Shown: one piece after another, positions 1 to 64,000 of the stretch
How the letters are laid out: every line of letters begins with the position of its first letter
Numbering within the stretch: position 1 is the stretch's first letter
Source of the DNA: Polyangia bacterium
GTDB taxonomy: Bacteria; Myxococcota_A; Polyangia; JAAYKL01
Length of the DNA stretch: 64,000 bases
Direction: 5' to 3'
Assembly: GCA_046484285.1 (NCBI GenBank)
Contig: JAWOBP010000156.1
Span: 2,518-66,517, forward strand
Made by a program: the position numbers and the translations under genes
The notes under the pieces: model-generated
Database searches by the model: none
What the model was told of the DNA's origin: nothing
The model's input: the letters and a program-made list of their open reading frames with translations, nothing else

Positions 1-173
1 GTCACCGGCGCCAGCGATCCGCTGGTCACCTCGGCAAGCAGCAGCGAGCTCTCCGCACGGCTCGACTCCACGAAATGATTGACGAGAATCGCCACCACGG
101 CGACCAGCAGCGCCAGGCCCAACACCGCGCCGATCTGCCGCCGCCGCTCCACGGCCCAGTCCAGGTAGGACAT
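1..173 (-). CDS. membrane-anchored protein, N-terminal part (runs off window start)
   Basis: Minus-strand reading frame open to position 1; ATG at 171-173 gives MSYLDWAVERRRQIGAVLGLALLVAVVAILVNHF... with a clear TM helix; an in-frame GTG near 256 could extend it (VARKKIKSEKPRRKDDLDPNKDEF...). Not in ORF track because it is truncated by the window edge. Confidence 0.4.
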   Translation of the reverse strand, partial: MSYLDWAVERRRQIGAVLGLALLVAVVAILVNHFVESSRAESSLLLAEVTSGSLAPV

Positions 174-505
174 CGATCTGGTGATGAACTCATCCTTGTT
201 GGGATCCAGATCGTCTTTTCGCCTGGGCTTTTCGCTCTTTATCTTCTTGCGTGCCACGAAATCGGCTCCGTCCCTTGTGGTTCCACTTCTTGCAGCCAGC
301 CGCCCGCCAAGGGGCGGGGGCGCAATATATTCCGCGCGGCCTCCCCATGTCAAACACGGCGCCGGGTCCGAACCAATCTCCTTGACGTGGCGCTGCCGAG
401 GATGGCGTGCACTGGAGCGAGCGATGGCGATTTCAACCGATGGCTTTTTCTTTTTGCAACGTTGGGGGTAACATCCCGGGGTCGATCGCCGAGGAGAGAC
501 GAGCG

Positions 506-1192
506 ATGCGGGGCACGCGAAAAACCGCCGTGGCGGTGCCGCTCGCGGCGGTCTTGTCGGCCGCTCTGGGCGCGGCAGGCTGCGCTCCATCCCACGCGGG
601 GCGCACGGTGGGGCGCGGCACGCTGCAGCTCGAGGGCGCGCTGGGCGGGCCTTTGCTGCGCAACCTGGGCCCGGCGCTGCCGGTTCCCAACCTGCCGGTC
701 GGCGCGCGCTGGGGCGCCACCGATCGCGTCGACCTCTCCTTGCACACCAATCCCCTGCCGCTGATCGTGGGCGGCTTCGCCACGCTCGACGCGGGCGCGA
801 CCTGGGCCCTGCTCGGGCAGGACGGCGGCCGCGGCCTGGAGATGGCGGCCAGCACCGGGATGCTGCTTGTGACCGACTTCCAGACCGACGCCCGAATCGC
901 CCCGCTGGTCGACTTCGCCGCCGGCTGGGCGCTGGAGCACGTGCGCCCCTTCGCCGGAGTCCAACTGGCCGCCGACCTCTGGGGCGGCGGGCTGATGATC
1001 AACCCCCACCTGGGCGCCGAATTCGAGATGGGCCGCCGCGCCGCGCTCTCGCTGACCGGCGTCTGGTTCCACGCCGGCTTCGACACCGCCGACTCCACGG
1101 TCGAGTGGGTCTCGCCCGGCGGGCGCGGAGCGCTGGGCCTGCTGGTGGGCCTAAAGCTCCGCTTCGAGACGCGAGGAGGAGAAGGTGACTGA
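506..1192 (+). CDS. hypothetical secreted/lipoprotein
   Basis: ATG at 506 preceded by GAGGAG; N-terminus MRGTRKTAVAVPLAAVLSAALGAAGCAPS = signal peptide with lipobox Cys; no recognisable family. Confidence 0.55.
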   Translation: MRGTRKTAVAVPLAAVLSAALGAAGCAPSHAGRTVGRGTLQLEGALGGPLLRNLGPALPVPNLPVGARWGATDRVDLSLHTNPLPLIVGGFATLDAGATWALLGQDGGRGLEMAASTGMLLVTDFQTDARIAPLVDFAAGWALEHVRPFAGVQLAADLWGGGLMINPHLGAEFEMGRRAALSLTGVWFHAGFDTADSTVEWVSPGGRGALGLLVGLKLRFETRGGEGD

Positions 1193-2144
1193 CCGAGCGC
1201 GCATCGCCCTGGCCGCCGCGGCGGCGTTCTGCCTGGCCGGCTGCATCTCGCTGGACGGCTTTCTCTTCGACTCCTCGCGCCGCGAGCTGGAGGACTACGA
1301 CTTCGGCGACGAGGAGCTGGACGGGATCGACCCGGATCGGATCACCAGCGTGCTGATCCCCTCGGCCGAGCCGGGGGTGAAGATCCACGTGGTCTACGCC
1401 GAGCGCGACCCGGCCGAGCTCGACTCGCGGATCGACCCGCAGCGGCGCGTGACCGTGCTGTTCAGCCACGGCAACCGCGGCAACATCGGGCTCTACTGGT
1501 ACCGCGCCGGCTACTTCGAGGACATGGGGTTCAACGTCATGTTCTACGACTACCGCGGCTACGGCGCCAGCGGAGGCGAGACCAGCGAGCGCCACATCTA
1601 CGAAGACGCCGCGAGCGCTTACGACTGGCTCGAGCAGCGCGAAGACGTGGGCGATATCGTCTCGGTGGGCTACTCGATGGGGGGCGCGCCGGCGATCTGG
1701 CTCTGCTCGAGCGACAGCGGCCGCGACCCGCTGGCCTGCTTCACCGAGTCGACCTTCACCGACACCGAGGGGATCGTCCAGGACGCGACCGGCTTCGACC
1801 TGCCCGGCGACTGGCTCGTCGACTCCGAGCTGAACAACCTGGCGCGCATCGCCCGCGTGGAGGTCCCGTTTTTGCTGATGCACGGCACCGAGGATCACAG
1901 GGTTCCGTTCTGGCACGGCCGCGATCTGTGGGAAGAGGTGCGGGACAACCACCCTCTGAACCGCTTCTACGCGGTGAACGGCGCGACCCACCGCAACGTC
2001 CCGCTGCCCTCCTACCAGGGGGAGGAGGAGCCCCGCGAGTACTCGCACCCCGACGAGCTGCCCGCCGAGCTGCGCGACGAGCTCGACCTCTACCAGCGAA
2101 GGATCGCCGACTTCGTGGTCGAGGCCCTCGCGGAGCTGCCCTGA
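1185..2144 (+). CDS. alpha/beta-hydrolase fold lipoprotein
   Basis: GTG start after GGAGGAG; signal peptide + LAGC lipobox; GYSMGG nucleophile elbow (GxSxG), HG dipeptide, C-terminal His motif typical of alpha/beta hydrolases. Confidence 0.7.
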   Translation: MTDRARIALAAAAAFCLAGCISLDGFLFDSSRRELEDYDFGDEELDGIDPDRITSVLIPSAEPGVKIHVVYAERDPAELDSRIDPQRRVTVLFSHGNRGNIGLYWYRAGYFEDMGFNVMFYDYRGYGASGGETSERHIYEDAASAYDWLEQREDVGDIVSVGYSMGGAPAIWLCSSDSGRDPLACFTESTFTDTEGIVQDATGFDLPGDWLVDSELNNLARIARVEVPFLLMHGTEDHRVPFWHGRDLWEEVRDNHPLNRFYAVNGATHRNVPLPSYQGEEEPREYSHPDELPAELRDELDLYQRRIADFVVEALAELP

Positions 2145-2336
2145 CAATTCTGTCTCGCCGAAGCGGCGGCGGTGACGGAGAGTTGACGCTTTCGCCGCTC
2201 TCGCCGCCGCTTCATCGAAAGCGATTTAAAACAATTGCGCCGTAAAAACGGGGTATTGGAAGATATCGGCGGCCCGAGGCGTGTCCTGGTACCAAAAATG
2301 CATATGTTTGTAGTAGGGAATTTTCGAGGTGGAAAA

Positions 2337-2675
2337 ATGGACTATCGACTGACTTGCGAAGGATTTCCTCCGGACGACGAGCTGAGGGAGCAGCTACTGC
2401 TGCGCGGCCGCAGCGTGGTGCTGCACACCGGCGGGCACAGCCCGGTCAGGCTGTCCGTCAAACAGGTGGAAGGCCGCGTGCAGGGCCGCGTGGAGGTGAT
2501 CCTGCCCGACCGCCGGCTGAGCGCCGTGGTCTGGCGGGCCGAGCCTCTGGCCGCGATCGAGGACGCGGCCGCGGCCCTGCTCGACGTGCTGGGCGAAGAC
2601 TGGATCCCCCCGATCGACGAGGAGGAGGATCGGGGCGTCTACGACAGCGGGGAGGTGCTCAGCACGCTCCAATGA
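2337..2675 (+). CDS. hypothetical protein
   Basis: ATG at 2337 preceded by GAGGTGG; 112 aa (MDYRLTCEGFPPDDELREQ...), high GC3; no known domain recognised. Confidence 0.5.
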   Translation: MDYRLTCEGFPPDDELREQLLLRGRSVVLHTGGHSPVRLSVKQVEGRVQGRVEVILPDRRLSAVVWRAEPLAAIEDAAAALLDVLGEDWIPPIDEEEDRGVYDSGEVLSTLQ

Positions 2676-3627
2676 CGTGAGTGCCGCCGCGGCCGTCGAG
2701 AGCGTCCGCCAGTGTCGCCGGGCTGGTGATGATCGCGCGGCGCCCTCCGCTGTCGAGGAACTCGCAGACCGCCTGGACCTTGGGCCCCATGCTCCCGGCC
2801 GGGAACTCGCCCTCTTCGTAGCACTGCCACAGCTCGTCGGAGGTGATCGCGCCGATCGGGCGCTGCTCGTCGGTGCCGTACTTGCGGTAGACGTGCGGCA
2901 CCTCGGTCAGGATCACGAAGATCTCGGCCTCGATCTGCGTGGCCAGGATCGACGAGGTCAGGTCCTTGTCGATCACCGCCTCGACTCCCTCATAGCTGGC
3001 GTCCTCCTTCTTGATCACCGGGATTCCGCCGCCGCCGGCCGCGATCACCACGTGCCCGGCCTTGGCCGACTCGCGGATCATGTGGCGCTGGATGACCTTG
3101 TAGGGCCGCGGCGAGGGCACCACCCGGCGCCAGCCGCGCCCCGAGTCCTCGACGATCTTCCAGCCGAGCTCGTCGCGGCGGCGCCTGGCCTCGGCCTCCT
3201 CGAGAAAGGCTCCGACCGGCTTGGTCGGCCGCTGGAACGCGCTGTCCGCCGGATCGACCAGCACCTGCGTGATCACGGTCACCACGTACTTGTGGATCCG
3301 GCGGCGCCTCAGCTCGTTGAGCATCGCCTGTTGCAGGAAGTAGCCGAGGCTGCCCTCGGTCTCCGCGACCAGCACGTCCATCGGCATCTTGGGCACCGAC
3401 TCGTCCCCGGTCTCGTTGAGGTTGAGCAGGTAGCCCACCTGCGGACCGTTGCCGTGTGTGATCACCACGTTGAACCCGCGCTCGATCAGAACCTGCAAGA
3501 CGCTGCAGATGCGCGCCGCGTTCTTCTCCTGGATCTCGACGGTCCCCTGCTCGCCGCGCTGCATGAATGCGTGGCCGCCGAGGGCCACCAGCACCGTCTG
3601 GTCTTCCCGCTCTCGCTTGTCGTTCAT
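2659..3627 (-). CDS. arcC: carbamate kinase
   Basis: LVALGGHAF... and GNGPQVG motifs, ~320 aa, full-length similarity pattern to carbamate kinases; start chosen at MNDKRER (ATG 3625-3627) rather than ORF-track 3642. Confidence 0.85.
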   Translation of the reverse strand: MNDKREREDQTVLVALGGHAFMQRGEQGTVEIQEKNAARICSVLQVLIERGFNVVITHGNGPQVGYLLNLNETGDESVPKMPMDVLVAETEGSLGYFLQQAMLNELRRRRIHKYVVTVITQVLVDPADSAFQRPTKPVGAFLEEAEARRRRDELGWKIVEDSGRGWRRVVPSPRPYKVIQRHMIRESAKAGHVVIAAGGGGIPVIKKEDASYEGVEAVIDKDLTSSILATQIEAEIFVILTEVPHVYRKYGTDEQRPIGAITSDELWQCYEEGEFPAGSMGPKVQAVCEFLDSGGRRAIITSPATLADALDGRGGTHVIGAC

Positions 3628-3742
3628 CTCGCCCTCTCGCATCGTAGTGTCTTCACAGCAAAAGGAAGCTCAGCTTCGATCTAGCCGGCGGACAGGCCCG
3701 GAATCAAGCGCGAAAACGCAAAGCGAGCGCAAGGCGCAAACG

Positions 3743-5275
3743 CTACTCGAGGTATCCCAGCATCTCGAGCTGTTTCAGCAGCCGCGGGTCGAGGCGCTCG
3801 CGCTTCTGCTCAGACCAGCGGCGCAGCTCGACTTCGAATGCGCGCTCTTTTTCCAACAGCTCCCGCGCGCGGCTCTCCATCCGCTCGACCACGTCTTCGT
3901 TCTCGGCGGAGAGGTTGTCGCTCTCGCGCGGGTCTCCGCTCCTGGAGAACAGCCAGCTCGAGACTCCCCCGAACGACTCGTTGGTGTAGGTGTAGGCGTC
4001 GGTCAGCAGGCGCACCTCTCCGAGCGGATCGCCGAAGCTGACCAGCGGCGGATCGTAGCCCGCGCCTTCGCCGACGGTCCCCAGAAACGAGACTCCCTGC
4101 ACGGGGTGCTCGATCCGGACGTCGAGATAGTCGAGGACAGTGGGCAGCACGTCCATGGTGCGTACCGGCCGCTCGACCACCCGCGGCTCGATCCCGGAGC
4201 CCCGGGGAAAGCGAATCAACAGCGGAACGCGCAGGTGCTCGACGAACAGGCGGCCGTGCTCCCGCCCGCCGTGCTCGCCGAACTCCTCGCCGTGATCGGA
4301 GAGCAGGACCACCAGCGTCTCGCCCGAGACGCCCTCCTCCTCCAGCAGGTCGAGCACCTCGCCGAAGAGGTGGTCGGAGTAGCGCACTCCGGCGTCGTAC
4401 ATCGCCACGATGTGCTCGCGGTGCTCGCGACGGGAGAGATCCACGCCCTTCCAGAAGCTCTTCAGCTCGTGGCCGAACAGCTTCTGCATCAGCAGAACCT
4501 TGTTGCGCGAAGAGCGGATCTTCTCCAGCTCGTCGACGACCGTCCAGCGCTTCTCGTCCGGGATTCCGTCCGGCAAGCCCTCGGCGCGTCTGCCTTCCAG
4601 CAAAGGGCGCAGGTGAGCCTGCGGCGCCGAGATGTACGGTGCGTGGCAGACGTAGTGGTGGAGAAACAAGAAGAACGGCCGGTTCCTGTCGCCGGCCAGC
4701 CGGATCCAGTGGCGCAGCGAATCCAGGTCGCCGGAATCGCGGAAGACATCCAGCCAATTGTAGGAAATCAGGTCCTGCGAGTACAAATCGAAGCCACGAT
4801 CGAAACCGAAGCTCTTTGAGACGTTGCCCCCGCCGTGGAAGCCGGCGTTCAGGTAGCCGTGCTCGGCGAACGTCTCGGTCAGTGGCGGAATCGCCGGATC
4901 GACCGCGCGTAAAGCGTGCCGCCCGCCCATGTTGCGCACCTTGTGCACCGCCGGCGTGGTCGCGGTGAAGATCGACATGTGGGCCGGCGCGGTCGAGGGC
5001 GCCTGGCTGATCGCGTGAGTGAAGCGGACGGACTCCTCGGCGAAGGCGTCGATGCGCGGAGACACCTCGCGCTCGTAGCCGTAGGCTCCCAGGTGGTCGG
5101 CGCGCAGCGTGTCGATCGAGAACAGCAGCACGTTGGGCGCCTTCTCGGCGGTCCGCTCGGGCCTCGCCCGGCGCAGGGGATCGGACGTCTCGCCGTCGTC
5201 TTTCGGCTCGGAGCCGCAGGCCGCCTGGAGAAAAAGCGCGGCGAGAAAGAAAAGAGCTGTGACCTGCGGGCTCAT
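3743..5275 (-). CDS. sulfatase-like (alkaline-phosphatase superfamily) lipoprotein, non-canonical active-site motif
   Basis: Start MSPQVTALFFLAALFLQAACGS (lipobox) at aa 71 of ORF 3743..5485; LLFSIDTLRADHLGAYGY metal-binding N-terminus of sulfatase/AP fold; motif SQAPSTAPAH instead of C/S-x-P-x-R; C-terminal ...LGYLE tail shared with paralog at 16790..18316. Confidence 0.8.
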   Translation of the reverse strand: MSPQVTALFFLAALFLQAACGSEPKDDGETSDPLRRARPERTAEKAPNVLLFSIDTLRADHLGAYGYEREVSPRIDAFAEESVRFTHAISQAPSTAPAHMSIFTATTPAVHKVRNMGGRHALRAVDPAIPPLTETFAEHGYLNAGFHGGGNVSKSFGFDRGFDLYSQDLISYNWLDVFRDSGDLDSLRHWIRLAGDRNRPFFLFLHHYVCHAPYISAPQAHLRPLLEGRRAEGLPDGIPDEKRWTVVDELEKIRSSRNKVLLMQKLFGHELKSFWKGVDLSRREHREHIVAMYDAGVRYSDHLFGEVLDLLEEEGVSGETLVVLLSDHGEEFGEHGGREHGRLFVEHLRVPLLIRFPRGSGIEPRVVERPVRTMDVLPTVLDYLDVRIEHPVQGVSFLGTVGEGAGYDPPLVSFGDPLGEVRLLTDAYTYTNESFGGVSSWLFSRSGDPRESDNLSAENEDVVERMESRARELLEKERAFEVELRRWSEQKRERLDPRLLKQLEMLGYLE

Positions 5276-5536
5276 CCCGATCGAGGGTACAGCGAATGCG
5301 GACCGCGGACAACGAGCCCCTGACCGCCAGGATCCACGATCAAGCTCCGGGATTCGCCGCCGCCGGGTGAAGCGGGCCCCGGCGATCTGCAAGGGAGGAT
5401 ACCCGCCGGCAGGCTCGACGAGACGAGGTCGCCGGTCCGGGGCGTTCAGATGACCGCCTTTTGCGCCGCTTCGTCGTCCCCGCAAGGACCCGGCTTTTCT
5501 GCGTATCGAGGACGGTCGGGATGGCGTTGGGATTTG

Positions 5537-5609
5537 TGGAGCCGATGGGACTTGAACCCACGACCTCCGCGTTGCGAACGCGGCGCTCTCCCAGTTGAGC
5601 TACGGCCCC
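5537..5609 (-). tRNA. tRNA-Ala (anticodon CGC)
   Basis: Reverse complement GGGGCCGTAGCTCAACTGGGAGAGCGCCGCGTTCGCAACGCGGAGGTCGTGGGTTCAAGTCCCATCGGCTCCA folds as cloverleaf; G3:U70 Ala identity pair; anticodon loop TTCGCAA; CCA encoded. Ends anchored on overlapping ORF-track frame. Confidence 0.85.
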
Positions 5610-5706
5610 TCGCTCGGCCCGCCTTGTCGCGAGCGAGGCGTGGATTATATGCACTCGGCCGGCGCGGACAAGGGGGTCTTCGTTTTTTTCCCGGACGTCG
5701 CGAATA

Positions 5707-7362
5707 TCAGATGCGGCGGGGGATCCGCACCCTCTTCAGACTGTCGGAAAGGTCCAGGTAGACCTCTAGCGCGCGGCCCGGCTCGTCGAGCGCGTCGCGG
5801 AACAGCTCGCGGATCCTCGACTTGGAAAGCAAGCCGACGGTCAGGGCGTAGAACATGCGATCGCCGAGCGCGTAGCCCAGCAGGTGGGCCGCGGCGTTGA
5901 ACACCTCCTCGTCGGCCAGGTCCTCGCCGTGCCCCGGGCCCTCCTCCGCCGCGTGGCGGCGGCGCTCCCAGTACATGTGGCCGAGCGCGAAGCGCGCCGC
6001 TCGCTCCTCGGCGGTCCACTCTCCGCGCTTGCGGGCTCGCGCCACCGTCGAGCGCAGGCGTCCCTGGTGATCGGCCTTGCGCTTGGGATTGATCAGCTTG
6101 GAGCCGAAAAACGCGCAGGCCTCGTTGAGCGCGATGTAGTAGAAGAAATCCGCGGCCCCTGAGGGCGGCCGGCCCCCGGAGAGCTGCTGCTTGACGAAGT
6201 GGGCGGCCTCCTCTGCGGCGTGGTTGACCGAGAGGGTCGCCAGGTAGATCGTGTTCAGCTCCGGCAGGTAGGCGCTCTGTTCGGCCTCGACCTTCCGGAT
6301 GAACGCCTGCTTCTCAGCCTCGTCGAGGTCGCTGTCCTCGAGCACGTCCATCAGGTCCAGGTCGGCGACCATCATCACCCGCACCCCCCGCGCGGCGCGC
6401 ACCTGCTGGAAATCGAAGTAGCGGAGCAGGTCGCGGATCAGCGAACGGACCGTGCTCTCCAGCTCGGTGTACTCGATCAGCTCCTCGTCGTAGTGGATCC
6501 AGTGCAGGTAGGAGAGCTGCTGGACCAGCGGCGGCGTGTTGTTGACGCAGTAGGCGTCCGGTCCGACGCGCACCACCTCGACCTCCTCGCGCCCCTCGGC
6601 GGCCAGCTGCCAGTAGATCTCCTCGGCGTTCTGGTAGACCATCACGCTCCGCGGCGCCTTCATTCCACGGGCGACGAACTCGCGCTGCACCGCGGCCGGG
6701 AGATGCTTCGGCGCGACGTGCATCTGGCCGGTGTAGACCAGGATCACTGCGTCCGGGTAGTCTTCGGCGGCCTCGGCGATCCGCTCCGCGGCCAGCCTGT
6801 CCCGCTCGGGCAGCGGCAGCTCGGAGTCGCTGTCGATCGCGACCGCCGGCATGCCCTGCTCCGCGGCCAGCTCGAAGATCGGCGCGAAGTTCGGCCAGAT
6901 ATCGTAGGGCCAGTTCTCGCGGTAGCGGATCAGACGCAGAAAGGTCCGCTCGGCTACCTCGCCGCGCAGAAAACGATCGAGGTGGATCTGCTCCTCGGCG
7001 CCGACGAACTCCAGCGCCAGGCAGAGGCTGTCCACCTGGTGCATCACTCCGCGTATGATCTTGACGAAGGTCTTCTGGGCCAGCCGCAGCGTGTGGTAAT
7101 CGGCGACGAACGCCACCCGCGCCCGCGAGATGGCGTCGCACAGGGCTCCGAAACCCGACTCCTCGACATAGTCGGAGACCGCCTCGCAGTACTCCCGCCG
7201 ATACTCGGCGAACCCAGGCGTCTGGTGAGCCTCGCTGGACTCGATCAGCTCGCGCTGCCGCTCGAAGATGCGGCGCTGGAGGTCGATCACCTCCCGCACC
7301 GCCTTGCGTCCCCTCACCGAAGGCCGCACCGAGGGTCGCTGCTGGTCTTCATTTGCGGTCAT
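5707..7362 (-). CDS. cytoplasmic ChaN/Tiki/TraB-superfamily domain protein with ~250-aa C-terminal extension
   Basis: N-terminal 300 aa shows the ChaN-like pattern (VAFVADYHTLRLAQKTF... PAVAIDSDSELP ... VILVYTGQMHVAPKHLP); no signal peptide; C-terminal half has no recognisable domain. Confidence 0.55.
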   Translation of the reverse strand: MTANEDQQRPSVRPSVRGRKAVREVIDLQRRIFERQRELIESSEAHQTPGFAEYRREYCEAVSDYVEESGFGALCDAISRARVAFVADYHTLRLAQKTFVKIIRGVMHQVDSLCLALEFVGAEEQIHLDRFLRGEVAERTFLRLIRYRENWPYDIWPNFAPIFELAAEQGMPAVAIDSDSELPLPERDRLAAERIAEAAEDYPDAVILVYTGQMHVAPKHLPAAVQREFVARGMKAPRSVMVYQNAEEIYWQLAAEGREEVEVVRVGPDAYCVNNTPPLVQQLSYLHWIHYDEELIEYTELESTVRSLIRDLLRYFDFQQVRAARGVRVMMVADLDLMDVLEDSDLDEAEKQAFIRKVEAEQSAYLPELNTIYLATLSVNHAAEEAAHFVKQQLSGGRPPSGAADFFYYIALNEACAFFGSKLINPKRKADHQGRLRSTVARARKRGEWTAEERAARFALGHMYWERRRHAAEEGPGHGEDLADEEVFNAAAHLLGYALGDRMFYALTVGLLSKSRIRELFRDALDEPGRALEVYLDLSDSLKRVRIPRRI

Positions 7363-7453
7363 TTTCGAGCATCGCCGCCTTCTCGACAGGCCCCGAGACT
7401 ACGCGGGGCATCTTTTTTCGCAACCGATCGGGCCCAGCGTCCGATATCACCAT

Positions 7454-8914
7454 GTGCGCTTGTTCGGGACCATCGTTTTCTCCGCCCTGGCCGCCGCCGT
7501 TTCACCCCCGGCCGCGGCCGCCGGACCGGTGGGCCCGACCGCGGCCGTGGCCTGCGCTCCGAGCGACGCCGAGACCGCGATCGCAGTCGTGGGCCGCGCC
7601 CTGTGGGTCACCCGAGACGGCGGGCGCAACTGGCGCCGCGTGCTGACCGTGAGCACGGCGGCCGACGGCGGAGATGGAGCCGGCGAGGTCCCCTTCGCCT
7701 TCGAGGGATCCGACCGGACGGTGTTTTCCGAGACAGAAGAAACCGCTGGCGAGAAGGGAGCCTCCGGCTCCGCGCTCGTTGCGAGCTTTCTCTCTTCGCC
7801 GCCGGGCGAGCCCGAGCAGGAGGCGAGCGAGCTGCTGCCGGCGGTCAGCGACGAAGGAGCCTGGGCGCTGGCCCGCGGCGACGAGGTAATCGTCGGCGGT
7901 CCGGGTTCCGGCGTGCGCCGCCGCATCTCCGCCGAGCGGTCGCGGGGGCTGCTGTTCGATCGAGAAGGCGGCCTGTGGCTGGTCGAGCGCGATCGGGTGC
8001 GGCTGCTGGGAAACGGAGGCTCGAGGCGGGAGTGGAAGGTCTTCGCGCGCGGCGCTCCGGCGCGGGGCTCCGGCGGCGCGATCGCGGTGCCGAGCGGCGA
8101 GGGGCTCTGGATCGCGGATCCGGCGACGCTGGAGGTGGAGCGGCGGCGTTTCGGTCCGGCCGAGGCGGTGGCGCCGGCCGGCGAGAGGGGCGTCTGGATC
8201 GCGGCCCAGCGGGGCAACCTGCTACGCGTGCTCTCCTCGAGCTCTGCGGTCCCGATCGGACGGGTCCCGGCGGGTACGCTTCGCCTTGTCGCCGGCCGGG
8301 ACGGAAGGCTGCGTGCGCGCGATCGCAAAGGAGCCTGGTGGGAAAAGAGCAGCGCGGGCTGGCGCCGCGCCCTGGATCGGGCCTACGCGGTGGACGGCTC
8401 CGGGCGCTGGTGGATCGGGACCGAGAGCAGACCGCTCGGGCCGGCCTCTCCGAGAACGGAGGTCTTTCTTCACCCGGCACCGGTGGCCGGCGCGCGGGCC
8501 GTCCGCTACGAGCTGGATCCCGGCTCGCCGCCCTGCCGCAGGGCGCCGCTGGATCCCTTGCCGAAGCTGCGTCTCGACGCCGGCTTCGGGCGGGGCAGCG
8601 TCCGCTGGCGGGGGATGCCCGGAGAGGTCGAGGAAGCGGGCCTGCGCAGCTGGGCGTACGCCTCGATTCGCCTCGGCTGGGATCTGGACCCGGTCCCGCC
8701 GTCCGACTGCGCGAGCGAGGATCGGCGCTTCGCCGACGCCGTGCTGAGCCGCCGCAGGCGCGCGGGTCGAATCGCGCGGGCGCTGGGACGGGCGCTGGGA
8801 CGCCGCCGGGAGGCGCGCGGCGCCGCCGAGATGGCCGAGTGGACCCTGGAGGCGAGACGGCTCGCCGAGACGCTGCGCATTCTGCGCGCGGCGACAATGG
8901 AGGAGCGAAAATGA
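7454..8914 (+). CDS. hypothetical secreted protein, BNR/Ycf48-like motif
   Basis: GTG start (aa 63 of ORF 7268..8914) giving signal peptide VRLFGTIVFSALAAAVSPPAAAAG; WVTRDGGRNW matches the S/T-x-D-G-G-x-T/N-W BNR/Ycf48 blade motif; repeated GLW/GVW segments. Confidence 0.55.
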   Translation: MRLFGTIVFSALAAAVSPPAAAAGPVGPTAAVACAPSDAETAIAVVGRALWVTRDGGRNWRRVLTVSTAADGGDGAGEVPFAFEGSDRTVFSETEETAGEKGASGSALVASFLSSPPGEPEQEASELLPAVSDEGAWALARGDEVIVGGPGSGVRRRISAERSRGLLFDREGGLWLVERDRVRLLGNGGSRREWKVFARGAPARGSGGAIAVPSGEGLWIADPATLEVERRRFGPAEAVAPAGERGVWIAAQRGNLLRVLSSSSAVPIGRVPAGTLRLVAGRDGRLRARDRKGAWWEKSSAGWRRALDRAYAVDGSGRWWIGTESRPLGPASPRTEVFLHPAPVAGARAVRYELDPGSPPCRRAPLDPLPKLRLDAGFGRGSVRWRGMPGEVEEAGLRSWAYASIRLGWDLDPVPPSDCASEDRRFADAVLSRRRRAGRIARALGRALGRRREARGAAEMAEWTLEARRLAETLRILRAATMEERK

Positions 8915-9633
8915 AAATCGAACGAATCGCAGGCACGGCAACGCTGCTGGTTGTCCTGGCGGCCGGCTCCGTAGCCGGGGCGGACGACGTCGAGGACGCC
9001 CGAGAGGAACCCGGAGCCGAAGAACGAACGGCCCTGCCTGAGGCGGAGGCCGAGGCCCCGCCCGAGCCGGAGGAGGAACGGGAAAAGGCCCGCCGCCGGG
9101 TGGATCGCGCCCTCGAGCGACTGGACAACGAGCCGTCGCTGGCCGAGCTGCAACGCGCGGCCCTGCGGCGGGCGGACGCCGACCGCGGCGGCGCCGATTC
9201 CTGGATGTCGTCCACGCGCTGGTCCGCGGTCCTGCCGGTGGTCAAGTTCACGGCCGAGCACGACATGGAACGCGACGAATCGCTGGACCGCTACCAGGAC
9301 GAGCCGGACCGCTGGGGAGCCGACACGGACAACGACCTCGGCTTCAAGATCACGGCGCAGTGGAAGCTCAACGAGCTGGTCTTCAACTCCGACCAGATGC
9401 GGGTCTACAACGCCCTGGCCGACCGGGCCGAGCGCCGCGAGGAGCTGCTCACGGTGCTGGTCGGCTACTACTTCGAGCGCCGCAAGCTGCAGGCCGCCGA
9501 GCTGCTCGATCCGGCACCGGACCCGGCCGCCTCGCTGGAGCGGAAGCTGCGCATCAGGGAGCTGACAGCGATGATCGACGCCTTGACAGGTGGTCTGCTG
9601 TCTAGCAGGCTCGAAGAGGATGCGCCCCGGTGA
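8911..9633 (+). CDS. hypothetical secreted protein
   Basis: ATG overlaps the previous stop (ATGA, translational coupling); signal peptide MKIERIAGTATLLVVLAAGSVAGA; acidic then Arg-rich helical region; in frame with the long artefactual ORF 6199..9633. Confidence 0.55.
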   Translation: MKIERIAGTATLLVVLAAGSVAGADDVEDAREEPGAEERTALPEAEAEAPPEPEEEREKARRRVDRALERLDNEPSLAELQRAALRRADADRGGADSWMSSTRWSAVLPVVKFTAEHDMERDESLDRYQDEPDRWGADTDNDLGFKITAQWKLNELVFNSDQMRVYNALADRAERREELLTVLVGYYFERRKLQAAELLDPAPDPAASLERKLRIRELTAMIDALTGGLLSSRLEEDAPR

Positions 9634-9658
9634 GCGCGTGACAGAGAGGTGAACGGCG

Positions 9659-10003
9659 ATGGTCGTCGTGGAGAAGCGGCGGGCTCGAAGGTACGATGTC
9701 GATATTTCGGCCGAGGTCTACACGGCGGCGTCCGTGCTGCCCGCCAGCACCAACAACCTGAGCGAGAGCGGAGTCAGCCTCGATCTCTCCGAGCCGCTCG
9801 ACGAGGAGGCCACGATCGGCGTGTCGCTGTTCCTGGTCACCGACGGCATCGAGGATCCGGACGCCGAGCCGCTCAACCTGCAAGCGCAGGTGATCTGGTG
9901 CGCCGAGCGCGAGGACGAGGGCTACTCGGCCGGGATGCGCTTCAAAGAGCTCGGCGAGGACAGCGAGAAGACGATCAAGAGCTTTCTCGAAGAGCTTTCC
10001 TGA
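9659..10003 (+). CDS. PilZ-domain protein (c-di-GMP receptor family)
   Basis: RRARR ... NLSESG motifs (RxxxR / D/NxSxxG) in a 114-aa protein. Confidence 0.7.
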   Translation: MVVVEKRRARRYDVDISAEVYTAASVLPASTNNLSESGVSLDLSEPLDEEATIGVSLFLVTDGIEDPDAEPLNLQAQVIWCAEREDEGYSAGMRFKELGEDSEKTIKSFLEELS

Positions 10004-10027
10004 CGGCCTCGAGGGGGTTTGCCGCCG

Positions 10028-18903: not shown

Positions 18904-21702
18904 ATGTCCAAGAAATATCTTTTCGTATTTGCTGTTTTCGCGGCTTGCTGGTCGCTGACCGGCTGGGGCTGCGATTCGAGCGGATCGGGGGGCTCCTCGG
19001 GCGACGCCGACACCGATGCCGACGCGGACGCCGATTCCGATGCCGACGCGGACGCCGATTCCGATACGGATGCCGACAGCGATGGCGACACGGACGCCGA
19101 CTCGGACGCCGACAGCGACGCCGACTCGGACGCCGACAGCGACGCCGACTCGGACACGGACTCCGATTCGGACACGGACATGCAGCAGACCGATTTTTGC
19201 AACGAGGACGGCTGGTGCTTCGAGAATCCCACCCCGCACGGCAACACGCTGCGCAGCGTCTGGATCAACTCAGCGAGCGACGTCTGGATGACCAGCGAGA
19301 CCGGGCAGGTGCTGCGCTACGACGGCAGCGACTGGTACGAGTGGCGCTCCGGAGAGTGGGGCGAGGTCTTCACCGCCCTGTGGGGCACCGCTCAGTCGAA
19401 CATGTTCGCGCTGAGCAGCAATCGGCTGATGCACTGGAACGGGAGCGGTTGGTCGGCGGTCTTCACCGACTACGGGCTGACCGCCGTGTTCGGTTTCGGC
19501 AGCGACGACATCTGGGTCACCAGCTACTATGGCGCCCACCACTGGGACGGCACGAGCTGGGAGGAGCACGAGCTGCCGGATTCGTACCTGGCGACCGTGT
19601 TCGGCGTCGCCACGGACGACGTCTGGCTCGGCGGGCAAAACGGCGTTCTCTACCACTGGAACGGCAGCGAGCTCGAGGATCGCTCCCTGACCGACGAGAA
19701 CCACATCTCCGATATCTGGGGCAGCGCCGCGGACGACGTCTACCTCGCATCGGCCGGCTCGAATTCGCTCTACCACTGGGACGGATCCGAGATGGGCCAG
19801 CTCAATCCCGGGCTGACCGCGAGCGGCTGGTCGAAGATCGCGGGCATCGCGGCCGACGACATCTACCTGCTGGGCTCGGGCAACAGGGTGGGTCATTACG
19901 ACGGATCCTTCTGGAGCGACGTCTCGCCCACGGTCCAGCCCTGGTCGCTGGTGGACATCGACGCCGAGTCGGGCGGCGACGTCTGGCTGGTGGGAGGCTA
20001 CGGGATCTTCTGCCAACGGGACGGGGGCGGCTGGGCGTGCAGCGACGCGCTGACCTACGAGAACCTGCAGAGCGTGGGAGGCAGCGCGGCCGACGATCTG
20101 ACGGCCTGCTCCGGCTGGGGCGTGATCGCGGAGCGCGGCTCGGGAGGCTGGAGCACCAATCAGGTCGCGGTTCCGACCTACCTTTCCGACGTCTGGCACA
20201 CGGGCGACGGGGTATTCTGGGGCTATTCCAGCAACACCTACACCGACGAGCTGCTCTTCTATCGCTACGACGGATCGGCGTGGAGCGAGTCGACGGTCGA
20301 AGCGCCGAGCGGGATGCACGCGGTCTGGGCCGGAGACGACGGCAGCGCCTGGGTGGCCGGTCTCGGCGGGCGGGCCTGCCGCTTCGACGGCGCGAGCTGG
20401 AGCTGCGACGCGACCGGGACGACCAAGGATCTGCAAGCCGTCTTCTCGGTGGACGGCGAGGTCTTCGCCGCCGGCCAGGACGGCGCCGTGGCTCACCACG
20501 ACGGAACGGGCTGGTCGCCGCAGGCGAGCAACGTGGACGACGACCTCCGCGCGGTCTGGGGCGCGAGCGCCGACGACGTCTGGGTCGTGGGACACCACGG
20601 CAACGCGGCGCATTTCGACGGCACGGCGTGGACGGCGGTCGATATCTCCAGCTCCTACGATCTCAACGACCTGTGGGGCTTCGCTTCGGACGACGTGTGG
20701 GCCGTGGGCTACAGCGGCGACGCCTTCCACTGGGACGGAGTCGAGTGGACCGAGGTGGAGACGCCGATCTACGACGAGATCTACTCCATCTGGGGCGCGA
20801 CGAGCGACGACGTCTGGGCGGTGTCCGACTGGGGCGGCCTGATCCACTGGGACGGGACGGAATGGAGCGAGGACACCAGCCTCGAGGACTGGGACATGAT
20901 GGCGGTTGCGGGCACCGCCTCCGACGATGTCTGGATCGTCGGCTGGCACGGAACCATGTACCACTACAACGGCTCGGCGTGGAGCGAGGTCAGCAACATG
21001 CTGACCGAGGATTCGCTCTACATGGAAGACATCACCGCCGGCGGAGGCGAGCTGTGGGTCGTCGACTGGGACGACCAGATCTACGCCCGCAAGAACGGCG
21101 CCTGGTCGATCCAGGTGCTGGCCGAGGAGGACGAGGCGCAGGTGACCGGGATCTGGGCCGCAGGACCGGACGACGCCTGGGCCGCGCTTCACCAGGGGAT
21201 GCTGCTGCGCTGGGACGGCGTCGAGTGGCGGCTCTACTCCAGCAGCGGGGCGTCGCGGCTGGACGCGATCCACGGCGCGGGCAGCGACCAGGTCTGGGCG
21301 ATCGGAGACGCCCTGATCGCCTGGGACGGCAGCGCCTGGACGCGGCTGGCCGACGTCTCGACTCAGAGCGAGAACGCCGATTTCGCCGGCATCTACGGGA
21401 CGTCCAGCAGCGAGCTGCGCGCTCTGCTGGAGAACGGAACGCTCTACTCATGGGACGGCTCCTCGTTCGCCCAGCAGTTCACGGTCGACTGGTACAACAT
21501 CTACATGGACGTGACCTGGCTGGGGCTCGACGAGCTGTGGGCCGTGGGCAGCGGCGGCGCTGTGCTGCACTGGGACGGCGTCTCGGTCGAGCTGCCGGCG
21601 AGGCTGACGAGCAACACGCTCTACGGAGTCACTTCGATTCCGGCCGGAGACCTGTTCGCCGTCGGACTGGGCGGCACGATTCTGCACCGCCTGCCGCAGT
21701 GA
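18904..21702 (+). CDS. large repeat lipoprotein: post-lipobox poly(Asp-Ser/Ala/Thr) tether + ~18 tandem Trp-rich beta-propeller-like repeats
   Basis: CAAGGAG RBS; [23 protein letters not shown] lipobox; 60-aa [27 protein letters not shown]... linker; then ~45-aa units with consensus [13 protein letters not shown]...HWDG..W (Ycf48/BNR-like blades). Confidence 0.8.
18997..19185 (+). repeat. imperfect 6/12-bp coding tandem repeat (GAC-RCS-GAY-KCS)n encoding the acidic tether
   Basis: Seen directly: gacgccgacaccgatgccgacgcggacgccgattccgat...gacagcgacgccgactcggacgcc... Confidence 0.7.
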
Positions 21703-21739
21703 CGGGGAGTCGGGCTCGATGGCAAGGAGGACAAAAACG

Positions 21740-22669
21740 ATGATCGGCAAGCTGCGAATCGCCCTGCTGGCCGCCGGGCTGGTCGCCGTCTCGGGCTGCG
21801 AGTCGGCCGGCGGCGCCAGCTCCGGCTCCGATGCCGACGCCGACGCGGACGGCGATAGCGACGGCGATAGCGACGGCGACAGCGACGCAGATTCGGACTC
21901 GGACCAGGAGTGCACGGACGGGGCCGCGATCTGCGCTGACGACTACACCGCGCAGACCTGCATCGGCGGGGAGTGGGTCGTCACCGACGAGTGTAACCCC
22001 GAGACCCAGATGTGCGTGGGCGGCGTCTGCGCCGACTGCGTGGACATCGAGTTCTCGATCCAGACCCAGCAGGCCTGCGCGATCTCGATCCTGGACGGTT
22101 ACGAGATGGACGGTGAGGGCTTCATCGAGCTGTACGGCGAGCAGTACCGCGTCTTCGCCATGGATCGCTGGGGCGAGGGGCACATCATCGCCTGGGCCGA
22201 CTCGACGACCACCGGCGAGCTGCTCGAGGCGTTCAACGTGACCGGCTACCTGGGCCAGATGGACGATCCGACCGTGGTCTCGTTCGGCGACAACTACCTG
22301 TGCAACCCGGACGGGCTGGACGGCTACATGCCTGACTACGTGCAGTACCTGGGCGAGGATCTTCCGGCCGCCTACCTGCAGAACGCCGCGCAGATGGCCA
22401 GTGATTTCGACGTGCTGATCTTCTGCGGGTTCCGCATTCCGTGGAGCAACGACTGGGCCGACGAGATTGCCGAGTTCGTCTCCCAGCACGGCAAGGGCTT
22501 CTTGGCGGTGATGGACTACGAGGGCGTGGTGGTGGCCGAGGATTTCACCAACATGAGCGCGATCACCTCCCAGGCCGGGATCGTGTTCGATCCGCTCAAC
22601 CTGGATTGGGCGCCGACCTCGGTCTCGGTTCAGCTGGAGTGCGTGCCCGACGTGCCTCCGGTCGAGTAG
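21740..22669 (+). CDS. hypothetical lipoprotein with acidic (D-S/A/G)n tether
   Basis: ATG at 21740 preceded by AGGAGG; MIGKLRIALLAAGLVAVSGC lipobox; [28 protein letters not shown] linker; Cys-rich globular domain; no family recognised. Confidence 0.6.
   Translation: MIGKLRIALLAAGLVAVSGCESAGGASSGSDADADADGDSDGDSDGDSDADSDSDQECTDGAAICADDYTAQTCIGGEWVVTDECNPETQMCVGGVCADCVDIEFSIQTQQACAISILDGYEMDGEGFIELYGEQYRVFAMDRWGEGHIIAWADSTTTGELLEAFNVTGYLGQMDDPTVVSFGDNYLCNPDGLDGYMPDYVQYLGEDLPAAYLQNAAQMASDFDVLIFCGFRIPWSNDWADEIAEFVSQHGKGFLAVMDYEGVVVAEDFTNMSAITSQAGIVFDPLNLDWAPTSVSVQLECVPDVPPVE
21824..21910 (+). repeat. short coding tandem repeat (GAC/GGC-GAT-AGC)n encoding DADADGDSDGDSDGDSDADSDSD
   Basis: gatgccgacgccgacgcggacggcgatagcgacggcgatagcgacggcgacagcgacgcagattcggactcggac. 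Confidence 0.6.
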
Positions 22670-22690
22670 CTCGAGCCCGCTGGAGGCGTC

Positions 22691-23257
22691 TCAGGCGTCT
22701 CCCACGGTCGCGGCCAGCGCGCCCGGCTCGATCCCCAGCCGGCGCAGGGCGGTCTCCCAGCGCTTCTCCATCGGGACGTCGAAGACCAGGTCGGCCTCGA
22801 ACGGGACCGTGATCCACGAGCCGCTCTTGATCTCGCCGATCAGCTGACCGGGGCCCCAGCCGGCGTAGCCCAGGCAGAACATGTAGCTGGCCGGGCCGTG
22901 ACCGGTGGCGATCGCCTCCACGATGTCGCGCGAGGCGGTGACCCGCACGCCGTCGGCCACCGGCCTGGTCTGATCGCCGTCCCAGTCCGCGCTGTGCAGG
23001 ATCCAGCCCAGCTCGACCGCCACGGGGCCGCCGTACATCACCGGCGGATGGGAGCGGCCGTCCACCTCGCCTTCGACCTCGACCTCCATTGCCTCGAGCA
23101 CGTCGGCCAGCTCGAGCTCGGCCGAGCGGTTGATCACCAGGCCCAGCGAGCCCTCGTCGTCCTCGTGCTCCATCATCAGAACAACGGTGCGCTCGAAGTT
23201 GGGATCCTTGAGCTGGGGCGCCGCGACCAGGAATCCGGGTGAGATGCGAGAACTCAT
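22691..23257 (-). CDS. YqgE/AlgH-family (UPF0301/DUF179) protein
   Basis: GFLVAAPQLKDPNFERTVVLMMEHEDDEGSLGLVINR... is the conserved N-terminus of the YqgE/AlgH family; start at ATG 23255-57 (GTG at 23272 also possible). Confidence 0.7.
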   Translation of the reverse strand: MSSRISPGFLVAAPQLKDPNFERTVVLMMEHEDDEGSLGLVINRSAELELADVLEAMEVEVEGEVDGRSHPPVMYGGPVAVELGWILHSADWDGDQTRPVADGVRVTASRDIVEAIATGHGPASYMFCLGYAGWGPGQLIGEIKSGSWITVPFEADLVFDVPMEKRWETALRRLGIEPGALAATVGDA

Positions 23258-23382
23258 GGAGTGATCATGCACGCTGCAAGCGCCCCTGTCGAGTGCCGGG
23301 CGGACGGATTGTGCCGGGGGGATGGATGCCGGGAGGATGGATGTTACCCGTGGGGACAGCCGGCTCTCCGTGCGGGGCGGGA

Positions 23383-24174
23383 TCAGTAGCTGTCCGGGGG
23401 CGGGTCTACCAGCTGGAACTGGGCTTCCAGCTTGGACAGGTCGGGCAGCTCCTCGAGGTTGGGCATCAGCGTTATCTCGATGCGGCGGTTGCGCGCCTTT
23501 CCGCGCTTTTTGCGGTTGGGCGCGACCGGTTGGTGGTGGGCGTAGCCCGCGGCCGAGAGCCGCCTGCCCGGAACGCCGTGCTCGATCAGGAACTGCACGA
23601 CCTCCACGGCCCTGGCCGCGCTGAGGTGCCAGTTGCTCTCGTGGGGGTTCTCCTCGCTGAGCGGAACGTTGTCCGTGTGCCCGGCAACCTGGAAGTCGCG
23701 ATCCTTTATCCCCCCGAAGACCTCGGCGACGCTTTTCAGAGTCTCCCTGCCCTTGTCGCTCAGCGAGGCCTCGCCCGACTCGAACAGCACCGCGCTCGGC
23801 AGCGCGATCACCATCCTGCCCCTCCGGATCCGCACCTGGAGGTCGCCCGCTTCGATCATCTTCTCGAGGCTGTCCAGCAGCCCCTGGAGCGTCTCCTGCC
23901 TGCGCGCGGCGAGATCGGCCGCCTCCCGGCTTCTTTCGACCTGCAACCGCAGACCCCGCAGCTCGGCCCGGGCGCTGTCCAGCTCGCCTTCGAGCTTCTC
24001 GAGCGCCGAGACCTGCTCGCGAAGGGTCTCGTTTTGCGACGAGATCGATTCGTTGAGCTCGGTCAGTTCGGCGATCCGCTTCTCCTGCTCGGAGCAGCAG
24101 CCGGAAATGACGAGCGCGGTGGTCAGCAGACCTCCGATCGCCAGCGGCGATCGATGCTTGCCGATGTAGAGCAT
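23383..24174 (-). CDS. OmpA/MotB-like peptidoglycan-binding lipoprotein with coiled-coil
   Basis: Lipobox LTTALVISGCC; heptad coiled-coil region; C-terminal OmpA-like motifs GHTDNVP...NWHLSAARA...NRRIEI. Confidence 0.75.
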   Translation of the reverse strand: MLYIGKHRSPLAIGGLLTTALVISGCCSEQEKRIAELTELNESISSQNETLREQVSALEKLEGELDSARAELRGLRLQVERSREAADLAARRQETLQGLLDSLEKMIEAGDLQVRIRRGRMVIALPSAVLFESGEASLSDKGRETLKSVAEVFGGIKDRDFQVAGHTDNVPLSEENPHESNWHLSAARAVEVVQFLIEHGVPGRRLSAAGYAHHQPVAPNRKKRGKARNRRIEITLMPNLEELPDLSKLEAQFQLVDPPPDSY

Positions 24175-24467
24175 TGGTCAGTTCCTTTGTTTTGAAGACG
24201 GTACGATACTGGACCCTGGATCGGTGCTGTCAATACCGACGTGCAGAGAGGCTCAGCCGAACAGCTCCAGCTGGCGTCGGTTTTCCCCTGTGCCTTGCTT
24301 GCTTCGTCTCCGGCGGCCCGTTCCCGGTCGCAGCCTTTGCTCCAGCTCGCCGCCGGCCGGTCCCAGCGCTGTCATTCCGCCCCGCTGGGGGGAAATGGCC
24401 CATTCCCGGTCGACGATCTGCTCGAATGACACTCCGGCCGTTTTCTCCAATCGGCGCGCGCGGAAGT

Positions 24468-24632
24468 CTAGTGCCTCGTCAACCCGACGATTTCGGGTAC
24501 GGGGCGAGAGATCATCGGCGAGGCCAAGGAACGACGACGAAGGACTGGCGGTGCCAATTCGAGGAGGAGTGACGCAGGGATCGTCGATGAGGGCCGGCCC
24601 GACCCGGCATTGTGGGGTTGACGAGGCGCTAG
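24468..24632. mobile_element. MITE-like element, copy A (IS630/Tc1-type: CTAG target, TA duplication, ~18-bp TIR)
   Basis: 165 bp bounded by CTAG...CTAG; TIR CTAGTGCCTCGTCAACCC / GGGTTGACGAGGCGCTAG; 100 % identical (bar one C) to the inverted copy at 37983..38146; no transposase ORF inside. Confidence 0.6.
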
Positions 24633-25061
24633 GCGGCGAAAGGAGTCGATCTTGTCGCTGTTGCCAATTCGGGCCCGGTCGAGAGCGTCGCGCAGCTCCT
24701 CGATCGTGCGGTCGTAGACGCGAAGCGGGACCGGGTGGGGGTGGCCGTCCTTTCCGCCGTGGGCGAAGGCGAAGCGGGCCGGATCGTCGAAGCGGGACGG
24801 AGCACCGCAGGCGACCTCGGAGGCGACCTCGGCGACCAGGGCCAGCGCCTGCATCGTACGCGGTCCCAGGCCCTCGGTCAGCAGCAGCGATTCGAAGTCG
24901 CGGCCGTCGGTCGCGACGAAGCCGTGCAGGTAGAGCGAGAAGCCGTCCTGGACTGCGGTGTTGTCCACCTTGGCCGTCAAGCGCGAGGCGCGCACCAGCG
25001 CTTCTCAGTCGAGCCCGGTGCGCTCGGCCGTGGCCAGCAGCTCGGCTGGTGTGGGATACAT
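24633..25061 (-). pseudogene. disrupted gene X (unknown family): in-frame TGA plus MITE insertion at 3' end
   Basis: Minus-strand ATG at 25059-61 gives MYPTPAELLATAERTGLD-TGA-EALVRASRLTAKVDNTAVQDGFSLYLHGFVATDGRDFESLL... (high GC3, protein-like); in-frame TGA at about 25005-07; reading frame then runs into MITE copy A and stops at its terminal CTAG. Confidence 0.3.
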
Positions 25062-25110
25062 GATCCACTCGGGGGGTACATGGATCGAGTTGATATCATT
25101 GTTTTTTTTC
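25061..25110. repeat. direct repeat DR-L flanking VapBC cassette
   Basis: TGATCCACTCGGGGGGTACATGGATCGAGTTGATATCATT + T-run; 38/40 identical to DR-R at 25875..25925; contains palindrome GATCCA-N13-TGGATC; begins exactly at the start codon of gene X. Confidence 0.7.
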
Positions 25111-25126
25111 TTGTATCGTTTTTTCC

Positions 25127-25180
25127 TTGACACTCACCGCGAGATATTCACACTATAATTGTGTGCACTAAAGTAGTGCA
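25127..25180 (+). promoter_or_regulatory. AT-rich promoter/operator region of vapB1-vapC1 (TTGACA ... TATAAT hexamers; TGCACTA-N3-TAGTGCA operator)
   Basis: Perfect TTGACA (25127-32) and TATAAT (25154-59) but 21-nt spacer; perfect 7-bp inverted repeat TGCACTAaagTAGTGCA at 25164-80, 14 nt before the AGAGG RBS of the antitoxin gene. Confidence 0.45.
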
Positions 25181-25194
25181 ATAGAGGTCCGCCG

Positions 25195-25413
25195 ATGAAA
25201 AACATAACCCTCAGCGCCGAAGAAGAGCTCATCGAGCGTTCCCGCCTGCGGGCCCGGCAGGAGAAGACCACCTTGAACGCGGTCTTCCGCAGGTGGCTCG
25301 CCAGGTATGCCCTCGGCGAGGACGCCGCGGCATCCTACCGCGATCTAATGAAGGATCTCTCCTATTCCAGCGCCGGTCGTCGCTTCACGCGCGAAGAGCT
25401 GAACGAGCGATAG
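25195..25413 (+). CDS. antitoxin, ribbon-helix-helix/VapB-like
   Basis: 72 aa, ...TLNAVFRRWLARYALGED... DNA-binding antitoxin-like; sits 9 nt upstream of a PIN toxin; lower GC than surroundings. Confidence 0.65.
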   Translation: MKNITLSAEEELIERSRLRARQEKTTLNAVFRRWLARYALGEDAAASYRDLMKDLSYSSAGRRFTREELNER

Positions 25414-25422
25414 GAATAGACC

Positions 25423-25893
25423 ATGAACGACAGGTTTTTTCTTGATACGAACATTTTGGTCTACACTTTCGACGAGCGAGAGCCCTCGAAGCGCGCCAAG
25501 GCAAGGCAGCTCGTGGAGCGCGCTCTCGAGAGCGGCCGGGGTGTGATCAGCTACCAGGTGCTCCAGGAGTTTCTCAACGTGTCGGTGCGCAAGTTCTCAC
25601 GACCGCTGAGATTCGCCGACCGAATCCGCTATCTCGAGACCGTGCTCTCGCCCCTTTGCGAGGTGTTTCCGTCCGAGGCCTTTTACCGCCGCGGGATCGA
25701 GATCGAACAGCGATACGGCTTCGGGTTCTACGATTCGCTGATAATCGCCGGCGCGCTGGCGGCCGGGGCAGCGACCCTCTGCTCCGAAGACTTTCAGGAT
25801 GGCCAGCGCATCGAAAGCACAACCATCGCCAACCCTTTTTCTGACCCCTCTGATCCGCTCTCTGATCCACTCTCTGATCCACTCGGGGGGTGA
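25423..25893 (+). CDS. vapC: PIN-domain toxin VapC
   Basis: FLDTNILVY (first acidic residue), YDSLIIAGA, LCSEDFQD motifs of PIN/VapC; C-terminal SDPSDPLSDPLSDPLGG tail is encoded by the 12-bp tandem repeats/DR-R (stop codon inside DR-R). Confidence 0.8.
   Translation: MNDRFFLDTNILVYTFDEREPSKRAKARQLVERALESGRGVISYQVLQEFLNVSVRKFSRPLRFADRIRYLETVLSPLCEVFPSEAFYRRGIEIEQRYGFGFYDSLIIAGALAAGAATLCSEDFQDGQRIESTTIANPFSDPSDPLSDPLSDPLGG
25849..25884. repeat. three tandem 12-bp units TCTGATCC(G/A)CTC
   Basis: tctgatccgctc tctgatccactc tctgatccactc immediately 5' of DR-R; inverted partial copy (TGGATCGAG) 10 nt downstream. Confidence 0.6.
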
Positions 25894-25925
25894 ATGGATC
25901 GAGTTGATATCATTTGTTTTTATTG
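25875..25925. repeat. direct repeat DR-R flanking VapBC cassette
   Basis: TGATCCACTCGGGGGGTGAATGGATCGAGTTGATATCATT + T-run; contains stop codons of vapC1 (25891-93, plus strand) and of the eIF-2B-like gene (25910-12, minus strand). Confidence 0.7.
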
Positions 25926-26818
25926 GAGCGCAGCTCGGCTCGCCGCCGCGCGATCTCGGCTCCTGCCCGGCCGGCCCTGCTCGCTGTCAGGCGGCCGGTC
26001 TCGGTCAGCACGGCACCCAGCAGGTCGGGCGGCGTCACGTCGAACAGCGGGCAGCTCACCCGCGCTCCGGGCGGCGATTCTCCGGCCAGGTCCGCCGGAT
26101 GCTCCTCGATACTCGCCTCCTTGCGCCCGGCCAGCTTCAGCCGCTGGCAGACTGCGTAAAACGGCACTTCGAAGCGCCTCGCGGCCAGCGCCAGCGGAAA
26201 TGTCCCGGCGCGGTTGACCAGCGATCCGTCGGCCAGGATCTGGTCGGCTCCCACCAGCACCGCGTCGGCGCGCTCCACGGCCGCGGGCAGCGCCCCGTCG
26301 GTCGTCAGCTCCACCTCCAGCCCGTTTTCCACCATCCGCCGCGCCGCGCGCCGGCCGTCTCCGAGGCTGTGCCCCTCGCCGATCAGCACCAGCTCCGGCC
26401 TCAGCCTCTCGAGGCAAGCGAGAGCCGTGGCGCTCCACGAGCAGGTGACCGCCGTCCCCACCTCGCCCAGCTCGCAAACGGCCAGGGCCGCGATCCGCTC
26501 GTCGGCTGCGCGGATCAGCTCCAGCTCGTCTCTAGCCGCCCGCTCGAGGGCAGCGCGCGGAGGTGCTCCCGAAAGCACGGCCCGGCGCGCTTCGATCGCG
26601 ACGCGGAACGCCGCGGATCCGACCGCCGCCATCGAGGGCCGCAGATTGTCGATCCGAACAGCAAGGTCGTCGATTGTCGAAAGGGCCTCTCGGCTTTCGC
26701 AGGGCAGATCCCCGGCCGCGATCTCCAGCGTCTCGAGCGCGCAAACCGCCAGCGAGGTCGCGCCGCTGTCCGTGTCGGAGCGGATCGCCTCCAGCAGCTC
26801 TTCGAGCCGGCGGCTCAC
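25910..26818 (-). CDS. eIF-2B alpha/beta/delta-like family protein (MtnA/ribose-bisphosphate isomerase-like)
   Basis: 302 aa with the IF-2B family pattern (…GADQILADGSLVNRAGTFPLALAARRFEVPFYAVC…); 4-nt overlap with upstream NUDIX gene. Confidence 0.65.
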   Translation of the reverse strand: MSRRLEELLEAIRSDTDSGATSLAVCALETLEIAAGDLPCESREALSTIDDLAVRIDNLRPSMAAVGSAAFRVAIEARRAVLSGAPPRAALERAARDELELIRAADERIAALAVCELGEVGTAVTCSWSATALACLERLRPELVLIGEGHSLGDGRRAARRMVENGLEVELTTDGALPAAVERADAVLVGADQILADGSLVNRAGTFPLALAARRFEVPFYAVCQRLKLAGRKEASIEEHPADLAGESPPGARVSCPLFDVTPPDLLGAVLTETGRLTASRAGRAGAEIARRRAELRSNKNK

Positions 26819-27228
26819 GGCGCGACCCTCCGCCAGGCCTCGCCGAGCGCTGGCACGGTCTCGAGCCGGTCGATCTCGCGCGGTTCGGCCCAGCGCAGCT
26901 CGACGTGCTCCCAGTCCAGCCTGGGCTGCGCGCCGGGAGCCAGTCGAAAGCGAAACGGGTGCACGCGCCAGCGACGCCCCAGCTCCTCGTCGAGCACCTC
27001 CAGCGGATCGCCGCTGCGCTCCAGCTCGATCTGCTCGCCGGAAAAGCCCAGCTCCTCGAAGATCTCGACCCGCGCCTGGCGCTCGGCCGAGCTCTCTTCC
27101 AGAAAGCCCGATACACCGGCCCAGCGACCCTGGTAGCTGCCCACGTGCGAGGAGCGCCGCAGCAGAAGCACGCGTCCGTCGCGCACGACAAAGGCGGTGA
27201 CCACGTCGGTGGTTTTTTCCGAGCTCAA
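26815..27228 (-). CDS. NUDIX hydrolase
   Basis: Nudix box GRWAGVSGFLEESSAERQARVEIFEELG (Gx5Ex7REuxEExGu). Confidence 0.8.
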   Translation of the reverse strand: MSSEKTTDVVTAFVVRDGRVLLLRRSSHVGSYQGRWAGVSGFLEESSAERQARVEIFEELGFSGEQIELERSGDPLEVLDEELGRRWRVHPFRFRLAPGAQPRLDWEHVELRWAEPREIDRLETVPALGEAWRRVAP

Positions 27229-27235
27229 GGCGCGG

Positions 27236-28516
27236 TCAGTGGGAGGGCTTGCAGACCGACCTGCGCTTTTCGATGTCGGCGCGGGTCACGCCCTGCAGGT
27301 CGCCTTCGAGCGCGTCCCGGTAATGCTGCTGCCCGAGGTCGTAGAGCCTCCGCTCGCAGGCGATGTCGCCCAGGATCACGTGCGCCAGGCTCAGATCGGG
27401 CTTCATCGAGATCGCCTGCTTGAGGTGGCTGCGCGCGCTGGTGTAGCGGCCCAGCCGGAAGTAGGTCTCGCCGGTGTGCAGGTAGACCTTGACCACGCCG
27501 GGCGCCACCGACTTGGCCTTGTCGAGCGCCTCCAGCGCCGCGTCCGAGTCGCCCGATGCGTACTCGATGTCGGCCAGCAACAGGTAGGCGTCGACCAGGT
27601 TCGGCACCTCCTCGATCGCTTTTTCCAGCGGCTCCCTGGCCTCCTCGGGCTTGTTCTGCCCGTAGAGGGCCTCGCCCAGGCCGAGGTAGGCCGTGCCGCG
27701 CTCCTGGTCTCCCTCCAGCGCGGCGCGGAAGGCCTGCTCGGCCGCGGCGAAGTCTCCGCCGGCCAGGTACGCCTCGCCCAGCGCGTGACGCGCCTCGATC
27801 CAGTCCGGGCGAATCGCCAGCGCGATCCCGAGCTGCTCGATCGCCTCGGGACCCTCGCCCAGCACGCGTCCCAGCTCGTAGTGCGCCCGGCAGGACGCCG
27901 GCTCGGTCTCCACCGCGTCGCGCAGCGCCGCGACCGCGCCCTGGTGATCTCCGCTCGCCTCGAGCGCGAGCCCCAGCCCGATCCGGGCCACGTGACCCGC
28001 GCCGGCCGAGATCGCCTCGCGGTAGGCGGCGATCGCCGTCTGGTTGTCGACTCGCCGGCGGTAGGCCTCGCCCATTCCGGTTTTGCCGCGCGCGACATCG
28101 CCCTTTTCGATCACTTTTTCGAATTCGTCGATCGCCCGGGCCGAGCGGTCGAAGGTCAACCACACCCAGCCGGAGCAAACCTGGCCGACGCTGCCGTCAC
28201 GGTTGCGCCGCTCCAATACCCGGCAGGCCCGCTTGGACTTCTCCAGCTTGCCCTTGGCCATCTGGATCTTGGCCAGACCGTAGCGGGCCTCGCCGAACCC
28301 CGCCTCCTCGTCGAGAGCGCGATCGTACAGCTCGCGGGCGCGATCGTGGTCCATCGCCTCCACGTAGAGATGGCCGAGATTCACCAGCTCGCCCGCGTCC
28401 ATGGTCGCCGAACGATCGTCTTTCCCCGCGAGGGGATTGCTCGACTGCTCGGCCAGCGCCCCGCCCGAGACGGTGGTCGCGGCCAGCACCAACAAGCCGA
28501 TCAGCACTTCGCGCAT
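27236..28516 (-). CDS. secreted TPR-repeat protein
   Basis: Start at MREVLIGLLVLAATTVSGGALA (aa 30 of ORF, signal peptide); multiple 34-aa TPR units (AxxxLGxAYxxxGDxxxA). Confidence 0.7.
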   Translation of the reverse strand: MREVLIGLLVLAATTVSGGALAEQSSNPLAGKDDRSATMDAGELVNLGHLYVEAMDHDRARELYDRALDEEAGFGEARYGLAKIQMAKGKLEKSKRACRVLERRNRDGSVGQVCSGWVWLTFDRSARAIDEFEKVIEKGDVARGKTGMGEAYRRRVDNQTAIAAYREAISAGAGHVARIGLGLALEASGDHQGAVAALRDAVETEPASCRAHYELGRVLGEGPEAIEQLGIALAIRPDWIEARHALGEAYLAGGDFAAAEQAFRAALEGDQERGTAYLGLGEALYGQNKPEEAREPLEKAIEEVPNLVDAYLLLADIEYASGDSDAALEALDKAKSVAPGVVKVYLHTGETYFRLGRYTSARSHLKQAISMKPDLSLAHVILGDIACERRLYDLGQQHYRDALEGDLQGVTRADIEKRRSVCKPSH

Positions 28517-28634
28517 CAGACTAGCTCCTTTGCACAGCAGGAAGTTCGCACGATAACACGTTTTTCCCCGCCGGTCTTCAACCCGACCTGTTCGACCTTG
28601 CAAGGACGATGATTGTTCAAATACGCAATCGCCT

Positions 28635-31600
28635 TTACGTCCCGCCGCCCAAAAGCAGGATGTGATCCACCTCGAAGCGCTCGCCGCCGGCCGAGACCAG
28701 CGAGATCGGCAGCGAGCCGGAGGGCCAGAGACCGGGCTCCAACGAAAAGCGGTATTCCCTCATTGCTCCGCTCAGCTCCGCGGTCGCTGCAAGGCGACCG
28801 TCGATCCGCACCTCGAGCTTTTCCGAGCTGGCGGGGTCATCCCCCAGGTGTCGCGCGCGAACCAACAGCAGGCCGCCTCGATCCGCCATCGCCTCGAAGC
28901 GCAGCTCTGCGCGCGATCCCGAACTGAGGCAGGTGGTGCGTCCCAGGTAGCCGCCGCGCCCCTCGCCGTCTGCGGTGCAGCGCGCCCAACCGGAAACCAG
29001 CGAGGGGGCGCCCCGCGCCAGGTCGGTGCCGAACAGCGGCGCGCGGCCCACCGCTCCAATTCGGACAAGGCTCTCCGCGGTGCACTCCAACTCGGGCTCC
29101 TCCACGAGCAGCCGCAGCAGGCGGGGCGCGGCCCACTCGATCCCGAGCCGTCCCAGCGACTGGACCGCGTAGCAGCGCGTGTCGGTGTGGTCGTCGCTGG
29201 CCAGCACGTCGAGCAGCACGGCGCCGGCCCGCGGATCGCCGAGCAGGCCCAGCGCCTTGACCGTCCGGTAGCGGGTGCGGTTGTCGTCCAGCAGGTCGAC
29301 CAGCGGCTCGAAGGCCCGCCTGTCACCGAGGCGGCCCAGGTGGCGAATCGCGGCGGTGCGCAGCTCGAGATCGCCGCGGTGCAGGGCCTCGATCAGGGCG
29401 GGGACCGCGGCCGTGTCGCCGAGGTTCGCCAGCGCCAGCGCCGCCCGATCCCGCCTGGACGTCTCCCGGGAGCCGAGCGCCTCGCGCAGCACGCGAGCCC
29501 CGCGCGAGCTGCCCAGCCGACCGAGCGCCACCGCGGCCGCCAGCGCCACGTCGCGATCCCCGTCGCCGAGCAGCTCTGCGATCTCACCTGTCTTCTTTCG
29601 CACGCCGATCTCGCCGACGAGCTCGAGCGCTTCGCAGCGATCCCGGCTTTGCGCCTCGACGTCGCGCGCCACGTCGAGCAGCGTCGGCACGGCCCGCGGA
29701 TCGCGCAGGCGGCCGAGACGGAGCGCCCGTCGCGTCCGGTCCGCGGCGGCGGCGATCCCGTCGATCCAGACGCGGATCTCGTCGAGCAGCTCGGCGCCGA
29801 CATCCGGCTCTCGGTCGTAGAGGTTGCGCTTCTCGCCCGGATCCGAGCCGAGGTCGTAGAGCTCGAAGAGGCGGCGGGAGGGATCCGATATCAGCTTCCA
29901 GGGCCAGCGCACGGCCATGTGCTGTCGCATCACCGAGGCGAAGACCGGGTGGGGCGTCCGGGGGCTCTGCCCGGAGAGCAGAAACGGACGCAGGTCGCGA
30001 CCCTCCATCCGGGCCGGGACATCGACGCCGACCAGGCGCAGCAGGGTGGGCGCCGTGTCCAGCGTCGAGACCGGCTGCTCCACGAAGCGGGGTTCGGCTC
30101 CGGGAACCCGGATGATCAGCGGCACGCGCACCTGCTCCTCGTAGAGCGAGGAACCGTGGTAATGCCCGCCGTGCTCGCCGAACTCCTCGCCGTGGTCGGC
30201 GGTCAGCACCACGACCGCGTCGCGCGCCAGCTCTTTTTCCACGTGGTCGAGCAAGCGGCCGGCCGCCGCGTCGGCCTCGAAGATCTCGCCTTCGTAGCGC
30301 TCCCGCGGCGAGGTGCCGAAACGCTCCGAGCGGTAGGGCTCGTGGACGTTGAAGAAGTGCACCCAGAGGAAGAAGGCCGGCTCGCCCTGCTCGATGTAGC
30401 TCTCGATCCTGGTGATCGCCAGATCGGCGAGCTTGTCCGGAGACGGAGATCCGTGGTGCACGGACTCGAATCCGAAGCTGCGATCGCGCAGCGAGCCCAC
30501 CCGATCGCCGTGGGTGTGGAAGATCCCGTTGGTGTAGAACGCCGAGCTCTCGTAGCCGGATTCTCCCAGCACGTCGGCCATGGTCGTGGTGCTCGATACG
30601 TCGAGCCCCATCGCCACCTCGTCGTAGAGGTAGCGGGAGGTGTGGAACGATGAGATCGAGTACGAGCTGTGAGGCACCGGGCAGTAGGCGCGCTCGAAGG
30701 CCGTGGCGCGGCTCGCCCACTCGTCGATTCGCGGCGAGGCGGGTCGCTCGTGGTAGCCGTAGACGCCCAGGCGGTCGGCGCGCAACGCGTCGATCGAGAT
30801 GATGATCAGGTGCGCGCCGGGGAAGGTCGGCCAGTCGCCGGAGGATATCACCTCCCGCTCGGCGCGCTCTCGCTCGTAGAGCCTCCGTCGCGCCGCGGTC
30901 GAGGGGCGGCTCTCGGCCGGGGATTTCCCGCTCGCGACAATGCTGGCGACGCGCAGCAGGCTCGAGGTGGTCGCCGTCCGCTCGTGCAGCGCCAGCTTGA
31001 CCGTCTGTCGTTCGTTGCTGGTCCACAGCGCCGCCGCCAGCAGCAGCAAAACCAACGCGGCGGTCCGCGCGGCGGCGATCGCCAGGCGCCCGGTTTCGAC
31101 GCGGCCCAGGCGCGAGATGGCGATTCGCGCTCCCAGCGCCAGCAACCCCAGCGAGCCCAGCGCCAGCGCAGCGTGCAGGTAGTCGTAGAGGCGGCGGTAG
31201 AGGTGTCCGTCACACCAGCGCGCGCCCAGCGCCAGCGCCACCAGCGCCAGCACTGCGGCCAGCCTGGCGCCGCGCGCCGCGTTCGGGCGGTCGAGCCTCG
31301 CGACCAGGGCCAGGACCACGCTCGCAGCGATCCATGTCAGCACCGCCAGGAGCAGCGCTGCCAGCGCGACCAGCAGCCAGCGCGCCGGCAGGCGGGAGGT
31401 CGTTCCACCCTGGAAGAGGCGCACTGCCACGTAGATGCAGGCGGGCAGCGCCAGCACCGTCAGCGCCCAGGACGAGCCGCGCGCGGGGCGGCGACTCCGC
31501 CGCCGCCAAAGCCGGGCGCCCGCCAGCGATCCGACCGACGCCACGAGCGCGATGCACAGGCCGATCGGAGCCAGCCGTCCGGCGGTCTGCAGCAGGAGCA

Positions 31601-31760
31601 ATGCTCGTTGGGCCGTTCCGGACAGATCCGACCAGCCCTGTACGGCATCCAGGGCGCCCGCGATCAGCCCCGCCGCCGCCCCGGAGACGACGGCCAGCGA
31701 CGGTCCGGCGAAGTCCGGGATCGCGGTCTCTGATCGGCCGGCTGCCAGTGAAAAGCTCAT
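28635..31760 (-). CDS. 1041-aa polytopic membrane protein: sulfatase-like (AP-superfamily) domain + HEAT (PBS-lyase-type) repeats + C-terminal beta-rich domain
   Basis: Start MSFSLAAGRSE (aa 45 of ORF 28635..31892; the ORF-track N-terminus overlaps tRNA-Cys); ~7 Ala/Leu-rich TM helices in the first 320 aa; HLIIISIDALRADRLGVYGY...CPVPHSS (non-canonical motif); GDTAAVPALIEAL/…LGRLGDRRAFEPLVDLLDD HEAT repeats. Confidence 0.7.
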   Translation of the reverse strand: MSFSLAAGRSETAIPDFAGPSLAVVSGAAAGLIAGALDAVQGWSDLSGTAQRALLLLQTAGRLAPIGLCIALVASVGSLAGARLWRRRSRRPARGSSWALTVLALPACIYVAVRLFQGGTTSRLPARWLLVALAALLLAVLTWIAASVVLALVARLDRPNAARGARLAAVLALVALALGARWCDGHLYRRLYDYLHAALALGSLGLLALGARIAISRLGRVETGRLAIAAARTAALVLLLLAAALWTSNERQTVKLALHERTATTSSLLRVASIVASGKSPAESRPSTAARRRLYERERAEREVISSGDWPTFPGAHLIIISIDALRADRLGVYGYHERPASPRIDEWASRATAFERAYCPVPHSSYSISSFHTSRYLYDEVAMGLDVSSTTTMADVLGESGYESSAFYTNGIFHTHGDRVGSLRDRSFGFESVHHGSPSPDKLADLAITRIESYIEQGEPAFFLWVHFFNVHEPYRSERFGTSPRERYEGEIFEADAAAGRLLDHVEKELARDAVVVLTADHGEEFGEHGGHYHGSSLYEEQVRVPLIIRVPGAEPRFVEQPVSTLDTAPTLLRLVGVDVPARMEGRDLRPFLLSGQSPRTPHPVFASVMRQHMAVRWPWKLISDPSRRLFELYDLGSDPGEKRNLYDREPDVGAELLDEIRVWIDGIAAAADRTRRALRLGRLRDPRAVPTLLDVARDVEAQSRDRCEALELVGEIGVRKKTGEIAELLGDGDRDVALAAAVALGRLGSSRGARVLREALGSRETSRRDRAALALANLGDTAAVPALIEALHRGDLELRTAAIRHLGRLGDRRAFEPLVDLLDDNRTRYRTVKALGLLGDPRAGAVLLDVLASDDHTDTRCYAVQSLGRLGIEWAAPRLLRLLVEEPELECTAESLVRIGAVGRAPLFGTDLARGAPSLVSGWARCTADGEGRGGYLGRTTCLSSGSRAELRFEAMADRGGLLLVRARHLGDDPASSEKLEVRIDGRLAATAELSGAMREYRFSLEPGLWPSGSLPISLVSAGGERFEVDHILLLGGGT

Positions 31761-31778
31761 GGGCAAGAAACGACTCTG

Positions 31779-31849
<71 letters not shown>

Positions 31850-31938
31850 CGAAACGAACGGGAATCCTAGTCGTGCCCGACCCCGTTGTCAATTGCGCGG
31901 ACCTTGGGCGAGTGGGCGAGAGGTCGTCCCGTCAGAAT

Positions 31939-31960
31939 CCGCCACGCGGTTTTTTGTTTT
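31939..31960 (+). terminator. weak hairpin + T-run (CCGC-cac-GCGG TTTTTTGTTTT), no upstream plus-strand gene
   Basis: Seen in sequence between tRNA-Cys and the lipoprotein gene; stem only 4 bp, so weak. Confidence 0.2.
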
Positions 31961-32023
31961 GCAGTATGATGATAGATGAAAAACAAAGGAAGAGACCGAA
32001 TCTTGCAACACGAGGAGGCCGAT

Positions 32024-33214
32024 ATGCGTACATGGTGGGCTATGACTGCAATCGCCGCGCTGCTCCTGGCAGCTTGCGGCGGAGATCCGCCGCCGTTCGA
32101 CGCAGACGCCGGTACGGACGCGGACAGCGACGCGGATTCCGACGCGGACTCCGACGCGGACTCCGACGCGGACTCCGACGCGGACTCCGACGCGGACTCC
32201 GACGCGGACTCCGACGCGGACTCCGACGCGGATTCCGACGCGGATTCCGACGCGGACTCCGACGCGGACTCCGACGCGGACTCCGACGCGGACGCGGATC
32301 AGTGCACCGGAGAGGAGCAGATCGAGCTGCTGGTCGCCGACGCGGAGATAACCGAGCCGATGGAGACCGCCGAGAGCCAGTCGGGCGAGGGCATCTACTG
32401 CCGCACCACGGTCTACGGCGAAGGTCTGGCCGAGTGGTCGGGAGTGCAGATTCCCTGCCAGGGTGACTGGTACGTGCTGGGCCGCGTCTTCGGACAGGCG
32501 CCGGTCGACTCGATGTACCTGACGGTCGAGGATTACGACGAGGTGGTCTGGGATTTCAGCCAGTGCGAGGGGACCCAGTACTGGGACTGGGACTTCGCCT
32601 CCTCCGGGCCGGACGTCGAGGAGTGCTCGGTCGGCGAGATCGAGGATCCGGTGTCGTTCTTCCTGGTGCCCGGGCCGATCGGCGTCGCTCTTCGCGGGCG
32701 CGAGATACCGTCCGAACAGGGATACTCGCCATCGGTGGCCCGCCTCTACCTGGTCACCGATCCCGAGATCGATCCGGACACGATCGGGCTGGGCCTGCTG
32801 GACATCACCGGCCCCGGCGCTGTTCCCGACAACCTGGTCGACATCTACCACCAGGTGGGCGACGTCGGCACGCCGCTCGACACGACGCTGGAGGCCTGGA
32901 TCCGCTGGTCCGGCTCGGTGAGCCCGGACAACGAGGAGGGCTGCGGGCCCTATCCCCCGGACGTGTTCACCGATGCGGTGGCTCTGATTCGCAGGGGCAC
33001 CTGCCAGTTCTCCGACAAGGTCGCCAATGCCGAAGCGGCCGGCGCGGTGGGAGCAGTCGTGCTCAACAATCAGGGCAACGAGATAGTCTACATGACGGGA
33101 GATCCCAACGGTATTCCGGCCACCTTCGTCGGCCAGGACGACGGGCAGGCGATCGTCGACTGGATCCTGGATCACCCCGGCCAGGCCACCGTCGCGATCC
33201 ACCCCATGCCCTGA
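32024..33214 (+). CDS. lipoprotein with (Asp-Ala-Asp-Ser)17 tether and C-terminal PA (protease-associated) domain
   Basis: Start [20 protein letters not shown] (aa 17 of ORF); 68-aa perfect DADS repeat; C-terminal [35 protein letters not shown]...[14 protein letters not shown] is a PA-domain signature. Confidence 0.7.
32117..32300 (+). repeat. near-perfect 12-bp tandem repeat (GCGGAYTCCGAC)~15 encoding (ADSD)n
   Basis: Seen directly: gcggactccgac repeated head-to-tail with only T/C wobble differences; likely prone to slipped-strand length change. Confidence 0.8.
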
Positions 33215-33223
33215 CGGTTTCGG

Positions 33224-34375
33224 CTACTCGCAGCTCGCGGGCCGGGGAAGCTCCGGCCAGCGGTCCAGGGCGCGCTCGAGCTCGCCGGCGCGATATCGAT
33301 ACGCCGCAGGCCAGTCGAAGCGTTCCAGCAGCAACCGCGCCGTCTCCAGGCGTCCCAGCCGCAGCTCGATCTCGACGAGTCGCAGCCTGGCCCGCGCCTC
33401 GGCGGGAGCCGCACCGGCCGCTTCCACGACCCGCTCGCGAGCCGGCCAGTCCCTCCCGGCTCGCTCCAGGCGGCAGGCGCGCCGCTCGGCCGCCGCGAGG
33501 TCGCCGGGAGGTGGCTCGGGCAGAGTGCGCAAGTGCCTCAGCGCGCGGTCCCAGCGCCCGTCTTCGATCAGCAGCTCGACCAGCTCCTCGCGCAGCTCCT
33601 CGAAGGACGCCCCCGGCTCGTACCCCTCGGCCAGCACGGCCTCGACGACCTCGCACGCCGCCACCGGGTCCGAGCTCTTCAGCGCCGCTTCGGCCAGTTC
33701 GGCCGCGCTCTCCCCGCGGGCCGGCTCCAGCGAGACGGCGATCCGCAAGTGCCGCACGGCCGCGGCCCAGTCGCCTTCCTGCAGCGCGATTCTCCCCAGC
33801 CCGCGGTGGGCCGCGCCACATGACGGATCCGCTGCGGCGGCGCGGCGATAGAGCTCGGCCGCGGCGCGACGCTCGCCGCGCTCCAGGTGGAGGCGGGCCA
33901 GCCACAGCTCGGCCTCGCGGCTGCCGGGCTCGACCCGCATCGCGCGCAACGCGGCCCGCTCTGCTTCCTCGACGTCTCCGCGCGCCAGCCGCAGCTCGGC
34001 CAGCGCGATCCAGGCGTACTCGGCGGCGGGCTCCGACTCGATCGCGGCGGCGATCTCCTCGCGCGCCTGCTCGTACCGCTCCAGCTCGATCAACGTCAGC
34101 GCCAGGTCGACGCGCAGGTGGAAGTCGTCCGGGTCGGCGCTCAGGGCCCGGCGGTAGTGGAGCGCTGCCTCCTCCAATTCTCCGTCGAGACGCAGCAGAT
34201 CGGCGCGCAGCTTGTGCTCGTAGGCGAGCGGAGAGCCGCTCGCGCCGCCGGGGCCCGAGGAGACGACCAGGCTGCGGCTGGACGTATCCGCGTCGAGCGC
34301 GGCGCCTCCGGCGCAGGCGGCGAAGGTCGCCGCCTGCAGAAGGCAAGCGGTGTTGGTGAAGAGCGCGGCGCGCAT
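33224..34375 (-). CDS. TPR-repeat lipoprotein
   Basis: Start MRAALFTNTACLLQAATFAACAGG (aa 98 of ORF 33224..34666); repeated TPR units (ALHYRRALSADPDD, EYAWIALAELRLARGD, ...). Confidence 0.65.
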   Translation of the reverse strand: MRAALFTNTACLLQAATFAACAGGAALDADTSSRSLVVSSGPGGASGSPLAYEHKLRADLLRLDGELEEAALHYRRALSADPDDFHLRVDLALTLIELERYEQAREEIAAAIESEPAAEYAWIALAELRLARGDVEEAERAALRAMRVEPGSREAELWLARLHLERGERRAAAELYRRAAAADPSCGAAHRGLGRIALQEGDWAAAVRHLRIAVSLEPARGESAAELAEAALKSSDPVAACEVVEAVLAEGYEPGASFEELREELVELLIEDGRWDRALRHLRTLPEPPPGDLAAAERRACRLERAGRDWPARERVVEAAGAAPAEARARLRLVEIELRLGRLETARLLLERFDWPAAYRYRAGELERALDRWPELPRPASCE

Positions 34376-34523
34376 CGCCGCCGGAGCATAGCAGATCTGG
34401 GGCAAAACAAGTATCGCAAGACGTCTCAATATATCACCGTCGCCACCGGTTTTCTTCCGGGTCGTTTCGTTGTAAAAAAAGCAGTCAATTTTCGAAACGA
34501 AGAAAAACGCGAGGTGAAGGGCG

Positions 34524-35078
34524 ATGACAGACGTCAACACGAAATGTCTCGATACATTTCCCGGATGGCTGCGATCACTCGACGAAGACGTGCAACTCGT
34601 GTTCCGCGCGATCGAGAACACCGAGCTGCCGGTCGAGGCGCGCAGGTTCCTGGTCGGGGGCATCAACTACCTGTTCAGGTCGCTGGACCTGATTCCGGAC
34701 GGCATCGACGACATCGGCTACCTGGACGACGCCTTCGTGCTGCGTCTCTCGGTCAAGTCGGCGCTCGAGGAGAATACGGACGCGCTCGACCCGGAGCTGA
34801 TGGCCAAGCTCGGCCAGCTGGCCAACGACGTGGATTTGATCGAGCAGCTATTGGAAAAGGACGTGTTCGACCGCCTGGACAAGTACACGCGCGACCTTCG
34901 CAAGGGAGCGGCCCGCGGTCGCACCGTGGACGAAATCGTGGAAGACGAAAACGTCTTCAAGGAGTTCGTTTCCGAGGTCGGCAGCTTCGTCAAGGGCTAC
35001 ACCTCGCCCGGCTTCGCCAAGGATCAGAAGAACCTGATCAAGCTCGAGGCGTTTTTGGAAGCCAAGCTCCCCAAGTAG
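34524..35078 (+). CDS. DUF1232 (YkvA-like) family protein
   Basis: DLIPDGIDDIGYLDDAFVL is the signature motif of DUF1232. Confidence 0.65.
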   Translation: MTDVNTKCLDTFPGWLRSLDEDVQLVFRAIENTELPVEARRFLVGGINYLFRSLDLIPDGIDDIGYLDDAFVLRLSVKSALEENTDALDPELMAKLGQLANDVDLIEQLLEKDVFDRLDKYTRDLRKGAARGRTVDEIVEDENVFKEFVSEVGSFVKGYTSPGFAKDQKNLIKLEAFLEAKLPK

Positions 35079-35225
35079 TGACGCGCGGCAGGCGCGACAC
35101 GCATCGGTCCCCGGCTCGCGATTCGGCTCGCGCGGGGCCGTAGAGAACGAAGCTACTCTGTTGCCGTCCAGGGCGAAGGTCCGCTGATCGGGCAGGGTTG
35201 TCCGAGAAACGAAAGGAGCACTGAG

Positions 35226-37286
35226 ATGGGTCCCTACGTCATGACCGCATGCATCGCGGTGGCTCTCGCCGTCTTCGGCTGGTCGGCGCACCGGCGCTGG
35301 CTGCTGATGCGCGCCGCCGCCGCCGAGAACCGCTTCGATCGCCTCGGCACGCGCCTGGGCCGCATGATCTGGTTCGCGCTGATGCAGCGCAAGCTGCCCA
35401 AGTACCCGGTGATGGGGCTGATCCACATGGCCATCTTCTGGGGCTTTCTGGTGCTGCTGATCAACACGGTGATCCTGTGGGGCCGCGGGTTCGATGAACA
35501 TTTCGCCCTGTGGATCTTCGGCGACAACTGGCTGGGTGACCTGTACCGCTTTCTCAAGGACATCTTCGCGGTCGCGGTGCTCGTAGCCGCCGGGCTGGCG
35601 TTGCTCAATCGCGTGATCCTGAGGCCGTCGCGGATGACCGCCTCGTTCGAGGCGGCGCTGATCCTGCTGATCATCGTGGTGATGATGATAGGCGATCTGG
35701 CCTACTGGGGCTGGCAGCTGTCCAGCGAGGGGATGAGCGGCTTCCACGTCTCCGAGCCGTTCGTCTCGCTGGTTGCCGCGGGCTTTTCTCGGATGGAACC
35801 CGCCTGGGTCGAGATCCTGGGCACGATCGGCTACTGGGCGCACGCGGTGCTGGTGTTGATCTTTCTCAACATCCTGCCTTACGGCAAGCACTTCCACGTT
35901 GTCACCTCTCTGCCCAACGTGTTTTTCTCCAACCTCGAGGCGCCGGGCAAGCTGCCCCGCGACGAGAACATCGAGAAAGTGCTCAACGAGGAGGACGAGG
36001 AAGAGGAGGACGAGGAAGAGGAGCCCGTCTTCGGCGTCGACGAGGTCCAGCACTTCAGCTGGAAGGACGTGCTGGACATGTACTCCTGCACCGAGTGCGG
36101 GCGCTGCACGGACAACTGCCCGGCCGCCGAGAGCGGCAAGCCGCTGCAGCCCAAGCAGTTCCTCACCGCGGTGCGCGATCACCTCTACTCCCGGCAGCGG
36201 GAGATGATCTCCGGCAAGATCGAGAGCCGCCCGCTGGTGCCGGACGTGATCGATCCCGAGGTGGTCTGGAGCTGCACCACCTGCCGCGCCTGTGAGGAGG
36301 AGTGCCCGCTGCTGATCACCTACGTGGACAAGCTGGTCCGCATGCGGCGCGACCTGGTCGAGGGACGCGGCGAGCCGCCGGCCGAGCTGGCCACGGCTCT
36401 GCGCGGAATTGAGACCAACGCCAACCCGTGGAACATCTCGCCGATGGATCGCGACGACTGGAGCGAGGGGCTCGAGGTCCCCCAATTCGATTCCGACAGC
36501 TGCGAGTACCTGCTGTTCGTCGGCTGCGCGGCGAGCTTCGACGATCGGGCGCGCAAGATCGCTCGCGCGCTGGTCTCGCTGCTGGACGCCGCCGGCGTCA
36601 GCTACGGCTACCTGGGAGCCGAGGAGCCGTGCTGCGGCGACATCGCGCGCCGCGGCGGCTCGGAGGCCAACTTCCGGATGATGGCCGAGATGACCGTCGA
36701 GACGCTCAACGAGCTGGGCGTCGAGAAGATCATCACGCCCTGCCCGCACGGCTACAACACGCTCAAGCACGAGTACCCCGAGCTGGGCGGCGAGTGGGAG
36801 GTGCTGCACCACAGCGAGCTTTTGGCCAAGCTGCTCGACGAGGGCAAGCTGCGTCCCGCCCAGCGGGTCGAGCAGCGGATGGTCTTTCACGACGCCTGCT
36901 ACCTGGGGCGCTACAACGAGATGTACGACGCGCCGCGCCGCATCCTGGAAGCGGTTCCCGGCCTGGAGCTGGTCGAGATCGACGCCGGCCGCCAGCGAGC
37001 CATGTGCTGCGGCGCGGGAGGAGCGCGCTACTTCATGGAGGAGGCCCCGGACCAGCGGGTCAACAGCAGGCGCCTCGACCAGCTGCTCGAGCCAAAGCCG
37101 AAATCTATCGCCTCGGCCTGCCCGTTTTGCATGACCATGCTCTCCGACGGCCTCAAGGAGCGCGACCTCTACGACAGCACCGGCCAGCTCGACGTGGCCG
37201 AGATTTTGGCGATCTCCTGCGGAAAGGGAGACCGCAAGCTGCTCAGGGAGCAAGGCGACTCCGCCGAGACCGGAGCGGAGGGCTGA
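35226..37286 (+). CDS. membrane-anchored (Fe-S)-binding protein: NarI/DsrM-like N-terminal helices fused to two 4Fe-4S ferredoxin motifs and two CCG (HdrD/GlpC-like) domains
   Basis: N-terminal TM helices; CTECGRCTDNCP and CTTCRACEEECP ferredoxin motifs; GCAASFDD...PCCG and CPFC/MCCGAGG cysteine-rich CCG domains. Confidence 0.7.
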   Translation: MGPYVMTACIAVALAVFGWSAHRRWLLMRAAAAENRFDRLGTRLGRMIWFALMQRKLPKYPVMGLIHMAIFWGFLVLLINTVILWGRGFDEHFALWIFGDNWLGDLYRFLKDIFAVAVLVAAGLALLNRVILRPSRMTASFEAALILLIIVVMMIGDLAYWGWQLSSEGMSGFHVSEPFVSLVAAGFSRMEPAWVEILGTIGYWAHAVLVLIFLNILPYGKHFHVVTSLPNVFFSNLEAPGKLPRDENIEKVLNEEDEEEEDEEEEPVFGVDEVQHFSWKDVLDMYSCTECGRCTDNCPAAESGKPLQPKQFLTAVRDHLYSRQREMISGKIESRPLVPDVIDPEVVWSCTTCRACEEECPLLITYVDKLVRMRRDLVEGRGEPPAELATALRGIETNANPWNISPMDRDDWSEGLEVPQFDSDSCEYLLFVGCAASFDDRARKIARALVSLLDAAGVSYGYLGAEEPCCGDIARRGGSEANFRMMAEMTVETLNELGVEKIITPCPHGYNTLKHEYPELGGEWEVLHHSELLAKLLDEGKLRPAQRVEQRMVFHDACYLGRYNEMYDAPRRILEAVPGLELVEIDAGRQRAMCCGAGGARYFMEEAPDQRVNSRRLDQLLEPKPKSIASACPFCMTMLSDGLKERDLYDSTGQLDVAEILAISCGKGDRKLLREQGDSAETGAEG

Positions 37287-37381
37287 GGTCTCGCCTTCGT
37301 CCTGGACAGTCGGGGGATCGACATCACACCACCACGCTGAGCAGGCGCGATACCGATCGTCGCTTGTCTGTTTGGGGCTCG

Positions 37382-37666
37382 CTACTCCGGAATCTCGTCC
37401 GCCTCCACGTACTTGGCCAGGATGTCCGCGGCCTGCACGAGGCGGTGGGGCTTGCCGTCGATTCTTATCTCCTCTCCGGAGAACTTTTTGTAGATCACCC
37501 GATCGCCGATCTCGATCTCGTCGCTGGCGTCCGCGGCCAGCGCCACCACCTTGCCTTCGTCGGGACGCTGCTTGGCGTTTTCGGGCAGGATGATCCCACC
37601 GCTGGTCGTCTCTTCTGGTTCGAATTGTTCGAGTAGCACGTAATCACCCAGTGGTTGCAGCTTCAT
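37382..37666 (-). CDS. groES: co-chaperonin GroES (no groEL downstream)
   Basis: MKLQPLGDYVLLEQFEPEETTSGGIILPENAKQRPDEGKVVALA... 94 aa; AGGAGG RBS; start at aa 113 of ORF 37382..38002. Confidence 0.85.
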   Translation of the reverse strand: MKLQPLGDYVLLEQFEPEETTSGGIILPENAKQRPDEGKVVALAADASDEIEIGDRVIYKKFSGEEIRIDGKPHRLVQAADILAKYVEADEIPE

Positions 37667-37686
37667 CGCCTCCTCCTTCGCGGTGC

Positions 37687-37932
37687 TCACGCCGCGCTTT
37701 GTTCGGGCGTCAGGTCGAGCAGCTCGTCGATCTTGGCCCGGTCGAAACCCACGACGTAGCGCCCCTCTATGTCTATTTGGGGCACGCCGGTCTGTCCGGT
37801 CCTGGCCATCAGGCTGCGCGCCGCGGCCGGGTCCTTTGAGACGTCGACCTCGATGAACCGCACGCGCCGCTTGCGCAGGTAGCTCTTGACCCTGTTGCAC
37901 CAGGGGCATCTCTCGCCCACGTAGACGACCAC
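37687..37932 (-). CDS. glutaredoxin-like protein (CPWC active site)
   Basis: MVVYVGERCPWCNRVKSYLRKRRVRFIEVDVSKD...GVPQIDIEGRYVVGF: thioredoxin-fold Grx/NrdH-like; GTG start. Confidence 0.7.
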   Translation of the reverse strand: MVVYVGERCPWCNRVKSYLRKRRVRFIEVDVSKDPAAARSLMARTGQTGVPQIDIEGRYVVGFDRAKIDELLDLTPEQSAA

Positions 37933-37982
37933 GCGCTTGGCGCGCTTGCCCTCCCCGGAGGGCTGCGGAGTCGCCGAGGTCT

Positions 37983-38146
37983 CTAGCCCTCGTCAACCCC
38001 ACAATGCCGGGTCGGGCCGGCCCTCATCGACGATCCCTGCGTCACTCCTCCTCGAATTGGCACCGCCAGTCCTTCGTCGTCGTTCCTTGGCCTCGCCGAT
38101 GATCTCTCGCCCCGTACCCGAAATCGTCGGGTTGACGAGGCACTAG
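37983..38146. mobile_element. MITE-like element, copy B (inverted relative to copy A)
   Basis: 164 bp CTAG...CTAG, reverse complement identical to 24468..24632; lies between glutaredoxin-like gene and the vapB2 promoter. Confidence 0.6.
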
Positions 38147-38204
38147 CTTTTCCGGCCGCACGAACCCCCATTTTTCGTTCCAAAGCCGTCGCGTCGGATG
38201 GCCT

Positions 38205-38241
38205 TTGACATTACGCAAAGAGGTCATTATTATCATAATAA
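38205..38241 (+). promoter_or_regulatory. sigma70-like promoter TTGACA-17-TATTAT with overlapping operator palindrome TTATTATcATAATAA
   Basis: TTGACA 38205-10, TATTAT 38228-33, perfect 7-bp-arm palindrome 38227-41; AGGAG RBS 38253-57; AT-rich island in 70 % GC DNA. Confidence 0.55.
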
Positions 38242-38264
38242 CCAATACGAACAGGAGCGTTTCG

Positions 38265-38540
38265 ATGCCCACTATCGAGATTCCAGCCGCAGAAGCCAAA
38301 AGGCGCCTGGCCGACTACCTTAGCCGCAGTTCCCACGGTCAGTGCCGCGTGGTGGTCACCCGCCGGGGCAGACCGCTGGCCGCGATCGTCAGCATCGAGG
38401 ACTTGCAGGATCTCGAGCAGCTCGAAAAGCGCCGGGGGCTGGCCTCGGTGGCGGGCAAGTGGAGAGGCTTCGCCGAGATAGCCGCTGATATCGAAGCGGC
38501 CAGGAGCTCCGGCGGCGAAGGTCGCGATGTATCTCTTTGA
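38265..38540 (+). CDS. Phd/YefM-family antitoxin
   Basis: MPTIEIPAAEAKRRLADYLSRSSHGQCRVVVTRRGRPLAAIVSIEDLQDLE = Phd/YefM N-terminal fold; 14-nt overlap with downstream PIN gene. Confidence 0.75.
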   Translation: MPTIEIPAAEAKRRLADYLSRSSHGQCRVVVTRRGRPLAAIVSIEDLQDLEQLEKRRGLASVAGKWRGFAEIAADIEAARSSGGEGRDVSL

Positions 38541-38931
38541 CACCGACGTGCTGACCACCGTGCTCAAGCCGCGTCCTCCCCGGCGCCTGCTCGAGAGGCT
38601 GTCGGATGTTCCGGCCTCTCGGCAGTTCACCAGCACCGTCACCATCAGCGAGATAGTCTACGGCGCGCACAAGAGCGACAGGACCGACCACCATATCCGC
38701 AACCTCGAGCAGGTGCTGCTGCCCGCGGTCAACGTGTTGGATTTCGACGCCGAGGCTGCGTACCTGGCCGGTGCGATTCGAGCCCGGCTCGAAGCGCGCG
38801 GCCTGCCCCTGTCGTTCGCCGACATCCAGATCGCGGCGATCGCCCGCGCCAACGAGCTGACCCTGATCACCGGCAACGAGCGGAACTTTCGCCGGATCGG
38901 GGATCTGCGCGTGGAAAGCTGGCTGGCCTGA
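38527..38931 (+). CDS. vapC: PIN-domain toxin VapC
   Basis: MYLFDTDVLTTVLKPRPP...TISEIVYGA...ADIQIAAIARANELTLITGNERNF PIN motifs. Confidence 0.8.
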   Translation: MYLFDTDVLTTVLKPRPPRRLLERLSDVPASRQFTSTVTISEIVYGAHKSDRTDHHIRNLEQVLLPAVNVLDFDAEAAYLAGAIRARLEARGLPLSFADIQIAAIARANELTLITGNERNFRRIGDLRVESWLA

Positions 38932-38993
38932 GCCTGGTCTATTTTCGTCAAAAATTTGTTGACAGCCGCGCCCGACCAGCTTAGAAGCGAATC

Positions 38994-39062
38994 ATGTTCG
39001 CTTCGCGCGCAATCACGACGCTCTCCCGTCGCTGGTGGCGGCCCTGCCTCCTCCACGGGTAG
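38994..39062 (+). CDS. putative trp leader peptide (22 aa, tandem Trp codons)
   Basis: ATG 38994; MFASRAITTLSRRWWRPCLLHG-TAG; TGG TGG at 39033-38; start codon embedded in inverted repeat GAAGCGAA/TTCGCTTC; lies 130 nt upstream of trpB2. Confidence 0.55.
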   Translation: MFASRAITTLSRRWWRPCLLHG

Positions 39063-39149
39063 GGCGCGCGCGGACCCAGGACGACCACACAGTCAACGAG
39101 CAGGCAACGCGGACCGCGACCCCACCCGGGCTCGCGGTTCCTTTTTTTC

Positions 39150-39182
39150 GGCCGTGGGCAACCAGCTCGCGGCCTTTTTTTT
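39150..39182 (+). terminator. intrinsic terminator (attenuator) directly upstream of trpB2 RBS
   Basis: 10-bp stem GGCCGTGGGC/GCTCGCGGCC (two G-U) + T8, followed immediately by GGAGG and ATG 39195. Confidence 0.6.
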
Positions 39183-39194
39183 GGAGGTGAAACG

Positions 39195-40571
39195 ATGAGC
39201 GAAAAACCAGTCAAGAAGGTGCTGCTCGGCGAAGACCGGATTCCGCGGGCCTGGTACAACGTGCTGGCCGATCTGCCCGAGGCTCCGCCTCCGCCCCTGC
39301 ACCCGGCGAGCGGCGAGCCGCTCGGACCGCGAGACCTGGAGCCGCTTTTTCCGATGGCGCTGATCGAGCAGGAGGTCTGCAGCGACGCGGAGGTGCCGAT
39401 TCCGGACGAGATCAGGGAGAAGCTGGCGATCTGGAGACCGACGCCGCTGGTGCGGGCCACCGCGCTGGAGCGCGCGCTCGATACTCCGGCGCGGATCTTC
39501 TACAAGAACGAGTCGGTCAGCCCGCCGGGATCGCACAAGCCCAACACCGCGGTGGCGCAGGCATACTACAACCGCGAGGCCGGAACCGCGCGGATTGCGA
39601 CCGAGACCGGAGCCGGGCAGTGGGGCAGCGCGCTGGCCTTCTCCGCGGCGCAGTTCGGGATCGGCTGCGAGGTGTTCATGGTGCGCGCCTCGTACGACCA
39701 GAAGCCCTACCGCCGCACGATGATGGAGACCTGGGGCGCCAGCTGCGTGGCCAGCCCCAGCCCCGAGACCCGCACCGGGCGCGGCTTTCTCGAGCGCGAC
39801 CCGGAAACGCCCGGCAGCCTGGGGATCTCGATCGCCGAGGCGGTCGAGGTGGCGATGGAGCGCGACGACACCAAGTACGCGCTGGGATCGGTGCTCAACC
39901 ACGTGCTGTTGCACCAGACCGTGATCGGCCTGGAGTCGGCCGAGCAGCTGGCCTCGGTCGGCGCCGAGCCCGACGTGGTCGTGGGCTGCGTGGGCGGCGG
40001 ATCCAACTTCGGCGGAGTGGCCCTGCCGTTCGTCAGGGACAGGATCGCGGGGCGCGATCTGCGGATCGTCGCGGTCGAGCCGACCTCGTGCCCGACCCTG
40101 ACCCGCGGTCCCTACACCTACGACTTCGGCGACTCGGCCGGGCTCACCCCGCTGGTTGCGATGTACACCCTCGGCCACGGCTTCATTCCGCCGCCGATCC
40201 ACGCCGGAGGCCTGCGCTACCACGGCGTGGCGCCGATCATCGCCCAACTGCGGCGCGACGAGCTGATCGAGGCGATCGCGGTCGACCAGGTCGAGGCGTT
40301 CGAGGCCGGCGTCGCCTTCGCCCGCAGCGAGGGGTTGATCCCGGCGCCCGAGACCTGCCACGCGCTGGCCGCGGTGGTCCGCGAGGCGCGCCGTAGCGCC
40401 GAGGAGGGCCGCGCGCGCAACATCCTGGTCTCCTTCAGCGGCCACGGCCTGATCGACCTGGCCGCCTACGACGCCTTTCTGCGCGGCGAGCTCCGGCCCC
40501 ACGTTCTCGACCAGGACGGGATCGAGAACGCCCTGGAGGCGGTCGCCGAGCTGCCCGATCCTCCCGGCTGA
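39195..40571 (+). CDS. trpB: TrpB2-type tryptophan synthase beta-like PLP enzyme
   Basis: 458 aa; [20 protein letters not shown] (PLP lysine), [11 protein letters not shown] motifs and length characteristic of the TrpB2 clade; no trpA adjacent. Confidence 0.8.
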
Positions 40572-40600
40572 GCAGCCCGATCGCGCTTTTCGCCAGAAGC

Positions 40601-40629
40601 TTGCCATCTGTACGCTGGTATCCTACAAT
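40601..40629 (+). promoter_or_regulatory. sigma70-like promoter TTGCCA-17-TACAAT upstream of PilZ gene
   Basis: Hexamers and 17-nt spacer seen directly; followed by ACAGGAGG RBS and ATG 40658. Confidence 0.45.
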
Positions 40630-40657
40630 GTAGGCAGAAGGATTACAGGAGGACACC

Positions 40658-41047
40658 ATGTACAGGAGAAGCGAAATCCGCCGGCTGGCAGGAGTCCCGA
40701 TCGAGGTGATCACCTCCAGGACGGATCTGCCGATCACCTTCGTCAGCTGGGACCTGAGCCCGCGGGGCGTGTTCCTGATGAGCGACGCGGCGCCGCAGTC
40801 CGGCGAGCCGCTGGTCTGCTCGTTCAACCTCGACGACGCGCGCGAGTACTGCTTCTTCGGCGAGGTGGCGCGGATCAGCCGGAGCCGCAGGTGCTGCGAC
40901 ACGGCGCCGGCCGGGTTCGGGGTGCGCTTCCTCGACGCCGGCCCGCTGGAGCGGCTCGACATCAGGGGCGAGCTGTCCGCGTCTCCGCCCGCGCTGCCGG
41001 GGAGGCCCAGGGACAACGCGCTGACCCGCGCGATGGGCTGGTGCTGA
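40658..41047 (+). CDS. PilZ-domain protein
   Basis: RRSEIRR ... DLSPRG motifs; paralog of the next gene. Confidence 0.7.
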   Translation: MYRRSEIRRLAGVPIEVITSRTDLPITFVSWDLSPRGVFLMSDAAPQSGEPLVCSFNLDDAREYCFFGEVARISRSRRCCDTAPAGFGVRFLDAGPLERLDIRGELSASPPALPGRPRDNALTRAMGWC

Positions 41048-41064
41048 GCGACAAGGAGGAGACG

Positions 41065-41469
41065 ATGCAACCACGTCTGGAGATACGACGCGCCGCAGAG
41101 TGCCGCATCGAGGTGATCTCCTCGCTGTGGGACGCGCCGCTCGAGTTCTCGAGCGGTGATCTCAGCCCGCGGGGAGCCTACCTCTACAGCGAGCTGCTGC
41201 CCGATCCGGGCGAGCACGTCGTCTGCTCGTTCGACCTGGGGCTCTCCGACGAGCTCGGCTTCTTCGCCGAGGTGGTGCGGGTCAACCTGCTCAGGCGGGC
41301 CTGCGACACGGGGCGGCCCGGATTCGGCGTGCGCTTTCTCGACGCCGGGCCGTTCGATCGGCTGCGCATCAGGGACAAGCTGCGGGGCCTGCCCCCGCCG
41401 CTGCCGGTCCCGCGTCGCTGTGTGGATCCGCCCAGGTCCGCGCGGTCGGGCCTGGGGATGATTCTTTGA
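41065..41469 (+). CDS. PilZ-domain protein (tandem paralog)
   Basis: ATG preceded by AGGAGG; RLEIRRAAECRIEVI...GDLSPRG...GFGVRFLDAGP, about half the positions identical to the upstream paralog in a by-eye alignment. Confidence 0.7.
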   Translation: MQPRLEIRRAAECRIEVISSLWDAPLEFSSGDLSPRGAYLYSELLPDPGEHVVCSFDLGLSDELGFFAEVVRVNLLRRACDTGRPGFGVRFLDAGPFDRLRIRDKLRGLPPPLPVPRRCVDPPRSARSGLGMIL

Positions 41470-41810
41470 CCGCACGCGCCCGCCGGACCTATAACCGCTT
41501 TATGGACACCTTCGTGCGGTTCATACGAGTCGCGCTGCCGGTCGGCCTGCTGCTGGCCGCCTTGATCTTCCTGCCGCTCAAGCTGCTCGACGAGCGCGGC
41601 CTCTCGCGGGTGGAGGAGCTCTCCGCCCAGCTCGAGGTGCTGCGCGACAAGAACCGGCGCATCCGCTGGGAGAACCGCGCGCTGCGCAAGGAGATCCGCG
41701 CCTTCCACTCCGACCCGCAGTACGTGGAGAAGGTGGCGCGCGACGAGCTGGGCATGGTCGGCCCGGACGAGATCATCTACCAGTTCCCCACCGAGCCCGG
41801 AGATCAGTGA
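41466..41810 (+). CDS. ftsB: FtsB/DivIC-like septum formation initiator
   Basis: N-terminal TM helix, coiled coil, ...EIRAFHSDPQYVEKVARDELGMV... conserved FtsB C-terminal motif. Confidence 0.6.
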   Translation: MTARARRTYNRFMDTFVRFIRVALPVGLLLAALIFLPLKLLDERGLSRVEELSAQLEVLRDKNRRIRWENRALRKEIRAFHSDPQYVEKVARDELGMVGPDEIIYQFPTEPGDQ

Positions 41811-42712
41811 TCCGGATTCGCCTCGTCGATCAGTGACCCGGCCCGCCGCGCCCGCCCGAGCGCAGCCGGCGAGTCGAGCAGCCTCGAGGCCTGCTCGATA
41901 TCCCGCCGCGCCTCGGCGAGACGCCCGCAGCGCAGCTCGGCCACGCCGCGCCGCAGCAGCGCCTCGCCGACCAGCGCGCGGGCGAACACGTCTTGCCGGC
42001 AGATCGTCAGCGCCAGCCGCCCGCGGGCGATCGCGGCGTCTGGGTTGGCGGACAGAAACGCGTTCCACGCGGCCTGCCGCTCGCCGGCGGCGTCCGGGCA
42101 GCGCCGGCGGGAGACGGGCCGCAGCCGCGCGATCCGCTCGCGCTCCAGATCCCGGGGCTCGCCGTTCACGTACAGCAGCGGAGGATCGAGCGGGTCGACG
42201 AGGCGCACCCTCGCGCCCGACGCGCTCCAGGCGACCTCCACCTCTGCGCCGCGGTTGACGTCTTCGACTCCGGCCAGGCCCGGCGAGGCCGGCAGCAGCG
42301 GAATCGCCGCCGCGCCCGCGGCCAGCCCCGCGGCCAGGCCGCCCCACCACCAGCAGCGGGCGCGCCGGACCGGGAACCAGCCCAGCGCGAACAGCGCGGC
42401 GAAAATCCAGGGATCGGCCGCGGCGAGCGGAAAGCCGCGGGGCGCGCCGAGCGCCGGGCCGATCGAGGCCAGCGCGCCGAGCAGAACCGCGACCGCCGAC
42501 AGCGCCGCGACCCGTCCGGCGCCGGCCCGGCCAAAACCCCGGCCGCGGCGCAGTAAACCCGCGCAGACGGCCGCGACCAGCAGCAGGCCGGCCGCGGCGA
42601 GCAGCAGCCCCTCGCGCCCGAAAGAGACCCCGGCCAACAGCGGGCACGGCGCCAGCGGGCAAAGCACCGCACCGCGCCACGCGACCAGAGCTCGTGGCAA
42701 TCGTTGGGTCAC
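41804..42712 (-). CDS. hypothetical polytopic membrane protein with C-terminal TPR-like segment
   Basis: Several Ala/Leu/Gly-rich predicted helices; 302 aa; no family recognised. Confidence 0.45.
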   Translation of the reverse strand: MTQRLPRALVAWRGAVLCPLAPCPLLAGVSFGREGLLLAAAGLLLVAAVCAGLLRRGRGFGRAGAGRVAALSAVAVLLGALASIGPALGAPRGFPLAAADPWIFAALFALGWFPVRRARCWWWGGLAAGLAAGAAAIPLLPASPGLAGVEDVNRGAEVEVAWSASGARVRLVDPLDPPLLYVNGEPRDLERERIARLRPVSRRRCPDAAGERQAAWNAFLSANPDAAIARGRLALTICRQDVFARALVGEALLRRGVAELRCGRLAEARRDIEQASRLLDSPAALGRARRAGSLIDEANPDH

Positions 42713-42768
42713 GAGAACCTGATAACACGAACCCGGCCTCGAAAAGGAACGCTGTTTGAGAGGTCGCC

Positions 42769-42921
42769 GAAATTGTGGTCCGCTTGCGCCGCGAGCACCG
42801 CATCGAGCTGCCGGACGCGATAATCCGGGCCAGCGCCAGGGTCACGGAATCGCTGCTGGTGACGCGCAACACCCGCGACTTCTCCGCCGACGACCCCGGA
42901 GTGCGGGTTCCCTACGAGTAG
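42769..42921 (+). pseudogene. C-terminal remnant of a PIN/VapC toxin gene (no start codon, ~50 codons)
   Basis: EIVVRLRREHRIELPDAIIRASARVTESLLVTRNTRDFSADDPGVRVPYE-TAG matches the conserved VapC C-terminus (…LPDAIIAATA…LvTrNxrDF…); preceded by in-frame TGA, no upstream antitoxin. Confidence 0.5.
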
Positions 42922-43024
42922 CCGACCGGCTCTGCTCTGAAAACAGCTTTGCCAAGCGCCCGGACCTCGCCGGTGAACTGCGCTGTTTGTCAGCCCGCGG
43001 TGGTGGTGTATATTCTTGCGCGCC

Positions 43025-44410
43025 ATGGGTCCCGATCCGCGACGCAACAAGGGAGGCTCTCCCGCGCTCACCGGCGTGGGAGATACCGCTGTCACCTACG
43101 AGCGGGACGGCTCCTTGCTGGTCGAGGAGTCGCGCGTGCAGCTGCACGTCTGCGAGGGGGCCGACGAGGGAAAGACCGGCGTGCTCCCGGACGAGGGAGC
43201 CGTGGTCGGCACCTCCTCCGAGGCGGGCTTCCGGCTGAGCGATCACTCGGTCTCGCGGCGCCACGTGCAGCTGGAGCCGGTCGCGGGCGGCATTCGCGTC
43301 AAGGACCTGGGCAGCACCAACGGCACGCTCGCCGGCGGCAACCGGATCAGCGAGGCGGTCGTGCCGCCGGGCACCACGCTGGTGCTGGGCGAGACGCGGC
43401 TCGACCTGGTGCGCGTCGTCGAGCGCACCCCGCTGCCGCTCTCCCGGCGGCGCAGGTTCGGCGAGCTGATCGGCTCCTCGGCGGCGATGCGGCAGGTCTA
43501 CGCGCTGCTCGAGCTGGCCTCCGAGGTGGACGTGACCGTGCTGATCGAGGGCGAGACCGGAACCGGCAAGGAGCTGGCCGCGCGGGCGATTCACGGCCAC
43601 TCCCCGCGCTCGGCGAACGCCTTCCAGATCGTCGACTGCGGCGCGGTCTCGCCGACCCTGATCGAGGCCGAGCTGTTCGGCCACGTGCGGGGCGCGTTCA
43701 CCGGCGCCGATCGCGACCGGGCCGGCGCCTTCGAGCTGGCCCACCAGGGCACGCTCTTCTTCGACGAGATCGGAGAGCTGCCGCTCGGCCTGCAGCCCAA
43801 GCTGCTGCGCGCGCTGGAGACCCGCGAGGTGCGCCGCATCGGCGGCTCGACGCGCATCCCGGTCGACGTGCGCTTCGTGGCCGCGACCAACCGCGACCTG
43901 GCCGAGGAGGTGCGCCGCGGGCGTTTCCGCGAGGACCTCTACTACAGGCTCAACGTCTTTCGCGTGACCATGCCGCCGCTGCGCGAGCACCGCGAGGACA
44001 TCCAGCTCTTGGCCGAGCATTTCCTCGCTCCGCTCGGCCAGGGCGCTCTCTCTGCGGAGCTGCTGGATCGCATGCGGCAGCTCGACTGGCCGGGAAACGT
44101 GCGCGAGCTGCGCAACGCGGTGGAGCGCGCGGTCGTGCTGGCCAGGGGCGAGCGGGGAGCCGAGGCGGAAGCGGGCGCGGGCGGGAAGGCCCCCTGCCAC
44201 GAGCACGACGAGCCGCTCCACGTGGACGCCTCGCGGCCGTTCAAGGAGGTCAAGGCCGAGATGGTCTCGCACTTCGAGCGCGACTACATCGAGCAGGTGC
44301 TGGAGCGCACCGGCGGCAACATCTCGGCGGCGGCGCGCGAGGCCGGCATCGATCGCAAGCACATGGAGCGCCTGGTTCGCAAACACGGCATCGAGATCGA
44401 ACGGCGGTAG
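43025..44410 (+). CDS. sigma-54-dependent transcriptional activator with N-terminal FHA domain
   Basis: FHA signature ([22 protein letters not shown]...GSTNGT); AAA+ sigma54 module [33 protein letters not shown]; C-terminal Fis-type HTH. Confidence 0.8.
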
Positions 44411-44415
44411 AAGAG

Positions 44416-44985
44416 ATGTACAGGGAAAAAGCGCTCGAGATTCTGCGAGAGCACAACCCCTACGGCGAGCCGCTGGAGAACCACTGCCTGCGGGTCGCGG
44501 AGCTGACGCTGGCGCTGGGCGAGCACCGCGGCGTGGCGGTCGACGAGGACCTGGTCTTCGCGATCGCCTACCTGCACGACCTGGGGCTCTGCGTCGAAAG
44601 TCGTTCGCCGGCGAGCTACCTGGTCCGCGGTCTGGAGGTCGCCCGGCCGCACGCCGAGAGCTGGGGCCTGGACGAGGGGCAGCTCCAGACCTTCGAGGAC
44701 GGGATGCTCTACAACCACTCGCTCGCCGGAGTGGACGGCATCTCGCCGACAGGCGACCTGATCCGCCGCGCGGTCCAGGTGGAGCACAGCCTGGGCGCGA
44801 TCTCCCACGGGCTGCCGCGGCGCGAGGTCGAGCAGGTGCTGGCGCGCCACCCCCGCCGCGGCTTCGAACGCGTGCTGCTCGCCTTTGCAAAGAAGGCGGT
44901 GCTGGAGGACGGTCCGGCCGAGGTGCTGAGGATCTTCTTCCCCACCGGCCTCGGCCCCCTGAAGGCCCTGCGCGGGCCGGGCTGA
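44416..44985 (+). CDS. HD-domain protein
   Basis: H...HD pattern (HCLRVAEL...AYLHDLG) in a 189-aa protein; 5 nt after the regulator stop. Confidence 0.55.
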   Translation: MYREKALEILREHNPYGEPLENHCLRVAELTLALGEHRGVAVDEDLVFAIAYLHDLGLCVESRSPASYLVRGLEVARPHAESWGLDEGQLQTFEDGMLYNHSLAGVDGISPTGDLIRRAVQVEHSLGAISHGLPRREVEQVLARHPRRGFERVLLAFAKKAVLEDGPAEVLRIFFPTGLGPLKALRGPG

Positions 44986-45127
44986 GCGCGCGGACGTCTC
45001 GACCCCGCTGCCTGTTACTGCGAAAGCCTTTGCTTGCGAAAGAAAGCAAACGAAAAAACTGGCAGCCGGGCGGCGGTGGTACTACGGTGGCGGCGAGCCG
45101 GATCCGCGCCCGGCGGAGGAGGTCGCG

Positions 45128-46312
45128 ATGCGTCGAGTCAGCCGCAAGGCGGAGCAGATGCCGCCTTTTCTGGTGATGGAGGTGCTGGAGCGGGCCGGCG
45201 AGCTGGAGCGGGCCGGCGAGTCGATCGTGCATTTGGAGATCGGCGAGCCCGACTTCGACACGCCCGAGGTGGTGCGCGAGGCCGGAATCAAGGCGCTGCG
45301 CGACGGTCACACCCACTACACCCACTCGCTGGGCCGGATCGAGCTGCGCGAGGCGATCGCCGCCTGGACGCGGCGCCGCTACGGGCTGGAGGTCTCGCCC
45401 GAGCGAGTCGTGGTCACGCTGGGCAGCTCCGGGGCGATGCTGATGACCTACGCCGCGATCCTGGAGCCCGGCGACCGCGTGCTGATGACCGATCCCTGCT
45501 ACGCCTGCTACCCCAACTTCGTCAGCGCCTGCAACGCGGAGTCGGTGCGGCTGCCGGTGCGCGAGCAGGACGGCTTCCAATTCTCGCCCGACGACGTGCG
45601 AAAAGAGGTGGGACGCGGGGCGAGCGCGCTGCTGCTCAACTCACCGGCCAACCCTACCGGGATCGTCACCTCGCCCGAGCGGATGCGAGAGATCGCAGAG
45701 GAGACGCGCGGTCGCGTGCAGCTGATCTCGGACGAGATCTACCACGGCCTGACTTACGGCGAGCAGGCCCGCAGCGCGCTGGAGCTCGATCCGGACGCGG
45801 TGGTGGTCAGCGGCTTTTCCAAGCTGTTCGCGATGACCGGCTGGCGCCTGGGCTGGGCGATTTTGCCCGCGCACCTGGTGCGGCCGGTGCAGAAGCTCCA
45901 GCAGAACCTGATGATCTCGGCCCCGGACTACGCCCAGCTGGCCGGCGTGGTCGCGCTGGAGGAGGCCGACGACGACATCGAGCGGATGCGGCGCTGCTAC
46001 GACGAGCGGCGGCGGCTGGTGCTGGACCGCCTGGCCGAGATGGGGCTCGAGGTGCTGGTCGAGCCGACCGGGGCTTTCTACGTCTTCTTCAACGTCTCGC
46101 GCTACACCGGCGACGTCTACTCCTTCGCCTTTCGCCTGCTGGAGGAGGCCGGCGTGGCGCTGACCCCGGGAGTCGACTTCGGGCCCCACGGCGAGGGGTT
46201 CCTGCGGCTTTCCTACGCCAACTCGCTGGAGAACCTCGCCGAGGGGATGGACCGCTTGCAGCGTTTTCTGGCAAGCGTCGACCGAGTTGCGAGTCGACCC
46301 GCTCCGGCGTAG
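45128..46312 (+). CDS. class I/II PLP-dependent aminotransferase
   Basis: NSPANPTG, SGFSKLFAMTGWRLGW (PLP lysine), ~394 aa AAT-like fold. Confidence 0.8.
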   Translation: MRRVSRKAEQMPPFLVMEVLERAGELERAGESIVHLEIGEPDFDTPEVVREAGIKALRDGHTHYTHSLGRIELREAIAAWTRRRYGLEVSPERVVVTLGSSGAMLMTYAAILEPGDRVLMTDPCYACYPNFVSACNAESVRLPVREQDGFQFSPDDVRKEVGRGASALLLNSPANPTGIVTSPERMREIAEETRGRVQLISDEIYHGLTYGEQARSALELDPDAVVVSGFSKLFAMTGWRLGWAILPAHLVRPVQKLQQNLMISAPDYAQLAGVVALEEADDDIERMRRCYDERRRLVLDRLAEMGLEVLVEPTGAFYVFFNVSRYTGDVYSFAFRLLEEAGVALTPGVDFGPHGEGFLRLSYANSLENLAEGMDRLQRFLASVDRVASRPAPA

Positions 46313-46342
46313 AGTGATCGCGACGCTGCGAGGAGGGCGGGC

Positions 46343-46909
46343 GTGACCATCTTCGGCTTCATCCTGGTCCACCTGCTGGCCGGCGCCTCGGTGGCGTGGG
46401 CTGCGCGGGTGCAGATCCGCAACTTGCAGCGCCCGATCTTCGCCAATCGCTACTTCAGCGCGCTGATGCTGTTCGAGGCCGCGGTGCTGCTGCCCGAGGG
46501 CATCTACTTTTTGGCCTTCTACCCCGACTGGGCCTGGATGTACCTGCTCGACTCGCGAACCGTGCCGCTGGCGGTCGACGCGATGGCGCTGGTCGCGATG
46601 CCGGCCACGGCCACGATGGGCTTCATCGTCGGCTACTTCTCGGCGCGCAGCAACTCCGACTGGGTGACGCTGATGGTGATCGCCTTCGGCCTGGCCGGGC
46701 TGCTGGGGATGTTCGTCGTGGCGCGGGACAAGCTGCTGTGGGTCGGCAACTTCGAGCAGTACCACCGTGGTGTCGGCCTGGAGCCGCTGCAGTCCACCTC
46801 GCTGCTGGCCTCGCTGGTTCTCGGCTGGTGCGGCGCGGGCGTGTGCTGGGTCTACCTGGTCTACCGCTTCTCGCGCGAGGGCCGGCTCTCTGCTCGGTCC
46901 GGAGCGTGA
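46343..46909 (+). CDS. hypothetical integral membrane protein
   Basis: Five to six hydrophobic helices in 188 aa. Confidence 0.5.
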   Translation: MTIFGFILVHLLAGASVAWAARVQIRNLQRPIFANRYFSALMLFEAAVLLPEGIYFLAFYPDWAWMYLLDSRTVPLAVDAMALVAMPATATMGFIVGYFSARSNSDWVTLMVIAFGLAGLLGMFVVARDKLLWVGNFEQYHRGVGLEPLQSTSLLASLVLGWCGAGVCWVYLVYRFSREGRLSARSGA

Positions 46910-46923
46910 GCGGGAGCGGCGCC

Positions 46924-47970
46924 GTGTCCGCCACCCGCGCCGAAGCCCTCCTCGCCGCCCTGCGGCGGCCGGACGGACCGTTCCCCCGCGTGGAGCTGGG
47001 CCGCTGGCCGACCCCGGTCGAGCCGGTCGATATCCGTACCGGCGACCACACCGCGCGAGTCTGGATCAAGCGCGACGATCTCTCCTCGAGCGTCTACGGC
47101 GGCAACAAGGTGCGCAAGCTGGAGTACCTGCTGTTCGGCCCGCGCCGCGCGGTGATCACGGCCGGCGCCCGCGGCTCGCACCATTTGCTGGCAACCGCGC
47201 TGCACGCCCGCGCGCTGGGGCGGCCCAGCATCGGGATCGTGCTGGCCGATCGGCCCCGTACCACCCACGCCGACGCGGTGCACGAGCTGGTGCTGCGCTT
47301 CTGCGATCGCGTCGTCCCGCTCGAGCACTCGCCGAGCGCCATGCTAGAAACCGCGGCTGGGCTGGCCGGTGCCGCGCGGCTGTCGCTGGCCTCCCGCGGA
47401 GCAACGGCGATCCCACCCGGCGCCTCCACGCCTCTGGGAACCCTGGGCTACGTGGCGGGCGGCCTCGAGATCGCCCTCCAGGCCGCGAGGGGTGGCTGCC
47501 CGCCGCCGGCGGTCGTCTACACCGCGCTGGGCACGGGCGGCACCGCCGCCGGGCTGGCGCTGGGGCTGGCCCTGGCCGGACTGCGCACGAGGGTGGTCGC
47601 GGTGCGCGTCGCCACGCGCCTGGTGGGAAATCGACTTTACCTGCGAGCGCTGGCCGATCGCACCCTGGCGTTGCTGCGCCGCGCCGGGCTGGTGCGAAAC
47701 AGACCGCGGCCGCGCATCGAGGTCGACCACCGCTTCGTCGGAGCGGGCTACGGCCATCCCACACCGGCCTCCCGGCGGGCGATTCGCGCCGCGGCAGAGT
47801 CCTGCTCCGCCGATTTCGAGACCACCTACACCGGCAAGGCGCTGGCCGCGCTGCTGGCCGACAGTGCCGGCGCGCCCGCCTCGCAGCCGCGGATGTTCCT
47901 TGACACCTACGGCCCCATCGAAGATCTGGACAGGGGTTCGCATGAGGCGCTCGGAGGTGAACCGCGATGA
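46924..47970 (+). CDS. PLP-dependent ACC deaminase / D-cysteine desulfhydrase-family protein
   Basis: WIKRDDLSSSVYGGNKVRKLEYLL (PLP-Lys in GNKxRKLE) signature of the ACC-deaminase/DcyD family; GTG start in frame of ORF 46396..47970. Confidence 0.7.
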   Translation: MSATRAEALLAALRRPDGPFPRVELGRWPTPVEPVDIRTGDHTARVWIKRDDLSSSVYGGNKVRKLEYLLFGPRRAVITAGARGSHHLLATALHARALGRPSIGIVLADRPRTTHADAVHELVLRFCDRVVPLEHSPSAMLETAAGLAGAARLSLASRGATAIPPGASTPLGTLGYVAGGLEIALQAARGGCPPPAVVYTALGTGGTAAGLALGLALAGLRTRVVAVRVATRLVGNRLYLRALADRTLALLRRAGLVRNRPRPRIEVDHRFVGAGYGHPTPASRRAIRAAAESCSADFETTYTGKALAALLADSAGAPASQPRMFLDTYGPIEDLDRGSHEALGGEPR

Positions 47971-49004
47971 GCGACGAGCTGCAGGAACGAATCACCGCCG
48001 CGGTGCGGCGTCGTCTCGAGCGCGTCTTCGACGAGGCCTGCGCCTGCGAGCCGAGCGGTCTGTTCCCTCCGCCCGCCGGGTCGCTGCCGCTCGAGCAGGC
48101 TCGCGAGCTGACGCTGCGCTCGGGCAAGAGGCTGCGCGCCGTGCTGCTGGTCTGCGGCGCGGCTCTGTTCGACCGGGACGCCGATCGAAAGGCGGCCGTG
48201 ATCGACGCCGCGGCCGCGCTGGAGCTGCTGCACACTTACTTCCTGATCCACGACGATATCATGGACGAAGACGCCACCCGGCGCGGAGGCCCGTCGGCGC
48301 ACGTGGCGCTCGCGAGGCAAACGGGAGACGACAAGCTCGGCCGCGACCTGGCGATCCTGGCCGGCGATCTGGCGGTCGCCCTGCACGAGCAGCTGGTCGC
48401 CGGGCTGGAGGTGGACGAAGCGCGCCGCCGCACGACCGCACGCGTCTTCTCCGAGATGCATTTCGACGTCGTCCACGGCCAGACGCTCGACATGCTCGGC
48501 GGCTCCGACGCCGAGGAGGTGGCCAGCCGCAAGACCGCCAGCTACACGACCGTGGGGCCACTGGTCGCCGGCGCGGCGCTGGCCGGAGCGGGAGAGGAAC
48601 GCTTTTCGCAGCTGGCCGAGCTGGCGCGCCCGCTGGGCGTGGCCTTCCAGCTCCGAGACGACCTGCTGGGGGTCTTCGGCCTGCCCGAGGTGACCGGCAA
48701 GCCGGTGGGCACCGACCTGCGTCTGGGCAAGCGCACCTACGTGATCCAGGAGGCCCTGCGGCGCGCCTCGGCAAAGTGTGCCGCGACGATCGAAAGCGTG
48801 CTCGGGGACGGGTCGGCACCCGCCTCCGCGATCGGCGAGGTCGGCGCGCTGCTGGAGGAGATCGGCGCGCGCTCGGCCTGCGAGGAGCGGATCGAGCGGC
48901 TGGTGGGCGGCGCTCTCGAGCGGCTGGAGAGCGAGAGCTACCTGGACGAGGGCAAACGACTGCTGGCGCACGTCGGCGAGCGGCTGGCCAGGAGAATATC
49001 TTGA
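47967..49004 (+). CDS. polyprenyl (geranylgeranyl/farnesyl) diphosphate synthase
   Basis: First DDxxD (LIHDDIMDED) and second DDxxD (FQLRDDLLG) motifs; 345 aa. Confidence 0.8.
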   Translation: MSDELQERITAAVRRRLERVFDEACACEPSGLFPPPAGSLPLEQARELTLRSGKRLRAVLLVCGAALFDRDADRKAAVIDAAAALELLHTYFLIHDDIMDEDATRRGGPSAHVALARQTGDDKLGRDLAILAGDLAVALHEQLVAGLEVDEARRRTTARVFSEMHFDVVHGQTLDMLGGSDAEEVASRKTASYTTVGPLVAGAALAGAGEERFSQLAELARPLGVAFQLRDDLLGVFGLPEVTGKPVGTDLRLGKRTYVIQEALRRASAKCAATIESVLGDGSAPASAIGEVGALLEEIGARSACEERIERLVGGALERLESESYLDEGKRLLAHVGERLARRIS

Positions 49005-49897
49005 GCGGCGAGGCGGTCGGCCGCGCCGCGGGCAAGGCGATCCTGCTCGGGGAGCACGCGGTGGTCCACGGCGAGCCGGCGCTGGCAGCCGCGCTCCCGA
49101 TCGGAGTCGAGGCCGCCGCCCGCCCCGCTGCCGGTCCGCTCGCGGTCCACGTCTCGAGCTGGGACTACCGCGCCGCGATCGGCGACGGCTCGGAGGGAGG
49201 TCGCGCGCTCGAGGCGCTGGCCCTCTCGCTCGGGCTCGAACCGCGGGGCGTCGCGCTGGAAGCGCTGGCCGAGGTGCCGCCGCGGGCCGGCCTCGGGTCG
49301 TCCGCCGCGCTGGCAGCGGCCGCCGCCCGCGGGCTGATCGCGCTGGCCGGAGCCGATCCCGGCGAGGCGAAGCTGTTCGAGGCCGTCCAGGCCTCGGAGC
49401 GCGTCTTTCACGGCAACCCGTCCGGTCTCGACGCCGCCGTGGCGCTGCGCGGCGGTCTGCTGCGCTTTCGCCGCGGCGCCGAGCCGCTCGCGCTGGAGGC
49501 CGCCGTGCCGCCGCTGGTAATCTGCCATTCCGGCGAGCCCGGCCGCACGCGACTGGCGGTTGAAGCCTTCGCCCGCCGCCTGGAGTCGAGCGCGGAGGCG
49601 AAGCAAAGACTGGCGCGGATCGGAGAGCTGGTCTCAGCCGGCGAGGAGTCGCTGCTCGGCGGCGACCTCGTCTCCCTGGGGCGAGCGATCAACGAGAACC
49701 ACGAGCAGCTCGCCTGGTTCGGCGTCTCCACGCCCGCGCTCGACCGCATCTGCTCAGTGGCCCGAGAGCTGGGAGCCCTGGGAGCCAAGCTGACCGGCGG
49801 AGGCGCCGGCGGCTGCGCGATCGCGCTGGTCGAGCCGCAGCGACGCGCGAGGCTCGCGGCCGAGCTGGCCGCCGCCGGAGTGGAGGTGGTGAGGTGA
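49001..49897 (+). CDS. mvk: mevalonate kinase
   Basis: GHMP kinase: GKAILLGEHAVVHG N-terminal motif, PRAGLGSSAA ATP-binding motif; TTG start after AGGAG. Confidence 0.7.
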   Translation: MSGEAVGRAAGKAILLGEHAVVHGEPALAAALPIGVEAAARPAAGPLAVHVSSWDYRAAIGDGSEGGRALEALALSLGLEPRGVALEALAEVPPRAGLGSSAALAAAAARGLIALAGADPGEAKLFEAVQASERVFHGNPSGLDAAVALRGGLLRFRRGAEPLALEAAVPPLVICHSGEPGRTRLAVEAFARRLESSAEAKQRLARIGELVSAGEESLLGGDLVSLGRAINENHEQLAWFGVSTPALDRICSVARELGALGAKLTGGGAGGCAIALVEPQRRARLAAELAAAGVEVVR

Positions 49898-50823
49898 GGG
49901 GATCGTTGCTGGCCAGCGCTCCGGGCAAGCTGTTCCTCTCCGGCGAGTACGCGGTGCTGAGCGGCGCCCCGGCCGTGGTCACCGCGGTCGACCGGCGGGC
50001 AATGGCCTACGCCGCGAAGACGGCGCCCCCGCCCTCCCCGGTGCTCGCAGCGGTGCGCCGGGAGGTGGCGCGCCATTTCGGCGTCGCCGGCCCCGGCCAG
50101 CTGCCGTTGGTGCGGGTCGACACCTCCGAGCTGAGCCTCGGCCGGCGCAAGCTCGGCCTGGGCTCTTCCGCCGCGACCGCGGTCGCGGCCACGGCCGCGT
50201 TGCTCGCGCTAGGGGGCGCCGGCGAGCTCGGCGCCGGCGAATTGCTGGCGCTGGCGGGCGCCGCCCACCGGAGCGCCCAGCGAGGTCGCGGATCCGGAGC
50301 CGACGTGGCAGCCGCCGTCTACGGCGGGACGCTGGAGTTCTCGGCCGAGCGCGAGCCGCGGCCGCTGGAGCTGCGCGGAATCGAGCCGGTCTTCGCCTGG
50401 ACCGGGGTCGAGGCCTCGACCGCCGAGCTGCTCGCGGCCGTCGAGCGCCTCGCCGGACGGGACCCGGCCGCGCACCGCGACCTCGTCGCGCGGCTCGAGA
50501 GAGAGGCCCGCGATCTGGCCGGGGCCTACCGCGCCGGCGATGCCGCGGGCGTGATCGCCTCCTCGGCGCGTTACCGCGAGCTGATGGAGGAGCTGGGGCG
50601 CGCGGCCGGCGTCGCGATCGTGACCGCCGCCCACCGCCGGGCGGCCGAAATCGCGGAAGGGCTGGGGGGGACGGCCAAGCCGTCCGGCGCGGGAGGCGGC
50701 GACTGCGCGGTGGCGCTCTTCGCGGAAAAGAAAGCGGCCCAGAGCTTCCGCCGCGAGTGCCGCGCCGCCGGTCTCGAGCCGCTGGATCTGCGCCCGAGCG
50801 CGGCCGGCGCGACGATCGGATAG
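49894..50823 (+). CDS. phosphomevalonate kinase (GHMP family)
   Basis: APGKLFLSGEYAVL N-terminus and GLGSSAA motif typical of ERG8/MvaK2-type PMK. Confidence 0.65.
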   Translation: MRGSLLASAPGKLFLSGEYAVLSGAPAVVTAVDRRAMAYAAKTAPPPSPVLAAVRREVARHFGVAGPGQLPLVRVDTSELSLGRRKLGLGSSAATAVAATAALLALGGAGELGAGELLALAGAAHRSAQRGRGSGADVAAAVYGGTLEFSAEREPRPLELRGIEPVFAWTGVEASTAELLAAVERLAGRDPAAHRDLVARLEREARDLAGAYRAGDAAGVIASSARYRELMEELGRAAGVAIVTAAHRRAAEIAEGLGGTAKPSGAGGGDCAVALFAEKKAAQSFRRECRAAGLEPLDLRPSAAGATIG

Positions 50824-50863
50824 GCCTCGGGGAGCAAGAGGCGAGTCCTGCGCCTTGGGACAG

Positions 50864-51808
50864 CTACGCGCGACTCGGGATCGGCCGGTTTCGCGCGGGG
50901 GCTGCTCTTTCGCGGCGCATGCGCTCCACGTACATCCCGCAGTTGGACCCGATCTCGTTTTCCCGCAGGTCTCCGATCGACAAGATCGTCTCGTAGCCGA
51001 GCGACTCGAAGCTCTCGACCGCGGCGCGGCAGGCGTCCTCGTCGGCCGGATCGATCGCGCCGACCAGGCCGGAGCGACTCGCTGCGGCGGTGGGGTTGAT
51101 CGGAGTCAGCTTGACCAGGAAGCGCTCCGGGGAGAACAGCGGCGCCAGGATATCGGGCTCGAGCGGCAAACCGAGCGCCGGCGCGAAGTTGAGTGATATC
51201 TTGCGATCGCCGCTTTCGAAGAACCGATCGCCGCAGGCGGCGATCCGCTCCAGCGGCCAGGTCCGGATCGGCACCAGCCTGCGGCGCGCTTCGGGGCAGG
51301 TGGTGTGCACCGAGAACTGCATCTGGAAACGCCCCCCGCCGTACAGCTCGCGCTTGACCCGCTCCAGCTCGGAGAACCAGCGCTCCCTGCCGACCGGAGC
51401 CACCGTCGAGATGCAGGGCATCAGCCCCGGCAGCCCCAGCCCGGGCAGATCCTCGAGCGCGGCGATCACCTCGTCGTTGAGCGCCGGCTCGCCCATCCGC
51501 GCGAGCTGGACCTTGACCCGCTTCGAGATCACCTCCCCGCTCGGAAAACGACTGGCGACCAGCGCCCGCACCTGGTCCAGGATCTCCTCGCGCGTCAGCC
51601 TGCCCCTGTAGTCGCCGCCCGCGTCGCAGATCGGACAGCCGACAGGACAGCCCTTGAGCGTCGAGACGATCAGCACCCACTTCTCCTCGCGCCTCAGCGG
51701 AGGCTGGATCGACTCGACGAACTCCACCCGCGAGCCGTCGTCCAGCTCGCCGACGAAGACGCGGGCCAGCTCCTCGTTCCCGCTCGCGTCTACCACCTCG
51801 AGGCTCAT
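50864..51808 (-). CDS. radical SAM enzyme, RlmN/Cfr-like core without the N-terminal RNA-binding domain
   Basis: CPVGCPIC (CX3CX2C); segment-by-segment colinearity with RlmN (…STLKGC..C.IC.AGG..R.LT.EEI..QV… MGEP… SVHT… C-terminal NCGMY matching the methyl-carrier Cys region) but only 314 aa and Ile at the position of RlmN Cys118. Confidence 0.65.
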   Translation of the reverse strand: MSLEVVDASGNEELARVFVGELDDGSRVEFVESIQPPLRREEKWVLIVSTLKGCPVGCPICDAGGDYRGRLTREEILDQVRALVASRFPSGEVISKRVKVQLARMGEPALNDEVIAALEDLPGLGLPGLMPCISTVAPVGRERWFSELERVKRELYGGGRFQMQFSVHTTCPEARRRLVPIRTWPLERIAACGDRFFESGDRKISLNFAPALGLPLEPDILAPLFSPERFLVKLTPINPTAAASRSGLVGAIDPADEDACRAAVESFESLGYETILSIGDLRENEIGSNCGMYVERMRRERAAPARNRPIPSRA

Positions 51809-52713
51809 CGTCTCTCCTCCTCTCCCAGCACCAGCCGCACCGCGCGCGCGGCGGCTTGCAGCCCGTCGCCCACGGCGATCCCGGCCTGACCCAGCGAGCC
51901 CAGCCGCGCGTCGCCGCAGACCAGCAGCCCCAAACGCGGCTCCAGCGGCAGCGGCCCGCCTTCCCCGCGCAGCGCCGGAACCAGTCGCCCCAGCGCGGCG
52001 CGGCGCCCCAGCGCGGCCAGCAGCGCATCGACCTCAAGCAGCTCTTCGCCCGCGGGTGTCTCGACGTACAGCGCCGCTCCGCCCGCGACCGGCTCGAGGC
52101 GTCTCACCCGGCAGCGGGTGCGCAGCCGGGCCCTCGGCTCGCGGGAGAGCAGCTCGGCCAGCCGGCCGCCGGCGCGCGGCCGGTCGGCGCGCACCAGCAC
52201 GGAGACCTCGGCGCCGGCCTCGGCCAGCGCCAGCGCGCCGTCGAACGCCGCCTCGCCCCCGCCGATCACCGCCGCGCGGCGCGGCCGGGGAAACTCCTCC
52301 AGCAGCTCGCGCGCCCCTCGAAAGACGCGATCCGCCGTTTTCTCGAGACCGCCGACGCGCAGCGGCAGCGGCTCGGTTCCGGTGCACACCAGCGCGCAGC
52401 GAGCCCGCAGCTCCCCGCGCTCGGTGCGGGCGATCCAGCGATCGCCTTCCGGCTCGATCCGCGCCAGCTCCGACCGTTCCACCGAAACGTCGAAGCGCGC
52501 CAGGTGCTCGGCGAGACGGACGGCGAAGTCCGCTCCTCGCAGCGGGTGCTCCGGTCCCGGGTAGTTCTCCACCAGCCAGGCTCCGGCCACCAGACCGCCG
52601 GCGGCTCCGCTGCGATCGATCAGCACGGGCCGCACTCCGAGCCGCGCGCACTGCACCGCCGCGGAACAGCCGGCCGGACCCGCGCCGACGATCAGGATCG
52701 ACGTCTCGCGCAC
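51805..52713 (-). CDS. thioredoxin-reductase-like FAD/NAD(P)-binding oxidoreductase (no CxxC)
   Basis: GTG start (aa 143 of ORF 51805..53139); two dinucleotide-binding motifs ILIVGAGPAGCSAA and AAVIGGGEAAFDGAL; 302 aa; overlaps rSAM start by 4 nt. Confidence 0.65.
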   Translation of the reverse strand: MRETSILIVGAGPAGCSAAVQCARLGVRPVLIDRSGAAGGLVAGAWLVENYPGPEHPLRGADFAVRLAEHLARFDVSVERSELARIEPEGDRWIARTERGELRARCALVCTGTEPLPLRVGGLEKTADRVFRGARELLEEFPRPRRAAVIGGGEAAFDGALALAEAGAEVSVLVRADRPRAGGRLAELLSREPRARLRTRCRVRRLEPVAGGAALYVETPAGEELLEVDALLAALGRRAALGRLVPALRGEGGPLPLEPRLGLLVCGDARLGSLGQAGIAVGDGLQAAARAVRLVLGEEERR

Positions 52714-53366
52714 GACTCCAGCACCTCGTCGACGCTCAGCACCACCGCCACCGCGTCGGCCATCGACCGCAGCGAGGCGACGTGCAGCTCCTCGTTGCGC
52801 GAGGCGGTGGCGTCGGCCGCCACGTAGACCTCGAAGCCGCGGCAAAACGCGGAGCGGGCGGTTGTCTCGCAGCACATGTGGGTCAGAACTCCGCTGATCA
52901 GCACCTGCTCGATCTCCCGGTCGCGCAGGATCGACTCCAGGGGTGTCGACAGGAAGGCGTCGTAGGTCGTCTTGCCCACGACCGGCTCGTCCTCGAGGGG
53001 GGCCAGCCTCTCGACGATCTCGGCCTGTGGGTCGCGGGCGTCGAGGAAGCCTCCGAAAAAGCGCCCCAGCATCCCGGCGTCCCGTTCGCCCTCGTGGCCG
53101 TGCCTGGTGAACGCGACCGTCGATCCCAGCCCGCGCCACGCCGAGAGCAGCTCGGCGATGCGGGGCACGGCCGCGCCCGCGGCCGGCAGGTAGCAGGCGC
53201 CCGCCGGATCGGCGAAGTAGCGGTTGGCGTCGATCACCACAAGCGCGCAGCGGGCGGGATCGAGGCGCAAGCGGGGCCGGGGGGCGGTCTGCTTTCTAAT
53301 CTCTGCCAGCCAGCTTCCGACGCGCTTTTCGCGGTCGGCGTCGGTGATGTAGCTCTCGGTGCGCAT
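52692..53366 (-). CDS. isochorismatase-family (cysteine) hydrolase
   Basis: Start MRTESYITDAD (aa 61 of ORF); ALVVIDANRYF, VVGKTTYDAF and catalytic-Cys region VLISGVLTHMCCETTARSAF. Confidence 0.7.
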   Translation of the reverse strand: MRTESYITDADREKRVGSWLAEIRKQTAPRPRLRLDPARCALVVIDANRYFADPAGACYLPAAGAAVPRIAELLSAWRGLGSTVAFTRHGHEGERDAGMLGRFFGGFLDARDPQAEIVERLAPLEDEPVVGKTTYDAFLSTPLESILRDREIEQVLISGVLTHMCCETTARSAFCRGFEVYVAADATASRNEELHVASLRSMADAVAVVLSVDEVLESCARRRS

Positions 53367-53429
53367 CGCGGCGTCCACCCCCAAAAACGCGCGCAATCCT
53401 ACGCCCACGAGACCCGGCAGGCAAGCTCG

Positions 53430-53651
53430 CTCAACAGAGTTTTTTCGGCCCTGGACCTGACCAGGGCGAGCTACGATCTCTCGCGCCGGGTGGTCTACTA
53501 CGATCTGCCCGGGCTCTCGTTCCGCGAGTACCTCGCCTTTCGCCACGGGATCGAGCTGCCCGTCCTGGCGTTGCGCGAAATCCTAGAAAACCACGTCGAC
53601 ATCGGCGCCGACGACCGGATACCGCTCTACCTCTTCGGCTTTCTCTATTGA
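53430..53651 (+). pseudogene. internal fragment (~73 codons, no start) resembling COG1373/DUF4143 AAA-ATPase family
   Basis: High-GC3 frame LNRVFSALDLTRASYDLSRRVVYYDLPGLSFREYLAFRHGIELPVLALREILENHVDIGADDRIPLYLFGFLY-TGA; the PGLSFREYLAFRHGIEL segment resembles the P-x-SFREFL-x-F motif of that family; no in-frame start codon. Confidence 0.3.
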
Positions 53652-53679
53652 AAAGCTTCAGCTGCGGTGTCTGTCTCGG

Positions 53680-55287
53680 CTATGGTGGCGGGGCGGCTCC
53701 TACCGGGTAGTCTTCCTCGGCGGCGAAGCGCTCCTCGAGGTAGCGCATCACCGCCAGCACCTGGTCCTCGCGCCAGTGACGCCCCACGACCTGGACCCCG
53801 ACCGGCATCCCGGCGCTGCCGCGCTCCATCGCGATCGCGTCCCGGATAACGCGGTCCCGGCTCGCGGGACGGTCACTTTCCTCTTCCGCGCCCACGCGCC
53901 CGGCGGCCACCACCCCGGCCGGAAGGCCCACCAGGTTGAACAGGGCCGCGTAGAGGGCCGTGGCCGTCTCGACTCCGTTGCGGTTGCCGTCCAGCCGAAA
54001 GGCGGGCAGCGGGTGGGGCGGACAGACAAGCACGTCGACTCCGGCCCGATCCATCTCGTCGACGAACCTCATCCGGTAGCGGGTACGCTCCGCGGTCAGC
54101 CTCCAGTACTCCCGCGCGCTGCAGCGACCGGAGGCGGACAGCGCCCGTGCCGCGTACTCCTGGCCCGTGGCGCGCATCAACCCGGCAAGCATCCGGCGTA
54201 GCCAAAGAGGCGCGCCTCCCACCCGCAGAATCGCCTCCACGTCGCCGATCGGACGCTCCCCGTCCAGGGCCTCCCGAATCCAGGCTCCGCCGTCCGAGAC
54301 CAGCAGAGAGACGTACAGCCGGGCCGCGTACGCCGGGTCGGGCACGGAGAACCCGGCGACCGGGTTGCCGTTTTCCTCCAGCGCGAGCGCGGCTCGGGCG
54401 ACGACCCGGCGAATCGCCGGGCAGGGAGTGAAGTAGCCATCGTCGACGTAGGTGCCGACGCGGATGCCGTCCACCTCGGAAATCGGTCCCGTGCGCCAGG
54501 GGACCGGAGGGGTCAGGGAGCGCTGCGGCAAAGGCTCGCCGGCGAAGCAGTCCATCGCCAGCTTGAGATCGTCGACCCTTCGCGCCAGCGGACCCGGTTG
54601 GACGATGATCCCCTCGAAGCCGACCAGATCACCGACGTGACCCTCGAAAAACGGGGAGTCGTCGTTGGGCAAACGACCGCCCGTGGGCTTCAGCCCCGAT
54701 ACGCCGCAGAAATGGGACGGAATGCGCACGCTGCCGCCCATGTCGCCCCCCAACCCCAGGGGAGAGCCGCCCGCGGCGATGATCGCGGCCTCCCCGCCGC
54801 TGCTGCCGCCCGGGGTACGACCTTCGTCGAAGGGATTCTTCGCCGGCCCGTAGCGCGCGTGGCGGCACTCGTGGGAGATCAGCAGCTGGGGCACGTTGGT
54901 CTTGCCCAGGATGATCGCGCCGTTCTCCCGCAGGCGGGTCACCAGCGTACCCTGCTGGTCGAAAACCTCATCCGAGCGGTGGGCCAAACCGCAGCTGACC
55001 GGCGTGCCGCTCACGAAGAACTGGTCCTTGATCGTGACCGGCACTCCGAACAGCGGCGGCAGCTCCTCGGACGCGCCGCCCGCCCTGCGCGAGTCCGCCT
55101 CGCGGGCCTCCCTGCGAGCGCTTTCGAACAACGGCACGATCACGGCGTTGAGCCGATCGTTCAACGCCTCTATGCGAGCGATCAGCGCCTCGACGACGCC
55201 GACGGCCGTGGCCTCGCCTTCGCGGATCGCGGCGGCGATCTCCCCCGCGCCCATCTCGGCGATCTTTTCCGATGACACCTGGCACAT
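53680..55287 (-). CDS. amidase-signature family amidase
   Basis: GGSSGGEAA amidase signature, catalytic Lys/Ser region (TIKDQF...), 535 aa; start MCQVSS (aa 30 of ORF) with GGAGG RBS. Confidence 0.8.
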   Translation of the reverse strand: MCQVSSEKIAEMGAGEIAAAIREGEATAVGVVEALIARIEALNDRLNAVIVPLFESARREAREADSRRAGGASEELPPLFGVPVTIKDQFFVSGTPVSCGLAHRSDEVFDQQGTLVTRLRENGAIILGKTNVPQLLISHECRHARYGPAKNPFDEGRTPGGSSGGEAAIIAAGGSPLGLGGDMGGSVRIPSHFCGVSGLKPTGGRLPNDDSPFFEGHVGDLVGFEGIIVQPGPLARRVDDLKLAMDCFAGEPLPQRSLTPPVPWRTGPISEVDGIRVGTYVDDGYFTPCPAIRRVVARAALALEENGNPVAGFSVPDPAYAARLYVSLLVSDGGAWIREALDGERPIGDVEAILRVGGAPLWLRRMLAGLMRATGQEYAARALSASGRCSAREYWRLTAERTRYRMRFVDEMDRAGVDVLVCPPHPLPAFRLDGNRNGVETATALYAALFNLVGLPAGVVAAGRVGAEEESDRPASRDRVIRDAIAMERGSAGMPVGVQVVGRHWREDQVLAVMRYLEERFAAEEDYPVGAAPPP

Positions 55288-55410
55288 GCGCTCCTCCCTT
55301 GCTCGGAGATCCGAATGGACACCGCGGACGCCGAAAAGTTCCGACCGGGAGCAGCGAAAAAAGGCTGCGCTCACTATGCAGGGAAAGAAAGGAGGGGCGG
55401 GGGCGGGAGG

Positions 55411-57498
55411 CTACTCGTCTTCCTCGTCGGACTGGAAGGCCTCGATAACCTTCTGGGCGTTCTCGTGCGGCACCTCGTCGTAGTGGGAGAAGCCGACCGT
55501 GAAGGCGCCCCGGCCGCCGGTCATCGAGTCGAGATCCGGGGCGTACTGCAGCAGCTCTGCCATCGGCGCCTGGGCGCGGATCACCTGGTTGCGCCCGCGC
55601 GCCTCCATCCCCAGCACCTTGCCGCGCCGCGAGCTGACGTCTCCCATCACGTCTCCCATGCACTCGTCCGGCACCAACACCTCCAGGTTCCAGACCGGCT
55701 CGAGCAGGTAGGCGCCGGCCTGCTCGACCGCGACCTTGAACCCCTTGGAGCCGGCCATCTGGAAAGCGCCGTCCGAGGAATCGACGTCGTGGTACTTGCC
55801 GTCGTAGAGCGTGACCCGCACGTCGACCAGCGGGTAGCCGGCGATCACGCCGCGCGCCATGCGGCCGACGATCCCCTTCTCCACCGAGGGAATCCACTGC
55901 TTGGGAATCGCGCCGCCCACGATCTTGTTGACGAACTCGAAGCCCTCGCCCCGGGGCAGCGGCTCGACGTTGATGTAGCAGACGCCGAACTGGCCGCGGC
56001 CGCCGGTCTGCTTCTTGTGTTTGCCCTCCACGCCCTCGACCTTCTTGCGGATCGTCTCGCGGTAGGGGATCTTCGGCGGCGCCAGCTCCACGTCCACCTC
56101 GAACTTGCGCCTCAGCTTGTCGACGGTCGTCTCGATGTGGACTTGGCCCATCCCGGCGATCTGGGTCTCCTGCATCTCTGGGTCGCGGATGATCCTGATC
56201 GTCGGATCCTCCTCGGCGACTCGGTTGAGCGCCTGGCCGAGCTTGTCCTCGTCGTTCTTGTCCTTGGCCCGCACCGCGTAGGTGATGATCGGATCGATCT
56301 CCGGCAGCGAGGGGAAGACCACCTTGCGCCGCTCGTCGCAGACCGTGTCGCCGGTGGTCGTGCTCTTCAGCTTGGCGATCGCGACCACGTCGCCCGGCCC
56401 GGCCGAGTCGACGCTCTGTTGCTTCTTGCCGAGCGGCACCAGCAGCTGCCCCAAGCGCTCCTTCTCCTCCTTGTTGGAGTTGAAGAAGCCCGAGTCGGCC
56501 TCCAGCGTGCCCGACCAGACGCGCAGCACGGTCAGTGTGCCGGTGAACTTGTCCTGGATGCTCTTGAAGACCGTGCCGGCGAACGGAGCTTCGGGATCGG
56601 GCGGGCACTCGACCTCCTCCTCGCCGACCAGGCCCCTGCGCGGCGGTCGATCGGCCGGGGAGGGGTAGAGCCTGCAGATCGCATCCAGCAGCGGCTGCAC
56701 TCCGATGTTCTTTATCGACGAGGTGACGACCGCTGGAATCAGCGCGCCCGAGGCGATCGCCGCCGGCAGCGCCGCGTCGATCTCCTCCTCGGTCAGCTCC
56801 ATTGTCTCGAGGTACTTCTCCATCACTGCGTCGTCGCTCTCGGCGATCGCCTCGATCAGCGCCTCGCGCGCCGACTCGACCTGGTCGGACATCTCGGCCG
56901 GAATGTCGATCTGCTCGACCTTCTTGCCGTCGTCGCCGAAGCGGTAGGCCTTCTGCTCGAGCAGCTGGACCACGCCCGAAAGCGAATCCTCGGAACCGAT
57001 CGGTATCGTCAAAGGAGCGATGTGCTTGGAGAGCACCTCGCGGGCCCCGTCGAACGAGCCCTGGTAGTCGGCCCGCTCGCGATCCATCTTGTTGATCACC
57101 AGCAGCCGCGGCTTGTCCAGCTCCTCGGCGAGCTGCCACATCTTTTCGGTCATGACCTGCACGCCGTCCACCGCGGAGACCACCACCGCGGCGATGTCGC
57201 TGGCGGCCAGAGCGTTTCTGGCATCGAAAAAGAAGTTGTTGTCGCCGGGAGTATCCGAGATCTGGATCTTCTTCTTGTCCCACTCGACCGCGGCGAACGC
57301 GGTCGAGATCGAGTTCTGGCGCTTGACCTCCTCGGGCTCGAAATCGAACGTGGAGGTCTCGTCGAGCACGCTTCCCAGGCGAGTCGTCACGCCGGCGTCG
57401 AAGAGCATCGCCTCTCCGAGCGAAGTCTTTCCGCTGCCGCCGTGTCCCACCAGGCAGATGTTGCGGATGCTCGTCGTGTCGTACTTTTTCATGGTCAC
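55411..57498 (-). CDS. elongation factor G-family GTPase (EF-G paralog, not in str operon)
   Basis: G1 NICLVGHGGSGKTSL, G3 DTPG, NKMD; full five-domain length 695 aa; atypical G1 (GHGGSGKTS instead of AHIDAGKTT). Confidence 0.8.
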   Translation of the reverse strand: MTMKKYDTTSIRNICLVGHGGSGKTSLGEAMLFDAGVTTRLGSVLDETSTFDFEPEEVKRQNSISTAFAAVEWDKKKIQISDTPGDNNFFFDARNALAASDIAAVVVSAVDGVQVMTEKMWQLAEELDKPRLLVINKMDRERADYQGSFDGAREVLSKHIAPLTIPIGSEDSLSGVVQLLEQKAYRFGDDGKKVEQIDIPAEMSDQVESAREALIEAIAESDDAVMEKYLETMELTEEEIDAALPAAIASGALIPAVVTSSIKNIGVQPLLDAICRLYPSPADRPPRRGLVGEEEVECPPDPEAPFAGTVFKSIQDKFTGTLTVLRVWSGTLEADSGFFNSNKEEKERLGQLLVPLGKKQQSVDSAGPGDVVAIAKLKSTTTGDTVCDERRKVVFPSLPEIDPIITYAVRAKDKNDEDKLGQALNRVAEEDPTIRIIRDPEMQETQIAGMGQVHIETTVDKLRRKFEVDVELAPPKIPYRETIRKKVEGVEGKHKKQTGGRGQFGVCYINVEPLPRGEGFEFVNKIVGGAIPKQWIPSVEKGIVGRMARGVIAGYPLVDVRVTLYDGKYHDVDSSDGAFQMAGSKGFKVAVEQAGAYLLEPVWNLEVLVPDECMGDVMGDVSSRRGKVLGMEARGRNQVIRAQAPMAELLQYAPDLDSMTGGRGAFTVGFSHYDEVPHENAQKVIEAFQSDEEDE

Positions 57499-57658
57499 CC
57501 TCCGAAAAGCCGCGGCCGCGACACCGCGCCCGCAATGGCAAGGACCCCGCTATGTAGATCATCTAACGAGGGGCCGTCAATCGCTGCGCACCGCTTTTTG
57601 GGGATTGCCCGTCGATTGTCGAGGCAGGCGGGGTGCGAGGAGCCGACCGCGCCGGATC

Positions 57659-57892
57659 TCAGTACTCGCCGACGGCGTTGCCGCAGTAGGTGTGGAGCAG
57701 CCCGGATATCTCCTGCAAGTCGGGATCGGAGGTCTCCTCCGCGGCCTCGTCGAGCACGCCGGTGGCGAACTCGCACTCCGCCTGGGCCGCGTCGTGGTCC
57801 GACGACTGCAGCGCCATCGTCACCTTGGCCAGCGCCTGTACGTAGACCACGATCGAATCGCCCTTGCGCAGCTGCTCGCAGGGACCGTCCAC
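57659..57892 (-). CDS. possible small acidic protein (77 aa)
   Basis: Very high GC3 (~90 %) in this frame; GTG start with weak GGAG; just upstream of the EF-G paralog on the same strand. Confidence 0.3.
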   Translation of the reverse strand: MDGPCEQLRKGDSIVVYVQALAKVTMALQSSDHDAAQAECEFATGVLDEAAEETSDPDLQEISGLLHTYCGNAVGEY

Positions 57893-58082
57893 CAGCTCCT
57901 GCAGCGTCGAGGAGAGCGAGACCTCGCCCGGCTGGCCGCTCAGCGCGGCGGCAGCGTCATCTCCACCTGCACGTCGAGGGCTGTCACCTCCATCATCGAG
58001 TCGCGGAATCTCTTGACTTTGTCGTCGCGGTTTTCATACGATAGCGAGTCGCTACGCTACGCGTAAGCTGAAGGAGGATTAC

Positions 58083-58325
58083 ATGACCGAGCAGCAGCCG
58101 ACAGGCGGCGGTGAGCTGACTCAATACGAGTCGATGTCCGCAATCACGCCCAAGAAGCAGCCGCTGGCGATCATCATCGGCACTCTTCTTTTGCCGCTTG
58201 TCTTGTGGGTGATCAACCTCCTGGCACCCACCGAGGCGGTCGAGGACTTGAAGGAGGGGCAAGAAGAAGAATCGGACAAGGCCGCCCAGACTGCCACCGA
58301 CAACGACCTGGCCGAAGAGATCTGA
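58083..58325 (+). CDS. small membrane protein (80 aa)
   Basis: Strong RBS GAAGGAGG; central TM helix LAIIIGTLLLPLVLWVINLLA; acidic C-terminus. Confidence 0.55.
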   Translation: MTEQQPTGGGELTQYESMSAITPKKQPLAIIIGTLLLPLVLWVINLLAPTEAVEDLKEGQEEESDKAAQTATDNDLAEEI

Positions 58326-58397
58326 AAGTGGCGGCCAGCGCGACCGGATCTCTGCGTCCCGCCGCCGAACCGCTGCCGCAAGACACAGAGTGATGCA

Positions 58398-59228
58398 ATG
58401 TTCCTCGTGAGATTCTGGGGTGTTCGCGGATCCATTCCCACGCCCGGTCCGGACACCGTGGAGATCGGCGGCAACACCAGCTGCGTCGAGGTGCAGTCCG
58501 GCGAGCAGATGATCATTCTCGACGGCGGCACCGGGCTGCGGCTGCTGGGGCAGCGCATGCTGCAAGACGGACCGCGCTGCGCCGCGATGTTCTTCAGCCA
58601 CGTGCACTGGGACCACATCCAGGGGTTCCCCTTCTTCGCGCCGGCGTTCGTGCCCGGCTTCCGCTTCGAGATCTACGGCGGCAAGAACCTCTCGAGCACG
58701 CTGGCCGAGACGCTCGCCGGGCAGATGAACTTTCCCAACTTCCCGGTCACGCTGGACCAGATGGCGGCCGAGATCTCGTTTTTCCAGTTCGATGACGGGC
58801 AGCGCGTCGATCTCGCGGACGGCACGACCATCCGCGGTCTGCAGCTCAACCACCCCGACGGCGTCTACGGCTTTCGCATCGAGCACGGCGACCGGGCGGT
58901 CGCCTACTGCACCGACACCGAGCACACCGGCGAGCCGGATCGACACGTGCTCGAGCTGGCCCGGGACGCCGAGCTGTTGATCTACGACGCGCAGTACACT
59001 CCCGAGGAGTACGTCGGAGAAGGGGGGAAGCCCTCCAGAGAGGGCTGGGGACACTCCACCTACGTCGAAGGAGCGCGCCTGGCCGAGATGGCGGGCGCCG
59101 AGAGGCTCGTCCTCTACCATCACGATCCCGGTCACGACGACGCCGCGATCAAAGAGATCGAGCGCCGCTGCCGCGAGCTGTTCCCCGAGAGCCATGCCGC
59201 CCGGGAGGGCCTCGCGGTGGAAGTCTGA
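58398..59228 (+). CDS. MBL-fold metallo-hydrolase
   Basis: FSHVHWDHIQG (HxHxDH) and downstream His/Asp ligands; 276 aa. Confidence 0.75.
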   Translation: MFLVRFWGVRGSIPTPGPDTVEIGGNTSCVEVQSGEQMIILDGGTGLRLLGQRMLQDGPRCAAMFFSHVHWDHIQGFPFFAPAFVPGFRFEIYGGKNLSSTLAETLAGQMNFPNFPVTLDQMAAEISFFQFDDGQRVDLADGTTIRGLQLNHPDGVYGFRIEHGDRAVAYCTDTEHTGEPDRHVLELARDAELLIYDAQYTPEEYVGEGGKPSREGWGHSTYVEGARLAEMAGAERLVLYHHDPGHDDAAIKEIERRCRELFPESHAAREGLAVEV

Positions 59229-59232
59229 ACGC

Positions 59233-60969
59233 ATGTCGTACCTCGTCCTGGCCCGCAAGTGGAGACCGCAGACCTTCGAGGACGTGGTGGGCCAGAATCA
59301 CGTGACGCGCACCCTGGCCAACGCGATCGAGATGGACCGGGTGGCTCACGCCTTCCTCTTCTCCGGAGTGCGGGGCGTGGGCAAGACCTCGCTGGCGCGG
59401 ATCCTGGCCAAGGCGCTCAACTGCGAGCACGGCCCGACTCCGCGGCCGTGCGGAGAGTGCGGCTCGTGTCGCACGATCGCGGACGGTGGCGCGGTGGACG
59501 TGATCGAGATCGACGGCGCATCCAACAACTCGGTGGACGACATCCGCGAGCTGCGCGAGACCGTCCCCTACCGGCCGGCGCTGGGGCGCTACAAGATCTA
59601 CGTGATCGACGAGGTCCACATGCTCTCGGCCAGCGCCTTCAACGCGCTACTCAAGACGCTCGAGGAGCCTCCGCCCCACGTCAAGTTCATCTTCGCCACC
59701 ACCGAGCCGCACAAGATCCCGGCCACGATTCTCTCGCGCTGCCAGCGCTACGACTTCAGGAGAATCTCGACCCCGGCCGTGGTGGAGCGCGTGCGCGCCA
59801 TCCTGGACAGCGAGGAGATCGAGGCCGACGAGGAGGCGCTGGCGATCATCGGGCGCGAGGCCGAGGGTTCGATGCGCGACGCGCTCTCGCTGCTGGACCA
59901 GGTGCTGGCCGCGGGAACCGGAAAGCTGAGCGGGACCGCGGTCTCCGAGCTGCTCGGCGTGGTCACGCGCAGGGTGCACTACGACGTCTCCGCGGCGCTG
60001 CTCGCGGGCGATCCGCGCCGCTGCCTCGAAATCGTGCGCGACGTGGATCGCCAGGGTTTCGAGTCGATCTCGTTCACCCGCGGGCTGCTCGAGCACCTGC
60101 GCAACCTGGTGGTCGCCGGCGTGTGCGGCAGCGAGCCGGGTCTGCTCGACCTGCCGGAGGAGGAGATCGCCGAGCTGGCCGAGCTGGCCGGCCGCGTCTC
60201 CAACGCGACGCTGCACCGCCTGTTCAAGCACTTCGCCGAGGCCTACGAGGAGATCGCCCGCTCGGACCACCCGCGGCTGCTGCTGGAGACGACGCTGGCG
60301 CGGCTGGCCGAGATGGGGGATCTGCTCCCGGCCGCGGAGCTGGTGGGGCGGCTCGAGGCGCTGGCCGGCAAGCCCGGCGCGAGCCCCGGCCGCGGATCCG
60401 GCGGCGGGGGAGGCTCGGGAGGCGGAACGCGCAGCGCCGGAAGCGCCAACGAGCGCGGCGGCCGAAACGCCGGCGAGCCGCCGAAGGTGCGAGCAGACGG
60501 AGGGGGTGCGGCGGATCGGGCGCCGCGCCAGGCGAGCCCCGCGCTCCGGGCGGCGCTGGAGATCGGCTCCTTGCGCGAGGCGCTGGCCGCCTTCGCCCGG
60601 GAGAACCCGGCGATCGCCTCGGTCGTGGAGCGCGCCGAGCCGAGCGTCGACGGAGACGATCTGCTGCGCCTCAGATTCGATCGCGACGACGCCTTCGCGG
60701 TCTCGGTAGCCAGCGACGCCGCTCGCCAACGCCAGATCACCGGCTACCTGGAGCGACGCCTGGGACGCTCGGTGCGACTCGAGGTCGAGCTGGGCGACCT
60801 CGGAGGCTGCAGCGCCGCGGCCCGCGAGAAGCTGGCGCGCCAGGAGCGGCTACGAGAAATCGACACGGAGGCTCGCCAGCACCCGCTGGTGCGTGGAGTG
60901 CTCGACGAGCTGGGTGGAAAGATATCGCGCGTTCGACCACAACACATTGAGGAAGGCGAACGCGGCTGA
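59233..60969 (+). CDS. dnaX: DNA polymerase III subunit gamma/tau
   Basis: MSYLVLARKWRPQTFEDVVGQ, GVRGVGKTSLARILAKALNC, Zn-binding CGECGSC, YKIYVIDEVHML, SRCQRYDF; Gly-rich linker then C-terminal domain. Confidence 0.9.
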   Translation: MSYLVLARKWRPQTFEDVVGQNHVTRTLANAIEMDRVAHAFLFSGVRGVGKTSLARILAKALNCEHGPTPRPCGECGSCRTIADGGAVDVIEIDGASNNSVDDIRELRETVPYRPALGRYKIYVIDEVHMLSASAFNALLKTLEEPPPHVKFIFATTEPHKIPATILSRCQRYDFRRISTPAVVERVRAILDSEEIEADEEALAIIGREAEGSMRDALSLLDQVLAAGTGKLSGTAVSELLGVVTRRVHYDVSAALLAGDPRRCLEIVRDVDRQGFESISFTRGLLEHLRNLVVAGVCGSEPGLLDLPEEEIAELAELAGRVSNATLHRLFKHFAEAYEEIARSDHPRLLLETTLARLAEMGDLLPAAELVGRLEALAGKPGASPGRGSGGGGGSGGGTRSAGSANERGGRNAGEPPKVRADGGGAADRAPRQASPALRAALEIGSLREALAAFARENPAIASVVERAEPSVDGDDLLRLRFDRDDAFAVSVASDAARQRQITGYLERRLGRSVRLEVELGDLGGCSAAAREKLARQERLREIDTEARQHPLVRGVLDELGGKISRVRPQHIEEGERG

Positions 60970-61014
60970 CAGCGCCGGCCGGCGTAAGAGCGGCCGGAGA
61001 AAAGGAGGCGGAAG

Positions 61015-61353
61015 ATGGCCAAGGGCAGGGGCAGAGCCTTTCGCGGCGGGTTGTCCGGGCTGATGAAGCAGGCCAACCGCATCCAGAAGAAGCTCGAGAC
61101 CGTCAAGGAGGAGCTGCGCGAGCAGTCCTGGACGGCCGAGGCGGGCGGAGGCAAGGTCAAGGTGACGATCACGGGCGGCAAGGAGATCACCGACATCTCG
61201 ATCGACGAGGAGCTGGTGAATCCCGAGGACGTCGAGACCCTGCAGGACGTGGTGGTCTCCGCGGTCAACGCCGCGGTCACGCTCGCCGAGGAGAAGATCG
61301 AGGAGGCCTCCGAGGGGGTGACCGGCGGAATGCACCTGCCGGGCATGTTCTGA
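61015..61353 (+). CDS. ybaB: nucleoid-associated protein YbaB/EbfC
   Basis: MKQANRIQKKLETVKEEL...GGGKVKVTITGGKEITDISID...; conserved dnaX-ybaB-recR order. Confidence 0.85.
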   Translation: MAKGRGRAFRGGLSGLMKQANRIQKKLETVKEELREQSWTAEAGGGKVKVTITGGKEITDISIDEELVNPEDVETLQDVVVSAVNAAVTLAEEKIEEASEGVTGGMHLPGMF

Positions 61354-61359
61354 GGCGCG

Positions 61360-61950
61360 ATGAGCGGCGCGATCCACGAACTGGCCGAGTTGCTGGCCCG
61401 ACTGCCCGGAGTGGGCAGGAGAACCGGAGTGCGGCTGGCGTTCCACCTGCTGGAGGCGTCGCCCCGCTACTCGGAACAGCTCGGCGAGGCGATCGCCCGG
61501 CTGCACCGGCGCGTGGTGCGCTGCTCGCGCTGCGGCAACCTCGACGATTGCGATCCGTGCGGCATCTGCCAGGATCCCGCGCGGGACGAGGGGACCATCT
61601 GCGTGGTCGCCAGCGTTCCCGACCTGTGGGCGCTGGAGGAGTCCTCCTCTTTTCGCGGTCGCTTCCACGTCCTGCACGGGCTGCTCTCCCCGCTGGACGG
61701 CGTCGGTCCCGAGGATCTCCCGCTCGAGGAGCTGAAAGCGCGGGTCGAGGAGAACGCGGTCGAGGAGGTGATCGTCGCCACGCGGCCGTCGGTCGAGGGG
61801 GAGGCTACCGCGATGCTGATCCGAGAGACGCTGGCGGACAGCCCGGCGCGGGTCAGCCGGATCGCCTCGGGCGTGCCGCACGGGGGCGAGCTCGAGTACG
61901 CCGACCGGGTGACGCTGGGGCGCGCCCTGGACGACCGCCGGGAACTCTGA
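61360..61950 (+). CDS. recR: recombination protein RecR
   Basis: HhH LPGVGRRTGVRLAFHLL, C4 zinc finger CSRCGNLDDCDPCGIC, Toprim domain. Confidence 0.9.
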   Translation: MSGAIHELAELLARLPGVGRRTGVRLAFHLLEASPRYSEQLGEAIARLHRRVVRCSRCGNLDDCDPCGICQDPARDEGTICVVASVPDLWALEESSSFRGRFHVLHGLLSPLDGVGPEDLPLEELKARVEENAVEEVIVATRPSVEGEATAMLIRETLADSPARVSRIASGVPHGGELEYADRVTLGRALDDRREL

Positions 61951-61955
61951 CCGTG

Positions 61956-62750
61956 CGCCTTTCGTTTTCGATCGTCTTACTGCCGGCGCTCGCGCTCGCC
62001 GTCGCCTGCGGACCGGTTCCCAGGCCGGCCGACGCCTACGCCAGTGCGCCGGACCTGCTGGCCGACTTCGAAGACCTCCGTTGTGCCGTGCGCTCGCTGC
62101 GCGCCGCGGGGCGTTTCGACCACTTCGACGAGAGCCGACGCGTGCAGGGCGAGGCCCTGGTCTTCGCCGAGCTGCCCGACCGCCTGCGCGTGGACCTTCT
62201 CTCGCCGTTCGGCTCGACCCTCAGCGTGCTGACCGTGGACCGCGGCGAGTTCGCCCTCTCCGACTACCGCGAGCACCGCTTCTACGCCGGGCCGGCCGAT
62301 CCGTGCAACATCGCCAGGCTGATCCAGGTACCTCTTTCGCCCGAGGACGTGACGCGCGCGCTGGTCGGGCACACGCCGCTGATCGAGGGCGACGCCGAGG
62401 TGCGCTGGGATCCCGAAGGGCGCTACCGCGTGACGATCAGCGACGGGCAAAAAGAGCAGGTCCTATGGATCGATCCGGACAGGCGGACCCTCGCGCTGCG
62501 CCGCTCGCGCCTGAAGGACGAGCGGGGCACGATCTTCGACCTGCGCTTCGATCGCTGGCGGGAGGTGGACGGCGCCGCGATTCCTCACGAGATCGAAGTG
62601 GAGATGCCGCGCGAGGAGGCCCGCTTGCTGCTGCGCTACGACGCGGGCGGCGTCGAGATCAACGTCGATCTGCCCGCCGGCGCCTGGCGGCAGGAGCTGC
62701 CCGCCGGCGCCACGGTCGAGCACGTGACCTGCGCCGATGGCGCTACTTGA
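61956..62750 (+). CDS. lipoprotein, LolA/LolB-like fold suspected
   Basis: GTG start in frame of ORF 61548..62750 giving VRLSFSIVLLPALALAVACG lipobox; beta-rich 260-aa body; family assignment tentative. Confidence 0.45.
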   Translation, partial: RLSFSIVLLPALALAVACGPVPRPADAYASAPDLLADFEDLRCAVRSLRAAGRFDHFDESRRVQGEALVFAELPDRLRVDLLSPFGSTLSVLTVDRGEFALSDYREHRFYAGPADPCNIARLIQVPLSPEDVTRALVGHTPLIEGDAEVRWDPEGRYRVTISDGQKEQVLWIDPDRRTLALRRSRLKDERGTIFDLRFDRWREVDGAAIPHEIEVEMPREEARLLLRYDAGGVEINVDLPAGAWRQELPAGATVEHVTCADGAT

Positions 62751-62809
62751 TTGACGCCGGGTCGACCACTATTGTCCAAAGCTCCAGTAAAGCTCGAAAG
62801 GAAGACGAG

Positions 62810-64000
62810 ATGCGCAACAAGCTGACTTTCGCGGCGATCGTCGCGACGCTCCTGCTCTCGGCCCGCCCGACTGGCGCCTGCACCTCGATCGTGGTGGGCA
62901 AGGACGCCTCGACCGACGGATCGGTGATCACCACCCACACGGTCGACAGCCACCGCACCAGCACCGACGTGCAGGTCGTGCCGCACGAGAAGCACGCGCC
63001 GGGAGAGACGATCCGGCTGACCAGGCGCAAGGAGGACGACTCCGGTCCGATGCAGCGCTACGGCCGCGAGCCGGTCGGCGAGATACCGCAGGTGCGCGAG
63101 ACGTACGGCTACCTCTCGCCGGCCTACGCGCCGATGAACGAGCACCAGCTGGCGATCGGCGAGTCGACCTTCGGCGGCCGCGAGGAGCTGCGCTCCGAAA
63201 AGGGCCTGCTCGACTGCGAGACCACGCAGCGCCTGATGATGGAGCGCGCCGCCACCGCGCGCGAGGCGATCGAGATCGGCGGCGCGCTGATCGAGAAGCA
63301 CGGCTGGAACGACGAGGGCGAGGCGCTGACCATCGTCGACCCCGATGAGGCCTGGGTGATGGAGATCGTGGGACCGGGCGAGGGCGAGGTCGGCGCGATC
63401 TGGATCGCCCGGCGCGTGCCCGACGACCACGTCAGCGTCGAGGCCAACGCCTCGCGGATCTGCGAGGTCGACCTGGACGACAGCGAGCGCTTCATGGCCT
63501 CGAAGAACGTGATCTCGGCCGCGGAAAAGAAGGGTTACTGGAATTCCGACGGCGGTGATCCGTTCGAGTTCTGCTGGGCCTACGCTCCCGAGGGACGGAC
63601 CGGCTTCGTCGCCTCGCGGCGCGAGTGGCGGGTCTTCGATCTGCTGGCGCCGTCGCTCGAGCTGGATCCCGACCGCAACGTGTTTCCCTTCTCGATCAAA
63701 CCGGACGAGAAGGTCTCGGTGGAGCGCGTCATGGAGATCCTGCGCGACACCTACGAGGGTACGCCGTTCGACATGACCGCCGAGTTCACGGTCACCGACG
63801 AGGAGACCGGCAAGACGGTCAAGAGCCCGCTGGCCAACCCGTTCATGCCGTACGACGCCAACAAGCTGTTCGATATCAACGGCGGCTGGGGCTGGCGCGG
63901 AGAGCGCACGATCGCTCGCTGGTACACGATGTATGCCACGATCACCCAGTCCCGCTCCTGGCTGCCCGACCCGGTCGGCGGAATCGTCTGGTTCGGCTAC
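62810..64000 (+). CDS. peptidase C69-family dipeptidase (Ntn hydrolase), 3' partial
   Basis: Signal peptide MRNKLTFAAIVATLLLSARPTGA followed directly by nucleophile Cys in CTSIVVGKDASTDGS; open to window end (397 codons). Confidence 0.7.
   Translation, partial: MRNKLTFAAIVATLLLSARPTGACTSIVVGKDASTDGSVITTHTVDSHRTSTDVQVVPHEKHAPGETIRLTRRKEDDSGPMQRYGREPVGEIPQVRETYGYLSPAYAPMNEHQLAIGESTFGGREELRSEKGLLDCETTQRLMMERAATAREAIEIGGALIEKHGWNDEGEALTIVDPDEAWVMEIVGPGEGEVGAIWIARRVPDDHVSVEANASRICEVDLDDSERFMASKNVISAAEKKGYWNSDGGDPFEFCWAYAPEGRTGFVASRREWRVFDLLAPSLELDPDRNVFPFSIKPDEKVSVERVMEILRDTYEGTPFDMTAEFTVTDEETGKTVKSPLANPFMPYDANKLFDINGGWGWRGERTIARWYTMYATITQSRSWLPDPVGGIVWFGY

Follow-up and report, generated by a model that had tools for sequence, protein, structure and literature searches.

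A predicted tethered triple beta-propeller lipoprotein of a Myxococcota bacterium, with blades of the tectonin/Ycf48 kind

The DNA analyzed here (the window) is a stretch of 64,000 nucleotides from a Polyangia bacterium, taken from contig JAWOBP010000156.1 (positions 2,518–66,517, forward strand) of assembly GCA_046484285.1. Translation of its forward strand at 18904..21702 gives the 932-aa protein of the original prediction. A Shine-Dalgarno sequence, AAGGAG, is read at 18892..18897 (+), 6 nt before the ATG, and an equivalent GAGGAG precedes the propeller gene of a related locus, L006, a relative with 89% identity (90.7% at the nucleotide level). The exact-sequence lookup of the 932-aa protein found no record, and a promoter and terminator scan of the locus was uninformative. 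On the same strand, after a gap of 37 nt, lies a gene for a 309-aa lipoprotein (21740..22669, +), whose start is set by an AAGGAGG Shine-Dalgarno sequence. This agrees with the start that had been predicted, as do its lipobox and its own (D-x)n tether. No terminator is predicted in the gap, and the two genes may be co-transcribed here. A PEGA-domain Ser/Thr kinase is encoded 2 kb upstream (15200–16732), a divergent sulfatase gene lies between it and the propeller gene, and sulfatase genes occur nearby. Sulfatase adjacency was rejected as a conserved link, as it is not kept even in L006. No conserved gene neighborhood was found, either from the propeller orthologues or from homologues of the downstream lipoprotein, and genomic context therefore gives no functional hint.

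The N-terminus of the protein has a signal peptide (18904..18972, +) up to a presumably lipidated Cys23. The first seven residues contain K/R, the h-region is hydrophobic, and Cys23 is invariant in a six-sequence orthologue alignment. Lipoboxes have the form [LVI][ASTVI][GAS]C, described by PROSITE pattern PS51257. Of the lipobox Cys originally proposed, the conserved Cys after a hydrophobic N-terminus stands, but the box itself is non-canonical, with Trp at -2, and fails PS51257. Cys15 fits the pattern but is non-conserved, and the Cys aligned with Cys23 fits it in three of the seven sequences checked (P0002, P0004, P0005). Asp at +2 would signify inner-membrane retention by the E. coli rule, which may not hold in this lineage; the residue at +2 after the conserved Cys is D or G among orthologues.

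A Gly/Ser spacer (residues 24–33; 18973..19002, +) leads into the acidic tether (residues 34–92; 19003..19179, +), 59 residues of strict D-x dipeptides, where x is A, S, T, or G, carrying approximately 30 negative charges. The predicted acidic poly(Asp-Ala/Ser/Thr) linker of about 60 residues is thus present. Its DNA (19002–19179) is made of imperfect tandem repeats of period 6 and 24 (TRF arrays). The L006 tether has 20 aa fewer, length and composition vary among orthologues, and distant homologues have Gly/Ser linkers instead. Elsewhere in the window an unrelated lipoprotein with a PA domain bears such a tether too, as do further lipoproteins of the lineage, and the tether is, judging from these sequences, a lineage-wide linker style. 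Disordered linkers at the N-terminus are a common feature of outer-membrane lipoproteins in E. coli (bioRxiv 10.1101/2021.01.05.425367), and a literature search for Asp-rich lipoprotein linkers found nothing specific. The sole NCBIfam matches of the 932-aa protein are MSCRAMM SD-repeat models (NF033845 etc.; E 1.5e-11 to 1e-8). They lie within residues 24–101 and reach 43 bits, where the cut-off is 999. Membership in the SD-repeat adhesins was rejected, because the match is compositional rather than homologous and its scores are far below the cut-offs.

The tether is followed by a conserved N-terminal cap (residues 93–115; 19180..19248, +), in which Cys99 and Cys105 flank a DGW hairpin. This is the best-conserved segment among orthologues (mean identity 0.75), with F98, C99, N100, G103, W104, and C105 invariant in the six-sequence alignment. 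A short strand is present at residues 104–106 in the AlphaFold model, and the cap is proposed to be the closing ("velcro") strand of the first propeller.

The rest of the protein is built of tandem blades, and Trp makes up 7.3% of residues 101–932. An HMM of the blade, made from seven units, recovers 20 distinct units in the protein, 13 of them outside the seed, with i-E-values down to 1e-22; the repeats are far beyond chance. One degenerate blade (residues 707–736) is added by the AlphaFold model, for a total of 21 four-stranded blades whose starts are 39.5 aa apart on average. The tandem Trp-rich blades first described are therefore real, but the count of about 18 and the period of 45 aa are replaced by 21 and about 39 aa (HMM and AlphaFold blade map). 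The repeat consensus that had been proposed is reproduced by the consensus of 25 family sequences, L..VWG....DVWAVG..G...HWDG..W. The hairpin motif of the family, between strands 3 and 4, is [H/R]-[W/Y/F]-D-G-x-x-W, and profile alignment and the blade map agree with the original prediction that HWDG..W stands in this hairpin instead of the DGG.TW Asp-box. In 17 of the 21 blades its place and its spacing from D to W (4) match those of the s-Asp-box, blades 12–14 being the most canonical HWDG blades. Across 120 relatives, 1547 hairpin motifs were counted versus 2 canonical Asp-boxes, and the position held by S/T in the s-Asp-box is His in 67% and Arg in 17% of cases in the family. Blade-to-blade identities have no period-7 signal, and whole-propeller duplication was consequently rejected. 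Among orthologues, identity is 0.43–0.61 in strands and 0.36 in loops; conservation is structural.

The full AlphaFold (AF2) model is all-beta, with 84 strands, a pLDDT of 91.2, and a pTM of 0.81. Foldseek matched this 837-residue model to generic multi-propeller proteins (LRP2, DDB1, and sensors of Bacteroides hybrid two-component systems, HTCS) at TM below 0.4; the HTCS sensors stood high on the list (E approximately 1e-17 to 1e-18), with 10–12% identity and TM of approximately 0.27–0.30. A DDB1-like triple-propeller arrangement is unsupported, since the TMq of 0.38 corresponds to about one superposed propeller. As the search with the full model could not resolve the domain partition, a single-propeller fragment was modeled. 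Residues 381–660 alone fold as a closed propeller with 28 strands in seven blades (pLDDT 91.8, pTM 0.90). Ycf48 is its top Foldseek match (E 5e-11, TMq 0.70, 16–17% identity), and TMq against seven-bladed propellers is 0.70–0.77. The structure predictions thus give the propeller fold that had been anticipated from the repeats, and the "two or three propellers" of the original prediction resolve to three.

The models suggest a 7+7+7 partition of the blades with velcro closure. Propeller 1 (about residues 100–375; 19201..20028, +) would comprise the cap strand, blades 1–6, and strands 1–3 of blade 7 in the DSSP blade map; its boundary is placed from the Ycf48 register, and pLDDT dips at residues 376–385. 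Propeller 2 (about residues 376–652; 20029..20859, +), supported by the fragment model and its Foldseek matches, would open with a second Cys-flanked hairpin (residues 369–379), whose C370 and C379 are invariant in the six-sequence alignment. Disulfides may form at both Cys-flanked hairpins (Cys99/Cys105 and Cys370/Cys379). Propeller 3 (about residues 653–932; 20860..21699, +) is suggested by the family profile, in which residues 653–930 align with the whole Ycf48 propeller (residues 25–318). Blade 21 has three strands only and lacks strand 4, and the strand that closes each propeller probably comes from the unit before it.

Known families are reached through the family profile. Searched against PDB sequences, it matches Ycf48 (E 3.4e-13), TLAP2 (9.9e-13), and Tectonin 2 (2.4e-10). 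The Ycf48 match (E=3e-13 when rounded) extends over the whole seven-bladed domain, in keeping with the predicted kinship of the repeats to Ycf48/BNR blades, and that to Tectonin 2 (5FSB) covers query residues of about 427–649. With the single sequence, the PDB search gave a weak lead to TLAP2 alone (E 0.35), significant only with the profile. Pfam scanning of the 932-aa protein gave no family even at E<=10. The idealized family consensus passes the 30-bit gathering threshold of Tectonin (PF19193) with 60.1 bits in nine stretches, but the protein itself does not, so that assignment to an already named Pfam family is borderline. PSII_BNR (PF14870) matches neither protein nor consensus, and among 25 relatives one matches Tectonin (E 4e-4) and one PSII_BNR (E 2.5e-5). 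Profile comparison places the blades in an unnamed part of the tectonin/Ycf48 (Asp-box-type) propeller superfamily, a branch that is very large and lacks curation. The protein is best read as a divergent form of an established propeller type, and its fold is, by this placement, ordinary.

The family has approximately 20,500 clusters at 50% identity with E<=1e-30, and approximately 107,000 cluster representatives with E<=1e-3. Its members are almost all annotated as "hypothetical," and most escape both Pfam and NCBIfam. Fusions to Ig-like domains are seen in relatives, with CarboxypepD_reg, Big_2, fn3, PKD, Calx-beta, and BACON as the fused domains, and in three Ser/Thr kinases (P0027, P0028, P0042) the propeller module is the C-terminal region after the transmembrane segment, with 9–12 motifs. 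By a loose pattern, roughly one relative in two has a lipobox-like N-terminus.

Based on these features, the gene of this uncultured Myxococcota bacterium would encode a lipoprotein of the cell envelope. The signal peptide would be cleaved at the conserved, presumably lipidated Cys, and a stalk of approximately 70 residues, disordered and polyanionic, would attach the mature protein to a membrane. The stalk would bear three beta-propellers of seven blades each as one rigid body with 21 blades in all, the first closed by the Cys-flanked "DGWC" cap. Most likely, such a tethered multivalent platform would capture a polymeric extracytoplasmic ligand, for which a glycan or glycoconjugate is the leading guess by analogy with tectonins, Tectonin 2 having been solved with methylated sugars (PDB titles). 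A binding module is suggested by the absence of any enzyme domain in the Pfam and NCBIfam scans of the protein, by the domain fusions, kinase ectodomains, and lipobox-like N-termini of relatives, and by the closest solved relatives, Ycf48 with its D1 peptide and Tectonin 2, being non-enzymatic binders. Poor conservation among orthologues of the loops on the putative binding face counts against the binding-platform reading, as do the scores of the protein below every Pfam threshold and the non-canonical lipobox at Cys23. On balance, a tethered triple propeller that serves as a non-enzymatic multivalent binding platform, probably lectin-like, is given about an even chance of being right.

The three propellers may instead dock envelope proteins and organize a complex, as a scaffold or assembly factor that does not bind glycans, although this appears rather unlikely. 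BamB of the BAM complex, a lipoprotein propeller, offers a comparison, and the pTM of the full model would suit a rigid multi-domain platform. Both the best profile match and the best structural match are with Ycf48, a photosystem II (PSII) assembly factor that is a lipoprotein (PMC8038367) and binds a D1 peptide (PDB titles; PMC10403576). However, PSII is not known from the host, and the PSII_BNR model matches neither protein nor consensus. The surface loops are variable, and no conserved neighbor gene hints at a partner complex. A ligand-sensing co-receptor, with propellers that relay a cue from the periplasm or the cell exterior to a signaling protein, as in the Bacteroides HTCS sensors, would accord with the kinase-fused relatives, with the match of the full model to the BT4663/BT4673 sensor domains, and with the PEGA-domain kinase upstream. 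The protein itself has no signaling domain, that kinase lies beyond the divergent sulfatase gene and has no syntenic counterpart in the orthologue loci, and the HTCS likeness is generic propeller similarity (11–12% identity), which makes this role quite improbable.

The gene order raises the possibility of a functional pair, i.e., that the 309-aa lipoprotein is co-expressed with the propeller protein and acts in a complex with it. The two genes share a strand and a gap free of predicted terminators, a lipobox and an acidic tether occur in both products, and the adjacency is kept in L006. This is, however, the only locus among those compared where the 309-aa lipoprotein adjoins the propeller gene, and its synteny is trivial because it is near-identical. 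The 309-aa lipoprotein was absent from the other 84 loci by tblastn, and among orthologue loci at greater distance each has another downstream neighbor, whose products are a lipoprotein of 233 aa, a protein of 226 aa, a Fic protein, and a membrane protein of 122 aa. Its own family comprises 53 Myxococcota proteins with no Pfam match and no significant match to PDB sequences. Homologues in loci L086–L090 have no propeller relative within 6 kb; an 899-aa neighbor in L089 is unrelated. The acidic tether, present on other lipoproteins of the lineage and replaced by Gly/Ser in distant homologues, is no mark of a pair. The 309-aa lipoprotein is not a conserved partner, and the cell-surface pair of the original prediction was not upheld; such a complex is very improbable. 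Least credible of all is an Asp-box glycoside hydrolase (GH74-, GH33-, or sialidase-like) whose propellers would enclose a catalytic cleft between them, despite the fact that most Asp-box propellers are glycosidases (PMC2716378), that a putative xyloglucanase is found at rank 45 of the Foldseek list of the full model, and that sulfatase genes are nearby. No GH family model was matched by sequence, no GH structure is among the profile matches to PDB sequences, and no conserved acidic catalytic pair was identified. The blades are also very regular, whereas enzymatic Asp-box propellers are characteristically irregular (PMC2716378).

A single gene of this kind is unremarkable, but it exposes an annotation gap, as nearly the whole of so large a repeat family is labeled "hypothetical." A dedicated repeat model, in a clan with Tectonin and PSII_BNR, would annotate very many envelope proteins and kinase ectodomains of Myxococcota and Chloroflexota, and one ligand determination would inform all members. 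The exchange of Gly/Ser for poly(Asp-x) linkers across the lineage is a small, clean natural experiment on what a lipoprotein tether needs. Taken jointly, the observations might even indicate that the [H/R]-aromatic-D-G-x-x-W propeller is a major unrecognized bacterial module for extracytoplasmic recognition, linking tectonin lectins with Ycf48/Asp-box propellers and serving as kinase ectodomain and surface lectin in Myxococcota, Chloroflexota, and Planctomycetota. Here it would be mounted on a polyanionic, possibly cation-binding stalk, with 21 blades making a receptor that binds glycans of prey or matrix at high avidity (e.g., methylated or sulfated polysaccharides). This wider reading is speculative and doubtful.

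Among known systems, the tectonin/TECPR beta-propeller lectins (Pfam PF19193; Laccaria bicolor Tectonin 2, PDB 5FSB/5FSC), which bind O-methylated glycans or LPS at sites between blades, share the four-stranded blades of approximately 37–40 aa and the ...VWAV...G.i..W.G..W... pattern. Tectonin 2 has the highest identity on the Foldseek list of the fragment (18–19%) and is also non-enzymatic. It is, however, a single soluble six-bladed propeller, whereas three seven-bladed ones on a lipid anchor and acidic stalk are predicted here. Ycf48/HCF136 (PF14870; PDB 2XBG, 5OJP) is seven-bladed like the propellers of this protein and has its hairpin at the same position between strands 3 and 4. The Ycf48 hairpin reads D-G-G-x-T-W, while the one here is one residue shorter (D-G-x-x-W), and Ycf48 has one propeller instead of three. 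Ycf48 associates with PSII and binds D1 through a conserved Arg patch; the ORFs scanned in the 64-kb window included no PSII genes. Toxoplasma TLAP2 (PDB 9YA3 chain H) has the same hairpin wording, LHWNGYTW, and its profile match, over approximately 185 positions, has the highest score per blade. It is a eukaryotic cytoskeleton-associated protein, unlike the bacterial envelope protein described here. A literature search for bacterial tectonin-like proteins and for the TLAP2 propeller found nothing specific.

The Asp-box is defined as S-x-D-x-G-x-T-W and the s-Asp-box as S/t-x-D/n-x-x-x-W/f/y (Quistgaard and Thirup, 2009, PMC2716378). The s-Asp-box has a conserved D/N...W hairpin likewise between strands 3 and 4, with W also four positions after D, and a structural role (PMC2716378). 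It usually occurs in one or two blades of five-bladed GH32/GH43 propellers, whereas the motif here is in nearly every blade, with the S/T replaced by His or Arg. Asp-box propeller blades are irregular, while those of the present protein are regular. The periplasmic HTCS sensors BT4663/BT4673 (PDB 4A2L/4A2M, 3OTT, 3VA6) have tandem seven-bladed propellers and bind extracytoplasmic ligands, but the likeness is structural only, and those proteins carry transmembrane and signaling domains. Such sensors have the two-component regulator propeller repeat linked to a Y_Y_Y domain, a transmembrane segment, and a kinase. "Reg_prop" membership found no support in Pfam, for protein or consensus, or in the sequence-profile matches to the PDB. 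For the stalk, the nearest likeness is with the SD stalks of staphylococcal ClfA, ClfB, SdrC, and SdrD, which are likewise long D-x dipeptide spacers between an anchor and a binding domain. The MSCRAMM adhesins have an A-domain, and their stalk is C-terminal, beside an LPXTG wall anchor, whereas the stalk here is N-terminal, beside the putative lipid anchor of a diderm.

The propeller gene occupies 18904..21702 on the forward strand of the window (G+C about 62–74%) and encodes 932 aa in translation, exactly as originally predicted; a Shine-Dalgarno AAGGAG can be read 6 nt 5' of its ATG. The protein starts with a signal sequence, basic and then hydrophobic, running up to Cys23, a residue that does not vary when the query is aligned with five full-length orthologues. 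As proposed earlier, a Cys closes the signal sequence, but because of Trp at −2 Cys23 deviates from the PROSITE lipobox pattern PS51257. The non-conserved Cys15 fits that pattern, as does the Cys aligned to Cys23 in three orthologues, and on these mixed results the protein is likely, by prediction, to be lipidated. In E. coli, Asp at +2 leads to inner-membrane retention. Among the orthologues this position holds D or G (alignment), and for Asp inner-membrane retention would be predicted if the E. coli rule applied in this lineage.

Residues 34–92 are strict D-x dipeptides (59 residues, x = A, S, T, or G), which bears out the acidic Asp-Ala/Ser/Thr tether, and the corresponding DNA (19002–19179) consists of imperfect tandem repeats with period 6/24. 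At L006, the locus of the closest orthologue, the tether is shorter by exactly 20 aa, or five DSDA-type units (window 19003–19179), in genomes about 90% identical, a difference that slippage or recombination within the period-6/24 repeat could explain. Such tethers are not confined to this protein. An unrelated third lipoprotein (31976–33214, forward strand) has its lipobox Cys followed directly by a (DADS)n tether of roughly 60 residues, a domain for which no family match was found, and a C-terminal PA (protease-associated) domain; another lipoprotein, at locus L001, carries such a (DADS)n tether too. The acidic tether is thus a linker style of the whole lineage and is used generally by the lipoproteins of this genome. 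Many E. coli outer-membrane lipoproteins have disordered N-terminal linkers (bioRxiv 10.1101/2021.01.05.425367).

A repeat HMM seeded with seven units of the query finds 20 distinct units (13 of them non-seed, i-E-values down to 1e-22), and a further, degenerate blade is seen in the structure model at residues 707–736. The repeat consensus first described recurs in a 25-sequence family consensus; the count of about 18 repeats of 45 aa does not stand, the protein having 21 of about 39 aa (mean distance between blade starts 39.5 aa). AlphaFold2, given residues 96–932 and a 25-sequence alignment, returns the expected propeller-like, all-beta fold (mean pLDDT 91.2, pTM 0.81), with one N-terminal strand and 83 further strands making 21 four-stranded blades, the last of them only three-stranded. 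The seven-blade fragment 381–660, modelled alone, has 28 strands (pLDDT 91.8, pTM 0.90).

The three-stranded C-terminal blade, the extra N-terminal strand in the model (residues 103–106, within a 'DGWC' hairpin), the pLDDT dip at residues 376–385, and the many relatives of roughly 600 aa that cover about 65–70% of the query, equal to two propellers, together point to a 7+7+7 arrangement in which each ring would borrow the fourth strand of the unit before it for closure. The putative propellers P1, P2, and P3 span residues about 100–375, 376–652, and 653–932, in keeping with the 'two or three propellers' first suggested. The family profile aligns the whole Ycf48 propeller (residues 25–318) to query residues 653–930, a stretch that begins at strand 4 of blade 14. 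In the orthologue alignment, two invariant Cys-flanked hairpins coincide exactly with where P1 and P2 begin (FC-NEDGW-C, 98–105; 369–379). We infer velcro closure and disulfides, as we do the partition itself. The feature is real and well defined: an acidic stalk, probably lipid-anchored, carrying a body of presumably three seven-bladed propellers.

Foldseek with the whole model retrieves only generic multi-propeller proteins at 9–13% identity (LRP2, the BT4663/BT4673 sensors, DDB1). With fragment 381–660 the best E-values belong to Ycf48 (5e-11, TMq 0.70, 16–17% identity), followed by unrelated seven-bladed WD40 propellers (TMq 0.74–0.77), and the six-bladed Tectonin 2 is also listed (18–19% identity). 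Among PDB sequences, the family profile matches Ycf48 at 3.4e-13, Toxoplasma TLAP2 at 9.9e-13, and Tectonin 2 at 2.4e-10, so that the proposed likeness to Ycf48/BNR blades is upheld. Scanned against Pfam at E<=10, the query gives no match, and in NCBIfam it matches only SD-repeat regions of MSCRAMM adhesins, through its tether and far below cut-offs. The family HMM consensus, in contrast, exceeds the gathering cut-offs of Tectonin PF19193 (nine stretches, 60.1 bits against 30), the DUF2510 hairpin motif (53.5 against 24), and the Rax2 propeller (32.8 against 28.8), and does not match PSII_BNR; a named Pfam repeat family is therefore reached by the consensus and not by the query. Real members match sporadically and weakly (Rax2 7/25, DUF2510 4/25, PSII_BNR and Tectonin 1/25 each).

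The hairpin between strands 3 and 4 reads [H 67% / R 17%]-[W/Y/F]-[D/N]-G-x-x-[W/F/Y] and was counted 1547 times across 120 relatives, where canonical Asp-boxes number two, confirming that an HWDG..W-type signature takes the place of the Asp-box. Quistgaard and Thirup defined a 'short Asp-box' in which the S/T position is defining (PMC2716378); the present hairpin has the same D-to-W spacing, but puts His or Arg at that defining position. By these matches and this comparison, the family is a divergent, uncurated branch between tectonin and Ycf48/Asp-box propellers. The short DUF2510 motif (PF10708, profile positions 16–31 of 35) matches this hairpin nine times in the consensus, which suggests that the hairpin is a small motif that recurs and also serves outside propellers.

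A word-indexed search gave 1529 matches among 8000 scored candidates; of the best 120, roughly half lack any Pfam annotation, and only about 11 have a propeller-type Pfam match. When all of 1.84 billion cluster representatives were searched with the profile, the matches numbered 107,201 at E<=1e-3, 63,283 at E<=1e-10, and 20,531 at E<=1e-30, the looser counts probably including Ycf48-like proteins. Species-representative genomes of Myxococcota and Chloroflexia/Anaerolineae are rich in the family (several copies each), which is also present in Planctomycetota, Gemmatimonadota, and others. Giant members (P0174, P0176, P0192, etc.) reach 6713 aa with <=16 separately matched stretches, which implies dozens of propellers in one polypeptide. 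True full-length orthologues are few, five at 45–55% identity and one at 89% in an 'uncultured Myxococcales' MAG (L006). The fold and superfamily are thus already known, and the repeat variant is outside curated models yet very widespread; the main value of the finding is an annotation gap closed, rather than surprising biology.

The downstream lipoprotein gene (21740–22669, forward strand, start set by SD AAGGAGG) begins 37 nt past the propeller stop, and the two genes may be co-transcribed. A cell-surface pair of the two products is nevertheless very improbable. The adjacency recurs only at L006, where the DNA is 90.7% identical to window 18770–23316, and the 309-aa protein is absent by tblastn from the other 84 loci compared; more distant orthologues are followed by a 233-aa lipoprotein, a 226-aa protein, a Fic protein, or a 122-aa membrane protein. 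The downstream lipoprotein, a Cys-rich N-terminal module plus a domain of about 200 aa that is unmatched in Pfam and among PDB sequences, belongs to a small, well-conserved, exclusively myxococcotal family (53 matches, 55–98% identity), and no propeller relative lies within 6 kb at five loci of its homologues. One of these homologue loci, L086, has the AlgH and sulfatase/HEAT neighbourhood of the window (AlgH-like gene, 22691–23272; 1085-aa sulfatase fused to HEAT repeats, 28635–31892; both on the reverse strand) without the propeller gene, so this block is the conserved context. The shared tether does not link the two proteins either, since it occurs on other lipoproteins too; in the downstream family, (D-x)n tethers mark the 15 closest homologues, and more distant ones (Polyangiaceae, others) have a Gly/Ser-rich linker at the same post-lipobox position.

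Collinearity with L006 ends abruptly about 130 nt 5' of the propeller start codon (window 18770, L006 2319), beyond which L006 has a 448-aa AAA-type ATPase gene; in the window, a small membrane ORF lies there together with a divergent sulfatase gene (16790–18316, reverse strand), the second sulfatase of the window. The palindromic AGTATACT (window ~18850–18860, about 50 nt 5' of the ATG at 18904) contains a TATACT −10-like hexamer and is kept between window and L006 although the leader has otherwise diverged; a consensus promoter scan found nothing. Elsewhere in the window, a T3SS/flagellar-type ATPase (ATP-synt_ab + T3SS_ATPase_C, 13761–15083, reverse) adjoins a PEGA-domain Ser/Thr kinase (15200–16732, forward), and a 175-aa ORF (24468–24995, reverse) has its only match in DUF763, at the C-terminal end (profile positions 266–319 of 319); the gene may be truncated, or its start wrongly placed.

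The propeller protein has no catalytic domain, and an enzymatic role is the least probable of all readings. Conservation among its orthologues is structural (strands 0.43–0.61, loops 0.36, N-terminal cap 0.75). In the wider family, the module is joined to Ig-like, CarboxypepD_reg, fn3, PKD, Calx-beta, and BACON domains, and in Ser/Thr kinases it lies C-terminal to the transmembrane segment and so forms the ectodomain; a sensor co-receptor role is, for the query, unlikely. These features, together with relatives that are binders, make a tethered, multivalent, non-enzymatic binding platform the preferred reading, with about an even chance of being right. A role as protein scaffold is a distinctly weaker possibility, and the ligand of the binding platform would somewhat more probably be a glycan than a protein. 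The nearest relatives of solved structure are binders: Ycf48, itself a lipoprotein as the query presumably is, binds a D1 peptide, Tectonin 2 binds methylated sugars, and the PDB title of the BT4663 sensor describes a heparin/heparan-sulphate-sensing system.

Follow-up and report, generated by a model that had tools for sequence, protein, structure and literature searches.

Copies A and B of a short repeat in the window, the whole 64,000-nucleotide stretch of Polyangia DNA that we analysed, represent a genuine, recently active, CTAG-targeting MITE family of Polyangia that was apparently undescribed before. Each copy is very probably a non-coding passenger of 157-159 bp, whose TIRs are bound by a transposase encoded elsewhere and which is inserted at CTAG. 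The two copies and their parts are as follows, with positions counted in the window.

24468..24632, + strand: MITE copy A, 165 nt including both CTAGs, a net insertion of 161 nt
24468..24485: left TIR of copy A, CTAGTGCCTCGTCAACCC; its CTAG (24468-24471) is target or duplication
24481..24498: sub-terminal local hairpin in the left arm of copy A, ACCCGA-CGATT-TCGGGT
~24602-24618: ACCC...GGGT hairpin in the right arm of copy A, the counterpart of the left-arm one
24615..24632: right TIR of copy A, GGGTTGACGAGGCGCTAG; its CTAG (24629-24632) is target or duplication
37983..38146, - strand: MITE copy B, 164 nt, inverted relative to copy A
38129..38146: left TIR of copy B, seen as the reverse complement on the + strand
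37983..37999: right TIR of copy B, which carries a 1-nt deletion, CTAGCCCTCGTCAACCC

Copies A and B are separated by 13.4 kb and match perfectly over 159 nt (24468-24626 vs 37988-38146). The sole difference between them is one C absent from the right end of copy B (GACGAGGCGCTAG in A, GACGAGGGCTAG in B), in agreement with an earlier note on this DNA that had described two near-identical copies in inverted orientation. CTAG is present at both termini of copy A and of copy B, and the TIRs of copy A are complementary at 17 of 18 positions, with an imperfect extension to 31 nt at 84%, as expected from the CTAG ends and imperfect 18-nt TIRs given in that note. When up to 3 mismatches were allowed, the TIR 18-mer occurred 3 times in the window, compared with 0.05 expected occurrences. 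The flanks of A and B are unrelated, and the similarity ends exactly at the CTAGs.

As single-stranded DNA, the element was predicted to form a long hairpin (-45 kcal/mol, z = -5.3 vs shuffles), so the self-complementary interior noticed before was recovered by the secondary-structure check. Six-frame translation of the element was searched against 5.8 billion proteins and matched only read-through of a host gene, P0121, confirming that the element has no ORF of its own. In a comparison of the element with Rfam, no family reached its gathering threshold, and the best hit was a plant miRNA model with 27.9 bits against a threshold of 79. Promoter- or terminator-like sites were not found inside the element.

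Copy A provides an insertion site that can be compared with its empty counterpart. Its target, called gene X in the earlier note, is as follows.

24253..25061, - strand: DUF763 pseudogene (Pfam PF05559, E = 2e-33), interrupted by copy A

The insertion lies in DUF763 between codons CTA and GAC (RRL/D), and the minus-strand ORF, which encodes the C-terminal portion of DUF763, crosses the whole element and stops at the TAG of the far CTAG (24468-24470). Excision of 161 nt, by which one CTAG remains in place, restored the DUF763 frame and gave a gapless alignment to 11 homologues, which spans the invariant RL of the RRL/D junction to the conserved C-terminal QLxLF; excision of all 165 nt resulted in the wrong frame. 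The gene order NUDIX-IF2B-DUF763-OmpA was found without the element in contig CAZHCG010000074.1 (L084) of the sister genome described below and in two Logan contigs (L085 and L086), with 88-94% identity. The empty site reads CGCCGCCTGGAC in all three contigs and the window reads CGCCGC-CTAG[...]CTAG-AC, which makes the window longer by exactly 161 nt at the orthologous site. At the target position, CTAG of the window corresponds to CTGG of the sister. Because the orthologous site is empty in the sister, the element was inserted after the split of the two lineages. Recent movement, as claimed earlier, is thus borne out by the empty site, the restored frame and the dispersed copies and derivatives.

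The proposal that copy A truncates gene X was only partly upheld. The terminal CTA of the element does supply the stop codon; the gene, however, was not a working one, since DUF763 is also broken in the relative. The window pseudogene carries an in-frame stop (GLD*EAL), a 4-codon duplication and deletions of 368 and 328 bp compared with the relative, and the sister DUF763 (L084 11389-12552) consists of two separate ORFs, of 185 and 196 aa. The gene is in decay in both genomes, and copy A, which landed in a pseudogene already decaying, is probably neutral. An inversion between copies A and B was considered and rejected because both DUF763 halves still flank copy A. In the region of copy B, no orthologous groES-grx-vapBC2 segment was found in the sister genome.

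An exact-match TIR scan of 185,579 genomes, one per species, identified the TIR in 18 loci, 12 of which are in the MAG GCA_964530995.1 (CAZHCG01, 'uncultured Myxococcales') and one in another Myxococcota MAG. Because orthologous genes of GCA_964530995.1 and the window share 91-92% DNA identity, we regard this MAG as a sister species. It contains at least 5 full 165-nt copies that are 88-91% identical to the window copies, five of which are mutually 90-99% identical, three copies of 68-72 bp at 3 unrelated loci, and 4 solo ends, none of them at the sites occupied in the window. The 68-72-bp form derives from the full element by a deletion that runs between two 9-nt CCCTCATCG repeats and retains the ends; its dispersal shows that the terminal 20-48 nt of each arm suffice for movement. 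The same TIR 18-mer terminates 10 further elements in relatives, and the TIR is perfect in the sister-genome copies. The element interior is well conserved, with a between-genome divergence similar to that of the host orthologous DNA. The copy count in relatives, which the earlier note had wished to see established, therefore comprises full copies, deletion derivatives and solo ends in the sister genome, showing that the element is multicopy and dispersed. The near-identity of copies A and B probably reflects recent activity in the lineage. Within the window itself, no 3rd or 4th TIR was found, and nhmmer with a profile of 7 full copies detected no additional diverged copy.

A further copy interrupts the Rpn-family (PF04754) gene P0121 (MFO8071122.1, on a 4.9-kb contig) at CTAG after residue 173; its reading frame is the one used in gene X (LVPRQPHN...GLTRH*). 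MFO8071122 falls within the same accession series as the window proteins MFO8073011-27, suggesting that P0121 and the window come from one MAG. In sequence, the P0121 copy is of the type found in the sister genome, a hint that one genome may hold two element subfamilies.

More distant elements share the ends and not the interior. In the Myxococcota MAG Prado146, a 190-bp element (L007 1596-1785) has the CTAG-bounded TIR common to the family and an unrelated interior, and in a Methanosarcinaceae MAG, an 88-bp CTAG-bounded element (L013 4291-4378), also with an unrelated interior, has the ends CTAGTGCCTCGTCAAC and CTAGTGTCGCGTCAAC. These two elements share the non-palindromic 14-16-nt TIR and are without convincing local hairpins. 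The probability of finding the inverted partner of L013 by chance was estimated as ~1% across all inspected loci, and recognition of the same 16-18-nt end type may extend well beyond Polyangia, as far as an archaeon. The other out-of-clade TIR matches, in Pelotomaculum, Alpinimonas, OM182, Chloroflexota and Schaalia, look like chance, and only L013 has an inverted partner. Among JGI metagenome contigs, the exact TIR pattern gave 25 matches, none of which was a recognisable full or short family copy; one locus (L043), possibly a solo end, matches 23 nt of the right TIR, four loci (L034, L036, L037 and L040) have short hairpins starting with the TIR, and the remaining matches look like chance. 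The 29 TIR matches in viral contigs were all chance-like, none with a credible inverted partner, and BLAST of the element against plasmids gave no match.

We next considered the target sequence. CTAG occurs 14 times in the 64-kb window as compared with ~183 occurrences expected from base composition, a depletion of ~13-fold, and 4 of the 14 are element ends. CTAG is present on both sides of 10 of the 12 complete elements, and no longer direct repeat was found outside. Every informative site has the form CTAG...CTAG, which is readable as C-TA-[G...C]-TA-G or as CTAG-[TG...CA]-CTAG, and the net gain at the filled site is the element length minus 4. Judged from these flanks, a TA duplication of the IS630 type and a 4-nt CTAG duplication of the IS5 type would fit equally well. 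Variants were found at a few ends. Specifically, the solo end at position 3854 of L005 is preceded by CTAA, a YTAR variant, and two near-identical copies at unrelated loci (L001 6374-6377 and L003 4357-4360) have CTGC instead of CTAG at the right end. The CTGC ends common to these two copies are not predicted by simple target duplication, and post-insertion mutation would be needed twice.

Several copies sit exactly at gene ends. The terminal TAG/CTA of the element is the stop codon of the neighbouring gene at four sites (L003 4196-4199, L016 4217-4220, L015 7097-7100 and L002 7753-7756), and in L017 (2701-2705) a copy lies 3 nt beyond a tRNA gene. Because CTAG contains TAG, the stop codon is regenerated when the element is inserted between C and TAG, and this regeneration plausibly explains the survival of copies located exactly at gene ends.

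On the basis of these features, we propose the following mechanism. The 18-nt TIRs, with their imperfect extension to ~31 nt, would be bound by a transposase whose gene lies elsewhere in the genome, presumably a DDE enzyme that mobilises the element in trans. This enzyme would insert the element at the rare CTAG and leave CTAG on both sides, either by duplicating the central TA or by duplicating all four bases. Copy B landed in the short divergent stretch that separates grx-groES from vapB2. The leading candidate for the enzyme is an IS630/Tc1-like one that duplicates TA. For IS630-family elements, the inverted repeats suffice in cis for insertion into and duplication of TA, ISY100 needing only its inverted repeats (PMC2170065), and IS630 itself prefers CTAG (PMC2170065, citing Tenzen & Ohtsubo 1991).

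A search for the partner in the window and the fetched loci (733 kb) revealed no credible inverted TIR pair 0.25-6 kb apart that could delimit a transposase gene. The two weak inverted TIR pairs that did occur, in L008 and L018, have ordinary genes between them and were dismissed as chance, and the solo end in L011, located 395 bp from the contig end, has no transposase-like ORF beside it. The IS630 transposase with matching TIRs, for which a search had been suggested, was accordingly not encountered in these 733 kb, nor did the genome, metagenome, viral and plasmid scans yield anything beyond MITEs, solo ends and chance matches. Of the earlier classification as an IS630/Tc1-type MITE inserted at CTAG, the MITE-like insertion at CTAG stands; the IS630 label is unproven, given that no partner transposase was found and that TA and CTAG duplications are indistinguishable here.

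It is possible, though on present evidence rather doubtful, that the same MITE is moved by a partner of the IS5 group or an IS701-like enzyme that duplicates YTAR/CTAG, in which case the true ends would be 5'-TG...CA-3'. TG...CA termini occur in many DDE elements, and with CTAG taken as the duplication, the element does start with TG and finish with CA. The CTAG...CTAG flanks and the 161-nt net gain fit a 4-nt duplication equally, and the CTAA before the L005 solo end is a variant that such an enzyme would use. However, no complete element with a non-CTAG repeat on both sides was present among the available sites, and the CTGC ends of L001 and L003 would require two changes under the 4-nt model vs one under the TA model. 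In addition, the TIR TGCCTCGTCAACCC is unlike the GGAAGGT-type ends of MITEPsy1 (GGAAGGTCTGAAAAAGCC; PMC3189936).

Less probable, and in our view unlikely, is a REPIN- or PATE-like origin, in which a Y1/HUH enzyme (RAYT or IS200/IS605 TnpA) moves a pair of inverted hairpin ends in single-stranded form. Insertion would take place 3' of a host CTAG; the left CTAG would then be the host target and the right tetranucleotide the element's own, with no true duplication. The element resembles REPINs with RAYT in being an inverted doublet with a long hairpin, in its common solo units, in compensatory hairpin change and in its location at gene ends. Each arm has an ACCC-loop-GGGT hairpin in which both strands of the stem have changed with pairing retained: GA...TC in the window corresponds to TC...GA in the sister, and in the right arm of L017, C-G is replaced by A-T and one mismatch is repaired. 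Local hairpins kept through such two-sided change are unexpected for plain DDE binding sites. Solo ends are common, like REP singlets; the whole element is a strong hairpin by the z-score given above; the CTGC right end occurs in two copies at different loci, as if the tetranucleotide travels with the element; and all tetranucleotide variants are at R-type ends. If true, this origin would account for the shared CTGC ends, for the preservation of the local hairpins and for the abundance of solo ends.

The structure of the ends argues against it. Between CTAG and the local hairpin, each end has 14 nt that are the exact reverse complement of those at the other end, hence a true TIR, and it is this 14-nt TIR, not the hairpins, that is common to L007 and L013. 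REPs start with GT[AG]G directly at the palindrome and have tens to hundreds of extragenic copies. By contrast, the ends of the present element consist of CTAG, 9-10 non-palindromic nt and then the ACCC...GGGT hairpin, with no GT[AG]G head on the palindrome, and the element differs from REPINs in its 14-nt non-palindromic TIR outside the hairpins, its CTAG ends, its apparently low copy number and one insertion inside coding sequence. Furthermore, the right-end asymmetry rests on 3 non-independent ends, and no Y1 gene, including RAYT, was seen in the window and selected loci. We retain the MITE moved by a transposase acting at its TIRs as the preferred reading.

The earlier note also drew attention to toxin-antitoxin genes beside both copies. 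The neighbouring features are as follows.

25195..25893, + strand: vapB1-vapC1 (PIN) module, 560 bp from copy A, lineage-specific
25062-25110 and 25876-25922: direct repeats flanking the vapB1-vapC1 module
37382-37666: groES, which follows grx
37687..37932, - strand: glutaredoxin gene grx, with its start codon 50 nt from the other end of copy B
38205-38233, + strand: strong promoter-like site of vapB2 (TTGACA, 17 nt, TATTAT)
38265-38540, + strand: vapB2, Phd/YefM-type antitoxin
38527-38931, + strand: vapC2, PIN toxin

Pfam confirmed VapB/VapC modules beside both copies, with VapC1 and VapC2 as PIN-domain proteins. Copy B ends 58 nt before the vapB2 promoter-like site, close to the ~60 bp estimated before, and from this arrangement it is possible that copy B affects transcription of its neighbours vapB2 and grx. 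The co-localisation with VapBC is nevertheless restricted to the window: the 1.5 kb around each of 13 related sites contained 111 TA-sized ORFs in total, none of them with a match to a PIN or antitoxin family, and tblastn of the four window TA proteins against the same 13 sites gave no match, so the modules beside the two copies stand and a family-wide link (0/13 sites) does not. The third PIN remnant said to lie 4.6 kb away was not found by tblastn with both VapC proteins or by Pfam scans of the neighbouring ORFs.

We accordingly consider it very improbable that the repeat is a cis-regulatory or RNA element tied to VapBC, such as a shared operator, a terminator or an sRNA. The idea draws on both window copies being within 0.6 kb of a VapBC module, on the short distance of copy B from the vapB2 promoter-like site, and on the conserved interior of the element. 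Against these stand the 13 related sites without PIN or antitoxin neighbours, the absence of an internal promoter- or terminator-like site and of an Rfam match, and the fact that, taken in its own orientation, one copy precedes its TA module and the other follows it. Moreover, a pseudogene fragment and a repeat separate copy A from vapB1, and elsewhere the element interrupts an Rpn gene, adjoins tRNA genes or coincides with the stop codon of an unrelated gene. Even harder to credit is an origin of copies A and B by segmental duplication or gene conversion, which their near-perfect identity at 13.4 kb might suggest, as the similarity stops at the CTAGs with unrelated flanks, more than 10 other unrelated loci bear the identically bounded unit, and an empty orthologous site exists.

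The comparison with the sister genome offers another view of the proximity of MITE and VapBC. Copy A and vapBC1 are both absent from the sister DUF763 locus; they entered the same decaying stretch of DUF763 pseudogene and intergenic DNA as independent, lineage-specific insertions. Copy B lies with vapBC2, grx and groES in 37273-38911, between two synteny blocks for which the sister has separate contigs. The window aligns with sister contig 116 up to 37272 and with sister contig 2 from 38912 onwards, 20 nt short of the vapC2 stop. The segment 37273-38911 marks a rearrangement breakpoint, and all DNA in it is lineage-specific. The simplest reading is that both kinds of insertion gather in the few dispensable stretches of a gene-dense genome, and the MITE-VapBC proximity is most likely coincidental.

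Some additional observations were made on the vapBC1 module. Its insertion comprises ~765 bp and is flanked by a target duplication of ~46-50 bp, with 37/39 identical positions in the core. The target sequence occurs once in the sister, at the IF-2B stop codon (L084 11280-11332), and the 368-bp DUF763 deletion adjoins the outer vapBC1 repeat. This target duplication is unusually long for an insertion, suggesting Campbell-type or site-specific integration. The vapC1 gene extends ~16 codons beyond the ends of its homologues, via three tandem 12-mers (ctctgatccRct) into the duplicated target. Long runs with a 12-nt period are present elsewhere in the window (18973-19206, 21782-21925 and 32075-32338), where they encode Asp/Ser-rich linkers (DSDADSD...) close to the N-terminus of three proteins predicted to be secreted or lipoproteins; loci of the sister genome have comparable runs. 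Two short-read Logan contigs of the same organism (L019 and L020, SRR31818008) end inside the vapBC1 flanking repeat and inside MITE B, so that each of these repeats disrupts assembly.

The element can be placed among known small repeats. IS630-family-derived bacterial MITEs are known as RUP in Streptococcus pneumoniae and Nezha in cyanobacteria; they are likewise small, non-coding and bounded by TIRs, of ~20-30 nt in their case, and they insert at TA. The present element differs from them in its Polyangia host and its sequence, and no IS630 transposase with these TIRs was found. Correia elements (CREE/NEMIS), which are confined to Neisseria and unrelated in sequence to the Polyangia MITE, are hairpin MITEs of 100-160 bp with TA duplication that insert within genes or close to them. 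Besides the long form, they have a short one with an internal deletion; promoter, IHF-site and RNase III effects have been documented for them, and they are not known to have a transposase partner. A further parallel is MITEPsy1/ISPsy2 of Pseudomonas syringae (IS5 family), a 100-nt MITE with 18-nt TIRs that leaves CTAG or YTAA on both sides (PMC3189936). It is like the present element in its 18-nt TIRs and CTAG flanks; the TIR sequences, however, are unrelated, and the partner IS of MITEPsy1 is known, while none was found here. In the full-text literature searched, no description of a myxobacterial or Methanosarcina MITE of this type was found.

The existence of this MITE family, a common sort of selfish DNA, leaves the current understanding of transposition and toxin-antitoxin biology unchanged. 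It is of practical relevance for annotation and assembly, as the element breaks short-read contigs (L019, L020) and extends or truncates ORF calls (DUF763, P0121). As inverted, near-identical sequences 13.4 kb apart, copies A and B are also a potential substrate for inversion. Finally, the strict use of CTAG in a genome depleted of CTAG, often on TAG stop codons, indicates that target choice can make insertions harmless.

Follow-up and report, generated by a model that had tools for sequence, protein, structure and literature searches.

How toxin-antitoxin (TA) modules that lie scattered over chromosomes arrive without a transposase or integrase is poorly understood, and the locus described here raises this question in a compact form. 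In a 64,000-nucleotide stretch of DNA from a Polyangia bacterium (the window), a vapBC pair stands between two long direct repeats, next to a NUDIX gene and an IF-2B-like gene. An earlier note on this DNA had read the arrangement as a cassette inserted by a site-specific event of the att-site, integron or IS200/PATE-like type. The features on which the present analysis rests are listed in the table.

Features of the vapBC locus and its surroundings, in window coordinates
Feature	Position	Strand	Description
DUF763 pseudogene remnant ("gene X")	24253..25051	-	PF05559 6e-29, C-terminal profile positions only
MITE in DUF763 remnant	24468..24632	.	165 bp, 31-nt inverted ends
9-nt filler GGGATACAT	25052..25060	.	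between DR-L and DUF763 codon ~105 (MAFFT versus L002/L005)
DR-L	25061..25110	.	ectopic copy of the native site; ~15 last nt of the IF-2B-like ORF + stop + palindrome
vapBC promoter/operator region	25127..25182	+	TTGACA, TATAAT, palindrome TGCACTA-N3-TAGTGCA (read from sequence)
vapB-like antitoxin gene	25195..25413	+	72-aa ORF, ends 9 nt before vapC
vapC (PIN) toxin gene	25423..25893	+	PF01850 4e-13, above gathering score
Native array of 12-nt units TCTGATCCRCTC (minus strand: GAGYGGATCAGA)	25848..25884	.	3 units; last one overlaps DR-R
DR-R	25875..25925	.	native site copy, contiguous with the IF-2B-like gene; vapC and IF-2B-like stops inside
IF-2B-like gene	25910..26818	-	302 aa; PF01008 1.6e-35; last codons in DR-R
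NUDIX gene	26815..27228	-	PF00293 7e-10; 4-nt overlap with the IF-2B-like gene

The two repeats share 91% identity over 47 nt (25061-25107 versus 25875-25921), or 92% over 50 nt when the full pair is aligned with blastn, and their starts are 814 bp apart. With NN at both variable positions, the 40-nt core matched exactly twice in the 64 kb and not once in 100 dinucleotide shuffles, which bears out the claim that long direct repeats bracket the TA. Reading of the sequence confirmed further details of the earlier description: the palindrome GATCCA-N13-TGGATC, equivalent to 9-nt arms around a 7-nt spacer, is present in both repeats, DR-R contains the stop codons of vapC (25891-25893) and of the convergent IF-2B-like gene (25910-25912), and the PIN protein owes its SDP(L) tail to three 12-nt units at DR-R. 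The PIN, IF-2B and NUDIX identities were upheld by Pfam. DR-L and DR-R differ at 4 of the 47 positions, and all differences lie on one side of the 7-nt spacer of the palindrome. The fold z-scores of the site hairpin were −2.4 and −1.9 for the window copies versus about 0 for the related loci L002 and L005, where the hairpin has no stability beyond that of shuffled sequences. Rfam gave no match to the site and no terminator was called there; an RNA or terminator role of the site was rejected on these grounds.

The state of the locus before the event can be read from two related species (L002-L004 and L005-L008). Both carry the NUDIX and IF-2B-like gene pair, in the order TPR-NUDIX-IF2B-[single site copy]-DUF763, and both have one repeat copy and no TA, as had been predicted for the orthologous locus. 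The IF-2B-like orthologues are 86% and 81% identical at the amino acid level. Homology to the window is unbroken from position 29000 to 25873 in L002 or to 25852 in L005, and both window repeats align to one and the same sequence (L002 6894-6946, L005 6895-6967). From this empty single site we conclude that vapBC was inserted and that a target of about 50 bp now lies on both sides of it. Aligned to the single-copy site, DR-L shows 90% (L002) and 86% (L005) identity. Its nearest sequence is DR-R, with 35/37 matches over the core as read from the alignment, yet it has an AAG in common with L002 where DR-R has AAT, which fits an old intragenomic duplication.

The interval between the repeats is indeed AT-richer than its surroundings, with 58% GC versus 69% for the window, and vapB and vapC are its only genes. 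The earlier note had further ascribed to it a promoter and an operator of its own, and this stood in part. A TTGACA (25127-25132), a TATAAT (25154-25159) and a perfect 7-N3-7 palindrome (TGCACTA-aag-TAGTGCA, 25166-25182) are present; the hexamers, however, are spaced by 21 nt and form no canonical sigma-70 pair, and the consensus scan did not call them. Upstream of vapB in the relative L011 the same architecture is found (TTGACC-17-TACACT and a CACT..AGTG palindrome), with the position of the palindrome conserved. The vapB-like protein had no match in Pfam or NCBIfam and belongs to no named family, and L011, L015, L017, L034, L052 and L066 all have a conserved partner of 72-75 aa ahead of their PIN gene. 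Across 28 homologues of VapC, the PIN residues D8 and D104 never vary, and E49, E122 and D123 hardly do. Judged by its sequence, vapBC thus classes as a type II TA, with a PIN toxin that has the acidic residues and an antitoxin gene upstream in the same operon. The nearest vapBC relatives (72-73% aa) are found in unrelated contexts, and neither a copy of the site nor flanking repeats were found there. The window holds a second TA at 38266-38931, which has no long repeats.

Both junctions show what is foreign and what is native. On the right, DNA homology to L011/L012 spans 25195-25838, and the homology of vapC to its relatives stops at about 25838-25841 (..ANPF). All 1047 VapC homologues, 139-151 aa in length, end in NPF plus 0-12 aa. 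The final 17 vapC codons of the window are native host DNA and run into the 12-nt array, which sits between DR-R and the foreign DNA and has counterparts at the same position in the relatives (about five units in L005, one or two in L002). What was captured is confined to the promoter/operator, vapB and the part of vapC that ends with the last conserved codon, from ~25111-25127 to ~25841. The duplicated target measured at least 50-58 bp, and probably about 100 bp with the 12-mer array.

On the left, DR-L had been described as beginning at the ATG of a gene X. This ATG is fortuitous. Gene X is what decay has left of a DUF763 gene, a pseudogene that in comparison with the intact 428-aa gene of L005 is without its promoter and its 5′ ~312 nt (~104 codons). 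A GGA>TGA change at 25005-25007 puts an in-frame stop 18 codons past the supposed ATG, and further decay is seen as an internal deletion of ~0.34 kb, a 12-nt duplication and the insertion of a MITE that is not found at the corresponding position in L002/L005. A second copy of this MITE, 99.4% identical, lies at 37983-38146. About 368 bp beside DR-L, including the DUF763 start, are deleted in the window and kept in the relatives. The hexamer GATACA within the filler and TGTATC at 25111-25116 are inverted complements of each other and pair in an RNA fold. The insertion was thus not the precise stop-to-start event first supposed: ~368 bp were lost, 9 nt of filler were added, vapC lost its own stop and native 12-mers lie inside.

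A mobilisation by site-specific recombination, as proposed for this locus, found no support, since the repeat was found at no other cassette boundary in the collections searched. For the organism's own genome, the searches for site copies and recombinases covered the 64-kb window. In line with the earlier note, a scan of 33 ORFs from 9.6 to 41.8 kb gave no recombinase, and the same ORFs included no Y1 transposase or RAYT and no IntI or cassette array. In exact-pattern scans with two patterns, 185,579 species genomes gave the orthologous locus and, by chance, a single further match within a coding sequence of an Actinomycetota MAG, while JGI metagenomes and viral contigs had no copy of the site. 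The expected further copies of the 40-nt core at the ends of other cassettes were hence absent from the collections searched, the outcome that the earlier note itself had named as refuting its reading. Since the site is present once in the L002 genome, twice in the window and, beyond the matches named, in none of the collections, a REP-like or multicopy site was rejected; the multicopy hairpin with Y1 or RAYT that marks IS200/IS605, PATE and REP-type elements is not present. Nor does the locus have the marks of an integron cassette, which are an R''/R' core (RYYYAAC...GTTRRRY) together with IntI/attI: the repeat is host DNA, and no GTTRRRY attC core was found at the boundaries, where the nearest sequence, GTTGATA, fails the consensus. 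Terminal inverted repeats around vapBC gave no convincing case and transposon-type ends were rejected. A blastn search of plasmids and phages with the 921-bp cassette gave no match, and a plasmid or phage origin was dropped.

The vapBC family was then informative in another way. The family counts at least 541 metagenomic loci. Among 59 testable family loci, three have locus-specific repeats around vapBC, each derived from a 3′ end, namely that of a radical-SAM gene in L034 (110 nt at 95.5% identity), that of an ABC-F gene in L052 (52 nt at 94%) and that of a tRNA-Met in L066 (48 nt at 98%). These real cases scored 64-178 bits versus 34 bits or less for the controls, and a single mismatched-flank pair at 262 bits may reflect shared homology. 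The type of event thus recurs in the family, at three further loci between locus-specific repeats of 48-110 nt. In L098, a 92% identical relative of L052, the same TA is present without the ectopic repeat. The distance from the start of the foreign DNA down to the −35 box is 14-16 nt at three independent loci (window, L034 and L052). An extension of the repeats up to this box was considered and dropped, the similarity of the flanks being not significant except for the left side of L052 (p about 0.02), and a 50-nt pair of 72% identity at L015, with marginal support (tblastn, E=0.02), was treated as chance. That the vapBC family is a recombinase-less mobile cassette, which repeatedly enters behind the 3′ ends of genes or tRNAs with target duplications of 50-110 bp, we consider unlikely. 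If it were so, long target duplication would serve addiction modules in general as a way into genomes, one that operates without DNA cleavage by the cargo.

Of the other explanations, the one that survives best takes DR-L and DR-R for attL and attR, left when a tyrosine recombinase integrated an element site-specifically into the 3′ terminus of the IF-2B-like gene, with vapBC as the rest of an eroded island or as a CIME-like cassette without an integrase of its own, moved in trans (a CIME is an integrase-less element flanked by att sites). The repeat spans a gene 3′ end, its 9-bp inverted arms and 7-nt spacer are arranged, arm-spacer-arm, like the core site of a tyrosine recombinase, which counts against an illegitimate capture, and the confinement of the copy differences to one side of the spacer agrees with such a crossover. 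The foreign DNA also coincides exactly with the functional extent of the TA, the outcome predicted for an island eroded while addiction selects for the module. Moreover, integrase action is not foreign to this TA family: in the L066-type block the repeats correspond to the 3′ half of tRNA-Met, which is a classical att site. The block adjoins an intact tRNA-Met in L071 and lies beside a weak integrase-like fragment (Pfam E=0.26), and the L034 repeat is followed by more low-GC DNA with another PIN gene. In the window, however, the sequence that adjoins DR-R towards vapC argues against an att-type crossover. Element DNA would be expected at this place, yet native 12-mers orthologous to those of L002/L005 are what is found, and an attP would need to mimic ~100 bp of lineage-specific spacer. 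The core recurs neither at other integrations nor in an attP in any collection searched, the 33 ORFs between 9.6 and 41.8 kb provide no integrase near the element, and the four repeat-flanked family members, window included, have four unrelated repeat sequences. We regard the att explanation as unlikely.

The remaining alternatives concern the history of the repeats. The repeat-flanked TA may be the older state, from which the L002/L005 lineage lost the module by recombination between the repeats: as sister taxa, L002 and L005 share 95.3% nt identity and are each 90.1% identical to the window, which makes one loss as parsimonious as one gain, and repeats that differ at 4/47 positions do not point to a very recent event. 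[quoted passage not shown] This loss scenario appears very unlikely to us. Equally small is the probability we attach to a site that was already doubled in the ancestor, for example within the unstable GAGTGGATC array, with a later, fortuitous landing of the TA between the two. The spacer is a minisatellite that varies in copy number from one relative to another, and chance insertion between repeated sequences forms a class of its own in Furuta et al. (PMC2853133), but DR-L carries, besides array units, the stop codon and the terminal ~15 nt of the IF-2B-like ORF, and no relative with two site copies was found. Finally, a chimeric join at a short repeat is extremely improbable even for a MAG, since the independent Logan assembly L001, which begins within DR-L, matches the window over 25094-27477 with one mismatch in 2384 nt and contains the T-run specific to DR-L as well as the TA and its right junction, and since the two repeat copies differ and cannot be one collapsed sequence.

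We therefore favor, at about an even chance of being correct, the capture of a foreign vapBC by illegitimate recombination behind the IF-2B-like gene, with a long target duplication. On present evidence the TA was inserted, and the locus represents neither a new site-specific cassette system nor a new kind of mobile element. The palindrome with its 9-bp arms beside the tandem array would make a spot prone to breaks or fork stalling, where a staggered break or serial template switching could join the fragment, copy the target twice and skip the 368 bp. A simple model needs a ~100-bp duplication and then a separate 368-bp deletion, or else one complex event; insertion with long target duplication names an outcome, not a mechanism. 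Once present, the module may have been kept because its loss would be toxic, VapC being a putative PIN RNase that VapB would neutralise, and VapB is predicted to repress the palindromic operator as well, so that the operon would be autoregulated. The two repeats could now allow excision or loss of the module by homologous recombination.

This capture makes the locus a well-documented case of the entry of a selfish module into a genome, a before/after pair at base level, empty in two sister species and filled in the window, and together with the three other repeat-flanked vapBC loci it forms a small comparative set for models of break repair versus recombinase action. Among known systems, IS200/IS605, PATE and REP/RAYT elements likewise have hairpin-forming sequences at their boundaries; they are multicopy and without long target duplication, whereas the site here is single-copy in the relatives. 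The TA cassettes of chromosomal superintegrons resemble the locus as compact, promoter-bearing TA units with structured repeats at their ends, but the repeat here is host target DNA, without attC, IntI or array. CIMEs and 3′-end islands share direct repeats with a gene 3′ end that bracket foreign DNA, and a stabilising TA; L066-type relatives, with a tRNA-Met 3′ half as repeat, resemble them too. The window locus differs from them in that no integrase and no second site were found and that native DNA lies inside one repeat. In Microcystis aeruginosa PCC 7806, a ParE/ParD-like TA stands between identical 152-bp direct repeats, each with a 16-bp inverted repeat (PMC7935541). In common with the window this is a type II TA just past its neighbour's stop, with palindrome-bearing repeats; the repeats there, however, are identical and three times longer, the TA family is another, and an origin of those repeats by target duplication is at most conjectural.

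Closest to the window is the long target duplication, which was described for restriction-modification gene complexes (Nobusato et al. 2000, Gene 259:99; PMC2853133) and so far for such genes. Furuta et al. 2010 defined it by direct repeats of >30 bp around an insert of <20 kb, both repeats aligning to one insert-free sequence in a relative (PMC2853133). In the window, repeats and insert are within these sizes, both repeats align to an insert-free relative (L002, L005), the repeats enclose no mobility gene and the repeat is not multicopy (64-kb window, collections searched). In the published Haemophilus influenzae case, a unique 46-bp repeat overlaps 15 bp of the 3′ end of HI0105, without mobility genes (PMC2853133). 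Cargo and junctions set the two apart: there a restriction enzyme, here a type II TA with a predicted RNase toxin, an adjacent 368-bp deletion with filler, and a cargo stop codon that was lost. DNA breakage by a restriction enzyme cannot apply as a trigger here because the cargo toxin is a predicted RNase, which would not cut DNA, and the presence of the restriction-modification signature nonetheless argues against cargo-made breaks. With a small addiction-type unit without mobility genes, and a unique repeat overlapping the 3′ end of the neighbouring gene, the window locus works like the long target duplication class, of which, with vapBC in place of restriction-modification genes as cargo, it is not a formal member.

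The vapBC toxin-antitoxin (TA) module lies between two direct repeats, DR-L and DR-R. Aligned by blastn they share 50 nt at 92% identity, and their 40-nt core, with its two variable bases masked, had exactly two occurrences in the 64-kb window but none in 100 dinucleotide-preserving shuffles. Other direct repeats in the window came mainly from low-complexity serine/acidic-rich coding repeats common to several large ORFs. The palindrome GATCCA-N13-TGGATC can be read directly from the sequence, and the perfect operator-like palindrome, the three tandem 12-nt units and the two stop codons inside DR-R were likewise found as the earlier note had described them. The DNA between the repeats is AT-richer, as claimed (58% GC vs 69% in the window), and contains an ORF of 72 aa and a PIN-protein gene (PF01850, 4e-13). 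The proposed promoter hexamers TTGACA and TATAAT are both present, but stand 21 nt apart and were not paired by a consensus scan.

Features of the vapBC locus and of related loci (window coordinates unless a contig is named)
Feature	Position	Remarks
DR-L (ectopic copy)	25061-25110
DR-R (native copy)	25875-25925
47-nt direct pair	25061-25107 / 25875-25921	91% identity; repeat search of the window
Operator-like palindrome	25166-25182	TGCACTA-aag-TAGTGCA
vapB	25195..25413	plus strand
vapC (PIN toxin)	25423..25893	plus strand; stop 25891-25893
Tandem 12-nt units	25848-25884	three units
GAGTGGATC array in IF-2B/DUF763 spacer	25848-25903; L005 6935-7000; L002 6935-6965	copy number variable
IF-2B-family and NUDIX genes	25910-27228	minus strand; neighbours of the TA interval (profile search); IF-2B-like stop 25910-25912
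Hexamers GATACA / TGTATC	25054-25059 / 25111-25116	bracket DR-L
DUF763 remnant	24253..25051	minus strand
165-bp MITE	24468-24632 and 37983-38146	opposite orientations; 99.4% identical
Second TA pair	38266-38931	Phd/YefM-like ORF (assigned by eye) and PIN gene (PF01850, 7e-17)
Low-complexity coding repeats	19000-19180, 21830-21900, 32100-32300
L034 repeat	L034 1621-1730 / 2563-2672	110 nt, 95.5%; radical-SAM/BATS gene 3' end; copies bracket vapBC
L052 repeat		52 nt, 94%; convergent ABC-F gene 3' end
L066 repeat		48 nt, 98%; tRNA-Met, anticodon loop to CCA
L066-type vapBC block	L066 1572-2560	also L055, L058, L061, L062, L065, L067, L071-L073, L076, L080, L081, L084, L085

Comparison with the orthologous NUDIX/IF-2B locus, as the earlier note had proposed, revealed one copy of the site and no TA. 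Orthologues of the IF-2B-like protein (86% and 81% amino acid identity) lie on contigs L002-L004 and L005-L008 of two related species, all of which carry the gene order TPR-NUDIX-IF2B-DUF763 without TA. From 29000 to 25873 against L002, and to 25852 against L005, homology of about 90% continues without a break, and a single stretch of L002 (6894-6946) aligns with both DR-L and DR-R. The insertion with duplication of its site that the earlier note had proposed is therefore upheld. In these alignments the native spacer comprises the final codons and stop codon of the IF-2B-like gene, a palindrome of two 9-nt arms around a 7-nt spacer, and an array of GAGTGGATC-N3-4 units that varies in copy number: L005 has about 5, L002 1-2 and the window 3. 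The DUF763 start comes next. The units are about one helical turn apart, one of them inverted, and judged from sequence the array, upstream of DUF763, looks like a group of putative protein-binding sites. There is a 4-nt overlap between the NUDIX and IF-2B-like genes, and in the distant homologues P0012, P0013 and P0017-P0019 NUDIX and IF-2B are fused into a single protein; the fusions suggest an uncharacterised coupled pathway. Every NCBIfam equivalog cutoff lies far above the score of the IF-2B-like protein.

Read from the IF-2B-like gene, the order is DR-R, native 12-mers, antisense foreign DNA (vapC, vapB, promoter), DR-L, a 9-nt filler and DUF763 from about nucleotide 312. Homology of the vapBC DNA to its nearest relatives, L011 and L012 (72-73% amino acid identity, unrelated contexts), was limited to 25195-25838, plus a similarly built promoter/operator from the -35 box. 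The 28 aligned vapC homologues all end in a conserved NPF and 0-12 further residues, while the window protein has 17 residues after NPF, encoded by the native 12-mers; the foreign fragment thus stops at the last conserved codon, with loss of the vapC stop. The final ~15 nt of the IF-2B-like ORF are part of DR-L. Where DR-R has AAT, DR-L retains the AAG of L002, and it is closest to DR-R (35/37 over a 37-nt core, counted by hand from the alignment), a pattern of sequence similarity that would fit an intragenomic duplication of some age. About 368 bp of L002 are absent beside DR-L: the array is gone, and so are the promoter and the first ~104 codons of DUF763. Two hexamers flank DR-L as inverted complements, GATACA within the filler and TGTATC at the far side, and may mark snap-back or templated synthesis in repair.

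The earlier note had taken the DUF763 remnant (its gene X) for an intact gene starting at DR-L and had seen an operon split precisely between stop and start. Neither claim held. The frame meets a TGA at 25005-25007, 18 codons past the proposed ATG, and similarity of the rest is confined to the DUF763 C-terminal part. The TGA is a change from GGA. The remnant has also lost ~0.34 kb internally, between imperfect repeats, and has gained a 12-nt duplication and the MITE; DUF763 in L002 is likewise a pseudogene (TAG and a 1-nt deletion). Given this decay, no working operon was split at a gene boundary by the insertion. The MITE is bounded by CTAG on either side and has terminal inverted repeats of 25-31 nt; the copy interrupting the remnant is absent there in L002 and L005. 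Its second copy directly adjoins the second TA pair, which lies between glutaredoxin and PLP-enzyme genes and had no long flanking repeats.

For 80 metagenomic vapBC-family loci and four earlier ones, each upstream flank was compared with its own downstream flank. Strong flanking repeats were found in three (L034, L052, L066) of 59 testable loci. Real repeat-flanked cases scored 64-178 bits and mismatched flank pairs at most 28, save one pair at 262 bits presumably due to shared homology; among 155 sliding pseudo-cassettes in the window, the real locus reached 64 bits and the other 154 at most 34. The ectopic copy in L052 lies upstream of the TA promoter, the same placement as in the window, and L098, a 92%-identical relative of L052, carries the same TA without ectopic repeat. 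From the end of the upstream repeat to a -35-like hexamer there are 16 nt in the window, 15 in L034 and 14 in L052; an apparent similarity of repeats extending into this gap was not significant. Beyond the second repeat copy, L034 2700-4417 is also low in GC (56% vs 68%) and holds another PIN gene, suggesting that modules have accumulated at the end of a single gene. At least 14 soil-metagenome contigs, whose flanks are unrelated, share the L066-type block (~0.95 kb, 82-95% nucleotide identity). A 48-nt copy of the tRNA-Met 3' half often lies right at its ends, the block abuts an intact tRNA-Met in L071, and L067 carries a decayed version of the L066 repeat. A weak integrase-like fragment adjoins the block in L066, and an integrase-type origin is plausible for this subgroup. 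In L058 and L084 the block starts anew after the repeat, for ~80 nt, an arrangement that looks attP-like or tandem.

This tRNA-Met precedent within the same vapBC family and the core-like geometry of the site would favour att-type integration in the window as well, from an eroded island or as a cassette moved in trans, but we consider it unlikely. Searched by its invariant positions in 185,579 species, each represented by one genome, the site was found at the orthologous locus alone (L009, same contig as L002), apart from one chance match within coding sequence in an Actinomycetota MAG; JGI metagenomes gave no match, nor did viral contigs with two site patterns. The site was at no other cassette boundary in these collections, an outcome the earlier note had itself named as telling against its precise site-specific cassette, and that reading is not supported. 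The cassette had no match in plasmids and phages, no recombinase was among the 33 window ORFs scanned (9.6 to 41.8 kb), and the insert has no terminal inverted repeats; the site matched no Rfam family, and its fold was unremarkable in relatives. An att crossover within the palindrome would place element DNA on the TA side of DR-R, whereas native 12-mers sit there, inside the repeats, and an attP would need to mimic ~100 bp of lineage-specific minisatellite spacer. An ancestral TA lost in the sister clade (L002 and L005, 95.3% identical) would change only the timing, and duplication of the site before the insertion is a minor alternative. Another minor alternative is an artefact of the source assembly, an NCBI MAG labelled Polyangia bacterium: the independent Logan assembly L001 (run SRR31818008) equals window 25094-27477 with one mismatch, and the TA and right junction are therefore not MAG artefacts.

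The best-supported reading, in which we place moderate confidence, is an illegitimate capture of the TA with long target duplication. A single complex event of break repair or template switching, at a spot that combines palindrome and minisatellite, could account for it, and so equally could a ~100-bp duplication with a subsequent deletion. Repeat-flanked loci recur within this one vapBC family. Insertion with long target duplication was described by Kobayashi and colleagues for restriction-modification genes, as small units without mobility genes between direct repeats of >30 bp, both of which can be aligned with one single-copy stretch of a related genome; in one example a unique 46-bp repeat overlaps 15 bp of the HI0105 3' end (PMC2853133). 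DNA breakage by the cargo was put forward as the cause (PMC2853133; PMC3874152). The window agrees with this class in all its defining features except the cargo, which is a TA and not a restriction-modification system. A Microcystis ParDE-like TA fenced by 152-bp direct repeats with a palindrome (PMC7935541) is a further precedent. The event is thus of a known kind, for which a TA is a new cargo.

Follow-up and report, generated by a model that had tools for sequence, protein, structure and literature searches.

What are the runs of alternating aspartate residues for that three lipoproteins, all encoded in the 64,000-nucleotide stretch of DNA analysed here (the window; from an uncultured myxobacterium), carry shortly behind their lipobox cysteine, and why is one of these runs written in almost perfect tandem repeats of 12 bp? 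The window holds approximately 45 genes with approximately eight lipoprotein candidates, and a search of its six-frame translation for (D[ASTGE])n runs with n of at least 4 returned only these three arrays, all of them in lipoproteins. As argued below, the arrays are probably disordered N-terminal linkers typical of a lineage of Myxococcota. The coordinates of the three array-bearing proteins are collected in Table 1.

Table 1. Parts of the three array-bearing lipoproteins, in order of position in the window
Feature	Position	Strand	Details
932-aa protein, signal peptide and 10-residue Gly/Ser spacer	18904..19002	+	Lipobox Cys23, codon 18970-18972
Array 2, 59 residues of (D-[ASTG])n	19003..19179	+	TRF period 24, 79% match; degenerate at the DNA level
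932-aa lipoprotein, globular part	19180..21702	+	~20 'W..DG..W' repeats; D+E 125, K+R 23
Third lipoprotein, signal peptide MIGKLRIALLAAGLVAVSGC and 10-residue spacer ESAGGASSGS	21740..21829	+	Cys codon 21797-21799
Array 3, DADADADGDSDGDSDGDSDADSDSD, 25 residues	21830..21904	+	TRF period 12, 82% match; degenerate at the DNA level
Third lipoprotein, globular part	21905..22669	+	Conserved Myxococcota family; D+E 45, K+R 4
PA lipoprotein, signal peptide, 18 residues	32024..32077	+	Lipobox LLAAC, Cys codon 32075-32077
PA lipoprotein, pre-array segment, 13 residues	32078..32116	+	Motif G-x-(D/E/S)-P-P; ortholog alignment
Array 1, 61 residues, net charge -31	32117..32299	+	GACGCGGACTCC x14.8, encoding (DADS)14-DADA-D
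PA lipoprotein, globular part	32300..33214	+	Pfam, AlphaFold, Foldseek against the PDB, composition

Array 1 belongs to a lipoprotein of 396 residues, whose ATG (32024) lies 6 nt downstream of a GGAGG ribosome-binding site; both the start region and the ribosome-binding site are conserved in a related genome (locus L025). TRF detected 14.8 copies of the unit GACGCGGACTCC at positions 32117-32293 with 96% matches and no indels, in agreement with the ~15 head-to-tail 12-bp copies counted in the first-pass annotation, and the score of 319 was the highest of any repeat in the window. In the reading frame of the ORF beginning at 32024, the array translates to 14 DADS units followed by DADA-D. It contains 84 bp of perfectly identical units, and its longest exact period-12 self-match was 83 bases, whereas 200 first-order Markov simulations reached at most 14 and 200 triplet shuffles at most 13. 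Codon usage was monotonous, with GCG for all 16 Ala and TCC for 13 of the 14 Ser residues (44% and 23% respectively in the window background), suggesting that array 1 originated by duplication of DNA.

The PA domain that the first-pass annotation had placed in this protein was confirmed by Pfam (PF02225, E = 5.8e-17, residues 303-377). In an AlphaFold model built on a shallow alignment (mean pLDDT 57), residues 1-89 had a pLDDT below 50 and no secondary structure, and residues ~93-250 formed a beta-sandwich resembling CBM6/CBM35 domains as judged by Foldseek against the PDB. The globular part is very acidic, with 52 Asp and Glu against nine Lys and Arg residues. A reverse-strand ORF overlapping array 1 (31889-33202, minus strand) was rejected as a gene, since the plus strand is favoured by the GC3 pattern, by the orthologs and by the Pfam match to PA.

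The two less perfect arrays reported earlier near 18997..19185 and 21824..21910 are also real, each lying a few bases inside those limits (19003-19179 and 21830-21904). Array 2 is part of a protein of 932 residues, the gene of which is preceded by an AAGGAG ribosome-binding site; profile searches gave no family match for its globular part. Here too a reverse-strand ORF (18660-19268, minus strand) covers the array, and it was rejected as a gene on the GC3 pattern and the orthologs, both of which favour the plus strand. The gene of the third lipoprotein most likely starts at the ATG at 21740 and not at 21719, because an AGGAGG ribosome-binding site is present and the gene call in the relative begins there. 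The N-terminal portion of its globular part is rich in cysteine, and no Pfam domain was found in this protein at E <= 0.01.

All three proteins share one layout, in which the lipobox is followed by a spacer of 10-13 residues, then by the array and finally by the first cysteine of the globular part. The spacers measure 13, 10 and 10 residues for arrays 1, 2 and 3 respectively, close to the ~10 residues given in the first-pass annotation, and the distance from the lipobox Cys to the next Cys is 75, 75 and 37 residues. Pattern matching, the only method by which the lipoprotein N-termini were judged, found the marks of an SPase II substrate in each of them (a positive n-region, a hydrophobic core and a lipobox of the type [LVI][ASTVI][GAS]C), the lipobox of the 932-residue protein, TGWGC, being atypical. 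The Asp content is 51% in every array, and arrays 1, 2 and 3 carry net charges of -31, -30 and -13 respectively. As in linkers of the E. coli type, more than 22 residues are predicted to be free of structure, the prediction being that of the PA protein. Within the window, the sulfatase and the OmpA-like lipoprotein have no array, and since only three of the approximately eight candidates carry one, the array is not a general need of lipoprotein trafficking. The cargo domains of the array-bearing lipoproteins are extremely acidic and rich in cysteine, and this pairing hints at a more specific role, for example one connected with compartment or habitat.

The layout is retained among orthologs. 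In all six PA orthologs compared, the pre-array segment is 13 residues long, and the (D-x)n array that follows spans 34-62 residues with A/S or S/T at the x positions and diversified codons; every PA ortholog with a complete N-terminus, down to about 50-55% identity, has kept the array. Near relatives of the third lipoprotein have D-x arrays of 17-31 residues, and its Polyangiaceae-type orthologs carry Gly-rich linkers of 40-82 residues at the same position. Comparison of these sequences suggests that the composition of the linker, D-x or Gly-rich, is interchangeable between lineages. In other genomes, 34 in-frame arrays built on the DNA unit of array 1 were found, nearly all in Myxococcota or in 'Deltaproteobacteria' MAGs, and approximately 26 of them have a lipobox Cys no more than 30 residues upstream. 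Similar arrays are also found at interdomain positions remote from a lipobox (loci L008, L046 and L047). Actinobacterial matches to the 24-mer, in Streptomyces, Amycolatopsis, Kribbella and other genera, were short (8-12 residues) or in other frames, and were set aside as a different feature. A keyword search of the literature revealed no account of acidic repeats behind the lipoboxes of myxobacteria, and literal peptides such as DADSDADS led to no relevant paper.

The first-pass annotation had proposed comparing repeat copy number in orthologs. The genome from which the window stems is absent from the collections searched, as an exact look-up of the PA product gave nothing and neither protein search yielded a self-match at 100%. 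The closest relative there is the MAG GCA_964530995.1 (CAZHCG01; loci L025 and L053), at about 90% nucleotide identity. Array 1 has 14.8 units in the window and 8.8 in the MAG, and the regular 24-bp core of array 2 is 60 bp longer in the window. Array 3 is equally long in the two genomes. The earlier expectation of a variable tether is thus borne out, for arrays 1 and 2, between two lineages that are ~90% identical. The globular parts showed no indel over 305, 840 and 254 residues; that of the 932-residue protein is 89% identical, gap-free over its 840 residues, and that of the third lipoprotein 98% identical. Both alleles of array 1 are 93-96% homogeneous with an identical unit while their flanks differ by 10%, the edge units being conserved and the interior different. 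In array 3, none of the 13 Asp residues is replaced despite synonymous changes in seven of the 13 Asp codons, compared with replacement of six of the 12 x residues, which argues for selection on Asp.

The assemblies behind these copy numbers are of short-read or unknown type, and the MAG values may be biased by assembly. An orthologous contig (L050) stops inside its array, and together with the assembly types this means that array 1 may have been subject to repeat collapse. The one search directed at near-identical alleles, in metagenome contigs with exact 26-nt flanks, gave no match. A Logan assembly locus carrying arrays 2 and 3 (L054, SRR7048218) shows no difference from L053 of the MAG in the aligned stretches and is probably not independent of it.

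The arrays have a defined anatomy, a conserved position and composition, a lineage-wide association with lipoboxes, and lengths that differ between related genomes. We consider it likely that they are N-terminal linkers of lipoproteins, acting as extended polyanionic tethers whose length drifts through turnover of the DNA repeat. Such a linker would join the lipid-modified cysteine, together with the short spacer of Gly, Ser and Pro behind it, to the first folded domain. Because Asp alternates with a small residue (A/S/T/G), about half of the array residues are negatively charged and, by analogy with measured Ser-Asp repeats, the array would be a self-repelling, unfolded and extended chain. 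This chain may keep the very acidic, Cys-rich globular domains off the membrane, and would probably also supply the disordered segment needed by the Lol pathway. Selection would then keep Asp at alternate positions and hold the length within loose bounds, and would leave the sequence itself free. At the DNA level, replication slippage or unequal recombination may add or remove whole in-frame units, so that array length would change rapidly from lineage to lineage; a young array, such as array 1, would still be nearly perfect, and point substitutions would have eroded the older arrays 2 and 3. The earlier reading of the arrays as spacers projecting the domains from the membrane thus finds support in sequence comparison, where the conserved position, the variable length, the free x residues and the Gly-rich replacement are all consistent with a spacer.

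Several other readings of the same arrays have to be weighed against the polyanionic tether. One is that they are dedicated modules for divalent cations (Ca2+ or Mg2+) that bridge LPS or exopolysaccharide, stiffen the stalk or load the attached domains with Ca2+. Their composition (51% Asp, with net charges of -31, -30 and -13) and the CBM6/CBM35-like domain of the PA protein would fit this, as CBM6/CBM35-type modules often bind Ca2+ and Asp-rich biomineralisation proteins offer a precedent. Known Ca2+-binding repeats follow motifs such as DxDxDGxxDxxD, GGxGxD and similar. Acidic clusters can coordinate Ca, Mg or Zn, according to passages of a review of low-complexity regions (PMC6821194). We nevertheless regard a cation module as unlikely: Pfam at E <= 0.01 assigned no repeat family to the arrays, PA being the sole match, and the acidic repeats of thrombospondin type 3, RTX and EF-hand-like proteins were rejected for want of a profile match at this threshold. 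Moreover, the residue between the Asp residues varies freely (A/S/T/G/V) and array length varies approximately two-fold. Orthologs of the third lipoprotein elsewhere lack the acidic run and have Gly-rich linkers instead, which argues that Ca2+ binding is not essential to these proteins; some non-specific cation binding is almost unavoidable for such a polyanion, so it could be a by-product instead of the arrays' function.

Quite unlikely, in our judgement, is that the acidic run is a sorting signal sending a subset of lipoproteins to the surface, to outer-membrane vesicles or to the extracellular matrix. That three of the approximately eight lipoproteins of the window carry it, each with an extremely acidic, Cys-rich domain of extracellular type, would suit such a signal, and Bacteroidota offer a proven case in which negative charge behind the lipidated Cys directs export (PMC5080379, PMC10319031). 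This LES, like the arrays, places negatively charged residues near the N-terminus of the mature lipoprotein, but it consists of K/Q/S followed by at least two D/E within +2 to +6, a placement that is critical (PMC5080379). It is thus 4-5 residues long and strictly position-dependent, whereas the arrays comprise 25-61 residues, vary in length and begin at +14, +11 and +11 in the PA, 932-residue and third lipoproteins. Residues +2 to +6 of these proteins are GGDPP, DSSGS and ESAGG respectively, and positions +2 to +11 are rich in Gly, Ser and Pro, so that an identity with the Bacteroidota LES was rejected on position. The arrays between domains at loci L008, L046 and L047, distant from the lipobox, also speak against sorting, and the Gly-rich replacement in orthologs would make any such signal lineage-specific. 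A related proposal is that the (D-x)n array is a lineage-specific device, either an address tag for surface, vesicles or matrix or a 'ruler' that responds to cations and has its reach adjusted by rapid slippage. We think this improbable; if true, changes in repeat number would adaptively set how far the binding domains project, these being the CBM-like and PA domains or the propeller-like repeat protein.

Two further explanations concern the repeat itself. The arrays might be neutral low-complexity products of slippage, tolerated in a linker in which only the absence of folding is selected, and the fast turnover of array sequence and length, the ease with which the GC-rich codons GAC, GCG and TCC form repeats, and the standing of myxobacteria as the most low-complexity-enriched bacteria in the passages of PMC6821194 that treat them would all agree with this. 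We hold it to be very unlikely, as Asp is strictly retained at every second position despite many synonymous changes, and the array is found, codon-diversified at the DNA level, in all orthologs with complete N-termini to ~50-55% identity. Its lengths are also bounded, at 34-62 residues in the PA family and 17-31 in the protein-3 family, and its position after a fixed 13-residue segment is constant. Array 1 could finally be a contingency locus, that is, a programmed hypermutable repeat through which a population would display phase or antigenic variants of a surface receptor. The 84 bp of identical units and the exact period-12 run of 83 are what such a locus might display; relatives differ in copy number, and homogenisation implies that turnover continues. 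However, a 12-bp unit never shifts the frame and hence allows no on/off switching, and phase variation by frameshift was rejected on the ground that the unit lies inside the ORF and keeps its frame. Arrays 2 and 3 are degenerate, and the exact flank search of metagenome contigs, with no match, brought no heterogeneity to light. Free-living Myxococcota are not known to use contingency loci, and this reading is highly improbable.

The importance of disordered N-terminal linkers in lipoproteins, for Lol sorting and for reach across the envelope, has been demonstrated only recently. For myxobacteria, passages of PMC6821194 report a low-complexity load that is the highest of all bacteria, with Gly and Asp abundant in it, and give no explanation for it. 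The present results suggest that part of this load reflects a proteome-wide convention in which a lipobox and a short Gly/Ser spacer are followed by a polyanionic D-x tandem array or, in other lineages, by a Gly-rich run. Orthologous domains kept on linkers of differing length and chemistry, together with alleles that differ by whole units, amount to a natural experiment, through which questions of linker length, charge and habitat become testable in Myxococcota. Annotators gain a simple signature for binding proteins that are probably exported and tethered to an anchor. At the same time, gene lengths derived from MAGs are unreliable at array sites, because the arrays break or may collapse in short-read assemblies.

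How do the arrays compare with linkers already described? Roughly one half of the lipoproteins in the E. coli outer membrane have disordered N-terminal linkers of more than 22 residues, which in the cases tested were needed for Lol sorting, their length mattering and their sequence not (bioRxiv 10.1101/2021.01.05.425367). Like the arrays, the linkers of RcsF, Pal and NlpD are located directly between the lipidated Cys and the globular domain, and the primacy of length over sequence is matched by the free x residues of the arrays and by the Gly-rich replacement in orthologs. Unlike the arrays, the E. coli linkers are neither tandem repeats nor polyanionic, and no copy-number variation has been reported for them; the acidic form described here is restricted to a subset of the lipoproteins of the window.

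In phylum and composition, the arrays fit what passages of Ntountoumi et al. (2019; PMC6821194) report for myxobacterial low-complexity regions, in which Gly accounts for 25% and Asp for 15% of residues, mostly in proteins of unknown function, and for which Enhygromyxa salina ranked top; a Gly/Ser spacer with D-x, or an all-Gly run in relatives, is a combination of this kind. The regions described there are apparently not placed after lipoboxes, a text search of the paper giving no occurrence of 'lipoprotein' or 'signal peptide', and the passages concerned contain nothing on DNA repeats or copy-number change.

The SdrC Ser-Asp repeats are disordered and highly extended, with charge repulsion resisting compaction (PMC9881980). 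In the R region of the staphylococcal Clf/Sdr proteins, as in the arrays, Asp alternates with a small residue next to the anchor, and the repeat is encoded by tandem repeats of DNA; the R region projects ligand-binding domains, as the arrays probably do. The length of the R region varies between strains, and repeat typing has reportedly been used for Fbl. The staphylococcal proteins are anchored via a C-terminal LPXTG to Gram-positive peptidoglycan and the arrays via an N-terminal lipid; no LPXTG was present in the translations of the array proteins. In staphylococci the unit is SD, carried by DNA repeats of 18 bp and glycosylated by SdgA/SdgB, whereas the units of the arrays are DADS or D-[AST] with periods of 12 or 24 bp, and half of the x positions of array 1 are Ala, so that it does not form a long Ser-Asp run. 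Although it is precisely with their SD regions that the NCBIfam models ClfA, ClfB, SdrC and SdrD match the arrays, homology to Ser-Asp adhesins was rejected, as the scores of 46-47 bits are confined to this low-complexity stretch and lie far below the cut-offs of 999-2500; the likeness is thus compositional. Of the systems compared, the lipoprotein linkers of E. coli and the Ser-Asp stalks of staphylococci come closest to the arrays.

Tandem Repeats Finder and translation together bore out the tandem array that the first-pass annotation had described in the PA lipoprotein (array 1), as well as the two less perfect arrays that it had listed, which lie in a 932-aa repeat protein (array 2) and a third lipoprotein (array 3) and are degenerate at the DNA level. 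Array 1 scored 319, the highest value in this window of 69% G+C by a wide margin. Translated as part of the ORF opening at ATG 32024, it encodes DADS 14 times, then DADA and a final Asp, and its variation is limited to an AGC serine codon in the first unit, GAT for the second Asp in units 2, 10 and 11, and a partial last unit. The longest exact period-12 self-match of the window was 83 bases, against chance maxima of 14 (200 first-order Markov simulations) and 13 (200 triplet shuffles). Codon use in array 1 was monotonous, with GCG for all 16 Ala and TCC for 13 of 14 Ser (background 44% and 23%). A six-frame search of the window for runs of at least four D-[ASTGE] dipeptides returned arrays 1–3 only.

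Window coordinates of the acidic arrays, the protein parts that follow them and neighbouring features
Feature	Position	Strand	Remarks
Array 1, PA lipoprotein	32117-32293	+	14.8 copies of 12-bp GACGCGGACTCC, 96% matches, no indels
Array 2, 932-aa lipoprotein	19003-19179	+	59 residues; 79% matches
Array 3, third lipoprotein	21830-21904	+	25 residues; 82% matches
Beta-sandwich, PA lipoprotein	32300-32773	+	
Globular part, 932-aa lipoprotein	19180-21702	+	
Globular part, third lipoprotein	21905-22669	+	
Lipoprotein candidate, no array	386-1192		
Lipoprotein candidate, no array	1155-2144		
Sulfatase-like lipoprotein candidate, no array	16790-18316	-	
OmpA-like lipoprotein candidate, no array	23383-24174	-	
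TPR lipoprotein candidate, no array	33224-34375	-	
tRNA-Cys(GCA)	31778-31849	-	directly upstream of PA lipoprotein gene
tRNA-Ala(CGC)	5536-5609	-	further left in window
12-bp repeat CTCTGATCCACT	25848-25884	+	3.1 copies, 96% match; ORF 25423-25893
15-bp repeat GAGGAGGACGAGGAA	35988-36023	+	2.4 copies, perfect; ORF 35226-37286

The three ORFs, all on the forward strand, had the codon-position G+C pattern typical of real genes, and each opened with a predicted signal peptide ending in a lipobox cysteine. The arrays begin 13, 10 and 10 residues after this cysteine (arrays 1, 2 and 3) and stop a few residues short of the next one, giving Cys-to-Cys linkers of 75, 75 and 37 residues. Asp makes up 51–52% of each array, and their net charges are -31, -30 and -13; the globular parts are themselves extremely acidic (D+E versus K+R of 52/9, 125/23 and 45/4). 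In the 396-aa PA lipoprotein, Pfam placed a PA domain at residues 303–377 (E 5.8e-17). An AlphaFold model from a shallow alignment (mean pLDDT 57) gave no structure for residues 1–89 (pLDDT <50), a beta-sandwich at ~93–250 and then the PA fold. With Foldseek, the C-terminal part matched PA domains and the beta-sandwich matched CBM35/CBM6 carbohydrate-binding modules (E 3e-6 to 1e-4, target TM 0.65–0.77); at modest model confidence, the possible resemblance of the domain between array and PA domain to CBM6/CBM35 is a lead. The 932-aa lipoprotein contains ~20 W..DG..W repeats, possibly propeller-like, and had no family match in Pfam or NCBIfam. The third lipoprotein belongs to a conserved Myxococcota lipoprotein family of roughly 300 aa that carries no Pfam domain. 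ATG 21740 is the most likely start of its gene, with AGGAGG just 5′ of this codon and the gene call in a relative beginning at the same point.

About five more lipoprotein candidates in the window lack an array (table). As regards neighbouring features, a mechanical ORF at 28635-31892(-) overruns a tRNA gene, so the true start has to lie further downstream. The CTCTGATCCACT repeat gives a 156-aa ORF product, which by eye looks like a PIN/VapC-type toxin, its C-terminal (SDPL)3 tail, and the GAGGAGGACGAGGAA repeat encodes a EEDEEEEDEEEE insert within a 686-aa protein whose syntenic counterpart on another contig (L001) has Fer4 and CCG domains.

The globular part of the PA lipoprotein, searched against 5.8 billion proteins, recovered only three orthologs; a metagenome scan added four more loci, and a close relative (L025) was detected by the genome scan for two repeat units. 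All orthologs with a complete N-terminus had a common layout of lipobox, a 13-residue G-x-(D/E/S)-P-P segment, D-x array and a conserved C-x-G-x-E-x-IELLV. Array lengths by the D-x pattern were 62, 36, 44, 34, 50 and 45 residues, the 62 being array 1, for which another count gives 61, one residue fewer. The x residues alternating with Asp are Ala or Ser in the window and in L025, and mostly Ser or Thr in the other orthologs. In the distant orthologs the array DNA was degenerate with mixed codons, so it is at the protein level that the alternating-Asp pattern is maintained. At a paralog-like locus (L051, 2171-2560), the array is replaced by a Cys-rich domain. The L001 contig, which encodes P0002, is syntenic with the window over the PA, TPR, 184-aa and Fer4/CCG genes. 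An orthologous metagenome contig (L050, 1-40) terminates within its acidic array, the assembly having apparently broken at the repeat, suggesting that such repeats trouble assemblers.

The proposal that the arrays vary in length over evolution gained good comparative support from a related MAG (GCA_964530995.1, labelled ‘uncultured Myxococcales’), the source of both L025 and a further locus, L053. The window and L025 share 89.5% identity over 2.8 kb 3′ of array 1; for the region of the PA gene that encodes the globular part, the figures are 90% (nucleotide) and 88% (protein). Array 1 has 14.8 units in the window and 8.8 in the MAG, an in-frame difference of 78 bp, these copy numbers coming from assemblies, in which short reads can collapse identical units, the exact count of array 1 being most affected. 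The two alleles have the first unit (with AGC) and the partial last unit in common, and the interior differs; both are built from one common unit and are each 93–96% homogeneous, with flanks diverged by 10%. Such homogeneity despite diverged flanks is the signature of continuing unit gain and loss, a reading that the monotonous codon use also favours. The 2.8-kb comparison shows no further indels except those of 6 bp and 3 bp (window ~34240-34340), which fall in the signal peptide and the Gly/Ser linker of the TPR lipoprotein. Array 2 of the window exceeds its counterpart in the MAG by 60 bp (20 residues), the surplus being its most regular stretch (24-bp period), and the other 840 residues of the protein are 89% identical with zero gaps. 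Array 3 is equal in length in both; all 13 Asp residues are kept, with seven Asp codons changed synonymously, replacements affect 6 of 12 x residues, and identity in the globular part is 98%.

An exact search with two array-1 units, in one genome per species across bacteria and archaea, gave 47 loci, and translation of the surroundings of each match revealed in-frame D-x arrays of at least 16 residues in 34 of them, nearly all in MAGs labelled Myxococcota, Myxococcales, Polyangia, Deltaproteobacteria or ‘proteobacterium’. Actinobacterial matches were short or out of the D-x frame and were discarded. A lipobox cysteine lay at most 30 residues upstream in about 26 of the 34 arrays, and a few arrays (L008, L046 and L047) lie between domains of larger exported proteins. 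In the related MAG, a cyclophilin-like lipoprotein and a 570-aa lipoprotein beside the ortholog also carry arrays, and L001 carries two (DT)n lipoproteins. The longest array among those examined, ~190 residues of mostly DADS/DSDS, is in a ‘Deltaproteobacteria’ MAG (L042, JAKFCH010000155.1, ~2476-2949), its N-terminus lying beyond the stretch examined. Homologues of the third protein (n=53, P0011–P0063) split cleanly by linker chemistry: relatives at 64–98% identity have D-x arrays of 17–31 residues, whereas more distant ones, several named Polyangiaceae or Myxococcales in their source records, have Gly-rich linkers of 40–82 residues with <10% Asp at the same position. Thus the linker is conserved as a feature, and its chemistry is lineage-specific.

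On the most likely reading of the observed anatomy, conservation pattern and length differences, each array would be a polyanionic, disordered and probably extended tether linking the lipid anchor to the folded domains, acting as a spacer and perhaps contributing to sorting by the Lol pathway, and encoded by a tandem repeat that may expand and contract in frame by slippage. The spacer part of the first-pass annotation thereby has good comparative support. It also suggested Ca2+ binding; a role of the arrays as dedicated Ca2+ (or Mg2+) binding modules is unlikely. Any polyaspartate-like chain should bind cations non-specifically to some extent, but no known Ca-binding repeat profile in Pfam matches the arrays, the positions between the aspartates vary freely, and Gly-rich linkers take the place of the array in orthologs from other lineages.

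A sorting signal of the kind represented by the lipoprotein export signal (LES) of Bacteroidota was rejected, since the LES is position-critical at +2 to +6 (PMC5080379) and the arrays start at +11 to +14; a lineage-specific sorting role is a minority view, consistent with the confinement of the arrays to lipoproteins with very acidic, Cys-rich domains. Purely neutral expansion is very unlikely, as Asp is strictly retained and array lengths are bounded. Phase variation by frameshift is impossible with a 12-bp unit.

The pattern extends across a whole lineage. A low-complexity survey (PMC6821194) ranks myxobacteria as most enriched among bacteria, with Enhygromyxa salina leading, and describes their low-complexity regions as 25% Gly and 15% Asp (versus 6%), belonging largely to proteins whose function is unknown; a text search of the survey gave no mention of lipoproteins. 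The post-lipobox pattern plausibly accounts for part of this Gly/Asp excess. Our literature search returned no paper on acidic post-lipobox repeats in myxobacteria.

Roughly half the lipoproteins in the E. coli outer membrane have a disordered N-terminal linker of >22 residues, removal of which misrouted three of three tested lipoproteins to the inner membrane, and for RcsF the length and disorder of the linker count and its sequence does not (bioRxiv 10.1101/2021.01.05.425367). The arrays are probably the same kind of linker, here polyanionic and tandemly repeated. In staphylococcal SdrC the Ser-Asp repeats are disordered and highly extended, and charge repulsion makes them resist compaction to an unusual degree; they are thought to be stalks beside the cell-wall anchor (PMC9881980). 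In the NCBIfam models ClfA, ClfB, SdrC and SdrD, the part that aligns to the arrays coincides exactly with the SD region; scores of 46–47 bits against cut-offs of 999–2500 indicate compositional resemblance rather than homology, and membership of the Ser-Asp adhesin family was rejected. The arrays would thus be functional analogues of the staphylococcal stalks from outside that family.
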